From: Carcharhinus amblyrhynchos
Lineage: Eukaryota
Direction: 5' to 3'
Assembly (NCBI GenBank): GCA_965287045.1
Contig: OZ336875.1
Coordinates: 29,574,001-29,638,000 of the forward strand
Length of the DNA: 64,000 nucleotides
Part shown: one piece after another, positions 1 to 64,000 of the stretch
Layout of the letters: every line of letters begins with the position of its first letter
Position numbering within the stretch: the first letter of the stretch is position 1
Program-made: the position numbers and the translations under genes
Notes under the pieces: generated by a model
Told to the model about the DNA's origin: nothing
Databases searched by the model: none
Seen by the model: only the letters and a program-made list of their open reading frames with translations

Positions 1-235
1 AGTGCCAATGCAGATGAAATACAGGGATATGCTGACAGAAATGACCTTGAAATGGTTCTATGAAACCCTCAACACTCCCTATGGATCTCAATCCCTTGGA
101 AGTGATTTCAATGCAAGAGTGGGGTGTGACTCTGTAATCTGGCAGGGAGTTGTTGGGAGGCATGGAGTGGGCAAGTGCAACAGTAACAGCCCCCCCCTTC
201 CTGAGTACAGATGGTACAACTCTCATTACAGAGGG
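1..235 (+). mobile_element. Degenerate non-LTR retrotransposon (RTE-like) APE endonuclease fragment
   Basis: ORF 2..265 contains [10 protein letters not shown]...[16 protein letters not shown], resembling the GDFNARVG...GKCNSNG motif of RTE-clade endonucleases. Confidence 0.65.
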
Positions 236-3200
236 CTCAGATGTTGGGTTTTGCGGGCTGGTTGAGTATGGTCTGTACTCTGCCCACTCTGCACAACCAA
301 AGGAACATGCTATGTCTTTGTACAACCAATTGCTGGAATGCATGGCCTACAAAATAAGCATTGCACTGGCAGTGAAATTTATACATGATATTCTTCTGAC
401 CACACGATTTGAACAATGTATATATGATTTTGTTGTCTTCATACCTGGTACTGCAACAATCAGTCCCAACAAATAGGCAGTTCAAAGGAATTTTATTAAA
501 AATAGCGATCACGTCCCTACTCAAACATTGAACTTACTTAATAGATGTCCTTGTGATAACATTTTGGCGATGTGTGGCATAGGCTTTCCATACAAGTACA
601 GTTTTATTTTGGAAAAAACCTTGGCTATGAGGTTAAATGGAATCAACTTTTTAGTAACGATGTTCAAATCCTTGGATGTGAGCCAGTCCTTACAGATCTA
701 TTGAGTGTAAAGACTTGTTTTTGTGTTGATTCTGAAACATTCATTTTAGGCACAAGGGCCAGATGAGCAATAATTTACCTGATTGTAGATCATTTTGTTG
801 CTTGGTGAACACTGAGGCTTCATCTATACAATGCAGCCTTGTATTTGTTACTGCTCACCAGCTATTCAGTGAGGAAAAGATTGAAGGTTTGACTGTAGAA
901 GAGACATTATGAGCTAATTTGATTGGTATGAGGCAGCTGACTTTGGACGACCCCCAAAATGAAAGCTCTCAATAGTTGTTAGGCTGCTGTTTCTCAGAAT
1001 CAATGTGGTGTTGTCATGTCATTCCTTTTAATGTCATCAGCACCATTTGAGTACTGTCCTTTGGGAGTGGAAACATTCATTAATTGGATAAGTAAAACAA
1101 TTTTTATTACTGCTGTTTTATCACTGTTTCGAATAAATTGTTTATATCTGTGGTATTTTCTGCTTTTCGCTCATGGTTAGACCAATGATGGGCACCTTGA
1201 GTCTAATGAGTGGGTCATCTCAGTGGGTCACAAGATTGAAATTGGGCATGTTCACGAGCCGTGACCCCCATGAATAAGATTGAATACATTTAGTGCAAGT
1301 TGAATATTTCACCAGAAGTTGAAAATGCTTAATCATTCATAATCGTAGAGTTGCCTTCAACCTTAAATGGTAAAAGAAAATATTTGTGCTTTGGACATAG
1401 AGCACGCAGCTTTCATAGTCAGTGTTGTGTGGAATTAGCGTGCACGTGCCCTTGCTTTATCATTTTAGGCATACTAGTAGAAAAAGAACTGTGGATGGAA
1501 ACGAGCAAAATCTGGCAACTCAATGTAGCTACAGTCAACAAAATGTCTTGTAGGCTGCACTCAGAATCCTGATGGGCTGCAGGTTGCGCAGCACTGGTTA
1601 GACATTCTATTGTCGTTCTAAAATCAAAAGGATTCTGCAATCCCAGAAAGACTTGGTCCTGTGCATTCCAGACTGTAGCTTACTCGCTGGGTGTTGGGAT
1701 TTGGATATGCTAAGTTTATCTACTGCCTGTTTTTTTTTAAAAAAGACACCATTGACTCCTCTTTAGTCTCATCATGAAGTAGCAGCTAGGTAATGACTTA
1801 TGATGTGGATTGGCCACTGCTCTGTGTTTTGGAATCTGTATGAATCCACTTTCCAGCCATCACATTGCCTTCTGTCTGCTTACGATTGGTGAAAACGGCA
1901 CAAAACAGTCTCCGTCAAAGCTTACAATAAAACCAAGGGTAAAACAACTAAAGCATTCTGAACCAGTGGAATTGTATTCCTAACCCACTCCCTAGTTCCA
2001 CTGCTGCTGCATAATTGTGGGAAGTTTCAGTTACGTGGCTGAACTATGAGCTGTTTCATTAGCTTCCAGCTTGCACAATTGTGATGAAAGGCAGAATAAG
2101 TAGGTTTGTCTGTGGACGTAACAAACAGGGGTAGAACTGAGACTCCAATTATTACAGAGACTCTTTGACCAAAACCGTAACCTGCTTTTCTTTGGATTCT
2201 GATGACTGTAATTTGCACTTCCAACAGTTTTGACTTTCACGTCTCCAAGGATACAGTTTTTTTTTCTTTGATCTATTACCAATATCCTCATTGCATCGTG
2301 TGCTCCATTTCCTATGAAATCTCACATCTACGTGTGTAGATGGTGCATCAGAGCTACTGAACTTCAAAAATGTCAACAGCGTAGTTTATTGCTTCAACAA
2401 CAGGATTAAATAACTTGGATTGGGTATTTAGTTGGTCAACTAGACTTTTACAAACTTGCTGTTGGGTCATTGCAATGCATGTCATTCTGTGTAATTCATG
2501 GAGAATTTTATGATGGCTACCAAATGTATCTAGATGAGGCAAAACGCCAACTAGACTGTTCCAGAACTGTCCAGAAAGTACATGTTTGAGAGTTAAGGCT
2601 GCCTGAGTTGGAACATGTCCTACCTGTAGTGTAAGGGTCCTATGACTGTCAAAGCCCAGGCAATATTTGAATTCTGTGGTTGTGGTGATGTGCACAAAAA
2701 ACTGTTTATTTAGCACTACCTTTTTATAAATACAAATGTGCACAAATCAATAGAAATGTGGATTTAATCTGTCATCCTGCACCTCAATAACGTGGACCTG
2801 AATAACACAAAGGTAAATGTGTAGTCACCTGGACAGTGGGAAATTTTATGTTGTAATGTTTGTGTAGATAATACCTGTTTATTGATAGGGCAATACAGGC
2901 CCTATCAATAGTATTGGGAAGTGAACATAAGGAAGTTTTGAGTGTGGAAAATGCTACAAACCTCTGAACACAACATTTCAAGGGGAAATTTTGTGCCTCA
3001 GTCCCAGAGTACAAGGAAGTGCCTGTGTCGAAACAATCTGTGTGGTTTGTTTCTCCCCTACTACACGCTACTGTTTTCTATTTATTGTTTTAGTTTCCTC
3101 CTGTTGCCCCTTTAGTTCATATCCAACTCGAAATTTTAAAGAGGGAAGCAGTCAGGGAGCAATTGGTTCTAGATTTCTTCTAAGACCCAGTTAATTTAAC

Positions 3201-4025
3201 TTGATGAGAAAACAGGAAACGTACAATAAGAAGTGATCTCATTTGGGGAACTGGGCCTGTCAAGGACCCAAATTAACCTTATCACCATGTGTGCTAATTA
3301 AGCTGCTTCACCCTGTTGCAAACTCAGTAATTCCCCTGTTCCAAGCTGTTAAATTTTTTTCAACACTTGTTGTCAGGCTACTATAAAGGGACATTCATAG
3401 TGCAGTTCAAAGAGAAAACATGACCAGAAACTTGACGTGTCCAAGATAATGAACAGATGGTACCATGGTGATTTTGAAGGTTGCAGATGTTCCTTATTGG
3501 TATTCTTGTTGCCTGGATGCACCAGAGGATGAAAACCTTCTTTGGATCCCAGTTTTATAATTTGCAGCTTGCTGCTGTAAAAGTGTGCACAGTGAGGGCT
3601 TTGTTAGAGTTCAGCATACCAGAATAGAGCCTCTCTTCAATTTCGCAGCAGCAATTCGAGAGTTTTATTTAGCCTTGCATCTTATCAAGTAGCTCAGTAC
3701 CAGTTCCTGATGTTGATTTCACAGATGGCCTTTAGTGTTGGCCTGTGTACATTGTAGCACCTGTAGTGCTGGGGCCTGTGCTTCAGTCGGTGGTTCAGCA
3801 GGTGTGTACAATTAGTCGTACCTTTCAGCCTCTTTGAAAAGCTGTGTAATATCTTCCCAAAGGCAAAGGGGGTGGAATTCAATGCTTTCCAAGATCTCTA
3901 CTGAAGGCCACGCCTCCCAAGATATCTTAAGCAAATTGAATTCCTCTTGCATTAAAACGATGAAAGCTAAATGCATTGGGTTCAGTTTTCACAAACACTA
4001 ACTCCACCTAAAATAAAAAGCTGAT

Positions 4026-4185
4026 AAAGAAAATGTAATTGCTCGAAATATGAAACAAAACAAAGTTAGAGCTCAGCCAGCAGTCAACTGTGGAGAGAGT
4101 AGAAGATGAGTCTGTACCTGAAATGTAAACTTAACTGCACTTTCCACAGATGCTGACTAAACTTTTGTTTTCAGTCTTTTTTATT
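4026..4185. mobile_element. Degenerate Penelope-derived foldback repeat
   Basis: ctgtggagagag ... ttccacagatgctg inverted arms, similar to copies at 20281, 30708, 47421 and 51477. Confidence 0.55.
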
Positions 4186-5159
4186 TTGCCCCAATTTCCC
4201 TACTTGTCTTATAAAAAGCCATATCCGGATAGAGGTCATGTACTTGTCATGAAAAATCTTCAGCTGTACCTAATATTCTCAGTCATGCAAAGTGGCTGGT
4301 AGGAACTAAAGTACACAAAATACAGTTCCTCCTCTGAAAAGTTTTTGCAGATGCATCCAAATATTTGGTTCAATTTTCCAGTTATGCAAACTATAATGGA
4401 TAACAACTCCATAACCTGTGTGTGAAGTGGCTTGCTGATTACGGTCACTTTATTGATAAGTTGGAACTGACTAAGAAGTAGAACTCCTCTGTTTGTTTGT
4501 GAATATCTTGTTGGAAATAGTGATGTGACTATTTTGGTGAATCCTCAGACACTTCCACAGACGCGTGGACTTCCGTGAAATGCATAGTGACGTCCACCCC
4601 TCCAATGCCTCTATATTGTCAGATTGCTTTCTGACATCCAGTCTTGAAAAAACCTGCATTGGAAGACTACTGCAATCCTCTTTTGACCCCAGCTGTAAAC
4701 TCTATCACTGTTTCGGGTAGAGAAAAGGGCATTCTCATCCTATTGAACGCAATCTGAGTTTTCAGCAGCCTCTTCCCTCCCCCCATTACAAAGACAGCTT
4801 AATTCTGCACACACACTATTACCTGCAGTCCCTCAGCTAATTTACTACTGCCAAGATCTTTATGCATACTTTTGACATCTTCGTAGGCATTGCTGTAACA
4901 CTGTCTTCGTTGTTATCTCATCATGTAACTTCCAATTCCAAAAAGAAGTCATGTTATCCAAGACAGACTGTATCCTGTCTAGTTCACTCTGTCCTAACTA
5001 ATGAAATTAGTTTCTAGCCCTGAATTTGAAATTCAAATTATTTTAAAACTTCTTTTGTAGACTCAGCTGTTCCTATTGTTCACTCCTTTTTGGCTGATCA
5101 GGTTTACTGCACCTTCAGCCACCAAGGCACACACTTGGAGATTCTAGACTCTTGGAAAT

Positions 5160-5285
5160 GAGGACTTTGGGAAGAATGCAGGAGTATGACGTTGTGACGG
5201 AGGATCAGCCATGCTCCTATTGAATGGTAGAGCAGGCTCAGAGAACCAAATGACCTATTCCTGTCCCTGTTTTTTTTTTGTTTCT
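5160..5285 (+). mobile_element. CR1 LINE 3' end fragment
   Basis: gatcagccatg...tgaatggtagagcaggctc...tgacctattcctgtccc resembles the tail of the 49897-50667 element. Confidence 0.6.
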
Positions 5286-5589
5286 AATTCCATCCCTAAA
5301 AACCCATTGCATTTACATCTACCTTTTTTTTTGTAAGACCTTGTTTTAAAAACTATCTCTTTGATCAAACTTTTTATTATTAATACTGCCGCTGCCTTTT
5401 GAGCATTTGTCCTTGGATCATAACATGCTGTGAAGTTTTCTACAATAAAATGTGCTTCACAAACAAGTTAATTCTTTTCATGGTCAAAGCGTTTAATTAT
5501 TTCCTTTCTTGACCACTGGCACTCACTACACATCACAGTGTACTCAATATTTTCCCTTTTATACCAGATACTCTACCTTTCTGATATTA

Positions 5590-5805
5590 ATTGCAGAATA
5601 AATAATGGCTAGAACCCCAAGAACACCCAGTTTTTGGAATAGTGTCATGTGATCTCTTCATGACTTAGGGATTTGGTTTAACATTTCACCACCTCCAATA
5701 CTCCCTTCAGTACTGAAGTAGCAGCCCAAGTAATGTACTCAGGCCTGTGGAGTGGGGCTTGGACACAACCATCTGACCGACGTGAATAAGCAGCCACTGA
5801 ACCAA
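5590..5805 (-). mobile_element. Degenerate Deu-domain SINE
   Basis: Reverse complement resembles the 45050 element (aatagtgtcatgtgatct, ctcccttcagtactg, tRNA-like head cagccactgaaccaaggc). Confidence 0.45.
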
Positions 5806-8065
5806 GGCTTTTCATGCACAAGAGAGAAGTTCATGGACTCTGAATTGAAATTGCAGTCCAAGTTCTAAAAGATGACAACTTGAGGTCCTAAATTCCAACT
5901 TACTTAAATGTTTCCTCAAGTGGCAAGGCTGGTCACTGTTGTGCCAACTGAGTGTTGTGATTCGAGTTCGTTGTTTTTCTGTTTAATTGAATTGGTATCA
6001 GACTTTTGCAACTGTTGTACAGATTTGGTCATTTTCTACATTTAATGAGCACCTATGATCTTTGTTCAGTGTGAAAATCCAGGGTGTAGAATGCTCACCA
6101 AGGTTGATTTCTCTCCCTATTCAATTTAATGTCATGGGCTATTTCCTCTTTAACAGAGTAGGAAGTTATCTTGATACCCAATTCAATATTTCCCCATCTG
6201 CACATCCAACCAAACAATATGGTTGCTTATCTCCTTTTGTTGCTGTTGCCAAATTATTATTGCTTTTATCTTTGTAATTGTCCCTTCACATCAATAATAA
6301 TTGTTTGTAATGCATTTCTCCAATTCCACTGATTTGAAAATCCCAAATACACCAATGAAGCTGAAAACTGATTTCAGGCCAAAAACACTTTAGGCTTTGC
6401 TCGTGTTTTACTTTCAATGTTACTTTCCAGATGAACGATGATCTAAATTGGCTAGAATGTATGTTTCTTCCTTATCACTTGAGGCGCTGAAGAATATGCA
6501 AAAGAATAGTGGGCGGGGGAGAAGGAATGATTGGGGGTGGCTTCTGTGTTGCATACATTTTCCATTCCTCTCACTAAGCGTGCTGTAAATGAAAGATCCC
6601 ACACAATGTGGCAGAATATTTCCAGTGTTTTATACTGATATGTGATTTCAAACTGCTGCTGCCAATTACTGAGATGTGGGTTCTATTTAAAAGTTAAGCA
6701 GTACCTCTTTTTGGCAATAGTGTCAACTCCCTCTATAGTTTTGTGTACCTGTATTATTATAAAAGCTGACTTGAGCTTTCTATTCCAGCTTTGACAAGCA
6801 TTTGATGTTCAAGCACTTGATGTTCAAGCACTTGAATATTAGCATAAGTTTATTTATAATAGTTTTCTTGGCCCATTGGTAGGGATGTGAACTTCATGAG
6901 AAATCGCTTAACGTTCTTTCCATCCCTTGCATATCTCTGCAGTAGCTTGCAATAACTGCTTGTGTGATTGGCACATAGCATTAGTCCATGAAAAGTAACC
7001 TCTGTATCTTTTTGATTGCATCTGTCACTGGCACAAAATCACCTGAAATAAATCACTATCAGAAACCCTAACATTCATTACTTGAGAACAGTGGGGTGGT
7101 AGGGGTGAAGCATAATCATTTAGTGGTTGAATTTTGGAAGACGACCTGTTGTTAAATTTCATATTTATGCAGAAATGAAAGATGCCCGTTCCTTTTTAAA
7201 CTGGACCGTTGAAACTGTCATTTGCTGCTTGTCCAGACTGGAATTGGCCATAACTAAAAGATGTGGGTTATGAGTGACTTGCATGTTGGACCTTAGTGCG
7301 CGCACAGGAGATCTGTGAGTAAATGCCATTGGGCATGCTGCTGTGCAGGAATATTTTGCAGGGATTTATTTTGGTGGGTAGGATTCCTGTGGATTTGTTA
7401 AACCACAGCAAAGATGGATTTATGACGATGCAAAATTGAATTACAGCCTTGAACTCACTACCAGCTAATGTTTTAAAATTGATTTTAGATTTCAGGTTAT
7501 AGGTATGCAAATTGAATTTTGAGGCTGGAAGTTGTGTGAGAAGTTGATTACTTCTCTGGAAGGAATATGCAATGGGCATTGTTTGTTTTTGTTTCCAACA
7601 CCATCAAACTTTGCTCCTGGTTTCCCCTTGTGAATTATTGGTTTCAACAATACTCTATTTTAGTTTGAAAAACATTATCTCTCTTGTGAAATAAATAATC
7701 TTTCCACCTGCATCAGTGTTCATTTTGTGGTGAATCTGCTGCTGTGTTTTAGTGCCAACAGTGACTGTGGGTAGCCCCACGTGCAGGGTTCCCACTAACC
7801 GAGTCAGTAAGTACATTCAAATACTGCAATAGAATAGGACTTGGTATCATTTACACGTTTAGTGTTGTCTTTTTTTGAACATGCAGAAAGAGGCTCATAA
7901 CACTGACTTAAATGCTACCTAGAGTCAATGCTGATGTCCATGTTAGAAATATTCCTGTTTTTGGAGTGAGGGTAAATCCACAAATTGTCCTGGTGGTGGT
8001 TGCACCTGAACATGTTAATTATGAAGGTTATGCTTGGCTAAGCTTTGTAAACAATCCTGAGGTTT

Positions 8066-8718
8066 TGTAAGATTTTTTTAAAAAACTGTTTCCTTAAGAT
8101 GAAAGGGCATAATGAGTCATGTGATCTATGGATTCTGCCCAGCAACAGGCCATATGGCTTGGTTACCAGGAGCCCAGGTCAAGTGCATGTGCTAAAATGT
8201 ACATGCCAGGTTTTACACCTGAAACTAAAGGCAGAAGCAGCTGTTCTTGTTTAATGCAGACTTTTGAACAGGAATGGGGTTAGTCTGGGGGTGGAGTCAT
8301 AGGTCGAAGCAGCTGCAAACAACAAGGAAACAGCTGTTCAGTGTTAGCCATCAGTGCAGCTGGAGGTCGATTTTGGGATTCAGAAGATGGAGCGAGTTAC
8401 AGCTCAGTGAAATCGGGATAAGTGAACTTGGTAGAAACGCGGAATGACTTTGGACTGTTTGCTGAAAAGACCGACAATTCTGCAGAGAGAGGGTGCTGTT
8501 GAAGTATGTGTTATGGGATTATCAGTTGTGTTAAAATACTTGAGGGATTCCTCTTTCTTTGGAACGTTCATTGCCTACTAAATGTTTTATTAACGTTGCT
8601 GTTAGCTTGTTTGTTGCAGTAAAAGACTTGATTTGAAATCCTGCCATACAATTTGTTCATTGGAAATGCAAGTATCTTTTTTTTTTAAGTCATTTGGTCT
8701 CTAATAGGAATTGTAACA
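8066..8718. mobile_element. Probable solo LTR (Gypsy-type)
   Basis: Begins TGTAAGA and ends TGTAACA (TG..CA); flanks are gttt/gttg (3 of 4 match); 653 bp. Confidence 0.4.
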
Positions 8719-8974
8719 GTTGATTTATTAAAAAGCCTTTGATCCTGGGAACAGACCAAGGTTGTATCACATCTGGGTAGCTATGTGGAGCAGGTTGTAA
8801 AGTGTGATTCATGGAAACGTGTACCTGTAATAATTAAATCAAGAAAAATATCTGTGGCATGTTGTAAGATTTGGTCTAAAATTAGATTCTAGCTGAATTA
8901 AAACTTGCAGTGTCAATTTGGCTCGATCTGCAGCCTCAGGTTTTGCCATAATTCTCTTGTAGAGTCATTAAATC

Positions 8975-9278
8975 CATAATTCCCTAACATGCAGTAGGAG
9001 GCCATTCAGCTCATCAAATCTGCACTTTCTCAATCCGCCCCCTCCTATCCCCGTAACCCCACGCAGTTACCATGGTTAATTCATTTAACCTATACACCTT
9101 TTGGACACCAAGAGGCAATTTAGCACTGCGAATCCGTATAAACTACACCTTTGAACTGTGGGGAAAAAACTGGAGCACCTGGAGGAAACCCACTCTGACA
9201 GGGAGAGAATGTGCAAACTCTACATAGACAGCCACCCAAAGTTGGAATTGAAGCCAGGTCCTTGGCACTGTGAAGCTG
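8975..9278 (-). mobile_element. V-SINE (HE1-like) with CR1-type tail
   Basis: ggagcacctggaggaaaccca...gaatgtgcaaactc is the reverse V-domain; ggaattgaagccaggtcc is the reverse B-box region; ggaggccattcagc is the reverse tail. Confidence 0.8.
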
Positions 9279-12200
9279 CTTCCTTTTATTCACCTCATTC
9301 TGTTAAAAATAAACTGTATTTAGTCTTTGTATTATGAAGTATTGACCAAAAGCCATACAATTTTGTAAACCAGTTACACCATCTATGTAATTAAAGAAAT
9401 CAAATATGAAAGAATGAGTACTGCAGAGGATTAAAAATGGTCCACAGGCCTTTTTTTTGCATAGTTTGATAACGGTTTGTGCAGTGTGTGGGGATAGAAA
9501 ATGAAATGCTGCAAATGTTTTTCTGCTGTACTTTTCACTTTATGGGAACTGTAACTGGCACTGCATATCCTGAGGAATTGAGAATCTGAAATCTAGCCAG
9601 AACTCTCCACTCTGAAGAATAAATGAGGGACACATGGTTTTGGCACAAATATCAAATGTTCCTCCAAGAGTTTTTCAACTTTGCAATTAAATTTTCTCAC
9701 TGGTCAATAACCTGTTCTGATTGTATTTAATAAAATTTCAAGCTTTTGGCATAATATTTTCTTTATAAACTTGAGCAGAATTAGGAAATTTTGAGTTATG
9801 TTTTTAGAGCATTGGCATTCAGTGAACATCTTGGACAATGTATACTTGCCTTCTAAACATATACTTGATTTTTTTTTTCTTTCACTGTCTTTAATGCGGA
9901 AGTTGGGAAATGCTTGTTCATTCTGTAAATATATTTTTTTTCTCCTAAGGCATTGGGGATGTGGAAAGTGTAAATAATTTAGGTGATATTCTGTATCAAG
10001 TGGGTGGATGCACAAGGAACTAGCTTCTAATTTTCCTTTCACGGATTCTTGCAGCCACCAAAGCCGAGAGCCTTCATCCAGTCATCTCGGGTGACATCTG
10101 CACTATGGTGTCTCATCATTTCAATGAATTTTTAATTGGAAGTAGCCTGCCTCGATTAGTTCATTGTGGGATCTCCCAAGAAATGCCCAAATGTACAATA
10201 TAATCTTCTGAGGTTTCTCACTTTTAAACTAATCTAACTATGAATTTGTTTGTTTGACATGGCTACTTTGTGTTTAAATGCTGTGTCAGTTCAGGAAATT
10301 CTGCTATCTTCATGTTGTGAAGGAAGCAACATGTAACATTTTGAAGGCTCGTATTTTGTTTGGGCACCCAGCCAGTCATTTTCTTTACAAATTTACAAGT
10401 TCTTTCATCCCCCTCCAAAGTGTTTTGTTTTCCTTGCACAACTGTGGATCTTATGATGCAGCCAGTTTCCTGTTGAACTTAAAAGCGAGTTTATTGTATT
10501 ATCTCCGTGTATTTAAAGATATTTATCCGGGAGAGGCATGCATCAGGGGAGAATAGCATCAGGTTACTTGTCTTGCATTAACCAACATGCCATTAATAAT
10601 CACTAATGTCAATTTTTGTTTAGTCGGCCAAAGCCTGGTAAACACAGGAAGAAATGGATTTATGGGTAACTACTGCCACAGCAGGTTGGATATCAAATAA
10701 TATACTGAACGAGGCTTGAATTTGGGTTTGACCCTGCAATTTCACACTTGTAAGTTAGAGTGGAAGGAATTGTCTCCATTTCAACTGAATCAACTAAATT
10801 ATGGCAACGGATGAAAATTTATTTTTGATTTGTTCTGCCTCACTCCTTCCTCTGATACTGGAGAGCCAAAAATATTCTGCTGTGACTGTTATGTTTGTCC
10901 AGTTAGCACTGAAATACAGGCTATCTGGAAACGTGAGGTACTGTAGCCAACTCTTAATATCGTGAAGCCATGGAAGAAATTGATTCTGCTAGTGTTTTAT
11001 AGTGGACAACTTGATTTAAGCACACTGGCGTTTGCCATTGCAATGCTTAAAGTTTTGCATGCTAACTTGTAATGAATAGCCTGCTGATTATATAGTTACT
11101 CTTCCTTCCGATTGGAATATAAGCAGCCGTCTGCATTGAAAAAGTTAATAGCTGAAACTCAGGTATGTTATATGTAACCACAATGCTGTTTTGTGGTCAT
11201 TCTGCATTAATTTTCTGCAAAGATAATATGTTGTGTTTTTTAATACTCTTGCGTACTGTTGCATGAATAAACTCATAATCCAAGAGATAAGAGTTCACAT
11301 CCCATATGCCAGTTTGAGAATTTAACTTTAATTTTCATTTAAATCTAGAAATGAAATCTGGTATCAGTAAATAAATGTGACCAAAAATGCTGTTGGATTT
11401 AGGAAAAAAAACAATTGGTTCATTTTAATATAACTAACTAGTTAAATTCAGAGTACCGATTTAAAGTAGGTTACCTTGAATAAAGTAGATTAGAGATGGA
11501 TCTAATAGTTTAAGACGATTAACGTAGTCTAGGGTAGATTTGAACTATTTTCTCTAGTGGAGATTGCAGAAAGTCGAGCTGGGCTGTTCAAGAGTGACAC
11601 CAGAAAGCACTTCTTTATTCAAAAGATAGTGAAATAGGGAAATGTTCTCTTTCCCCTTCCTTCCCTCAGAAGCCCATGAGGCTAGAATCTGTTGTAATGA
11701 GCAGCTTCAAAAGGGCAGTTCATCAAAGATTCTCACCATCTAGGGCTAGGCAATACATGCTGCGTTTGTGAACAAGATCAGTCTCAATGGACAATATCAG
11801 AAAACGATCTGATTGGAGTCTATTTATTGCAACATGAAACTATTTATAGCATGTGCTGACCATAGTCCTGGTGCATTCCACTTTTGCAATAAAAATAGTC
11901 TAGCCATCCAGAGACTGGCAGTGGGAACAAAAGATTTAAATATTCAAAATGTTGGTTTTTTAAGTGGATTCAGAAAGGAGAAAAGTGAATTAATATTGAA
12001 GTAAACACTTAATTGATTTGTGCCATCTGTGTTTCAATGGAAAGCTACTTTTTTTTTAGCTGTTTACTTAGTTGCAGATAGTTTTCAAGCAGTACTTGTC
12101 AACACTCAACTTTTAACTCCCCAGTATTAAACCTTTCTATCTCTGGTTCCTACGTCTCTAACTATAAGGGAAAAGCAAAATGGTTTTCTAGTTGTTTGTT

Positions 12201-12284
12201 TCGATACCGAAGGTGGCGGGGCAGTGACTTGACTTTTTTAAAATTCTTAACATCTGGTAGAATCATTCATTGTCTTTTTATGCC

Positions 12285-12590
12285 TCTGTTGGTGACACCC
12301 TTTCTTCTGAATCAGAAGGTATATTCTTGAGCAAGCAGTCTAGGTTGTCATTCCAGTGCTGTACTGACAGACTGCTGCACTGTCAGAGGTGGCATCTTTT
12401 GGACAAGATGTTAAACCAAGTCTTAACCTGCTATCTCAGGTGGTTGTTAAAGAATGTGGCGCTATCTCAAACAAGTAGAGAGGCTGGGAAGTGATTTTAT
12501 CATCCCTTGATCAAGCTCGCAAAAACGGGTGATCTGGTCATTACAAAGCTTTTTGCTCTGGTCATTAAGGTGTTACAAATGCAAGTTCTT
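12285..12590 (+). mobile_element. Degenerate Deu-domain SINE
   Basis: gcactgtcagaggtggcatcttttggacaagatgttaaacc ... gatctggtcatt parallels the 45050 copy. Confidence 0.6.
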
Positions 12591-13964
12591 TACTGTTTGC
12601 TTAAATTTCTGATGTTTCAACATTTGCACAAATAAATGCAGAATGAACTGATCTATCATTATCCTACAAACCATATTGACTTGCATTTGAACAATTCTTC
12701 ATGTTTAAAAAAACTGGGTCACATTTAATAACTTTGCCTTTCATTTTGCTCCCAAGTTGTGAATAGCAATCATGGTGTCCCACATGACTTCTAATTTTGA
12801 TCCAATTTGATTTCCAAATTCAGATGTAAGCTAATGTCCTCTATCCCACCCTCTGTTGTAGGCCTATTGATTTGTATTTAATGAAATGTGAACATTTAGG
12901 AACCAGCTGTTGAAAAATCGTGTGAATGTAATAATTTCTGTCATAGCAAATATCAGAATTGGAGAATCTTCTACAATTTCCAAAAAAAAATCTGCTTAAT
13001 GCAGACTGTCCTTGTTTTGAGATTTTTTTCTAAATAAAAGAATACTGCATTTTTGCACTCAATGTGTGAGCCCATCTAGCGTACATTTATTATCAATCAT
13101 TATAATTGATGAGATAAGTATGCTTACTGCTGCTTAGAAATTTAATGTTGCACAGAAAAAAGAGTTTATCAGATTTTGCTCATGATACACAAAAGAGGAT
13201 TTTTTTTAAAGATTATAACAGTGTTAGCGCTGACAGCCATTTTTTTTAAATTTGGAATAGTTCAGTTGGCCTATAATTGCTCAGTTCTAAGTGCTTCTCT
13301 GCAAATGAGTGTTCAGCTGTTGGGACTGACTTTTAAGCTTGATTTACTTTTTAAATTATTGAGATTTTGATGTGGAGACATCTTGATCAAATATTAATAG
13401 GATAGACAAAAGGATATTGCTTCTGCCCCAACGCATTTCCCCCTTCATCTCCCAACCCCCAAAATTCACAAAATAAATATGTACCACAGCAATTGGGTTT
13501 ATCCCTAAAATTAGATTGCTCACAAGCACTTGATTTTTTTAAATGCATTTTTTAAAATGAGAGAAAATAGATTGTATTTACAGAAACATGTTTCATTCAT
13601 CTCTGCTACAAGTAGGCTGTTTCTTAACACTAGATTGTTTGTTTAACAATATTTAAAAATCTTTTCGAACTTTTCTCATACCTTGAAGTCCAAAAAAAAG
13701 CTTAATTTGAAGCTGAGCCATATCCCTAATTGTCCTTGAGCGTGTGGTTAGTAGATGACTAAACACCTGATTAAAAGAGCAGGTGGGAGTCTCAGAATCC
13801 TCTGGCAGGTGGTTAGTCTCCTGCCTCCCCAAGCCCGTTCACTAACTTCTGACTCATGTCTTGTAGAATGGTGGAATACTCTTCACTTGCCTGAATGAGT
13901 CTGGTTCCAAAAACACTCTGCAGCTTACTCCAGGACAAAGCTACTCACTTGATAGGTCTTTGTA

Positions 13965-14378
13965 GGTTTTATGAGGAAAGGTTGAAGGAGCTAAGGCTTC
14001 TCTCTTTCGAGCGGAGGAGGATGAGAGGTGACTTAAGAGGTTTATGAGATGATGAGGGGGATAGATAGAGTGGACGTTAAGAGACTATTTCCTCGAGTGG
14101 ATGTAGCTGTTACTAGAGGATACAACTTTAAGGTTCGTGGTGCGAGATATAGGAGGGATGTCCGAGGTAGGCTCTTTACTCAGTGGTTGGGGTGTGGAAT
14201 GGACTACCTGCTATGATAGTGAAGTCGGACACTTCAGGAACTTTCAAGTGGTTATTGGATAGGCACATGGAGCACACCAGAGTGATGGGGAGTGGGATAA
14301 CTTGATCTTGGTTTCAGACAAAGCATGGTACAACATTTGAGGGCTGGAGGGCCTGTACTGTTCTATATTTCTATGTTT
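13965..14378 (+). mobile_element. 5'-truncated CR1 LINE (ORF2 C-terminus and 3' UTR)
   Basis: tatgaggaaaggttgaaggagct (YEERL) ... gggcctgtactgttctatatttctatgttt tail. Confidence 0.85.
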
Positions 14379-14569
14379 TGATCTGCACTCTATCTCCTAA
14401 CTTAAACATTCACCCCCTCCACCAAGGACACACAGTAGCAGAAGTGTATGTTGATAACTTGGTGTTACATTATTACAGTTTAATGGCAATTGTGTTGTTG
14501 AATAGATGCATCTATAAATGGAAATACCTAGAACACTTGTGGTACAGTGCATTGTTGACTGAACTAAAT

Positions 14570-14885
14570 CAATAAACTCGGCAATGAACTCCTGTCAAGC
14601 CCCTCAGAGTGGTATATGGAATTAGATCCCATCTTGTACTTCTAAACACTAAATGAGTATAGGCCAAAAGCTTAAGCTTTCCTTGTAAGGCAACCCCTTC
14701 ATCCTAGGAATCACCAAATGAACCATTTCTGTACAGTCCACAATGAAAGTAAATCCTTAAGTAGACCAGATCTGTCTGCAGTGCACCAGGATTGGTCCCA
14801 GCAATGCTCCATACGTTTGTAGTTAAGCTGCCCTATTTTTAAACTCTGTCCCCTTGCAATAAGAACCATTATTCATGTGCTTAGT
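14570..14885 (-). mobile_element. Degenerate CR1 fragment
   Basis: tctaaacactaaatgagtataggcc and cccttcatcctaggaatca resemble the 50300-50400 region. Confidence 0.6.
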
Positions 14886-17549
14886 TGATTGCTTTTTATT
14901 TTAATTTCCTGTTTTAACTAACTAGTTGCTTCTAAAATTAATTTCAATTATCAACTCTTGTAATACAATCCAAACCCTCATAGCTCTCTCATTCAATAAA
15001 AAAGATATTCTCTTCTGTCTTCAATCTTGCATCCATGTGCCCTCATTTCATCTTTAGTCAGTAAGAGAATGTTTTTCTCAACCGTACGATTGCTTCATTT
15101 TTGAATAGCAACAATTTTATGTCTCTTACCTCTTCTAATGAAAACTGGTTATCTATTTTTTCTGTTAGGGAATGCTGAAAAAACCTTGGAACAAACTAAA
15201 GAATTTTTAAAAATTTTTTGGATGTCATTGACCTAGTGGGTTAGAACTGCTTTGTCTTGTTGGGCTAGATTAGGCTTGAAGTAGACCTGGGGCCTCTACC
15301 TTTTTAACTCGGGTGAAAGTGCTATCAACTATGCCAAGCTATCAATAGTGTGGTCAATGTTTAAAGTCGTCTTTAAATTGTTGCAGTAGTTTTGAGGCCA
15401 CAGCAAGAGGTGCTATCAAAGCTGAGGCAAATCTCCACTCCCTCCATTATCACTGCATGCAAAAACTTCGAGAAATTATGTGCAGTTGCAGATTTGGTTG
15501 TGTCCATCAGAATAATCATCTTCTGCACCCACTTTGTGATTCTAGATATGTTTTATCTACACTAGCTGTTTTCTTTTCAATAGAATTATTTTTGCTTAAA
15601 TAGCTAGCATCCTAGCCAGAATGCTGTGTTTAATGCAACTTCAAAAAAAATCTTTGAATTAGCTGCATTCTATGGGGAATGATTACTGACCTCGTAAGAC
15701 CAAAACTGCTAATAGATCTTTATGGCCTTAGTCCATACATAGTAAACACCATTCATTCGTTGACCCCGAACGTTGTGTTGCTGGGTATAAGTACTGTGTG
15801 AATGGTTGTGTTTACAGTTTTGTTTTCATTTTGTCTGTTCTTAATTCTGGAAGTTGGCACCTTCCGAAATGCCATTATTGAGAACATCTGATTGAAGAAA
15901 AGTTTCAATTCCGCATGGTTTTTTTTTCAGAGCAGTCTCCGTGCTTTCTTTTAAAATATATCTATATAAGTAACTATTTATAGTCAAACACAACAGCTAT
16001 TTCACACTCAGCAAAATCCCACCTGCAGTAATCTGATGTCTCAGTTACTTGATTTTTTTTCTTCAGGGAGAATGTTTGGGGATCTTAGCCTTTAAATCAG
16101 TGCTGTTGATGAGGTGTAAATCCCTTGTCTGAAATACTTTTATTTGTGTACACCCAATGTTGCCAGCATGTAATGCTCAGTCTCTGGAACAGAATCCACC
16201 AGCTGCTGAAACATGACTGATGCATTCTTCGTCCCAAAAGTTACTACGGTAAATCTGTACAGCCCGACAGTGCAACTAACTCAAAATGTGACTTATCGAG
16301 GGCAGTACCTGCCAAAAAGCCTTTTCCCACATCTGGAAGCATCAGATATTTTGCCTTGTCTGCATCTCTGGGGTGATCTCCATATTGGGAGGGAAGGCAT
16401 CAGCATCTGTCAAGTCATGGATTGTCCCTCAAGCTTATGCAGAGTAATCAATATCAAGACTTCCTGGATTTTGCTGTATTTGGGTTTGATAGCAATGCGC
16501 ATTGGACTTGAGTTACCTGGTTTACCTTTGTTCACAAATATCATCATGTCACCTGACTTGCCTGAGAACAATGTTTGAAATCTTAACATCTTCAGTTTGT
16601 TTTCTGTGTGGGACATTAGCTGATAAGGGACCAATATTTCCCTCCAAAAAGCTGTAAAATCTCAAACTTGTGGCCTTCTCCTGGGGACACACTGATACAT
16701 AGACCCATTTTTGTCACTGTTAATTTGAGTTCAAGTATACTTCATCGTGTGCTTATGCAGAGATTTCAGTACCTCAGACTGTTCTGTCTGTCTTGCCACC
16801 ATCAATAATTTGTGGGCATGTATCCCAAGGTCTCTGTGGCCTTGCACCCCATTTAGAATTGCAACTTTTATCTTGCATTGCCTCTCCATACGTAATAAAC
16901 ACCATTCTGCCCACCAAATTGTGTCACATGACATTTGTGTCAGATAAAACTTAATGCAGGCATGTCCATCCATTACCAGCCTTTGGCTTAAAATCGGTTT
17001 TCTTAGTTCGGAAATACTTGCATATTTTAAAATGTTGTTGTTCTCGATTTGTAATTCAGGAACAGATTTTTTGAATGAGAATGAAATATGAAGTAAGGAA
17101 TTTTTAAAGGGAAGCTTGGATGCAAATTTGCATTTCCTCCTTTACCAAAAACCAGGAAGATGGGGAGGTTTGGGACTGAGATGTTACTGTAAATTATTAT
17201 GTTTGTAGCTAACAAGTTGTTAATTGAAGGTTATCTGCCAGAATTAGACTCGCCCTTTATAATCTGGCATGTAACAAGCAACTTTTATCATTTAAAAATC
17301 TAACCCTCAAGCTGCAAAATTGCATGCAAGTTATGAAACTAATCTGGTGTTGAAGTGATTATTAAATTAGTTAACTGTAATTTGTAATGTAGGAGAGGTG
17401 TGTTGCTACACTGCTGAGTGCGTGGATAATATTTCTAATTGTTTTCTCTATAATTCCCTTTTTAGGGCACTAGGTTCTGATTCCTGGGGACTTCCCAGCT
17501 AAGAACTCTTGGCCTTGCTCTGATAAATGGGAATCTACCAGTTAAAGGC

Positions 17550-18677
17550 ATGGCCCAGATATCCAGTAGAAATGGGTTCAAGCAGCCTTCCACAATGGGC
17601 CACTCTGGAAATCGAGCTGTTGGCAAAGAAGAAGCTCTGCAAATGGAGGCTGAAGCCTTGGCTAAGTTGCAGAAGGAGAGAAGCCAAAGTCTAAAAGAAG
17701 ATCATGCATTGAGGTCTGCCAGCAGTGTGTGCCAGAAATCCCCAGGTACTATCCAGGAGTATGATCTCATTCACTTCCCAGAGGCAGAAAGCTCAAAGAA
17801 ACAAGCTGCTGATGCTCTGTCTGACCTGGATATAGAGAAACTAACTTCAGCTGAGCTAGAAAAGTTGCTGTTGGACAAAAACTTTGGTCCTAAAAAAACA
17901 ACCCGACCCCACACATTACCAAATACTCCCCTTGTAAGCCCATCGTTCTCCAGCCAGTTTTACAATCAAGCGCCATTCTCTGGGAGTCAATGGACAGGTG
18001 GGTTACAGAGGCCTATAGTCCAAACAGCTAGTTACCACGCAGTACAAGTGACATATCCTAAACAGCCTGATCCATTTCAGAATGGCTTTGGTCCTGGACA
18101 GTCTTCATATCGACCTTCAGAGCCAGTTTTTGTTGGCCTTCGTGCACATCAGTACATGCCCTTCCCACTCCAGCCTGCTGCACCTGTGCACACTGCAGGT
18201 GTCCGACCTGCTTATGCAACGGTCACACCCGAGCTTGCAAAACTGTATGATAAAATAGCCAGCACATCAGAATACTTAAAAAATAGTAAGTCGAGCAATG
18301 ATTTGGAATCGGCCAATACAATGGTTCCTAAGCTGCCAGTGTGTGAAAACTCAAATGATGTCAGCAAATTTGACTGGTTGGATCTTGATCCACTCAACAA
18401 AGCAAAGATTGACAACCTGGAGCTCTCTCCAAGTGAAGTCGAGATGGAGCAGAAAGTAGATGCAGGGACAGTGGCTGGGGATCCTTGGGAGCAGGTGCTG
18501 CAAAAACAGAATCCATTAGAAAGCAGCCAACCTGATGTGAAGACTGAAGTGGTATCATCGAAGCAGCCAAGTGGGAAATCCACCACTGGAGTTGCACGTA
18601 GTTTATCTCTTAATTTACGGTCCACAAAATCACAGCTTTCTGACAGAATGCAAGGACTGAACACCAAAACTGCCCAG
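17550..18677 (+). CDS. PIK3C2A: PIK3C2A coding exon 1 (N-terminal disordered/clathrin-binding region); the exon begins at 17466 with 5' UTR
   Basis: MAQISS..., KEEALQMEAEALAKLQK, ELEKLLLD, KFDWLDLDPL and DPW match vertebrate PI3K-C2alpha; acceptor tttag at 17461-17465; donor CAG|gtatgt at 18678; phase 0. Confidence 0.97.
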
Positions 18678-19539
18678 GTATGTGACCAAAACACTTGCTA
18701 TATCTTGTAGTACTTCACTTTTTTTTTCTGTTAACTGATGAGCAAATTTAACCATTCTGTGAACGGTGTTTTGATTTATTATTATCACATTATTAGTACT
18801 CAGTTAAAAGTATTGTTTCTTGCATGCTATACAGACAAACCAATTTGAACATAGCGAAGGAAAGGCGAGGTGTAAAATGTAGTATTACAGTTAGAGCTAA
18901 AGATCAACTTAATATGAAGTAGGTCCATTCAAAAGTCTGATAGCAACAGGAAAGAAGCTGCACCCTGCCCCCAAGTAAATTCTTAAAGGGATTGACAGGG
19001 TAAAATAACATGTCTCAATTTAAATCACATTTTATTTAATCTAAACTCCAGGGCCTAGTCTGCTCAAATGCTCTTCAGTTGGGGGTTGTGGGATATGGTG
19101 AAAGAGCCCCTCAACGTTAGTCTTTACCCTGAGATGGGAGATGTGAATGACATTTGGTCTGGTCCACTGACTGCAGTACAGAACATAGGTACTATAGCGG
19201 CTAAACGTTGAGCCCCAGTTCTCGAGGAACTTGTCCCAGTTGTGTTATCAGGTTCTAGGCCCCCTAGCCCTCACCCCACCTGACGTCCATGACCTTTAAT
19301 ATCCCTATGCCAACTTGTCCAGTATCCACCCTGCACAAACCTCTAGGAGCCATTTGGAGAAGAAATAATGTTCTGTAATTTCATTTGTACAGACTACATG
19401 ACTTAGGAAAGCATACAATTCATCAAAGTCAATTTCTTACTTTTTTACTCCCCTGTGAGAATGGGGAAGCTTCTATTCATAGCCTACATCAAAGACAGCT
19501 AATTCTTTAACAGCCTCTTTATTAGAACCCTCCCTGGCT

Positions 19540-19820
19540 ATAAAATCCCTACAGTGCAGAAAGAGGCCATCTGGCCCATTAAGTCTCCACTGACCCTTGG
19601 AAAGAGCATCCACTAAGGACCTCCCCTCTGCCCTATCTCTGTAACACCACGCATTTACCATGGCTGATCCACCTAACCTTCACATCTTTGGAGTGTGGGA
19701 GAAAGCACTTGAGGAATCCCACACAGACACTGGGAGAATCCACGGAGTTGCCCACCTTTTAATCAAACTCAGGGCCCTGGCACTGAGGTCAGCAGTGTTA
19801 ACCACTGCCACTGTGCTGCC
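19540..19820 (-). mobile_element. V-SINE (HE1-like)
   Basis: acagtgcagaaagaggccatctggccc tail; ccacctaaccttcacatctttgg; cagcagtgttaaccactgccactgtgctgcc head. Confidence 0.8.
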
Positions 19821-20280
19821 TATCTTCTTGAAAACCAGCTCAGCATTCACAAAGAACCCTTTGGGGAAATGTCAACAGAGTTCAACTCTTGCTGATATCT
19901 TCAGTTGTTTCTCTTCATTTTTAAAAGCTGGGAGTTTAATAATGTCACATCTTGACAGTTCTGCAGACCTTATCTGTCCTTCAGGCAACTTTGCATTTAT
20001 TCCATAAATTTGAGACTCCTATACTGCAGGTTTAAATCCCTTGCAATACCCAAAATGGGTTTGTTTGTACTCAGCACTGAGTTCAAAAGGCGGTGTGAAG
20101 TTTAGTTTCCTTCATGTGTCAGGAAAAACATTAACACTAAACATTGGATCTGTCAGAAATGTGGCCAAGACTTCATGTCTGGGTTCAGCCCATTATTTTG
20201 GAAGCTCATCAGTCTGAAAATTCATGCTGCATATTCCCAATCCCTTTGTGACAAAACTAAGCATACTACTTTAATACCAA

Positions 20281-20388
20281 AATAAAATGCTGCAGGTGCT
20301 GGAAATCTGAAATAATAGCTGAAAATGTTGGAAAAAGTCAGCATGTAAGGCAGCATCTGTGGAGAGAGAATTGGAATTAATGGTCAGA
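20281..20388. mobile_element. Penelope-derived repeat, single arm
   Basis: tgctggaaatctgaaat...gcagcatctgtggagagag is shared with 30708, 47421 and 51477. Confidence 0.6.
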
Positions 20389-22714
20389 ATCTTAGCTGTC
20401 TTTGTGCTGGCAGGATTTTCGGTCCCGCTGTGGTGAAGACATTTGGTTGGGCGCCAGTTTTCCTGTCCTCACTACAACAGGAGCAGGGCATGAACAGCCA
20501 GTAAGATTGCGTCCAATGTTTCAAGCTGATGACCTTTTTTATCAGAATGACACATGGTTGTGTAGGATCAGAGTGCTGTAAATATGGTATGTCAAACTGT
20601 CCTGCCATATCGTTTGTTCATTGGCAGATTGAATTAACTGGTTTATTTAGTTTTATTAACCTGCTAAAGTTGTAGTTTCGTAGCTTAAGAGAAAAACTCA
20701 CCAAAGCTGCTGGAGTGCTCCCTTCCACTCCCACTTGCACTAAATTTCAGACTTTAGTATTCTTACCAAGCTACTCGGTTCTGCTCACACAGAATCAATT
20801 CCCTGACTAGTATCAGAAATTGTATTCCCCATATTTGGGAACATGAACAACCTAAATAATTTGCATTAGTCTACTTCAACCAGTGTATAGAAAGGGGTAT
20901 CATTTTTTCATATTTTCTAAGCATGCTGCATGTTATCTTGGTTTTTTTTCCCACCATCATGTTCTTTTTGCCACCATCACGTTCAAGATGTCCAATCTCA
21001 TACTAGTTAATAGCTGTTCTTTATCTATGTTCCTCTTTATAACTGACATCATGCAGGGGTTTATTAAGTGGTCTCAACTTTTGGAATGAGGTTGAAGAAA
21101 AACATTTTGTTTTATTTCCATTATCAAATGTCTTTTTCTTTCAAAATCATCTCGCATTACACATAATGGGCTTACCCCGTAGCCTTGAAAGTACACCGAC
21201 AGTCTACTCACAGGCCTCTTGAAGTGCTGTTGTCGAAATTGCTGCCAGAGGCATTACAGAAGTGAGTTAGGGTAACTTTTTAATGCATTTTTTTTTTAAG
21301 TGATATTTGACTTTCAGCCACTGACTCTCTGACAGTATGGGAAAGAAGGCACACTTGGAAAGAGCAGACTGTTGTCATCAGCATCTGTACTAACACTAAC
21401 AGTATGAATGAATGTTGTGAACACTGAACTTTCCATCTCTCTTGCAGCAATGAGCTGGCATTCTTCCAGTTCCATTCTTTTCTCTCTGCTTAGAGACTTG
21501 CATATCAGACACTTATACACAAATGTGGCTCCAATGTAACTGAGAGGCCGTGCATACCTTCACAGCAGGAAATGCCAGCTTGTAAGGTGATTTGGCTTGA
21601 AGTCAACACAAGCTTATCCTGATCCAAGAGATTTATGATTCAGTTGTTGTTTTAAAAAAAAATTGTTTCTGGCTTAAGTATACAGTTGTCGTGTTTCTGG
21701 ATTTGTCATAATGTTACAATTGGGAGGCCTGAATCAGTCACAGAAGCAGTTCAACAACACAAAATATGGCTTTTGATAGAGCAAAGTTTTTGGTGGATTG
21801 AAACAATAGGTTTGCATTCTTTATGTGTGACCTCTTACATTTTTCTAATGTGATCCAACCAGGGATGAGACATGGCTTCAGCATTTCCTGATTAATGATC
21901 CACACATTGTAGTCGTCAAGCTTTCCTTTCAACAAATCTGAGTTCTTGTTCAGCAAGGGCACGTTTCCTGTTTTGTTAAAGCTGCTTGAGTTAGCTTCAA
22001 ACTCCCCAAGAAAATACCATGCGAAATGCACTTTCAAAGTTGTTCCCGGCAACTGAATTGTTTTTTTAGATTTTTTTAATCCAAAAGTGTCTAATTTCCT
22101 GTCATTACCATGCTTAACATTCCAGAGCAGCAACCAGCTGTTTTATTTTTCCCTCTTTGGGTGACACTGAAGTAGACACCATCAAAACAATATATGGTTC
22201 AACGAAGATCCCCGATTCCCTAATGAGTTGAGATATTAAATATATGTGAATTGTCCAGAGCTGTGAGACGGGAATTTTTAAGGTGTTTTTCACCAGGCAA
22301 GTTTTTAAACTTTAAATGTAATTGTTAAAGCTGCAAAATGGAACTTTCTTCTGTGCCGTCTGGTGTCAAAATTCGGCACACTACCAGCTTGATAAACCTA
22401 GCAAGAGACAGCTTTCAGAGTAAATGTCCACTCTGGTCTACCTCGCATCTCAAAGAAATGTGTCTCGTCTGAGTTTATTGAATTATGACTATACGTTACA
22501 TGGATTATAATGGAGACCAGATCTGCATACTTTTTAAAAAGGCAATAAAATTGCTCACATTGATGCCAATTCCAATCTCTTTGAACAGTCTTGCATTTAG
22601 AACCAGAGGAACTAATTGGAATTGTCCGTCTTCCATATTTTTTCCAATTTCTATTTGCACTTTTTTTAAAAAAAAATCACTAGTTTGCATGTAAAATCTC
22701 TATGCATCATGCCT

Positions 22715-22950
22715 TAGGTGGTGCAATTTGATTCCTGGTATGGATGACTGTGCACAGACAGTCTCCCCATGTTTGCGTGTGTTTCTTTGGATGCTCTGGT
22801 TTCCTCCCACATTCTGAAAGACATGCTGGTCAGGTGCATTGGCCACACTAAATTCTCCCTCATTACCCAAATAGCGCTGGAGTGTGGAAACTAGGGGATT
22901 TTCACAGTAGCTTCATTGCGATGTTAATGTAAGCCTACTTGTGACCTAAT
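22715..22950 (+). mobile_element. V-domain SINE with alternative (non-CR1) tail
   Basis: V-domain (gctctggtttcctcccacattctgaaagacatgctgg) followed by ctaggggattttcacagtagcttcattgcgatgttaatgtaagcctacttgtgac; same family as the 50995 copy. Confidence 0.8.
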
Positions 22951-25189
22951 ACTTAATTACACATTATGCAGGTTATTGAGCATTATAGTCAAGGTTTCGC
23001 CAAGCCTCTTAAGAATTGATCGATTTTTGTTACCTTTTATGTTTTGATTAGAAATACTTCACCTCAGCACACCATCCCATACTGTATATCTGGATCCAAA
23101 CCAGGTAAAATTGTACGAGTGTGGCACCTGAACAAGTGCTTAAACTGAACGGGCAGCTTGCACATGACGTTCAATTTTTATTTTACATGAAATCAGTTGA
23201 CAACAAACTTTTGTTATCCTCTTCTCATGTAAGCATCACTTTCGGCCAAATCTCCAATACAATCTGTATGAAAAGAAAAGGAAGCCTTGGTTGCAGTGAC
23301 CAGAATACATAAGGATATCCACCAATTGTCCCTGTTTTAAAACCTTTTGTGAATACTTTGTTTCCTGAGAATAAGAAAAACATGTTAATATGCAATTATT
23401 TAAGTATTTTTTTAAGGCTATTAAGCACAACAGTCTATTTAACTGTAATTACTTGTACGAATAATTGGCCGGGCATTGGCTGGGAACCTACCTTCTTTCG
23501 CAAGTGGGAATGTTTGGAATTGCCAATTTGTGCCCTTGTACATGTTTATGTAAAATATGAACACAATATTCACACCATAGAAGACCAGATGATAGTTTGT
23601 CCATGTGTTTGCTATGCTAAGCAGTGGCACATCTTTCTCTCCACTCCTTCCCTGGCTCCAACCATCTAAAATTAAATAAACAAGAAGCCTAATTGTTCTA
23701 GGCTGTTACTTTGTCACCCCCAGCAATGTTTGTTCAGCACTGGGGACATGGCGTGCTTCCTGAAAAGTCCAAAGAAAAGGAAGAAACTCAAAGCAAGTGC
23801 TCTTTTTTAAGTTTAAAAATTAACTGTGTGTACCAGGAAGAGGCCACTTCTCAGCTATGTTCCTCGCATATGAACATGACCTCCATGATATGAACTTTTA
23901 ACAGTAACAATACGTTTTAAAAGTCAGAAGTTTTATCCTGTCTTTTTCGTAACAGTTGCTTGCACAGTTACTTTTTGGTCAGAGATTTTTGTGTTATGGA
24001 GACTTGCACTACGAATGATTCTTATGCCGACAGTTTCCTGAACACAGGAAATTTTACTGCTTGAGTAGGAAATGAGAAAGCACAAATTACCAACCAAGGC
24101 TGGTTTCCTTTGGTGAAAAGTGAATTGCTCTGCAAGTATTTGGGTGTGCTAATTGCTCTTTGTTTAAAAAAGTAGGTTTTCATTATTGGAGTTGTCCCTT
24201 ATCTAAACTTGCTATTAAATAGATAATCTTAGTCTACCTAACCTCTCCTCAGAAGAGCCGGAATGTCTTAAACCCACTATTAAACTACACATCAGTTTTT
24301 ATGTGGACTTGTTCCCTGTTGCTCATTGTGTAAATGACCATTAGACTCATTGTAGCCTGCGTATAAATCAGGTGTCTGTTTCTGACTGTTGGGAAAAGTA
24401 GACGAATGAACTAACAGGCAGTAGAAAATGGTGGCTCTTCAAGCCAGCCAACAGAGGGAAGTTTAACACGTGTAGATCAAGCCATTTGCGACTTGAGAAA
24501 CCTTTTGATACTTGAAACCAGCCAGGAATGGGCCAATGTGAATAATGGCTGGTGGGAGCTCTTGTCAAGAGGAGCACAATTTAAGAAGGAGCAGAGATTC
24601 TAGAGAATGTTGGGAGATTGGAGACACAATATAAAGGAGCAGGAGCCAAATCAAGTATGAGTGAAATCCAGTAAGTGATATGAGTGACTTTGTAACACAC
24701 AAAATGTGTAGAAACAGAAAACTACAGTGAGTATACTGGTAAGCTTTCAATGTAACTGTCAATTGTAATCTTGAGGGTTGCAGATAATGAGTTGCATAAA
24801 ATAATTTCCGTTAACCCCCTTGTATGATAAAGGCAGCACCGGAGATGACGCTCATTGGGATGTAGCTGATTATTTAAGTTTTAGTTTAATGCTCCCATAA
24901 ATAAGTCAGACTTTGGTGTGCACACCTGCTCCATGTCTTGTCTTGTGTTCTGGATGACCAGAAGTGTCACAACAGGTTGAGAGCTTTGTAGCTGGTACGT
25001 TTATATATGAGGCTGTCCACAGCTTATGGTTGGAGACAGTGTGAGAATGGGTGACAACCTCCCAATTAAAAAGAATCACAATGAAGGAGTCCCCCGAGTG
25101 TATCCTACTCTCCCAGTCTGCAACGTGTTGCTTCCCTGGTGCTAAGTTCAAAACATCAGTGACTTGAGATGATTGGCAAAAGATGTGGC

Positions 25190-25414
25190 AGCACCTTTTT
25201 AATGCAACAATTGGTTCGGATCTGGACTGTCTAGTGGAGGCAGATTCAATCGTGGCTTTCGAAAGATAATTGGCTCATTATCAGAAGAGAAGATTTTTGG
25301 GGTTACTGAGAAAAGGTGGAGGATTGCCACAGGGTGAATTGCTCTTTGCAGGGAACTGATACAGGCACCACGAGGGTAAATGGCAACCATCTATTCTGTA
25401 TCCTTTCTATGATG
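25190..25414 (+). mobile_element. Degenerate CR1 3' end
   Basis: gtggaggcagattcaatcgtggctttcgaaag ... ttctgtatcctttctatgat tail. Confidence 0.65.
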
Positions 25415-25667
25415 ATGTAGAGATGCTGGCGTTGGACTGGGGTAAACACAGTAAGAAGTCTCTTAACACCAGGTTTAAGTCCAACCAGTTTATTTGATAG
25501 TAATCCCACAAGCTTTCGGTTCAGTTAACTGCATGTATCTTAATATGTCCTTCTCTGATCAGAACCTTCCACGCACCTGACGAAGGAACACCGTTTCTGA
25601 AAGCTTGTGGGATTACTATCAAATAAACTGGTTGGACTTAAACCTAGTGTTGTGAGACTCCTTACTG
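25415..25667. mobile_element. Penelope-like element remnant with 70-bp inverted arms and 14-bp TSD
   Basis: Arms at 25448-25517 and 25599-25668 are near-perfect reverse complements; tcctttctatgatg occurs at 25401-25414 and 25668-25681. Confidence 0.85.
25574..25609 (+). ncRNA. Minimal type I hammerhead ribozyme motif (Penelope-type)
   Basis: cac-CUGACGA-[AGGAAC acc GUUUCU]-GAAA-gc-UU-gug: both core boxes, 6-bp stem II, palindromic AGCU stem III, cac/gug stem I. Confidence 0.7.
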
Positions 25668-26211
25668 TCCTTTCTATGATGCCATGAGTGGTAATGTTTG
25701 GATTTTTTTTGTCAACACTAAATGTAGTTGCAATTTCTAACCTGTTATTTTTAATTTCCGTTGGAAGTATTCCGTGCTTTTGTTTCACAATGAGTTTGTC
25801 ACTTATTGAAGTCTTGCTACCTTCTGATATTCAGTGATCACTGGTGCCAGTGGAGGTGCAATGTTCTGAAGATGGAGAGGTGAAAACGACGGTTGATCTG
25901 CTGGGTTGATTTTAATGTTTCTTCAACAGCAACAAATTATATGTAGTGCATTTCATGCAGTGAAACATCCCAGGGTTCTTGGAACTAGGACACCTAAAGA
26001 CAAGGCCATAAACTGGTGTGCAGTTAAAATCAGGGATGCACAACGGGGTTAAATTTGAGCAGCAAAGACGTCCTGGAGGGTTGTGGGCCTCGGAGATTCG
26101 AGTTCAGAAAGGGCGAGGCCAGAGATTTCAAAACAAGGATGAGAATTTTAAATCAAGTCATTGGTTCCCAAGCAAGCAATGTAGATGGGAGCATTAGGGG
26201 TCGGCTTTGTT

Positions 26212-28660
26212 CAAAGAACTAAATCAGCCCGGGAAACAGGCCCTTCGGCCCAACGAGCCCGTGCTGCCATCCCAACACCACCAGTCCACCTCTCTACCCA
26301 TGACCCGTTTCTAATGTTTTATGGCCATCCAGATTGAGGGAAACTGATTTAGGGACAATTTATTCCTGCCAATCAGCCTAACAGCACATCTTTGGGGTGT
26401 GAGAGGAAACCCATGCAAGTACGGGGAGAATGCGCAAACTCCCACAGACACCGGCCCAAATCCATGTGTCTGCATAGCAATCAGCGATGGTCACTGAGCT
26501 GTCGTCTTGCCCAGTATCTTGTCCAGTTTAGGCACACACTAATAATATGAAGCACTAGGCCAATCTCAAACAACCAAGAGCAACCCCAGTACGACCCATC
26601 GTGTGTATGCCCCTCGTTGGGCACGAGGTGGACCGACGTAAAACCTGTGAATGAAAAGAGGAAAAAACATTATTATCATACTATACCCATTTACATTACC
26701 AGGGACGCCCCAATGCTAATGACCTTTTATTTAAAAGGTTCTCCTATATCCACCCATCTCCAACTCAGTTATGTGCCTGTCTAAGTTACTCTTAAAGGAC
26801 TCTAGCGTGTTTGCCTCCACCACCTTACTTGGCAGAGCATTCCATACCCCCACTACCCTCAGTGTGAAAAACCTCCCTCTAATACCTGTGTTGTACCGCT
26901 CCCCCCTCACCTTAAGTCCATGGCCCCTTGTCCTATGTGCCTGTATTATAGGAAATAGCTTACCTCTGTTTACTCTATCTATACCCTTCATAATCTTATA
27001 TACCTCTATTAGATCCCCCCTCAGTCGGTGTCTTTCAGGGGAAAAGAGCCCCAATTTCTTCAATCTTTCCTCATACCCCAGTCCTTCCATACCAGGCAAC
27101 ATCCTGGTAAACCTCCTCTGCACTCTCTCCACAGCCTCCACGTCCTTCCGGTAGTAAGGCGACCAGAACTGTACGCAGTACTCCAAATGAGGCCTAACCA
27201 ACGTTCTGTACAACTGCAACATTAGACTCCAGCTCTTGTATTCTATACCCCTTCCTATAAAGGCTAACATACCAAAGGCTTTCTTCACCACACTCTCCAC
27301 TTGCACTGCCACCTTCAAAGACTTGTGCAGTTGCATCCCCAGGTCTCGCTGCGACTCTATACTCCTTACAGGCTTACCCTTTATCATATAACTTCCTCCT
27401 ACGTTATTCCGGCCGAAATGCATCACCTCACGTTTATCCAGATTAAACTCCATTTGCCACGTATCTGCCCAATCAACCAGCCTATCAATATCCTGCTGTA
27501 TTGCCAGACACTGCTCCTCACTGCCTGCCAATCCAGCCATCTTGGTGTCATCAGCAAATTTGCTGATCACACCACCTACTCCCTCTTCCAAATCATTTAT
27601 ATACACTACAAAGAGAAGAGGTCCCAGTACCGAGCCCTGCGGCACACCACTAGTGACAGACCTCCAGCTAGAAAAAGACCCCTCCACTACTACTCTCTGA
27701 CTCCTCTTTGCAAGCCAGTTCTCTACCCATCTAGATACCTGACCACATATCCCATGAGCTTTAATCTTCTGTACCAACCTACCATGAGGGACTTTGTCAA
27801 ACGCCTTACTGAAATCCATGTAGACAACACCAACGGCTCGTCCTTTGTCAACTGTTTTTGTCACCTCCTCAAAGAATTCTACCAGATTCATAAGGCAAGA
27901 CTTCCCCTTGACAAAGCCATGCTGCGTATCCTTAATCAGATCGCAACGCTCCAAGTGCGCATACATCCTATCCCTAAGAATCCTCTCCATCAACTTACCT
28001 ACCACTGACGTTAAGCTCACTGGCCTATAGTTACCTGGGCTATCCCTCCTACCCTTTTTAAACAACGGTACCACGTTCGCTATCCTCCAGTCCTCTGGGA
28101 CCTCCACCTGTGTCCAAAGAAGAGACAAAGATTTGCGTCAGAGGCCCAGCAATCTCATCCCTCGCCTCTTGAAGCAGCCTAGGATAAATGCAATCAGGCC
28201 CCGGAGATTTATCGGTCTTAATGCCCTCTAAATGCCCTAACACTACTTCCCTCGTAATCAATAGATCTTTCAATTGGTCTACCGCTCCCTCAATGACCGT
28301 ACTAGACATCAAGCCCCTCTCCTTCGTGAATACCAACGCAAAGTATTCATTCAGGATCTCCCCCATTCCCTCTGCCTCTAAGCACAATTCCCCACGTCTG
28401 TCCCTGAGAGGACCGATTTTACCCCTAGCCACCCTTTTGTTCTTAAGATAGGAGTAAAACACCTTTGGATTCTCCTTAACCCTACCTGCCAAAGCCATCT
28501 CATGCCCCCTCTTTGCTCTCCTAACTCCCCGTTTGAGATCCCTCCTACTCTCTCTGTATTCCTCCAACGCTCTCTCCGTTCCCAGCTGCTTAGACCTGAC
28601 ATACGCCTCTCGTTTCTTCCTAACCAGGTCTTCTATATCTCTAGTAATCCACGTTCCCTA
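26212..28660 (-). mobile_element. Young 5'-truncated CR1 LINE with RT domain and extended 3' UTR
   Basis: ORF2 is split between 28058..28567 and 26731..28128 by one frameshift near 28104; motifs YRPVSLTS, DFSKAFD, GVPQGSVLGP and FADD; tail gggccgaagggcctgtttcc. Confidence 0.97.
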
Positions 28661-29553
28661 ATTTTTCAAGGCCATTAGCATTCTGCTCTAAAACTGCCCA
28701 ATATTTTGGAACGTAATGTTAAAAAGTTAACTAATATACCTGGTTTATTATAAGAATGTAACTTTGTTTTCCCATGTGAAAAATCTAAAAAGCTTTATTT
28801 TGGTTCCTGCGAGTGTAATGCATGATGTCATTTTCCACTTTGAAATGCACTGAGTGTACACTTGAGGAATGTACTGCAAATTGAGTGATAATTAAATCAC
28901 CTCCTTTTGCTTGCTGTCAAAGCACTCTGTTATTAGCATGTTTACGATTGCTGTCTGACTTGTATTCTTCACAATGCTTCATTGAGTATGATGCTTGCAA
29001 AATGTTCATGAACATTTGTAACACTGTGTATCCAAATTTAAGATAGATTAAATTTTCTAATCTGTATAACTCCTATCCAAATTGTAATTTGTAATCTTAA
29101 AAAATCTCCATGGGTTCATTGAACTTTTGCAATGTTTTTGGCAGAGCTTGCATACAAAAATTAATTGTTTTTACATGTATATTTAATGTAAACATATTTC
29201 TGTTTTATGTGTGGAACGTCCTGCTATGCACAATGCTTAACTGTGTGTATTGCATTCCAGAGCTAAACTTGGTTTAAAACTATTTGCCTTTATTATAGGG
29301 TGAAAATGGGATATGCAACAAACACGTCTTTTAGACTAAACCACAATAACATTCTATTGCAATAGCTTTCAGGCTTTGAGAAGTAATTTTTAAATAGCAA
29401 ACTAACTGACTTGATCGATTCTGAAAATCTAACATTTGTGAGGAAAAATCAACTAGTTTATTGTTTTGGTCCCTGCCATGTACTGTGGTTAATCTTACTG
29501 TGGTTAATGTGTTGCATTGTCAGTTTTGATTTGGAATTGTGGTTTTATTGTAG

Positions 29554-29654
29554 GGTGAAAATGGGACCAGTAATGATGTTGAAGGAGAAAATATTTTGGA
29601 ACAAATCGATTCACAAAATAGGGAGGTGGCAGCTTTTTGGCAAGAACTTGTTAA
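29554..29654 (+). CDS. PIK3C2A: PIK3C2A coding exon 2
   Basis: tag|GENGTSNDVEGENILEQIDSQNREVAAFWQELV|gtaag; 101 bp, phase 0 to 2; similar to human NGTSS...QNEEMAAF. Confidence 0.88.
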
Positions 29655-30313
29655 GTAAGAAATGGCCAATTTTTTTTCCTTTGTGTTTATTAAAATCAAT
29701 GTTAATTTTTGTGTTGTTTGGTATTTGAAGTTGTGAACGCGTATGAATTGCCCATAGACATGTTTATAAAGACAAATTAGGATAAAGTTTCTACTTCATT
29801 GCTGTACAGGCTTTGAAGAGGTCTTATTTCCAGTTTATTCCACATGTTTAAAACTCAAATATAAGCACTATGTGTAAGAATGTGGAATATCAGAAAAATA
29901 AATCATTTATAGCATACTGAACAAGATTAATCATTTTGCTATCTCAGTGCTAACTGAATCTGCAATGTTAAAAGGTAAGGATAATTGAAATGTCTTTTTT
30001 TTTCCTGTGGCATCACCTTTGTGATGCATCACAAATATAATTGTGATCTGTGAAGATGGATTTTTAAAACTTCAGATGGATATGCATGTCACATAACAAT
30101 TGAACCATTATTAAATTCTTCTGATGTACAGTAAAGTTAAATGTAAATATCCCAGCACTGCATGGTGGTTCAAATTGCTATCCAATCTGATTGATATGGG
30201 TTCAAGCATTAAATTTGGCTAAAAAGGGGTAGAATATTGGACTTTTCAAATTAATATCAGAGGAGTTTGACGCTAAATCTTTAACTAAACTTCAGTGCTT
30301 TTTGCACTTCTAG

Positions 30314-30471
30314 GTTACGAACCACATTTCCATATAGCGACCACTCCACCAATCCAGGTTATGTTTTGAGTCCTGTTATGCTTCATCGCGATATGAATGG
30401 AGAAAATGCTAGTGTGAAGGTCTCCATAGAAATTGAGGAGTTTCGGGAGCCAGTCACATTCACCTGTGATG
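30314..30471 (+). CDS. PIK3C2A: PIK3C2A coding exon 3 (start of Ras-binding domain)
   Basis: [21 protein letters not shown]...[23 protein letters not shown]; 158 bp, phase 2 to 1; tag/gtgag borders. Confidence 0.96.
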
Positions 30472-30707
30472 GTGAGATTTGCAATCTATCACTTCTTGAG
30501 TAATCGGTGTGAAGTTTACATTTAGTATTATGTGTGCGTGATTGCATAGCACTTAGCTTCATTCTGTTTTAGCCTGATAATGTCAAGATCTGTTCATGCA
30601 ACTTCAAAGCATCAGTTCAAACAGTGCTTTTGTTCTCCATGGTCTCACATGCATGTTGTAAATTAAATGTACATTATACTGCACATAACTGTATACAAGA
30701 CATATAA

Positions 30708-30915
30708 TAAAAGACACTGCTGGAAATATTTGAGTTTGACAGCATCTGTGGAAAGAGAAATATCGTTAACATTACTCAGCAAGTCTGACAGAATCTGTGG
30801 AGAGAGGCACAGCATTAGTGTGTCAACTGATGACCTTTCATCAGATGTTGTCTGATTATTTCCAGCACTTTCTGCTTTTCTTTCAGATTCCCACTACCTG
30901 TAGTATATTGCTTTT
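30708..30915. mobile_element. Penelope-derived foldback repeat with internal duplication
   Basis: Two tctgtgga(a/g)agag copies; gacctttcatcag is the reverse of CUGAUGAAAGGUC; inverted arm tttccagcactttctg. Confidence 0.65.
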
Positions 30916-31064
30916 ACACATAAAACGTGCCTGAAATGGCTACTTTGATCAGCAGAAATTTATGATAAAATTAATCGCGCAAGGTGCCTCCACTGTTCTG
31001 TTTTTGTCACTGGCCTGAATCAGAATACAATTTATTAATTTTATTGATAGAGGTCTAATGTAAA

Positions 31065-31268
31065 GCTAAAGCCGCAATAGTCCCAAACAACCAAGGCTGC
31101 TTTCCTCTTTTGAGGTGGAGTGCTCACTGGTGGTAATTTAAATTAAAGATTTGCCACATCTTGGGTGAGGGGCAAGATTGAGAAGGCGGGCCTTCATAAA
31201 CAACCTCAGTCGGTATGGTAATTGAACCATAATGTTGGTATCATTCTATCACAAACCAGCCTACTGAA
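31065..31268 (-). mobile_element. tRNA-derived SINE
   Basis: Ends with a reverse B-box-like gtaattgaacc followed by atcacaaaccagcc; resembles a common shark SINE. Confidence 0.5.
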
Positions 31269-31389
31269 CATTAAATTCTTCAATTTACCATGAAATGTCA
31301 GGAGTTTGAAGGTAAATCTTTAACTAAACTGCAATGATTTTTGCACTTTTAGGTTATGATCTGCATTTCCATAGTGACACATTTTTAGT

Positions 31390-32400
31390 ATTAATACCTT
31401 CACCTGTTTCCTTTCTTCAAATTACTACCATACCCATTACATGCTGTACCTGCCTACTAACCTTTCGCAATTTCATGCACTAAGACACCAGGCACCACTG
31501 CACCTCAGAGCTTTGCAATCTCTTGCCAATTGGGTAATGTGCTTCTAATTTATTCTTCCTGCCAAATTGGACAATTTTAGATTTTCCAGCATTATACTCA
31601 GTTTGTCAGAACTTTGACCACTCAAACGATCTGTATTCTTTTTGTAGCCTCATTACGTCATCTTCACAGCTTACTCTCTTACCTGTCTTTTTGTGTCATC
31701 AGCAAATTTGACAACCATCACATTCATCCAAGTCATGAATATAAATAGGAAGCAGTTGAGGCCCTGTGGCACACCATGTGTTATGTTTTGCCAACCTGAA
31801 AAAGACCTATGCATGTCTACTCTCTGCTTCCTGATAGCACCTATCCTGTGAACTTTTTATTTCTGCAATAGTCTTTAATGTTGAACATTGACAAATATCT
31901 TCCGGAAACCTAAGTACAATGTATTTACCAGTTCTCCTTTATCCACAGCATAGGTTACTTTCTCACAGAACTCCAATAAGCTGGTGAAACATCATCTCCT
32001 TTTCACAAAAACCGTGTTGACTCTGTCTGATTGTGCTACCTGCTATGGAACTGAACTAAGTGCCCTGCTATATCTCTTATTTAGTAATAGCTCCTCTATC
32101 ACTATCCCTATGACGTTAAACTAACTGGCTTGTAGTTTCCTGCTTTCTATCTATTTCCCTTTTTGAATGAAGAGATTTTGGGAAGATTAAGACCAATGCA
32201 TCAGCCATTTCATGAGCCACTTTTTTTAACACCTTGGGATGAAGTCTGTTAGGATTTGGGTGTTTGTCAGCCTGCAACTCCAATTTGTTCAGCACCATTT
32301 TTATAATGCTTGTAATTTTCCTGAGTTCCTCTCTCCCTTCCATTTCCTTATTTACAGCTGCTTCTGTGATGCTGTTTCTATTCTCTGTCGATTTTTAAGT
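31390..32400 (-). mobile_element. Old CR1 LINE (RT region, degenerate)
   Basis: gtgtcatcagcaaat is the reverse of FADDT; ccctgtggcacacca is the reverse of GVPQG; ORF 32116..32343 resembles CR1 ORF2. Confidence 0.85.
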
Positions 32401-35002
32401 CATCCAAGATTTTGATGCCTATCACCTAATTTGCAATTAGACTTGTTTCTCCCACCCCCCAAACAGCTCTGTGCTCATTGGCCTCCATTGACTTCTGGTT
32501 AAGTAATGCTGTGACTATAAAATGTTAATTAATTACAAATCCTTCCATATCCTTTCCCCCACTACTGTATAATCTTCAGCCTTACAACCTGCTAATATCT
32601 GTAATCCTCCTAATTCTGGCCATTTGATTTTACTTTCTCAGTGGGTGACCTTGCCTTTACCTGCCCTAGGGCTAAGCTAAGTTCTTCTTATAATATCTAT
32701 CTGAAATCATGCTTCCAGTGAAGTAGCACTACAACTACATCTGCAACTCATGCGGGACTATATTTCCACCAATTCATTTGCTTTGACAATGAGTGGAACT
32801 GTTAGATATATTTTATTAGTGCTTGATATTCACGTGATTCACTGAACATAACTCTTCAATTTTCACAATTTGCAACCTAATGCTAATGACTACAGTTGAG
32901 TCATATTTTTTAATCGCTTGATGTAACTTGCTATATGCTCAGCAATGCCTTTGAAATTTTCTTTTTGCAAGAAATTGCAGTAAATGTGTTTTGATGATTT
33001 CAACACTTGCTGTTCACACAGTATTGCTTCTAACTAGTGATAACTTTCCTGATGCGTGCTTCACGGTAGGAACTATAATATCTAGCAGGGTGCTTCTTTT
33101 GAATGGAAAATTCTTCAATGGATATCCTGCTGGAATCAACAATGTAAGAATTTTTCCTGAATCTGGGTTCAATAGATTGTTTGTAGGTAGTCTTCAGTAG
33201 ATGGTTTGTTTATTTTTCAAGCAAATTTATTGTTTCAATTTGAAATCCAATTATCACTGCACATCGGAGTATTGTATTTCAGTGATCTAGTTGACCTATC
33301 AAAGAATAATGTACAACAGCTTTGTAATTGCTGCTCTCCAAACTAGATGTAATTTTGCAAAATTACCTGGCAAAGTTTTTTTACTTGTGTTCATATAATA
33401 ACAATGAATTGACAAGTCAACTTGCATTCATATAATAGCGAGTTGACATGTCACTAACGTGTTTGAAGCCCATAATGTATGTCCTGCCAATTTAAACAGT
33501 GTGCGTACCTCACTCATTATGTCACAAGCTAACTGTCGGTGAGACCAATGTTTGGCCAAAAATGTGACAACCTCAGTAACTCACCACATCCAAAATAGGA
33601 TAGACTCTCTAAATTTTTCAAGGCGCTTATGGCATTGGATATGTGAGTAGAAATAAGGAAGCACTTGCAATTATATAGTGCTCTTCAAGACAGCCAATTT
33701 TAATGTTTTTGGAAGTGTCGTCACTTTGAAGAGGCAGCCAGTTCCCTATCTTTGTTACTGCAACAGCTTGCATATGATGGGCAAAACCCAAAGTGTCAAT
33801 TTATTTTTTAGACTGTCATGCTGGACTTTCCCATTTTGGCCTCCATAGTTTTCAGTGGAGTTGATGCCTTTAACATTTTATTTTCTCATTCTTGATCCAT
33901 TCTGTAGCTCGCCTTTGGTTCACCATAATGCCTATTGCTTCCTCTACTAGTTTTTTCTTCCCCTTCCAAGAACTCCTGCATTGGCCTCCTTTTCTTGTAT
34001 TTTCAAACTGTCCCTCAATAGTCACAGGTATTAAGTTAGCTTCAATTGTATACAAATTCATCATTGTATTATTTCTCTCTTGTCATCTTGGACACCTTGT
34101 ACCATCTTGCTAACTGACACTAGGCTGTGCATGAACTTTCTTTGAAACGTTTGTCAAAACTAAGCAGATTATTTGGCCTTCAACAAAAGTTCTGCTGCTA
34201 ACCATTAATCCGAGTCTTTTTCCAGATGAAAGCTTGCAGTGTTGGACTTTGCATTCTTAGAATTTAAACAACGTGAAATCCACTTTAATGTTAAGCATCC
34301 TCAGTTGGCTTGACCTGAAGTATGTTTTCTAAAATGTCCTCTGCCTTGCTCCCCTGCCTTCCTTCAAAAGCACCTTTGAATTGCATCCCCTGGCTGTGTA
34401 TTCATTTTCTCCAACTTTTCTCCCAAAATTACTTAAGTGACTGGATTTACTTCTGACGATGTGCTACAAATGCAGATTTATCTGTTAACTTTAATTCTTG
34501 GTCAACAAATGAGTTTAAATATTTGATGGTGAGGGTCAATGCTGTAAATGCCATCTCAATTCAATTATACTAATTTATTTACAATATAATTTATGAATTC
34601 TGGCCAGGATGGACTTGCAATTTTTCCACCTGTGATCTATGTAATTTTATGTTTACACCAGTTTGGTTTTCATTTTTGTATGTTCTTTATGCAGATTCTC
34701 AGTCAGCTGTATGTCTTAGAATGTTTCAGTAATTATAGATTTATGTGTGAAATTGCACATATTGATTATAGGCTAGACCAGTTCAATATGCTCTATTGAG
34801 TATCCATGTCACCCTTTAAAAAGGAAAGTATTAGTAACTGTGGTTTTCTTGAAAAATATTGTAACTTCAGTTTAAAATCACTGACACTGCAAACTGGAGA
34901 GTATTCTGCCAGTATAAAATTACTGATGTGAATTAAGTGCAAGTGTTTCTTGTATCCTTTTGTAATTGTTTCATATTAATCTTGAAACTCTTTTTTTTAC
35001 AG

Positions 35003-35123
35003 TGAGCTCCCATGTAGAGCTTATTATAATGCAAGCTCTGTGTTGGGCTCATGATGATCTCAATAAGGTTGACATTGGCAGCTACGTACTGAAAGTCTGT
35101 GGACAGGAGGAAGTCTTGCAAAA
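35003..35123 (+). CDS. PIK3C2A: PIK3C2A coding exon 4 (Ras-binding domain)
   Basis: [40 protein letters not shown]; 121 bp, phase 1 to 2; cag/gtaag borders. Confidence 0.97.
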
Positions 35124-37429
35124 GTAAGAGGCTGAAACACTTATTCGTGCTTCCCAGTATTGATGTGTGAATTTTCACTTTGGAAATTAGGGTACTCACA
35201 GTAAGAATAATTTTATTCGTAAAACATGTTCAAGTTGCTTTTTGACTTATTTATTTTTTGTATGAGTTCTTCTTGAATGTTTGCAACATTTTGGCTCTGT
35301 ACACTTGATATCACATCAGCTGATAATACTGGTCCCAGAGTGAGAAATCTGACTTGGTGCATCCTAACTTTTTGTTTTAGAAACCATGAACAAAATTCAC
35401 AGGAATCTGCTTGCTCTTTTAGCACACAATGTATTTATTAAACAAGAAGGCATGAATTGTATCGCAGCAGACAAAAATGTTGAAGAAATGTCAATACAAT
35501 AACAGGAAGGTGCTTCAAATTCACATTTCATTTCATCCAACAATATTTTTACATGCACATAAATCAGCGAAGGGTTATTATTAGCTTAATACAAAAGTTG
35601 CTTGCTTGAGACTGACACAGTGGCAAATGGTTTTCTTCTGGTGAATTTCTGAGCATTCATTTAATGCTTTTCACCCAACATGTGTCTCTCCCCAAAATAT
35701 TGAAACTGCACTTCTGCAGTTCCCTAAACTCAATCTTTCAGTTTAGCAGTGGCGCTACTAGTAAATTAGAATTTTTTAACTGTTCAGTTAGCTACTATCC
35801 CAATAGCCTTGTAGTCTTATCAGAAAGTTTAAAATTCCTGTCTCCAAAGACACACTTGTCTTTTTTCCTTTGTCTGTATCACCTGACCGTTGGTGCCAGA
35901 TGAGTTTTTTCTACTTTGTCTCCCCACAATCACTAAATATTTAACCCCTTTTATTTCACGCTTTTAACATTTCTAGAGGTTGTAAAACCTCATTAAAAAT
36001 GTAGACAACAAACCCAAAGACCTGCCTTTCAGTCAGGAGCCTATACAGTCTCCCAGATACCAAAGCGTGCTTTCAACCTAATGAAATTGAAACAATTTAT
36101 GTTCAACTCCAAGTTATACATTGCTCATAACATAGTTGTGACCTCTGTTGTAGACTGCATTTCATTTTGTGTTCACCTGTTTTGAACACAAACTTCAAAT
36201 TCAATTTCAAATTGAATCCAACTTCTACACTTAATTTTAAAATTGTCTCTGATCATGTATTGTAGTTGTAACTTTTTCTATTGTTTAGCTTTAGGAGAGG
36301 GCTTCCTAATGTTTTTAATATGCACACTCATTTTTCATTATTTTTAAAAAGTCTTTGTAGTAACTGATCATCTCATTGAGCTGTCATTTTTCAATATTGG
36401 GCATGGGTGTATTAATTAATTTCAGCAACTGATCTCAGCTTTTGGCCTCTTCCCTTTTAATTTATGGAATTAGCAGGGGACTGGGTGGTTAGAAGTTGGA
36501 CTGAGTGCTGACATATTGTGCAAACCTTGGAAACGACATAATATATTCGCTGTGTTTAGGGGCCTCATTCCATATGTGACAAAAGTAATTAACTTGCATG
36601 TTTTTGCTCCGTGAAATTGTTGGCTTGAAAATTTATGCACAAGTGGAGGATTACCCTTTTTTCTAGGTCATTCTTTTAAGTTTCTAATGCTTGAATGATG
36701 GTAAGAAAATTAAGCTCAGTAAATCAAAAAACAATGTGTTTGTCTTTATTAAAGCCACTGACATGCATGCAAGACTAATTTTTTGATTAAAGAATGCCTT
36801 GGGGTTTTAGTTGGATCTTCATGACCCACTTATGGCTTTTTCTTTTTGGAAAATTTTATGAAGAACGCCAAGGCTATAATATACTATTTGCAATGATCAT
36901 AAAGTTAGTGGACTCTAAAATGGAAAATTGTGTGGAACAAATTAGGCACCAGTCTTTTTATTATTAGTATAATGAAAAATTGCAGTGCTCGTGCCTGAAA
37001 TTCACTTTATCACTGTTTAACTATTAAACTCTGATGCAGCTGCATCAGATGCAGCTTGCATTTTAATGTCAAAATATTGTCTTTCCTAAATATGTCCATC
37101 TTTCCCAGCACACTGTTTAAATTCCTTCAATCACGTTTCTGTTTCTGTCACATTATCCTAACATGCTTCTGAAAGTCACAATTGACATGTGACAGTGACC
37201 ATAGTAAACTCCTCCCTCTTCCCCATCCCACTGCAGATGCAACTTCAAAATCATCAGTTGTCTGTGCTCATTTCTTTTGGTCGCCTGAGCATCCCTAATT
37301 GGTGGTTGTACCTTCAATCTCTTCCAAGTTCTTGGAAATTCCTCCCAAAGCCCTTTTCCAGCCTGTCTCTTTCTTCTTTTTAAGACAGTCCTTTAAATCC
37401 TGACTCCTTAACCATGTTATTCATTGACT

Positions 37430-40400
37430 AGAATCATAAAATGGTTATAAAACAGAAGGAGGCTATTCAGTCCATTTGTCTGTGCTGGCCGTTTTGAAGG
37501 TGCAGTTCACAAAGTGACACAACCCTGCTTTTCCCCCAAATCTCTTTTCCAACAATGATTCAATTCTCCCTTGAAGGCTCAAGTGACCCTGCTTGCGTCA
37601 TACTCCATATTTAAAAACGTTTTTTAATTCTCCTCATGTCTCCATTGTTTCTTTTGCCAGTTACTTTAAATCTATGCCCTCCAGTTCTTGATCCTTGCAC
37701 CACAGGAACTTTTTCTCCCTGTCTACTTCATACGAAGCCTTTATAATTTTAAATACCTCTATCCCAGCTTCTGTGAACTTCCTGTCAAAAACAGCCCCGA
37801 CTTCTCTCCTCTTTCTACATAACTGAAGTTCCTGATGCTTGGAACTAGTCTTGTGAATTGTCTGCGCTTGTGCTAATGCCATCACGTCCTTTTAAAGCAT
37901 TGTCCAGAACTGGGTGTAATACTTCAGTAGTGGCCGAGCCAGTGACTTTTACAAGTTTAAATTAACTTCATTCCTTTTGTACTCTGTTCTGTTGATTTAA
38001 AAGCCGAGGATACTGAATGCATAATTAACTGTCACCTTCACTGACTTGTGCTAAGATATACCAAGGTCCCTCCGTTCCTACGTTTCCTTTGGAATTGCAC
38101 CCTTTGTCTCTCTGGATTCTTCCTGCTGATGTGAATTACTTCTCACTTCTCTGTATTAAATTTCATCTGAGACTGTGTTCTCATTCCACAAACCTGTCTA
38201 TCCTACTGCACTGTCCTCCTTTATGGTTTGCAATAAATCTGCAAATTTTGACATTGTGTCCAAGGTCTAGGTTATTAACATGAAGAGCAGGGGAGCTAAT
38301 ACCTACGCTAGGGACCTCCACTATAAACGTTCCATATGTCAAAAACAACCATTCACCTCTGTTTTCTGTTGTTCAGCCAATTTCATATCCAGGTTGCTAA
38401 TGTCCCTTTTGTTTCATGAGCTTTAATTTTGCTCATAGCTCTGTTGTGCAGCACTTTATCAAACACCTTTTTTGAAAGTTCATGTACGCTGCATCAAGAG
38501 TATTTCGCTCATCAACCTTTTCTGTTATGTCATCAAAAATGTAAGCATAATTTGCATGCAACAAATCCAAGCTGATTTTCCTTAACTAGCCTACATTTGC
38601 TCAAGTGACAATTTACTTTGACCTGGATTACTGTGTCTTTTTTCAGCACTAAGATTAAACTGACTTGGTGGTTGCTGGGCTTAGCTTGAAACCTTTTTAT
38701 TTGAACAAGGTGGACTATTTGCAATTTCTACCTGAATCTTAAGGAAAGTCAGTTCCTCCTGAAATTTCCATCCTTGTTTTCTTCAGCGTCCTCGGATGCA
38801 TTTCATCTGCTCTAAGTGCCCTGTCAACTTTAAGTACTGACAACCAATTCATTGCCTCCTTATCAGTATTAAACCCACTTATTGCCTGAACTACCTGCCC
38901 TTTCACCATGACATGGGCAGGTGCAAATTATTCACTTAATGCCTCAGCCATGACTCCTGTCCCCATGCATAAATGCCTTTTTATCCCTTCCCCTGGGTGG
39001 GCTTTGTTAGAGGGAGGTCTTGCCTTACGAATCTGGTGGAATTCTTTGAGGAGGTGACAAAAACGGTTGACGATGGGAGAGCCGTTGATGTCACCTATAT
39101 GGATTTCAGTAAGGCGTTTGACAAAGTCCCTCACGGTAGGCTGGTAGAAAAGGTTAAGGCGCATGGGATACGAGGCCAGGTAGCTAGGTGGATTGAGAAC
39201 TGGCTGGGAAATAGGAGACAGAGGGTAGTTGTGGAGGGTACCTTGTCGGGCTGGAGGCCAGTGACCAGTGGTGTGCCGCAGGGCTCGGTACTGGGACCTC
39301 TCCTCTTTGTAGTCTACATAAATGAGTTAGAAGAGGGCGTAGGTGGTGTGATCAGCAAGTTTGCTGATGACACCAAGATGGCAGGGTTGGCGGGTACTGA
39401 ACTGGATTGTCAGGTGATACAACAGGATATAGATAGGTTGGTGCAGTGGGCAGATGGCATTTAATCCTGACAAATGCGAGGTGATGCATTTTGGACAGAA
39501 TAATGCAGAGAGGAGCTATGTGATAAAAGGTAGGCCGATTTAGGAGTATAGACGTACAGAGGGACCTGGGAGTGCAGGTTCACAAATCCATGAAGGTTGC
39601 GTCACAAGTGGAGAACGTTGTTAGGAAGGCTTATGGGATGTTAGCCTTTATAGGAAGGGGCTTAGAGTATAAAAGCTGCCGTCTAATGCTTCAGTTATAC
39701 AGAACGTTGGTTAGACCGCATTTGGAGTACTGCGTCCAGTTCTGGTCACCTTACTACCGGAAGGACGTGGAGTCTCTGGAAAGGGTGCAGAGGAGGTTTA
39801 CCAGGATGTTGCCTGGCATGGGGGGACTGGGTTACGAGGAGAGGTTGAAGAGACTGGGGCTATTCTCCTTGGAAAGACGGAGATTGAGAGGGGACATGAT
39901 AGAGGTATATAAGATACTGAAGGGAATAGATAGAGTTAATAGTGAGAGACTGCTCCCTAGACTGGGTACGAACACGAGAGGTCATCACTTAAGGGTGAGG
40001 GGGGGGAGGTATAATTTGGAGGTAAGAAGAAGGTTCTTTACGCAGAGAGTTGTGGGGGTCTGGAATGCGCTACCGAGTAGGGTGGTGGAGGCAGGAACGT
40101 TGGACTCGTTTAAGATGCAGTTAGATAGGCACATGAGTGAAACGAGAATGGAGGGATATGGTAGGGGCTATTAAATTAGGGTTAAACCTCGGGAGACACC
40201 GGAAGGGCAGGCTGTATGATTAATATTTTTTGTCTTTATTCCACAGGTGGAGGTCCACCTCGTGTCAAGCGAGGGGCATGCACACGGCAGGCCGTGCGTG
40301 GGCTGCTCTTGGAAGTCCAGGAGTGGCCTAGTACTTCATGTCGGTGTGTGTGCTTGATCCTGGACCGATAGACGGGCGCCACAACAGCTCAGTGACTAGC

Positions 40401-41700
40401 ACTGCTAGCTGTGCAGATACATGGATTTGGGCCTGTGTCTGTGGGAGTTTGCGCATTCTCCCTGTGGTTGCGTGGGTTTCCTCCGGGCGCTCCGGTTTCC
40501 TCCCACACCCCAAAGATGTGCTCTTAGGCTAATCGGTTTCTACCAAATTGACACTATTTCTTCCCTGAATCTGACTGAGTAGGGTCCCATTCGTAGACAT
40601 GCAGGGTAGAATAGGTGTAGGATGATGCGGCGGCGCGGGCTCGTTGGGCCGAAGGGCCTGTTTCCCATGCTGGGTTGTTCTTTGTTCTGGGCATTTCATC
40701 TCTCCAGTATAGCAATGTGCTCTTTAATCAATATTGACACCCCTTCTTCCTTTTCTATCTTTCGTGAACAATTTGTATCCAGTATTATTTGATTTCCAGC
40801 CCTGTTGCCACAACTTAATATGTGCATATGGCTATTTGCATCTGGAACTCAGTAATCTTATTTACCACAATCCATGCATCCACATACATGCACTGTAATA
40901 ATTTAAACTTTATCTATTCCCTCTTATGTTGAATCCACTTTAATATTTCCTACTCTAGCGCTTTTTGTTTCGCCTTATGCTCTTTGCTCCTTGATGACCC
41001 TCTCTCTGGTATTCCCTCCTGGTTCTTTACCCATGTCAAGTTAGTTTAAACCTTCCCCAGTAGCACTAACAAATTGTCCCAGATAGGTTGCACTGATGGA
41101 GCCAAGAGCAATTTCTAACTGGCCCATACAAGCCCCATCTTTGCCCACAGCTAATCCCTGTGTCCCAAGAATCTGAAGCCCTCCCTCCTGCACCATCACA
41201 CAGCCACGCATTCATCTCCTCTGTCCTTCTATTTTGTACTTTGGCGTTGTAATGGGAGCAATCTGTAAATGACTACTTTTATAATCCTGCTTGTGAATTT
41301 CCTACGTTTGGACCACAACCACTGTTCACTCTCCCTCTGGTTGCTTTGTGACATACTTGACCCTGCTAACAGAGAGACAATATATTATCTTGGATTGATG
41401 TTTGTAGTTGCAGAAATGCTTGTCTGTTCCCTGAACTATTGAATTGTCTATTGGTATTTCTGTTCCAATCTTGGTACACTGTCCTGCCCACAACACCTTC
41501 CCCACCTCTTTTACACTGAGCCAGTAATGGTGCCATGGATTTGATTCTGGCTACACTTGTCAGATTTGTGTATCACTTCCACCAATATTCAGAATTCTAC
41601 ACTGGTTGGAGAGCGAGAAGCAACTGGGTTTCTACTGCTCTACCTGCATTTTATTTTTCTTGACTACCTGGCTGTCGGCCATTCCCTCTATGCCTGCATA
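37430..41700 (-). mobile_element. Old, decayed CR1 LINE interrupted by a younger CR1
   Basis: Reverse 3' tail gaatcata...cagaaggaggctattcagtcc at 37430; RT remnants to ~38990; 5'-part remnants resume after 40690. Confidence 0.7.
38998..40688 (+). mobile_element. Young 5'-truncated CR1 LINE with extended 3' UTR
   Basis: ORFs 38973..39464 and 39572..40174 carry DFSKAFD, GVPQGSVLGP, FADD and RPHLEYCVQFW; frameshifts near 39455-39545; 3' UTR is homologous to the 26212 element. Confidence 0.97.
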
Positions 41701-42000
41701 CTCTTTTAGAATCATAGAATCTCCACAATGCAGAAGGAGGCTATTTGGCCCATCGAGTCTGCATCAACTCTCTGGTACCTGGTCATCTTCCCTAATGCTT
41801 AAGTGACTTGGTGTCATTTTGTTATATAATGCCTCTGTAAAGCACTTCAGGATATTTTTATTACTTTTAAAGGTGCTATATAAATGCAAGTTCTTACTTT
41901 TCAGATTGCATGTTTACATCTTCAGAAATGTAGCTCTAGATATTTCATAAAACATGAAACTTAATTTTACATGTCTGATATTTCTTCATATATATTTCAG

Positions 42001-42112
42001 TAACCACTGCTTAGGAAGCCACGAGTACATTCAGAACTGTCGTAAATGTGACACTGAGATCAAGCTACAGTTATTAAACCACAGTACAATTTCTAGAGCC
42101 TTAGCCCGCACG
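42001..42112 (+). CDS. PIK3C2A: PIK3C2A coding exon 5
   Basis: [25 protein letters not shown]...LART; 112 bp, phase 2 to 0; cag/gtgag borders. Confidence 0.96.
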
Positions 42113-43237
42113 GTGAGCACAATTTATCAGTTCACTTATACAATTCTTTGGAACATGCATTTTGATTTTGGAGTAACAGACTTTGGAGTTGAACTAATTT
42201 CAGCATGTTGTAATATGAGCTGGAACAAAAATGCTCATTTATAATGAATTGAGAAGTTCCTAATGATCAGTGGATTTAAGCACTAAAGCGTCAATATATT
42301 TGGTTCATAAAATAGACTGCTTGGAAAATGCATATGTCACTATTATGGCAGAACCTGTTCTGAATTTGGAATTGAGAAATTTCCTTGGGGCAGAATAGTA
42401 GTAGTTATGCTATGTATACCAATGGATATTCTGGGTAATCTTATAGCTCTTGAAGTTGACCATGGACCTTTTCAGTGTTGAACAGTTTTATTGTCCTGCG
42501 TTTCACTTAAAATGTGTACTACTCAAAAAAAAAGTGACAGCAAATGTTTCAAAATCATAAGCCTTTCTTTAAGGATTTATCTTTTTGAAATTATGCAAAG
42601 ACCTTTTTCTTTTGAAGTATTTGAAATTAAGCCAATTCTACTTTCTACCACGTTTTTTGACAATGTCTTTAATTTGAGCAAAATATCCTTGATCTCCCTG
42701 TCTTTGTTAAACCTCTTGCTGTCAGAGCACCTATTAACTTCTGTGAATTCCTTTTAAGTCAGCTTGCACATGCCAATTTAGTGTAGTCGTTTTGAATGAA
42801 AGGTCTTGCAGTATATGGCACTATATTTTAACTTCATCGGTTTAATGAACGTTTGGCATTTGCAGTACTTGGTTCAGTCATGCTGCTGAATGTTTTTTCC
42901 GCTTTCCCACAATTTGCCACATTTTAATTTGGCAGGACTGGGTCATGTAAATTGTTCTCATTCATCCCAGTTTTTAACCTTTGTATCCTTATTTCATGCT
43001 CATTTTACCTCAAAAAAATTGGCAAGTGGATCCAAGTAAAAAGCACATCTTTTACTGCTTTGTTTATTGAAGCAGACAACAATAGTACTGGAATATGAGC
43101 ATAAAATGTGCAGTTGATGCCAGTTTTGTTCATGAAAACATTTGGTAAATGTTTCTTCCATCTTGAGGATGGAACCAATAATAAGTTGTCTTGACAAAAA
43201 TTAATAATGAACTCTCTCAAATCTGTACAATGAACAG

Positions 43238-43317
43238 GCAGAAGATGATGAGACACCTACTGATCTTGAGAAATACCTCTGCCAGGTGGAAAAACCCTTC
43301 AAAGAAGTTATTAAAAG
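43238..43317 (+). CDS. PIK3C2A: PIK3C2A coding exon 6
   Basis: AEDDETPTDLEKYLCQVEKPFKEVIK; 80 bp, phase 0 to 2; cag/gtaag borders. Confidence 0.95.
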
Positions 43318-43400
43318 GTAAGATTTTCATTCCATATTTAAATTAGTATCCACTATTTCCTTGATTTGGCCACTTATAAATATATGCCTTTTTTGTCTAG

Positions 43401-43464
43401 ACAATGTCTTGCTGAGCTTTTGGAAGTTTATCATAACCGTACAAAGGCATGCCTTCAAAGAGAA
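43401..43464 (+). CDS. PIK3C2A: PIK3C2A coding exon 7
   Basis: QCLAELLEVYHNRTKACLQRE, similar to human ELLDSYHNQVELALQIE; 64 bp, phase 2 to 0; tag/gtaagt borders. Confidence 0.92.
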
Positions 43465-43869
43465 GTAAGTATTATTTTGCAATGAAGTATGACTTTCTCT
43501 GGCATTTTAGAAAAATAAAACGAGAAATGGAGCATGTCCAAACCTCATTGAGAACGTTGCATGGTATGCATGTCAAAATAGAACTGTGGTTAAATACTTC
43601 GAACCATGGTTGTCTCATGCATTATCAATCTGAAGAGCACAATCATGTCTGAGGTGGTTTCAATCAATATTTATGGAAGAGAAGAATGGGGGAACCTAAG
43701 TTGGTTAATTGGAATGGAAGATAATGCATTTTCTACATTCCCCATGAAGCAATAATTGACAGCCATTCCAGAATAGAAAATGAGTTTCTTGCATCAAGGG
43801 TGCTCTGATCTTGATGATAAATTGACATTCTCCATTTGAAAATCATATCTGAAGCAATGTCCTCAAGTT

Positions 43870-44790
43870 AATTTGAGTTGGTAATTTCCTTCAAATGGGC
43901 TACTTTTCAAAGTATCTGTATCCAAGCAGTTGAAGACAATGATGTCCACCATAGTATTGCTACAGGAGTTCCTCTGAAATGTTCTAGACCCAAACATGTT
44001 CAGCTGCTTCATCCTCCAACATAAGATCTGATGTGGGAATGTTTGCTGTTTTGACAAGTCTATAGTTATTGAAATGATCAATGTCAGCAAGAGGCAATGT
44101 CTGGACAGTATTCGGGGTTGGATTGACCTGGTCAGTGGCAAGTCACATTCATGCCACACGCCTGCCAGGTAATGACCATTTCCAACTAGAGAGAAAAACT
44201 ATCCTTCTTTCCTTAACATTTAATAACTACCACAGCTTCATGTAATGAGAGTTACCATTGACCAGGTACTGAATTGGATCAGCCAGATAAATACTGTCAC
44301 TGCAAGAGCGGACCAGAGGCTGTTAATTCTGTAGTGAGCAATTTGCCACCTGATTCCTGGAAGTTCTTCCCCATCACCCTCTACAAGGCACAATCCAAGA
44401 ATGTATTGGATTACTCTCCGTTTGCCTGGATTAGTGCAGTTCTGACAACACCCAAGAATTATGGCACTATCCAGGACACAGCAGCATACTTTATTGGCAC
44501 ATGTACCACCTTTTAAACATTTACTTCCTTCCCAGTTGCATCTTCAAAACCCACAATCCCTAAAATGACCAGGGTAGTAGATGCCCAGGAATGCTATCAT
44601 GTGCAAATCCACTCCCAAGTCTCTCACCATCCTGATTTGAAACTAAAGCATTGCTCCTTCAAAATCCTTTAACTTCCTCCCTACCAAAGTGGGTTGGCAA
44701 TGTAGAGACTGTAGTAGTTCAAGATGATTGTTCAATACCACCTTTTACAAGACCAATTTGGAATAGGTAAACACTGGTCTAATTAGCTGG
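43870..44790 (+). mobile_element. Degenerate L2/CR1-group LINE 3' half
   Basis: ggagttcctc...cagctgcttcatc (GVP...SCFI); ctacaaggcacaa...gattactctcc (YKAQ...YSP); gttcaag...ccacctt tail. Confidence 0.65.
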
Positions 44791-45049
44791 CCTGCATATA
44801 ATGTGGAGGTTTTCCAGTATGAATCCGAACATGGGTGACCTCCCAGTAATGGAACCTCAAGCAAGGAATGTAGGATTTGTTATCATTGTACTTAGTGCCT
44901 ACCCAAATGATGAGAGACCATCAACTTTTTCTTCCAATGTTAAGTTGCTGGGGCTTCTGAGGTGAAGGAAAACTGGTTAGAGCTTATTTCCAGTCATTGC
45001 TGCTATAGTGATGCAAAAGTGAGAATACCCTTTGGAAGCAAACGTGTGT

Positions 45050-45765
45050 TGGCTGTGGCTCAGTTGGTAGCACACGCTCCTCTGATATAAAAGATTCTGA
45101 GTTCATGTCCTACTCAGGTTTGAACATGAATATTGAGGTTGATACTCCAGTGCAGTCCTGAGGAAGATTTGCACTGTCAGAAGTGCAGTCTTTTTAGATG
45201 AGATCTAAAACCATGGATGCTTCTGCCTACTAAAGTGATGTGAAAGATCCCTTGGCAGTATTTTGAAGAAGAGCAGCAGCCTTGGCTAATATTGTTCCTT
45301 TGCGCAACATCAGAAAAGGAAAATAGATTATCTGATCATTATCGTAGAATCTATACTGTGCCAAAGGAGGTCATTCAGCCCATCAAGCCTGCACTGATGA
45401 CAATCCCATCCAAGCTCTATCCCTGTAACCCCACATATTTATCCTGCTAATCTCCCTGACAGTAAGGGGCAATTTAGCATAGACAATCAACCTAACCCCC
45501 TCAGCTTTAGAGTGTGGTAGGAAACTGGAGCAGACACTGGGAGAATGTGCAAACTCCATGCGTACAATCACCTGAGGCTGGAATTGAACCAGGGTCAATG
45601 GTGCTGTGAGGCAGCAGTGCTAACCACTATGCCACCCAACTTTAGTGTTTACTGCACACAAATTAATTGCAGTGTTTCCAACATTATAAAAGTGACTATC
45701 TTTCAAAAAGTGCTTTGAGACATCCACTGGTCATGAAAGTGTTGATATAGATGCAAATATTCCTT
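45050..45765 (+). mobile_element. Deu-domain SINE (SacSINE1/AmnSINE1-like) interrupted by a V-SINE
   Basis: tRNA-like head gtggctcagttggtagcac; Deu-like gcactgtcagaagtgcagtcttttt...aaagatcccttggcagtattttgaagaagagcag; resumes after 45640 with tail tatagatgcaa. Confidence 0.75.
45345..45640 (-). mobile_element. V-SINE (HE1-like) nested in the Deu-SINE
   Basis: Reverse head tgctgtgaggcagcagtgctaaccact; V-domain gaatgtgcaaactcc; CR1-type tail. Confidence 0.85.
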
Positions 45766-46036
45766 TTTCCTGCATATTGGAATTTTTTTCAAATTTTTCT
45801 TTTTTCTTAAAAAAAAGCATCAGCCAAGTTCAGCAGCATGGCAAAACCCATATTAACACTCTTGCAGAAGGAATACTTCAGCATTTCAGTTACACCTTTT
45901 CTGTTGTGTTAGAATAAAAATGTGAACATGAAGCTCCTAACATTTTCTTCAATTAAGATTATTGCTTATATTTGTGGCATGTACTGTTTGCCTTAGCATG
46001 TATGTACAATTTCCTGTTCTGTTTACTTTTAACCAG

Positions 46037-46183
46037 GGGAAACAGTACAAAATGGTGGAGCAGATTATCCAGTCTGTAAAGGATATTTGCAGTGCACTGG
46101 ATGGTGCAGAGACTAAGGCTGTCACTGATGCTGTAAAAAAATTAAAACGTGCTGTTAACCTACCAAAAAGTAAAACTGTTGAG
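46037..46183 (+). CDS. PIK3C2A: PIK3C2A coding exon 8 (helical bundle region)
   Basis: [49 protein letters not shown]; 147 bp, phase 0 to 0; cag/gtaag borders. Confidence 0.97.
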
Positions 46184-47420
46184 GTAAGATCATTGATTTT
46201 TGCATTAATTTCTAATCCACTGAACAGCAAATGTTCCTTCTCCCACTATGTTTTGCAGTAGCAGGCAGGATATCTTTGTAATAGTTTAAATGTTTAAAGT
46301 GATGTTTTCTACTATTATTATTGATTGGCTAGATTTGTTTTCTATTTCTTGCCCAAGAACAAATTCTTCTACAGGGTGTAGAGCATTAAACTGAGTGCAT
46401 TGTTTGAACAGTATATTTTACACATGAAAGGGGGTGAGCAAGTAATGATCCAAAGGATAAAGCTTCTTGGGCAGTACTTGGCATAACTGTTTTTATTACG
46501 TTGGCATACTGATTCATCTAATCGGATATAATGGCAAATATTTCTCTATAATCAGGTGATCACATTGGTCTGCTTTTTTTCCAAAAGTCCCATCATTGAT
46601 TTTGGCCTGTAATCACAGTCCACACTGAAAATGGTCACCTTTATCACTTCTTTTATCATTGAGCTTAGACTGAATAGAACTTCATAGGTTCAGTTGAAGT
46701 GATTACTGTCACCCAATGTGGTGTATTATATTTTCAATCTTAACCTCTTTGCCCCTCACCAAAAAGAATTGTTGGCTTGTAATCGCTATTCTAATAGTCA
46801 CATGATACAGTGGCTCTTGACCATTGAAATCCATCCCCATCAATTCACGTGGAGCTTATCATCTGTAACAATCCGCAACTAAGACCTTAAAACTCAAGTT
46901 CAGTTGTACACAAAATATTGGTGAGAATTATATTGCTGGACTGGCATCATCTGACCAGTGAAATTTGTAGCATTTCTGAAGTGGATGAGATTGCCCTGCT
47001 GATTAGACTTGCAATTTGGCAACTTCATTGAAGATAAAATCCTATTGATATAATTAGTTCAAACATTTCACCATTACATGAAGTACATGTAAAATACAAA
47101 TGTGACAAAAAATCCAGAAAATGTTTGCGAACGTAATGGTTGATCTAATTTATTACTCATTGGACATTCCCTCAGGTGCAAATTTGAAAAGGGAAAGATT
47201 TATGTTAAAAGGAAGCCATTTATGTTTCACTTTATTAATCCTAGTCACCGTTCCAAAAAATGGATTTCTAATTAATAACAGGAAGTTATGAATCCTCTCT
47301 CTTACACTAAATGTAGTTAATCACTTTTATTCCCTGAAGCCGGTCACTGTTTTTAGTTTAAGGTCAGTAGTTTGAAGAATGTCCATGTTTTGCATACCAA
47401 CAAAATGTCCTCGGTAATAC

Positions 47421-47640
47421 AATAAAAGCAATATACTGGAATCTGAAGTAATAACAAAGTACTGGAAAAACCCAGCGGGTCTGGCACCATCTGTGGAGAG
47501 AGAAACAGAGTTAACAATTTGAGCTCAACATGACTCTTCTACCAAACTTCCGAAGAAGTCACATTGGACCCAAACTCTGTTTCTCTCTTCGCAGTTGCTG
47601 GCAAACCTTGAGTTTTTCCAGCACTTTGTTTTTATTTCAT
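47421..47640. mobile_element. Penelope-derived foldback repeat
   Basis: actggaaaaac...gagagaaacagagtt pairs with aactctgtttctctc...gtttttccagcactttg. Confidence 0.75.
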
Positions 47641-47694
47641 TGTTCTCTGTACTTATAGCTTCAAAAACAGAGTTTTTAAAATTATGAACAGGAT

Positions 47695-49350
47695 ATGAGC
47701 AGTTGATGTAGTCTATTTGAATTTCAGCAAAGCTTTTGACAAGGTCCCACGTGAGAGACTTATAAAGAAGGTAAATGCACATGGGATACAGGGTAATTTG
47801 ATAAAGTGGGTTCAAAATTGGCTCAATTGTAAGAGACAGAGGGTGATGACAGAAGGCAGCTTTAGTATTGGAAGCCAGTGATCTATCACAGGGATCTGCA
47901 CTGGCTCTCCTATTATTTGTCATTTATATAAATGACAGACGATTATGTGGATGGTATGATTAAGTTTGTGATTGACACAAGTTGGCCTGGTGAAATTGAG
48001 TTTCTTGGGCTAAAGGAAGATATAAATGGGATTGTCAAACAGGCACGTTAGTGACAGATGGAATTTAAACCTGAAAAGTGAGAAGTGATGCACTTTGGAA
48101 GGAGGGGCGTGACACTATGAAGTTCTGAGGAATCAAGGGACCTTGATGTGTTTGTCCATAGGCCTCTGAAGGCCATGACAGGGTGGTGAAAAGGGTACAT
48201 GGGATACTTGCCTTTATCATGATGCATAGATTACAAAATAAGAGCAATTATGTTGGAATTGTATGGAACTTTGAGGTCACAGCTGAAGTAGTGAGAGCAA
48301 TTCTTGTTGCCACTTAACAGGAAGGATGTCATAGAGGTTTACAGCATGGAAACAGGTCCTTTGGCCCAACTTGTCCATGCTGTCCCTTTAACCACTACAT
48401 CCCAAATACCCACATTTGGCTGATATCCTTTATACCCATCTTATCTATGTAACATATAAACACTTATACCTGCCTTTACTATTACTTTTGGCAGCTGGTT
48501 CCAGACACTCACCACCTTCTGTGTGAAAAAATTGCCTTTCTGGACACTTTTTTGTATTCCTCCTCTGTCTCACCTTAAATCTATGCCCCTGAGTTTTAGA
48601 CCCCCCTACCTTTGGGAAAGGATATTGACTATCAAGCTGATCTATGCCCCTCATTATTTTATAGACCTTTATAAGACCATCCCCAAGCCTCCTACGCTTA
48701 CGTGGAAAGAAAGCCCAGCTTCTCCTTTTTAATTCAAACTATCATATCCCAGTAGCATCCAAGTAAATCTTTTCTGCACTCTTTCTAGTTTAATAGTATC
48801 CTTTTTCTAATAGGGTGACCAGAACTGTACACAGTATTCCAAGTGTGGCCTTACCAATGTCTTGTACAACTTGTCCCAACTCCTGTATACATATGATTGC
48901 ATTAGAGAGAGAAATTCACCAGGATGCTGCCTTGGGTAAAACATTTATGAAGAGAGGTTGGATAGACTTGGGTTTTTTTTTGTTGGAGCAGAAAAGAATG
49001 AGGGGTAACCTGATTGAGGTGTACTAGATCATGAGGTGCATGGACCAAGTGGATAGGAAGCAGCAGTTTCTCCTTGGTTGAAAAGTCAGTGAAGAGAGGA
49101 TAGGTTCAAGGTGGGGGCAGGAGGTTTGGGGGGATACGAGGAAACTTTTTTTACCCAAAGGGTGGTGACAGTTCAGAATGTGCTGCCTGGAAGGGTGGTA
49201 CAGACAGACTGTCTCACCTCTTTAAAAAGTACCTGGATGAGCACTTTGAACATAGCATTCAAAACTATGTCATGTACTGGTAAATGGGATTAGTTGATTT
49301 AGGTGATTCTCGAGTGTCCACGTGGACTCTCTTGCACTTTGATTCTGTGA
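47695..49350 (+). mobile_element. Decayed CR1 LINE with a nested opposite-strand CR1
   Basis: atttcagcaaagcttttgacaaggtccc (FSKAFDKVP); host breaks at aggaaggatgt (~48330) and resumes at gattgcattagagag (~48895). Confidence 0.8.
48330..48890 (-). mobile_element. Nested CR1 3' fragment
   Basis: Reverse tail acagcatggaaacaggtcctttggcccaac; ccagaactgtacacagtattccaagtgtgg is the reverse of PHLEYCVQFW. Confidence 0.85.
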
Positions 49351-49896
49351 ACAGAACAACTAGCAAATGGTGAATAGTTGGAGTATAAATTGCCAGTGGT
49401 GACTATTGAAACAAAAATGATATAAGTGGGTCCAGAAACTATTGGGTACTTTTTTCTGTACCAAAGATTGCAATCTCTGCCTCCTATCTGATCTTAAGTT
49501 GCAATCCTCATCCAGTACACTAACCGAAAAAGAAACAGATTTCCACCCTATAACATCACTCATTGCACCCATTCCGTCATTTTTATTATAGTACTATCTC
49601 AGCTCATCCTACACAGTGCTACCCATACTATGCCACATACCAAACCCTGAAAAGCTCAACAATCTTGGTCCTTGTGAACATATTTTGGCTTCCAGCCCTC
49701 GATACCTCAGACTCATCCCAAGTCCTCGCTTTGAGCGCTCCTCCCTCTTTGCTTTTCTCTTCTGTCACGTCACGTTATGTTGCCTTCCTGCCAACTGATT
49801 GGATTCTCTGTACAAATGGATTGGCTATAGTAACAAGAGGCACAGTGAAGTTGTCCTTGATCTTACTAAAGACACTGTCAAAAGGTTTAAAGGTCA

Positions 49897-50667
49897 TAAG
49901 AACATAAGAACATAAGAACATAAGAAATAGGAGCAGGAGTAGGCCATCTAGCCCTTCGAGCCTGCCCCGCCATTCAATAAGATCATGGCTGATCTGTTGT
50001 GGCTCAGTTCCACTTTCCCGCCCTCTCCCCATAACCCTTAATCCCCTCTCTTATCAAGAACCCATCAACCCGCTTCTTAAAAATATTTAGCGAGGCAGCC
50101 TCCACCACTTCAACGGGCAGAGAATTCCAGAGATTCACCACCCTTTGAGTGAAGAAGTTCCTCCTCAACTCCGTTCTAAACTGCCTCCCCTTTATCTTGA
50201 GGCTGTGCCCCCTAGTCCTACTGTCTTTTTTGAGCGGGAAGAGTCTCTCCACCTCTATCCTATCCATCCCATTCATCATCTTATACGTCTCAATGAGATC
50301 TCCCCTCATTCTTCTAAACTCTAACGAGTACAAGCCTAGTTTATTCAGCCTCTCCTCATAGCTCAATCCCCTCAACTCCGGTATCAGCCTAGTAAACCTC
50401 CTGTGCACTCCCTCCAGGGCCAAAATATCCTTGCGCAGGTGCGGCGCCCAAAACTGCACACAGTACTCCAGCTGCGGCCTCACCAATGCCCTATACAGCT
50501 GCAGCAAGACCTCCCTACTTTTATATTCAATCCCCCTTGCTATGAAGGCCAGCATCCCATTCGCCTTCCTGACCACCTGCTGCACCTGCAAGCTGGGTTT
50601 TTGCGACTCATGCACAAGGACCCCGAGGTCCCTCTGCACCGTCGCCTGCTGCAGTTTTTCGCCACGT
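49897..50667 (-). mobile_element. Young 5'-truncated CR1 LINE with (TTCTTATG)n tail and 7-bp TSD
   Basis: Uninterrupted ORF2 C-terminus (50004..50723); cataagaa x4 from 49895; aaggtca at 49890-49896 and 50668-50674. Confidence 0.96.
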
Positions 50668-50994
50668 AAGGTCAATGATTGTGGCTTTTTTCTTGGTGAA
50701 ACTAAATGCTGTTCTGCTGGCAAGTGCTAAGCATTTTAATTTCAAGTGATAAGTGATTATGAATAAACATAGTGAAGTGTTATTTTAGCTTTGTGAAGCT
50801 GGTACCCTTGAACACAATATTGACTTTGTAGTTTCATTTTCAGTTTTCAGAGTACATGTCATGGAAATAAATCCATATTAGATTCAACTTGAATGAAAAT
50901 TAATTGTATTACAGCCAGTTTAATTGGTGCAGTTATGATGTCCCATAGGGACTATCAGAACAGTATTTTTGAGATTATTCTAAATGCATTAGAT

Positions 50995-51292
50995 ACAGCA
51001 CAGTGGTTAGCACTGCTTCCTCTCAGCTTTAGGGACCTGCATTCAATTCCCAGCTTGGGTGACTGTGCAGAGTTTGCACGTTCTCCCCATGTCTGCATGG
51101 GATTCCCCAAATGCTCCAGTTTCCCCACACAGTGTGAAAGACATCCTGGTGAGGTGCATTGGCCATGCTAAATTCTCTGATTACCCAAACAAGCACAGGA
51201 GTGTGGTGACCTAGGGAAGTTTTCACAGTCACGTCATTGGAGTGTTAATGTAAGCCTACTTGTGACACTAACAAATACACTTTAAATTTAAA
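50995..51292 (+). mobile_element. V-domain SINE with alternative tail
   Basis: Head gcacagtggttagcactgct; V-domain gagtttgcacgttctccccatgtctgc; tail gtgttaatgtaagcctacttgtgacacta. Confidence 0.85.
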
Positions 51293-51476
51293 CTTTGAAC
51301 TTTAAAACATGAACAATAGATAGCAGTAGAAAAATGAAGTGATTTTTGCTATTTTAAAATGTCAACTTTCCAAAAGACAGTATTTACAAAGAATTTTGAA
51401 ACGTTTGTTCTATATTCAAATTTCTGTTCACTGGGTTTTTGCTGTTTAAATGAGTTCAGTTTTGTAAAACTTCACT

Positions 51477-51575
51477 AAACTACTGCAGATTCTGGAAACC
51501 TGAAATCAGAACAGAAAATGCTGGATAAGCTCAGCAGGTCTGTGGAGAGAGAAACAACAGCTAATGTTTCCATGA
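51477..51575. mobile_element. Penelope-derived repeat, single arm
   Basis: aacagaaaatgctggataagctcagcaggtctgtggagagagaaac. Confidence 0.65.
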
Positions 51576-51874
51576 CTCTGCTAAAGAATTTTATACATCA
51601 TTTTCTGTGAAGGGTTACAGAATTGAATTTTTAAATGGTCTTCCAAGTAAAAGGACAGTAACAATAAGTCTCGAGCGCTGAAGGGGTTTGATTTATCAAT
51701 TCTATCCTGTTAATTCCTCACACTCCTATCAGTGGCAGAGCCTTCAATCATGAAGGCCATCTTCCTAAATCTGCTAATCTTTCTAGATCTCCTTTTCATC
51801 ATCTTCCCATGTTGTCTTAAAACTTCCCTTCAGCCACTCTGTTTCTTTCAATCTGATCCTCAATTTTTTTTTAA

Positions 51875-52412
51875 ATTCTTTCATGGAACGTAGGTGTCAC
51901 TGACTAGGCTAAAGCTCTAGTTGGCCTCCATTTCAGAGGGCGTTTAAGAGTCAACCACATTGCTGTGTGGATTTTGTCACATGCAAGAAAGCTATTCTTC
52001 TCCGAAGGGCATTATAACAGGAGACAAACACCATCAGTGCCACACAATGCAACGGGCCCTGAGCAGCATAATCGGATGCATAAATGCAATAAATCGCTCG
52101 AAGGAAGAAAGGGGAAGAGAATGAAGAGCCAAACTTGAAGAACTCAGTGTTTTTTCACAAGACTTAATTATAGTGAGCTGTGTCAAATGATGAAGCACAA
52201 AGTGAAGGCTAAGCATCTTCCTACATCCATTAACAAAAATTGAACAATGAGTCATATTTCATGGTCATCGTTAGATTTTTAATTGCAGATTTTCATTGAA
52301 CTCAAATTCCACCATCTGCTGTGGTGAGATTCGAATCCTGGTCCCCAGATCATTGTTCCGGGTCTCTGGATTACTGGTCCAGTGACGGTACCACAGGGCC
52401 ACCACATCCCCC
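51875..52412 (-). mobile_element. tRNA-derived SINE interrupted by a 250-bp insert
   Basis: Reverse B-box gagattcgaatcctggtcccc and head ggattactggtccagtgac; tail ttctttcatggaacgtaggtgtcactg; insert at 52017-52266. Confidence 0.7.
52017..52266. repeat. Inverted duplicate, copy A (partner 57738-57996)
   Basis: acaggagacaaacaccatcagtgccacacaatgca ... gagtcatatttcatggtc is the reverse complement of 57738-57996. Confidence 0.95.
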
Positions 52413-52673
52413 AATTATGCAATCCTTTTGGATTTATTCTTAAAGGTAGCTACCGTATAAACGCAAGTTTACCAAGTTGGAATAGTTGGTTCCCCTAAAC
52501 AAAGCAATTTTCGGGTTTAAGTAAAGTAGAGGATAACTAACACGCTGATTGGAGTGTGAAACATTATTACACTTCAAAATTTGGCTTTTCCCCTGCATTT
52601 CATTTCACGCCTTAAGTGCATCTACCTCTTCCTAATGATTGAAACCAATTGTTGTCTTGTTCTTTATCCACAG

Positions 52674-52719
52674 GTCAAATCGAAAGATAGTGGTGATTCA
52701 TCTAATGGTGCAAAGAATG
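52674..52719 (+). CDS. PIK3C2A: PIK3C2A coding exon 9 (short linker exon)
   Basis: ttatccacag|VKSKDSGDSSNGAKN|gtatgt; 46 bp, phase 0 to 1, exactly bridging exons 8 and 10; low sequence conservation. Confidence 0.8.
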
Positions 52720-52919
52720 GTATGTCATACCAGGCAAAATTTTCCAGTTGCCTGTGACTTGATTGTTGTGAGTGTAAACATTTCACAAGGTTGTGAATTG
52801 CTTTGAGTGTCACAGCAGCTGAGTTGGTGAGAGTGATGTGATTTCTTTTTCTCTCTCTCTCTTTTGGTCCTCCCCTTCCCCCAAAAAGTTCCAAGCCTTT
52901 CTTCACATTATGCTAAACT

Positions 52920-53510
52920 GTAATACTCCAATGTATGAGAAAGAAGGTGTGCTAAACCTTTTATTAGTCACTGGTTAAGCCTCACCTGGAGTATGATGAC
53001 CAGTTCTGGCATCACACTAGGAAGAACCTTGCATTCATCACAGTGGAGTTAGGAGAGGGTGCAGAAGAGATTGCTAAAAGAATGCCAGTGAGACGGAATT
53101 TCAATTATGTGGAGAGAACAGAGAAGCTTAAATTGCTCTTAGTGACAGATGGTTAAGAGATATTCAAAATTGAGGGCTCGTTCCCAAATTGATGGGAATA
53201 ATTATCAATAGATCTTTAAGTAGAGGACACAGGTTCGAGATAATGGGCAAAGTAACCAGTGGTGAGATGGGGAGAGTATGCTAATGTAAGGGTGATAGAA
53301 GCAAATCCAATATGAATTTTCAAAGGGGAATTGTATATATATTTGTAAAGGAAACTAATTGCTAGGCTGTGAGGGAAAATTGGGGGCAGAGGATAAATAA
53401 ATCAGAGTTAACATAGGGCAAGGGAGAAGGCTTGGTCAGAGATTCTATCAGAGTTGGTGCAGACTCAATGGGCTGAATGGCCTCCTCCTGCACTGTAGGG
53501 ATTCTTTGAA
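52920..53510 (+). mobile_element. Degenerate CR1 3' part
   Basis: cctcacctggagtat...cagttctgg (PHLEY..QFW); tail gggctgaatggcctcctcctgcactgtagggattct. Confidence 0.75.
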
Positions 53511-53589
53511 GTTTGTAACTAATGCTAAGCACCCAAACAAACTTATAAATATGGAATGTCAAAATTCTCCACTATAATAAAAATTTCCA

Positions 53590-54005
53590 AATTGATTTTG
53601 TTTAGATTGTTAGATTTCACTATTGCAGTTCTTTGACCAAAGGCAGGTCCAACCCATAGTGTCACAACCTCCACCATGGGTAGGGGCAGGGACACTAGTC
53701 CTGTGTCCACCCCCTAAGGAGTCCAAGTTATAGTAGCAACATGCATATTTTAGTCTGGAGCTATGAAGCATGATGGTAGATGTTCCAATTTTCTTAACAT
53801 GTAGTATGTCACTCTCCTGTAACTTGGCTGACCAGCAATCTTTCCTGCTGGAAGTCCTGTCATTGGCAGATGTTGGAAGGAGTAGCAAGTTGTTACTCAA
53901 TCTGTTTGTCTATGTTATGCACCTTCTTTGGCTATCAAACTCTAGAGTGAGACTTGAACGTGGAGCTTCTAGCTCTGAAGCAGGCACACTACCCACTGTG
54001 CCACA
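53590..54005 (-). mobile_element. Old tRNA-derived SINE
   Basis: Reverse head gagtgagacttgaacgtggag...tacccactgtgccaca. Confidence 0.5.
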
Positions 54006-56826
54006 TCTATTTCACTATATAAAATATTTTAATTAGAAATGAAGGGATTTGGCTTTTAATTTCCTGCTTTGCTCTCTGAGAATACTTTCATTGTGATTGA
54101 CTGCTTACCCTGTTTGCTGGAAACAGCATCACTGTCACTTGGAGATCCTTTTAATTTAGTGTTAGAAAAGGGATGCAGCCTGTTCATCGCTCCCTAATGG
54201 GTATAATTTCAAGAACCCTGGTACTACTTGTGTATTGTAATTGTACTTGTGTCCTTTTTTATTATACGAATACCTGATGTCCAAAATCTGATACGAATTT
54301 AGCATCACTCTTCAATTCTGTCACTGTAAAAATACACCCTTATTATGGCCTTATTGCCTGGTGTCAGAACTTAGTGATTTGAATATTTGTGCTCCCCAGT
54401 AATATGAGACTTTGTTTTTCCTAACCAAAGTGTAATGCCTCTCTGTTATCTATATTGAAATTAACTTGCCAATTGTATGCCCACCTTACAAGTTTAATGG
54501 TGGCTTGTAATATATTGAAGTCTTTCTTCGTGTTGACTATCTCAAATTTGAAGATATCTACAAATTTAAAAATGCTTTTTGATTCCAATCGTTAATATAA
54601 ATCAGGAACAACAGTGGTCCCAATATTGATCCTATGAGCCCTTTTTCCCATTGTCTAACACTCATAATGTCTACTGATAGCTTGTTTTGTGCCTTTTTGG
54701 TTGGCTTGCTATCTGTCCTTATCCTTTTGACATGGGTTATTCCAATTTTTATTCTCTCTTCAATTATGTGGGGCCTTTTTATGGAAGTAGAATTTGCAGG
54801 ATTAATTGCAAAATGCAGTTTGGGTGTTGGAGGCCAATGCACATAATGACTATCTCTTTTGAGCATTCGCTGTGTAATTTGCTGAATTTGGATGCCTTGA
54901 AATCATACCTAAGGTTTTCTGATTTGATTTCTAATCAACAGGCTGAAGTATTCCAATAAATATGAATTGTTGCTGAAATAGTTTTGCCATTGCTTATGTA
55001 TTGTAAGTTGTCAATCCACCTAACACTTTGAAGTGGAACAACTGACATTTGCTCCAGCATGCCATTATATTGGAACAAGTCAGACTTGATTAGTAATGAT
55101 TTTTATCTGTTTGCTACAACTTTGAGCCAATTTCCTACTTGAAGGTGGAGAATAGTGAACTATCCCAATAAATGGTTACTCATTTGAGTTTAATATGCTT
55201 TTAATAGACATGTTTTAGAGTGTACAATATCCTTGCAGTCCAGTTTTCAAATTAGTTTGATTTCTATCTGGTTTTTGGCAGCAAAGTTTGTAAACACTAA
55301 ATTACATTTCACCTTTATCTCACCCAATCATTTGTAGTTTTCCCACACTATTTATCATAATCGAACAAAGTAATACTGTAGGCAATCGATGTTAAGTGTT
55401 TGATTTACCTTGTTTGGCAATAAACAGTCGCATCTGTTTGACTTTGCTATAGGTGTGGCTGTGTTGCAGTTAGATATCCTCAGTTTGGATACTGTTTTAA
55501 CTGCAACAGTAATTGGTGCATATCTTGTATGCTTACCTTTCTTGCAACTTACCAATGAGTGCAAGGCACAATTGTTATAGTCTGCAAGAAACTAGATCCC
55601 ATGGTCCTGAGTGTTTTTGGAAAGTAACTTGTTTATTCATCAGGACAGAAGCAGGCTCCTTCAGATTAGTAGTACTTTTATCCTCGTGTTCTTTTCTGTA
55701 TGTGGTAGGAGTCTTATGAAGGTGACTGCTATCTGACTTGGGGATTTAAGCTTTTTTCCAATTTTGTCATCGATTGTTGTATGCATTGAGGACTCCAGGT
55801 TCAGGTTTTGCATCAGTTAGATGCAGAATAAAGCTCCCTTCATCTTTCTAGCTTACTATTTAATCTCCCAATGATGATGCATGTGAGTAGTGAGACTAAA
55901 ATGTAACCTTAAGCAGGCTTGAAGAGTGGGACAGTCCGCGATTAAAATAGGCTGTTCATAATCTCATTGACTGTGGAACTTTGAGCTGAGTTTGCCTCCT
56001 TCTATTTTCTCCATTACAAAAACTACCTATCTCTGCTTCTATCAGTAAAACCTTTAACTATTCCTTATCTCTAAAGCTGTCTTGGTGAACTAATGGATGA
56101 CCTATCCTTAAGTTCAAATTTTCTTAAAACTTCATCCATATTAACAATAAATTTCAATTAGCCCTGTATTTACTGACTTGAATTGTTGTATTATTTAAAG
56201 TTATCATCTTTGGGTTTAAATCCCTCTACATTCTTCCCTATCTTTTCAACCTTCTATCCTCAAACCTACTCCCTCCAAAAACTCTAAATTCCCTGTGTGC
56301 TTCCTTGCCTATCATCAGCGGCCATATTTTTAGACCCCCAGATCCTACACTCCTCCCCTGAGGACCTCTTTTAAAATTCATATCTGACCAAGCTTTTTGT
56401 TAATCCCCCAAACCCTCTTGATCTTCTTTGACACTCCCATCTTATTTTTCATAGATTTCCCTAAAGGTGCTATGTTAGTACAAGTTGTTGGTAACATATT
56501 CTGTGTATATCAGCAAAATTACAGCATGTTTTAAGTGTACATGAATAAACTTCAGAAAAGCAAGCACTTTTTATTTTGTACTTGAACAGCAAAACTTGGC
56601 ACGCTTATATCCTGGAAGGCGGACATAAGCACTCCTTTTCTGCTCATATGGACTTCAAATGCTTCTAAAATGCATGCAGAGATTTATTTCTCCATTTAGC
56701 AAATTATAAATAACCTATTACAGTGGAATGTATTTTGTAAACATCCAAACTTGAGTATGATGGCAAAAGTTTTTTTGTCAACTCTTTTTGCACATGTATT
56801 TAGAAACATTGTACTTCTGATTACAG

Positions 56827-57049
56827 AATCTTCACTTGCAATAAATCCCGTGAATGCAAGTATCCATGCGCTAACGTTGGCTGTCTACGATCTGCTACAA
56901 TTGTACTTGAGTTCTTTTAGCAGAAGCACAGGTGCAACTGGGAATCTGCCACAGAGCACAAAATGTACAAAGGAAGCGCTGACCACCACAGAACACCTGC
57001 AGTTTACGCTGTTTGCAGCGCATAGGATTCCAGGAGCATGGGTCAGCAG
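56827..57049 (+). CDS. PIK3C2A: PIK3C2A coding exon 10 (start of C2 domain)
   Basis: NPVNASIHALTLAVYDLLQL...KEALTTTEHLQFTLFAAHRIPGAWVS; 223 bp, phase 1 to 2; cag/gtgggt borders. Confidence 0.95.
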
Positions 57050-57737
57050 GTGGGTATTAAGGGAAGCCTTCAGTACTATCTACATTGGTTTTTCAGGGAG
57101 CAGTCTGCCCTTGATGTAAAGCAAGTTTTAAAATGCAGCACAGAAAAATGGGTTAAAGTAGATGAAATACTTTTTCAGAAAAACGAAGGTGAGATGCAAC
57201 TGGGTTACCTGCTGTCCTGTTCAATTGTGTTCTATTTTAGTAGCGGGATTTTGACCTAGATTTTGAAATCTCTTCTGAATAATCCCTGCCAAAAAGATCT
57301 ATTACTTGAAAATCTGGAGCAAAAGAATTTGTTACAAACTGTGGGTGTAGTGTCAGAGTTCGATCTATTTTGAGCAGAACCCATAAGAACTCTGAAATAA
57401 CTTCATCTTCTTGGCTTCTGTTTAGCGTCTTTTGTTGTGCGTTTAAAATTAATAACTAGTATTTCCAGTTGTATGTTGAATTAAACTCATTAAAGAGCCT
57501 CCACACTGATATCAAGAATAAAGTAAAAGCATTACGGCATTTTACTGAACTACTTGATATTCTCGTGTGTTTTATTTTTAGTCTTGCCATTCGTTTGTCT
57601 CTCGCTGTCTGCTCCTCCTGCATATTTTTATCTCTTTATTTTCCACCTAGCTTTGGAAAGAGCTAATGTTTTAGGCCCATTAACTTTTTAATCTGCCATT
57701 TATCTCCAATCTATTCACCCCAAAGTGGGATGGCAGA

Positions 57738-57996
57738 GACCATGAAATATGACTCATTGTTCAATTTTTGTTAATGGATGTAGGAAGATGCTTAGCCTTC
57801 ACTTTGTGCTTCATCATTTGACACTGCTCACTATAAATTAAGTCTTGTGAAAAGACACTGTTTTCAGAGTTCTTCAAGTTTGGCTCTTCATTCTCTTCCC
57901 CCTTTTCTCCTTGGTGCGATTTATTGCATTTATGCATCCGATTATGATGCTCAGGGCCCATTGCATTGTGTGGCACTGATGGTGTTTGTCTCCTGT
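57738..57996. repeat. Inverted duplicate, copy B (partner 52017-52266)
   Basis: Reverse complement of 52017-52266, with about 9 extra bases. Confidence 0.95.
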
Positions 57997-60217
57997 GAAT
58001 CTCCATGGCAATTTGACCTTGTTGAACATGTTATATAAATAGAAACTATTACATTGGTGTCTGACTGCTGGTGAAATTTCCAACCTTACCTTGAACTTCA
58101 AGAAATGAAATTATTCAAAAAAGACTTCTTCCATTAGTACTGTTTGTACTATTGCAAAACTATCTAGAGAAGTTCATCCAAACTGACCGTAATTTAACTG
58201 CAGTTATGTTCACCTGTGTTACTAGGAAAAAAAACTCAGCAACTTTGCAGATGTGCAATATAACTGTTTTATGTGCATTTTCTCTTAATACGATTTTGTT
58301 TTATCCATTTTATTGCACTAAACCTATGCTCTCTGTTTTTCATTTAAAATGACAAAATCCACTGCAAAGTGTAAAGCATTTTCATTCCAATATGGACCAG
58401 TTTGCCTTTGACAAATGATTTCTGTACCGTTGTTGAGATGAGAAGCCTTTTTCTTTAGTGCAGCTTGATTGTCATAAATGTATAATTGTTTTAAATGCAT
58501 GCCACTGTGGTGTAGAAGGAAAAGTTGGAGCCTGGAATTTAAAAATAAATCAATTTCCATTGTTTATGACAAAACCTGAATTCAACACTTTCCTTTCAAC
58601 TCTGTCCAGGTTGACCACATTTAAGCATAAAAGTTGGAGTCCTAGCATATATAGTGGCAGAGGAGTGTTGAATTTTGTTACTGTATGTAAAGATATATAG
58701 TACCTTAAGTGATGAACACCACAGTGTTTAGTTCTACCACTTATAATTTACTGAATTTGAGCATAAGGCTTGATGATGTCCTTATTACTTAGACAACTTT
58801 TGAAGTAGTCAGGCAAATATTGAAAGATAATTTGACCAATATTGATGAAAATAAGTCCAATAACAATTTTTGAAGTTCATTGTGAATTATGGATAATTGA
58901 CTCCTGGTTGCGACCATCACATTTTTCAAAGATAATGTGGAAATGCACAGCTGCTTCAGTTCATTTGAGTTCCCAGCAACAACTTGGAAAGGACCAAGAA
59001 CTCTGACTCTAAACTGGCAAGTCTTGGCTTTGGTGCTCAAATATTAATGTCTGCAATACTGGGGGCAGAGGCTAGCATCCTGCCATCAAATTATGACAAG
59101 AAATAGGTACTATGTGCTTGGGATAGTAGAGTCAGCTGTGTCCACTTAGAGAAAAATGGCACCAGATTTCCATTTAACAGGAATAACTAAATTATTAATT
59201 GGGATTTGCAGAGCAGTGAGATCAATGCTTTAATAGGTTAGCACAAATTTCTACTCTCTTGTTATAATACTGCTTTGTAATAAATTGCAAAATTTATTCT
59301 AAGAATCATCTTGGAGTACAGATTTGTACCTAGTTCTCCAAATCCCTTACCAAAAATTGAGATTCAGCAATTCATAACTTTCTCACATGCAGAGATTCAG
59401 CATTTGTGTGGGAGGTTTTTTTCACAAAGCTACCTCCATTTCAGCTGCACAGTTGGCAGCATTTTCATGATTCATGTTGGTCAAACCACATTCTGACAGC
59501 TCCATGGAGAGCAGCACTTTGCTTAAGTATTTCACCTTGACATGAATTCAAGCTGGGACCAGTACAACTTGTCCTTGATCCAATTTACACACAAGTGGTT
59601 TCCCCATTTAAAATTGCTACGTTCACTAATGTGAAGTATTGGGATCTAAATATATTGCTTTATTACAGTTGCACAATGGGAAACTACTGCTTGTGTTGAA
59701 AAAAGGAAGCAAAGCATTTTGAGGGTGGGGGCCTTTCATAGCATGTAGGCTACGAAAGATGTGCAAAAGTTTTTTTTCCCCTCTTTCCTTTCCCTTACTC
59801 CCAGCTGCCTTTATAAACCTTCATGCAGCTCGCAAAAGTTTGCTTTTTTGGCAGCAGTCAGGGATTGGGTCACTTACCTGTCTCCCAGGCTTGGGAGTTG
59901 CACCCATCCAAAGTGTATTAACAAGGGGATCGGTCGTGCTTGCTGGGAACTTGAAATTTTTGCAAAAGGTTTAGAAATTGAGTAATTGCAATTCACATTT
60001 GGACGATAGTCAAATGTTTGTGATTGACCATACTTATGGTATTCTAATATTGTACCACAATTGGTTAAACATTCTTGATGCACTATATTGAATGTAATAC
60101 TGTTTTTTCACTTGTTCTGTTGAAAAATGTTATGTTTTCCCAAAACTATAATTGTTGGTAATCTACTTTTGATTTAAATGTAATTCTGCTGACTATCGGT
60201 GCTTGTTTTCTCCCCAG

Positions 60218-60340
60218 TTTTGAGAAATACTTTCTAATGTGCTCACTGACACACAATGGGAAAGATCTTTTTAAGCCAGTGCAATCTAAGAAAGTTGGGA
60301 CGTATCGCAACTTTTTCTACCACATCAAGTGGGATGAACT
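60218..60340 (+). CDS. PIK3C2A: PIK3C2A coding exon 11 (C2 domain)
   Basis: [40 protein letters not shown]; 123 bp, phase 2 to 2; cag/gtgag borders. Confidence 0.97.
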
Positions 60341-60401
60341 GTGAGTACTTTCTCTGCTTTGACGTGAACTAAATTTTGGGTCTGATAAGTGAATGAAAAT
60401 C

Positions 60402-60700
60402 AGAATTCTACAGTGCAGAAGGAGACCTTCAGCCCATTGAGTCTGCACTGACCACAATCCCACCCAGACCCTATTCCCATAACCCCATGCATTTATCTTA
60501 GCTAGTCCCCTTGACACTCAGGGGCAACATGGCCAATCCACCTAACTCGCACATCTTTTAGATTGTGGGAGGAAACTGGAGCACCCAAAGGAAACACACG
60601 CAGACACGGGTAGAGTGTGCAAACTCCACACAGACAGCGACCCAAGCCAGGAATCGAACCCTGGCACTGTGAAGCAGCAATTCTAACCAATGTGCCACCC
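60402..60700 (-). mobile_element. V-SINE (HE1-like)
   Basis: Reverse tail ctacagtgcagaaggagaccttcagccc; V-domain ggaggaaactggagcacc...tgtgcaaactccacacagacag; B-box ggaatcgaacc. Confidence 0.88.
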
Positions 60701-62293
60701 AAAGTTAGTTGGAAACTGTTGCTTTAATCAGTCTGCTTGTCTTTGACTCCCTGGTGGAGCTGAAGGGTGCACCTGTTCTGTGACCTTTTTGGAAATACAC
60801 GCAACTTTGATTTTCTGCTATTGAAATCGCATTGGGTTGCCCTGATGATCTTGCAGGTAAAAATATTGGCTGGTGTACTACCAAACCATAAAGAATGGAA
60901 AGTTGCAGGTTACTATGTGCTGAGGTACCTCCTGGGGTGCAGGCCATCTTAAAATTTGGTGAGGGAAATAATAAGCAATGGGTCATGTTCATGGTTATTA
61001 TCTAGTGGCCTTTTTCTAGAAAATTCACTGTTTGGGTGAGGTCTTGTTTGGGCTTGACTGTTGATCCGTCTGCTGCTGCTGACCATGCAAGGTCATGCAT
61101 GAAGAATGACCAGTTTGGATAAGCTAACAAAAAAGCAACCACGGAACCATGCTTCTCTTCTGAAGAATAGCTGATGTAATGGAGTGATTTTGCGGGGGGC
61201 GAAGGGGAAGGCTCTTTCGATTCTATTAGCTTGTTGACGAAGGGGTGAATTTAAATAAATGATGACTCTTGTTCATGACAATTGGCATACTACCTAAAGA
61301 GCTATTTTAGTTTTCCTTTGGCCTAAAGGCACAATTGGTTGTAGGCTGGTGTTATTACACTCTAAAGCAGCAATGCTGTGATCTTTTCTATCCACTTTAA
61401 GTGGCAAGTTGCCACTTATAATTCAGTATTCCAAAATTATATTCATCATTCGCTGACTTCTTCCACATTTGCTTTAAAAAAACAGGTGTATGGCTTTTTA
61501 AATGAGCATATTTGAGATTTTCTCATGATTTTAGGAATTTTTTGTGAAATGTGAGTGGAGTTTGATTTCTCATGTCTGCTTTTGAGTGATGGGGGAAAAG
61601 GAGAACAACTTAAGTGATGATAACAGAACAAGATGAGTGAAAATCAATTCCTTATGACAGATGAGGTTGCTCATGTTGGGTGCAGACCTAACGAATCAGA
61701 ATACTGTTATGGGTATCATGCAAAATATTTATTTCTAGTGAGGGAATTCTCTAAAGTCAGGTGGCAGGCTTTTTGGCCAGCTACATGTGCTTTCTCTTTT
61801 TATGTTGAAATAATGCAAAATGAATTCATAAAGTTCCATATAGATTGAGTAGTTCTGTGTTTTTTTTTTAAAAAGGTTTGTGTAAAGCTTAGTTTAGACT
61901 ATCTGTAGGAAGTCAAATCAATGTAAGACTTTGAACTGGAAGCAGTTTGTAGCCCTTTGCTGCTTTGTTGATGCTTCTGAAGCCTCTTCACTTCAACACC
62001 AAAATGTTTGCCTAAAAACAGCCCTAGTGTCCCTATGAGACTGATTTTGTCACTCTCATTTGGTGGATCTTTTCATCCCATCAAGTATTTTTGCTCTCTG
62101 ATGTTAAAATACTTTGCTGATTTGTATTTATCAAATGGGAGACAATATTGACAATCTTGAGATATTTCTCACTATTTGTTGATCTCCAAGTTCCAATCTG
62201 ACCAATCCAATTGGTTCACAGTGCTTAACTAAGTATTGCCTACAATATTTGTATTGCCACAACAAACTTTTTTTATTCATTTCTACTTTCCAG

Positions 62294-62461
62294 GATTAGT
62301 TTCCCTGTTCAGATTGCACAGCTGCCCGTCGAATCAATACTAAGTCTTAGTTTGCATGGAATTCTAAATCCCTCTGCAGCTGGATCACCAGATTCTAACA
62401 AACAGCGGAAGGGACCAGAGTACCTTGGTCGAGTCTCCATGCCTCTCTTTGACTTTAAGCG
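62294..62461 (+). CDS. PIK3C2A: PIK3C2A coding exon 12 (C2 domain); the gene continues beyond the window
   Basis: [25 protein letters not shown]...[25 protein letters not shown]; 168 bp, phase 2 to 2; cag/gtgag borders. Confidence 0.97.
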
Positions 62462-63109
62462 GTGAGAATAGTTCTTCTCTTCCCCCTCAAGTAAATGCTA
62501 TGCTAGATTTTGGCTCAGTTTGGGGACGTCTCATTTTGTTGTATATTTGACACTTCTCCTTTTGTATCTCCTTTCTTCATGACAAGGGTATTGACAAGTG
62601 GAACAAAACTACTTAGTTTATGTACATCGATCCTTGTGAATCCAAGCGGCACGGCTACCAGCAAAAAAGGGAGTGTGATGGAAAGAATTGTGTTGCAAGT
62701 GAGTTCAGCTGTTTGGTCAGTTAGACCCTTTTGGTAGATTCATGCTTTGAAAGATTTAAACTGTTTTTGCTATGTTTTCTGCTCAAACATTTAGTTTTTA
62801 GTACAATTATTTTTTGATTTAGAAATTGGAACTTCAGATGATTTAATGTAGGTTCTTGAATATCATAGGGAGCAAGATTTGTTTACAGACAAATTGAATG
62901 TCTACAACTAAATGTAGTTTTTCTGATTATTGAACAAAACCAGATACTGATAAAACAAAAATAAATTATGGGTGCCTGTATCTCAGCCAAACTTAGTCAT
63001 TTGCTGAAAGACTGAGAAACTATTACTGTTGCAGAAATACCATTACAATAATCATGTTAACCTGACAGTTATCTGTGCATTTGTATGATTGCACATTTAA
63101 AGCAAAGCT

Positions 63110-63502
63110 GGTCAATTAGGTTAGGGTTGTTTTTGCTGGAGTTCAGACAAATGAGGTGGGATCTCCTAGAGACTTACAAAATTCTAACAGGACTAGACAG
63201 GGTAGATGCAGGGAGAGTGTGCCCAGAACCAGGATCACAGTCTGAGGATTTGGGGCGGACCATTTAGGACAGAGGTGAGGAGACATTTCTTCACCCAAAG
63301 AATGGTGGGCCTGTGGAATTCATTATTACAGGAAGTAGTTGATACCAAAACATTGAATGTGTTCAAGAGGTGGCTGGATGTAGCACTTGGGGCGAATGTG
63401 ATCAAAGGTTATGGGGAGAAATCAGGATAAAGCTATTGAGTTGGACGATCAGCCATGATCATGATGATTGGCCGCTCCTGCTCCTGTCCTCTGTTTCTAT
63501 GT
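63110..63502 (+). mobile_element. 5'-truncated CR1 LINE
   Basis: LGLFLLEFRQMR...ETYKIL and FFTQRMVGLWNSL; tail gatcagccatgatc...ctcctgctcct...tttctatgt. Confidence 0.9.
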
Positions 63503-64000
63503 AACTTGGTTCCAGTTTTTCATGCTCATAATAGTTGGATGTATCTGTTTTTTGATTTTGTATTCTAATAGTACCTAGATTTTTCCACAAACATCGCTTA
63601 ACAGTTTGGGATCTTTCTAAATACTTAGAATGTTTTTACATCTCCCACTCTGTTTCCTTTGGACAGGGTAATCATGAAATGTCATAGATTGAGGTGCAAT
63701 AAAATACTGGGTTCAACTTTACTTAATAATAGCTTGCATTGAGAAATGATTACAATGGGTGTATTTGATTTTTTTAAAACATTGATTGCTTAACTGTTTA
63801 AGGTTGTTTCCATTGATTTCCCTCCCAATTGTGAAGTGACTTATGTATTAAGGATTGGTGTTTGAGGGGTAAATGGAGAAGTTTGCTTTATTTACCAATA
63901 CTCCCCAAATTCAGGGCTGTTAGATCTTGGAATCTTGTATTGAGGCACCAAGTTGTATAAGAGGGAGTTGGATTAATAAGAAAAAGAATTCTGAGAATTT

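Follow-up and report, generated by a model that had tools for sequence, protein, structure and literature searches.

Only the tail is known to be shared between the two members of the HE1/HER1 pair. HE1 is a V-SINE of sharks and rays and HER1 is its CR1-like partner LINE, both listed in PMC3747384. The CR1 lineage analyzed here resembles this pair in that a tRNA head, a V-domain and a CR1-type tail follow one another in that order, and its ORF2 is, among named proteins, nearest to those of sharks and rays. Compared by description, it differs in that the whole SINE lies within the 3' UTR of the LINE, lacks a B box and is placed behind an additional splice-acceptor-like site and hairpin. BovB lineages are said, in work of Walsh from 2013, to carry pieces of SINEs or of CR1 in their ends; this case would likewise represent an autonomous LINE lineage with another retroposon incorporated, albeit in the RTE clade, and we know of no conserved SINE core in BovB that has been kept under constraint. 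A human DNA transposon with a captured V-domain is mentioned in PMC5804259, and there, as here, a V-domain left its SINE for another kind of mobile element, where it has lasted; the bearer in that source is a DNA transposon rather than an autonomous LINE, it has no RNA tail role, and the passage on it reports no test of selection. Chimeric insertions of Alu with LINE-1 and of small RNAs with LINE-1 have also been reported (bioRxiv 10.1101/2025.02.02.635956). The Alu chimeras similarly join a full-length sense SINE to a LINE in one insertion, but they are described there as individual insertions, whereas the present composite gave rise to two or more active subfamilies and has the SINE as its 3' part. 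Finally, Ingi-3_AC and R4-1_ADi contain Ceph/RTE-like sequence, that is, SINE-body-like sequence inside a LINE UTR that possibly arose via LINE-SINE recombination (PMC5786205); in contrast to the present lineage, it lies in the 5' UTR, corresponds to the RTE-derived half of the domain, and has neither tRNA head nor tail. The parts (CR1, V-SINE and the HE1/HER1 pair) are known, and precedents for capture exist.

PMC5804259 describes it as a "major enigma" why SINE cores have been conserved for hundreds of millions of years, and lists three hypotheses, all unproven. The same text, from 2016, states that conserved SINE domains had not been found in LINEs and discounts the hypothesis of SINE-LINE exchange for this reason; PMC5786205 likewise notes that nothing resembling the conserved bodies had been found. 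In 2024, the role of the conserved SINE domains was still called unclear (PMC11481361). The CR1 lineage analyzed here is likely a counter-example to the absence of such domains in LINEs. A literature search, with Repbase, Dfam and most subscription papers outside its scope, returned no report of a CR1 carrying a V-SINE in its 3' UTR, and an existing repeat-library entry for the composite is possible.

The window (the whole stretch of DNA analyzed, 64 kb) represents intronic DNA of PIK3C2A. One exon in the window matches PI3K-C2alpha with an E value of 6.6e-20, and we take positions 17481-62461 of the plus strand to be the PIK3C2A gene. The remaining exons were chosen from a script listing; they presumably comprise the large first coding exon near 17.5-18.7 kb and further exons at 30314, 35003, 42001, 43347, 46037 and 62294, all on the plus strand. 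Copy 1 of the composite CR1 (26212-28657, minus strand) is antisense to the gene, and copy 2 (38998-40691, plus strand) is sense to it, within the intron between 35123 and 42001.

The two copies align over 1,746 columns with 75.7% identity. The alignment is colinear through the 3' UTR, and it confirms the order of parts that the initial annotation had proposed behind the ORF2 stop and had also recognized in the CR1 at 38998. The UTR common to both copies, of about 515 nt, contains an acceptor-like site, an RNA of about 115 nt that folds as a three-way junction with a long hairpin, and then a whole V-SINE, which comprises in order the tRNA head, the V-domain, a post-V segment and the CR1 tail. 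The distance from an anchor in ORF2 to the 3' end amounts to 573 nt in copy 1 and 571 nt in copy 2, as compared with 117-178 nt in all five of the other CR1 ends measured (5/5), in agreement with the short UTRs that the initial annotation ascribed to other CR1s of the window. A short 3' UTR is typical of CR1 elements, without being a defining trait. The UTRs of the two copies (26212-26730 and 40175-40691) carry many indels and yet differ by at most 2 nt in total length; this near-equality reflects either chance or a length constraint.

In copy 1, the ORF2 (26731-28657, minus strand) is 5'-truncated near 28657 and encodes the linker, the reverse transcriptase (RT) and the C-terminal region. Its RT domain matches Pfam RVT_1 with an E value of 1.9e-32. 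The reading frame is broken once, near 28,100, and ends with the stop codon at 26733-26731, from which the UTR extends to 26212, as correctly placed in the initial annotation. A spacer follows (26672-26730), and behind it a 3' splice-acceptor-like site formed by a pyrimidine tract and CAG (26645-26671), and a structured RNA block (26521-26634) with a closing helix and two hairpins, one short and the other long, at about 80 nt. The embedded SINE begins with a remnant of the tRNA-derived head, which is 17-18 nt short and has no B box (26452-26512), and continues with the V-domain (26384-26451), in which 19 nt of the core are deleted between 26412 and 26411. A segment homologous to the post-V part of free V-SINEs and a variable segment (26270-26383) lead to the CR1 tail, a stem-loop with a short remnant of the terminal repeat (26212-26269). 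All these parts are on the minus strand.

Copy 2 presents the same parts on the plus strand. Its ORF2 (38998-40174) is 5'-truncated, has frame breaks between about 39,455 and 39,540, and terminates at 40172-40174. The acceptor-like site (40224-40246), sense to the host gene, and the structured block (40252-40366) precede a head remnant that starts from the 5' end of the SINE and lacks the B box (40374-40434). The V-domain is complete (40435-40521, core at 40475-40504), and the post-V segment, the variable segment and the CR1 tail occupy 40522-40691. The tail ends in two 7-nt terminal repeats, of which about one and a half are found in copy 1; none was called by TRF.

The ORF2 phylogeny places the two copies within one lineage. 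Among the matches listed, the nearest named homologues are RTs of sharks, rays, turtles and birds (40-65% identity), with 62-64% identity to the named shark and ray proteins, from which the host is taken to be a cartilaginous fish. We take these matches to be of the CR1 clade, which their record names do not state. The best database match is 68% identical, which indicates that the lineage is not represented in the database searched. A tree of nine copies from the window and 20 database proteins, selected from the 120 listed as the closest matches and outgroups, joins copies 1 and 2 as sisters (UFBoot 92), within a clade (UFBoot 98) that includes the named shark and ray proteins and CR1s of the window with short UTRs. 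A decayed copy at 47657 joins the two with a support of 83. The fragment at 48968 that probably continues it ends in a short UTR, and is placed elsewhere in the tree with low support. The old copy (47657-48330, plus strand, probably resuming at about 48910, within a nest that spans 47657-49349) is split by a nested CR1 on the minus strand that runs from 48328 to about 48900.

The divergence between the two ORF2s bears the mark of selection on a working protein. The copies are identical at 306/388 amino acids and at 69/119 four-fold sites, and three methods place dN/dS at 0.15-0.19. Only eight and seven of 122 near-invariant residues carry private changes, so that decay after insertion is at most about 3% per copy. 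The two copies thus stand for sister lineages whose divergence took place during activity, and a single gain of the module on the stem of the lineage is the simplest reading.

The window contains six free V-containing SINE copies in its 64 kb; the tail is of CR1 type in four of them and of a different type in the other two. A profile of about 310 positions, built from the four CR1-tailed copies, matches the UTR of copy 2 over positions 13-295 (E 1.1e-22) and that of copy 1 over positions 65-296 (E 2.5e-18). The match is colinear over the whole SINE, with one 18-nt gap in the head; another aligner gives a 17-nt gap, placed earlier. The V-SINE body noted initially in the UTR is hence borne out by its V match, but it is not a V body alone, since the profile covers the whole element. 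The copy 2 V-domain exceeds all of 500 shuffles against each of the six free SINEs (0/500), and a count by eye gives 68/78 identities with the consensus of the frog V-SINE Racla (supplement of PMC5804259). The V-domain of copy 1, present as first noted, matches apart from the 19 missing core nucleotides, a loss that the initial annotation omitted.

The head is recognized with less ease. On its own, the copy 2 head was equaled by 0/500 shuffles against one free SINE, and by 22/500 and 26/500 against two others, whereas the copy 1 head reached at best 28/500; a head-only profile gives an E value of 0.34 for copy 2 and no match for copy 1, and ARAGORN called no tRNA. At the protein level, the translation of copy 2 aligns with a V-SINE-like peptide from outside the window from the head onward, with a gap of six residues, and that of copy 1 over 13 residues only. 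Judged from sequence, homology of the head carries conviction only when the head is read in register with V, and the decayed tRNA-head-like segment initially reported thus stands in that register while being weak as a match by itself. A B box within two mismatches is found in 4/6 free SINEs and in 0/2 LINE copies, and neither an A box nor a B box occurs within two mismatches in copy 1 or copy 2. The embedded part appears to derive from a V-SINE and to be no working SINE. In each copy, the 3' part of the shortened head can form a helix with the bases at the start of V (26455-26475, minus strand; 40414-40442, plus strand).

At its distal end, the unit most resembles the CR1 at 48328, whose tail it matches in 27/30 columns (0/500 shuffles). 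The last 30 nt score 45-46 against this LINE tail of the window and 18-26 against the tails of the free SINEs; the unit therefore ends in a LINE-type tail. Stringent LINEs recognize their cognate tail only (PMC4176376).

In both copies, the block upstream of the SINE adopts a fold made up of a closing helix and two hairpins, one short and one long, so that the hairpins reported initially are present, as one conserved structure and not as scattered folds. The fold is more stable than that of shuffled sequences in copy 2 (z -4.24, 0/200) and in copy 1 (z -2.07, 5/200). With each copy's own fold taken as the reference, 14/18 changed pairs of copy 2 and 14/16 of copy 1 still pair in the other copy, whereas 6-9 would be kept on average under the null (p at most 0.004); the change is two-sided in only one of 14 kept pairs. 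By the same measure, retention is not above the null in head plus V (4/11 and 6/12) or in the tail (1/3 and 1/2). A search of Rfam with the hairpin block yielded nothing at the gathering threshold (best E 0.24, 18 bits against a cut-off of 106), and an origin from 5S, 7SL or a ribozyme, suggested by resemblance and not supported by Rfam, was not retained.

Splice-acceptor-like sites of this kind occur ten times in 128 kb (both strands), and each copy has one. Under simulated neutrality, the site would be retained by chance in 1.5-13% of cases, and its conservation is suggestive only. A coding exon behind the acceptor was rejected, as an indel of 5 nt sets the two copies in different frames; translation after predicted splicing to the strong acceptor-like site of copy 2 (40246) would stop after 28 codons. 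We also compared the spacer with CR1 tails in search of an old tail relic. In 12 comparisons, the best p value for a tail was 0.052, for the tail of another CR1, and such a relic was not accepted; one of the 12, with the variable segment of copy 2, gave p 0.009 and was not accepted as a relic either.

Conservation between the two copies is unevenly distributed along the UTR. The spacer is identical at 30/49 positions, a neutral level of divergence, and is followed by the acceptor region (20/27), the hairpin block (95/129), the head (42/50), the V-domain (38/43 and 27/28, in two parts), the post-V segment (37/51), the variable segment (30/45), the tail stem-loop (41/45) and the end (12/19). With 65/71 identities in total, V exceeds the four-fold sites of ORF2 (69/119; Fisher p 2.6e-7) and approximately equals its first and second codon positions (688/785). 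It also exceeds the UTR spacers (72/113; p 1.1e-5), so that, for two copies, V is more conserved than the spacer, a comparison that the initial annotation had suggested. Head and V form one contiguous block of 121 nt with 107 identical positions (107/121), which a single recent exchange could have homogenized. Over head plus V, the copies agree with each other at 115/133 positions and with the majority of the free SINEs at only 82/122 and 104/141; the local SINEs accordingly did not convert them, and both copies share LINE-only changes in the SINE part.

The core is, according to PMC4758252, the subdomain of V that is most conserved across animals; its position was fixed by eye against a supplement sequence. 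The core deletion of copy 1 is flanked by 9-nt direct repeats, and 2/6 free SINEs are likewise missing nucleotides around this place, and for these reasons the loss may be specific to this copy and may postdate its insertion. If the master of copy 1 also lacked the core, the latter would be dispensable.

The module very probably moved together with its LINE. The SINE part alone is not flanked by a flush duplication in either copy, and the junction with the upstream sequence is common to both, in accordance with the original proposal that the module travels with the LINE; separate target-site duplications or breakpoints for the two V-domains were not found. Copy 2 as one unit interrupts an older CR1 of the opposite strand (37650-38997 and 40692-40804, minus strand), whose ORF2 is roughly in register on both sides. 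It is flanked by a flush candidate target duplication (40687-40691 = 38993-38997), which is short, at 5 bp; copy 1 shows none.

Searches outside the window returned no further copy of the composite. The exact 31-nt junction pattern was not found in GTDB (0 matches), and a scan with ORF2 yielded nine contaminant-like loci (41-56% identity), several of which have too little flank and none of which shows the V-domain or the upstream block. A phmmer search with the translation of head and V gave eight matches, and the five examined look like translations of free V-SINEs, with the LINE-specific form in none. Translations of the hairpin block recovered 0/142 and 0/1 candidates in two database searches. 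CR1-type RTs also turned up in assemblies of bacteria and archaea, where they lie on short contigs (L001-L008), and under bacterial names (proteins P0006 and P0036); most likely they represent contamination with animal DNA.

We favor a model, with a probability of about 0.6, in which one full-length V-SINE was captured in sense orientation in the 3' UTR of a cartilaginous-fish CR1, the composite retrotransposed as a unit, and V and the hairpin act in cis. Its first part, a single capture followed by mobility as one unit, is very probable, and the idea that a LINE captured a SINE and kept it through subfamily divergence, raised at the outset, is upheld by the sister ORF2s, their divergence under purifying selection and the shared LINE-only changes. 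Selection on V within the LINE is somewhat favored, from a pattern given by two copies, one of which has a broken core. That the LINE domesticated its own parasite, with the Pol III promoter disabled and with V and the three-way-junction RNA maintained by purifying selection as cis-acting elements, falls a little short of even odds. A role of V and the hairpin specifically in RNA stability or RNP loading is a tentative proposal that we hold to be doubtful.

The steps of the favored model can be outlined as follows. A V-SINE would have inserted into the 3' UTR of an active CR1 master or immediately downstream of it, and the two related tails may then have collapsed or been swapped, leaving a unit that ends in the LINE's own type of tail. 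End-to-end template jumping is an alternative route, and a relic of an earlier tail would favor read-through or jumping. The B box and 17-18 nt of the embedded head were lost, presumably after the capture; with the B box absent, no separate Pol III SINE RNA would compete for ORF2p, and the loss may have been favored because an embedded working SINE would be such a competitor. Reverse transcription of LINEs is primed at the tail and accompanied by 5' truncation. As established for stringent LINEs, ORF2p would here bind the distal stem-loop and initiate reverse transcription at this point, with the consequence that every copy carries the SINE and is truncated within ORF2. The lineage then split into the two subfamilies that diverged while active. 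Conservation of V, the refolded head and the upstream hairpin RNA is far above neutral, and is probably the result of a cis action on the LINE RNA, either by stabilizing it or by helping to load ORF2p or a host RNA-binding protein beside the tail.

The main competitor of this model accepts the one capture and considers V a passenger, in which head and V were recently exchanged, either between the two LINE lineages or with some SINE subfamily as yet unseen, V being a recombination hotspot rather than a functional RNA element. The contiguity of the head-V block at 107/121 identities, its lack of a structural signal and the tolerance of core loss by copy 1 are in line with this reading, as is the proposal of conserved SINE domains as recombination hotspots (PMC5804259). 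We consider it unlikely, as the LINE-only changes common to both copies show that the free SINEs present here did not convert them, and the hairpin, head plus V, and tail are conserved as three separate blocks between neutral, indel-rich spacers. Alternatively, acceptor, hairpin and SINE could be, or could once have been, a non-autonomous element of their own. Splicing or read-through transcription by Pol II would have fed this element, and the RT would have attached it to the 3' ends of CR1, a single time or repeatedly, in end-to-end template jumps. The SINE is indeed complete to its 5' end, the module begins in both copies with the rare acceptor-like site, conservation of the spacer is poor, and LINE chimeras with full-length SINEs are known (bioRxiv 2025.02.02.635956). 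However, free-standing copies of the upstream block number zero elsewhere in the 64-kb window, both copies are joined to sister ORF2s at the same place, and the relic of an earlier LINE tail is not significant (best p 0.052), all of which makes this origin quite improbable.

The two readings that dispense with a single capture fare worse. The CR1 3' UTR might be the source of the V-domain or a relative of that source, as the initial annotation had also considered, and LINE UTRs, namely the 5' UTRs of RTE and Vingi, did give rise to some SINE bodies (PMC5786205). Nevertheless, the UTR holds a tRNA-head remnant in register with V, the lineage is nested among CR1s with short UTRs, and V is older than vertebrates, as V-SINEs can be traced to cnidarians and molluscs (PMC4824008; PMC5804259). 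Together these observations set the direction as SINE into LINE, and we reject the reverse as scarcely credible. Two independent insertions of a SINE behind two CR1 copies would draw on the abundance of V-SINEs, with six V-containing copies in 64 kb, but are contradicted by derived characters, since the junction, the upstream block and the head deletion are all shared, and by the missing flush duplication around the SINE part of either copy; this is the least probable reading of all.

The lineage has a value beyond its own history. The synonymous sites of ORF2 offer a built-in neutral clock for the conservation of V, which SINEs do not possess, and the composite allows a cis assay with a single construct from which V can be deleted. 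If domestication is true, a conserved SINE core works inside a LINE, and V serves retrotransposition as RNA, with neither Pol III nor exaptation by the host being required. The conserved acceptor, if genuine, may also let upstream exons splice onto a mobilizable module of hairpin, V and tail. If V is instead a passenger, the lineage still represents a reverse capture, from SINE to LINE.

The window holds additional repeats. A second V-SINE family (22710-22955 and 50993-51279, plus strand) has the head and V of the four CR1-tailed copies and a different tail, which presumably is L2-like; families with the same head and V and different tails represent a tail swap inside one genome. Positions 52017-52266 and 57738-57996 form an inverted pair of repeats of about 255 nt, 93% identical and 5.5 kb apart. 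Extra short repeat families and lone fragments of SINE or CR1 tails occur at 20283-20370, 47436-47504, 51476-51553, 41712-41771 and 53413-53509.
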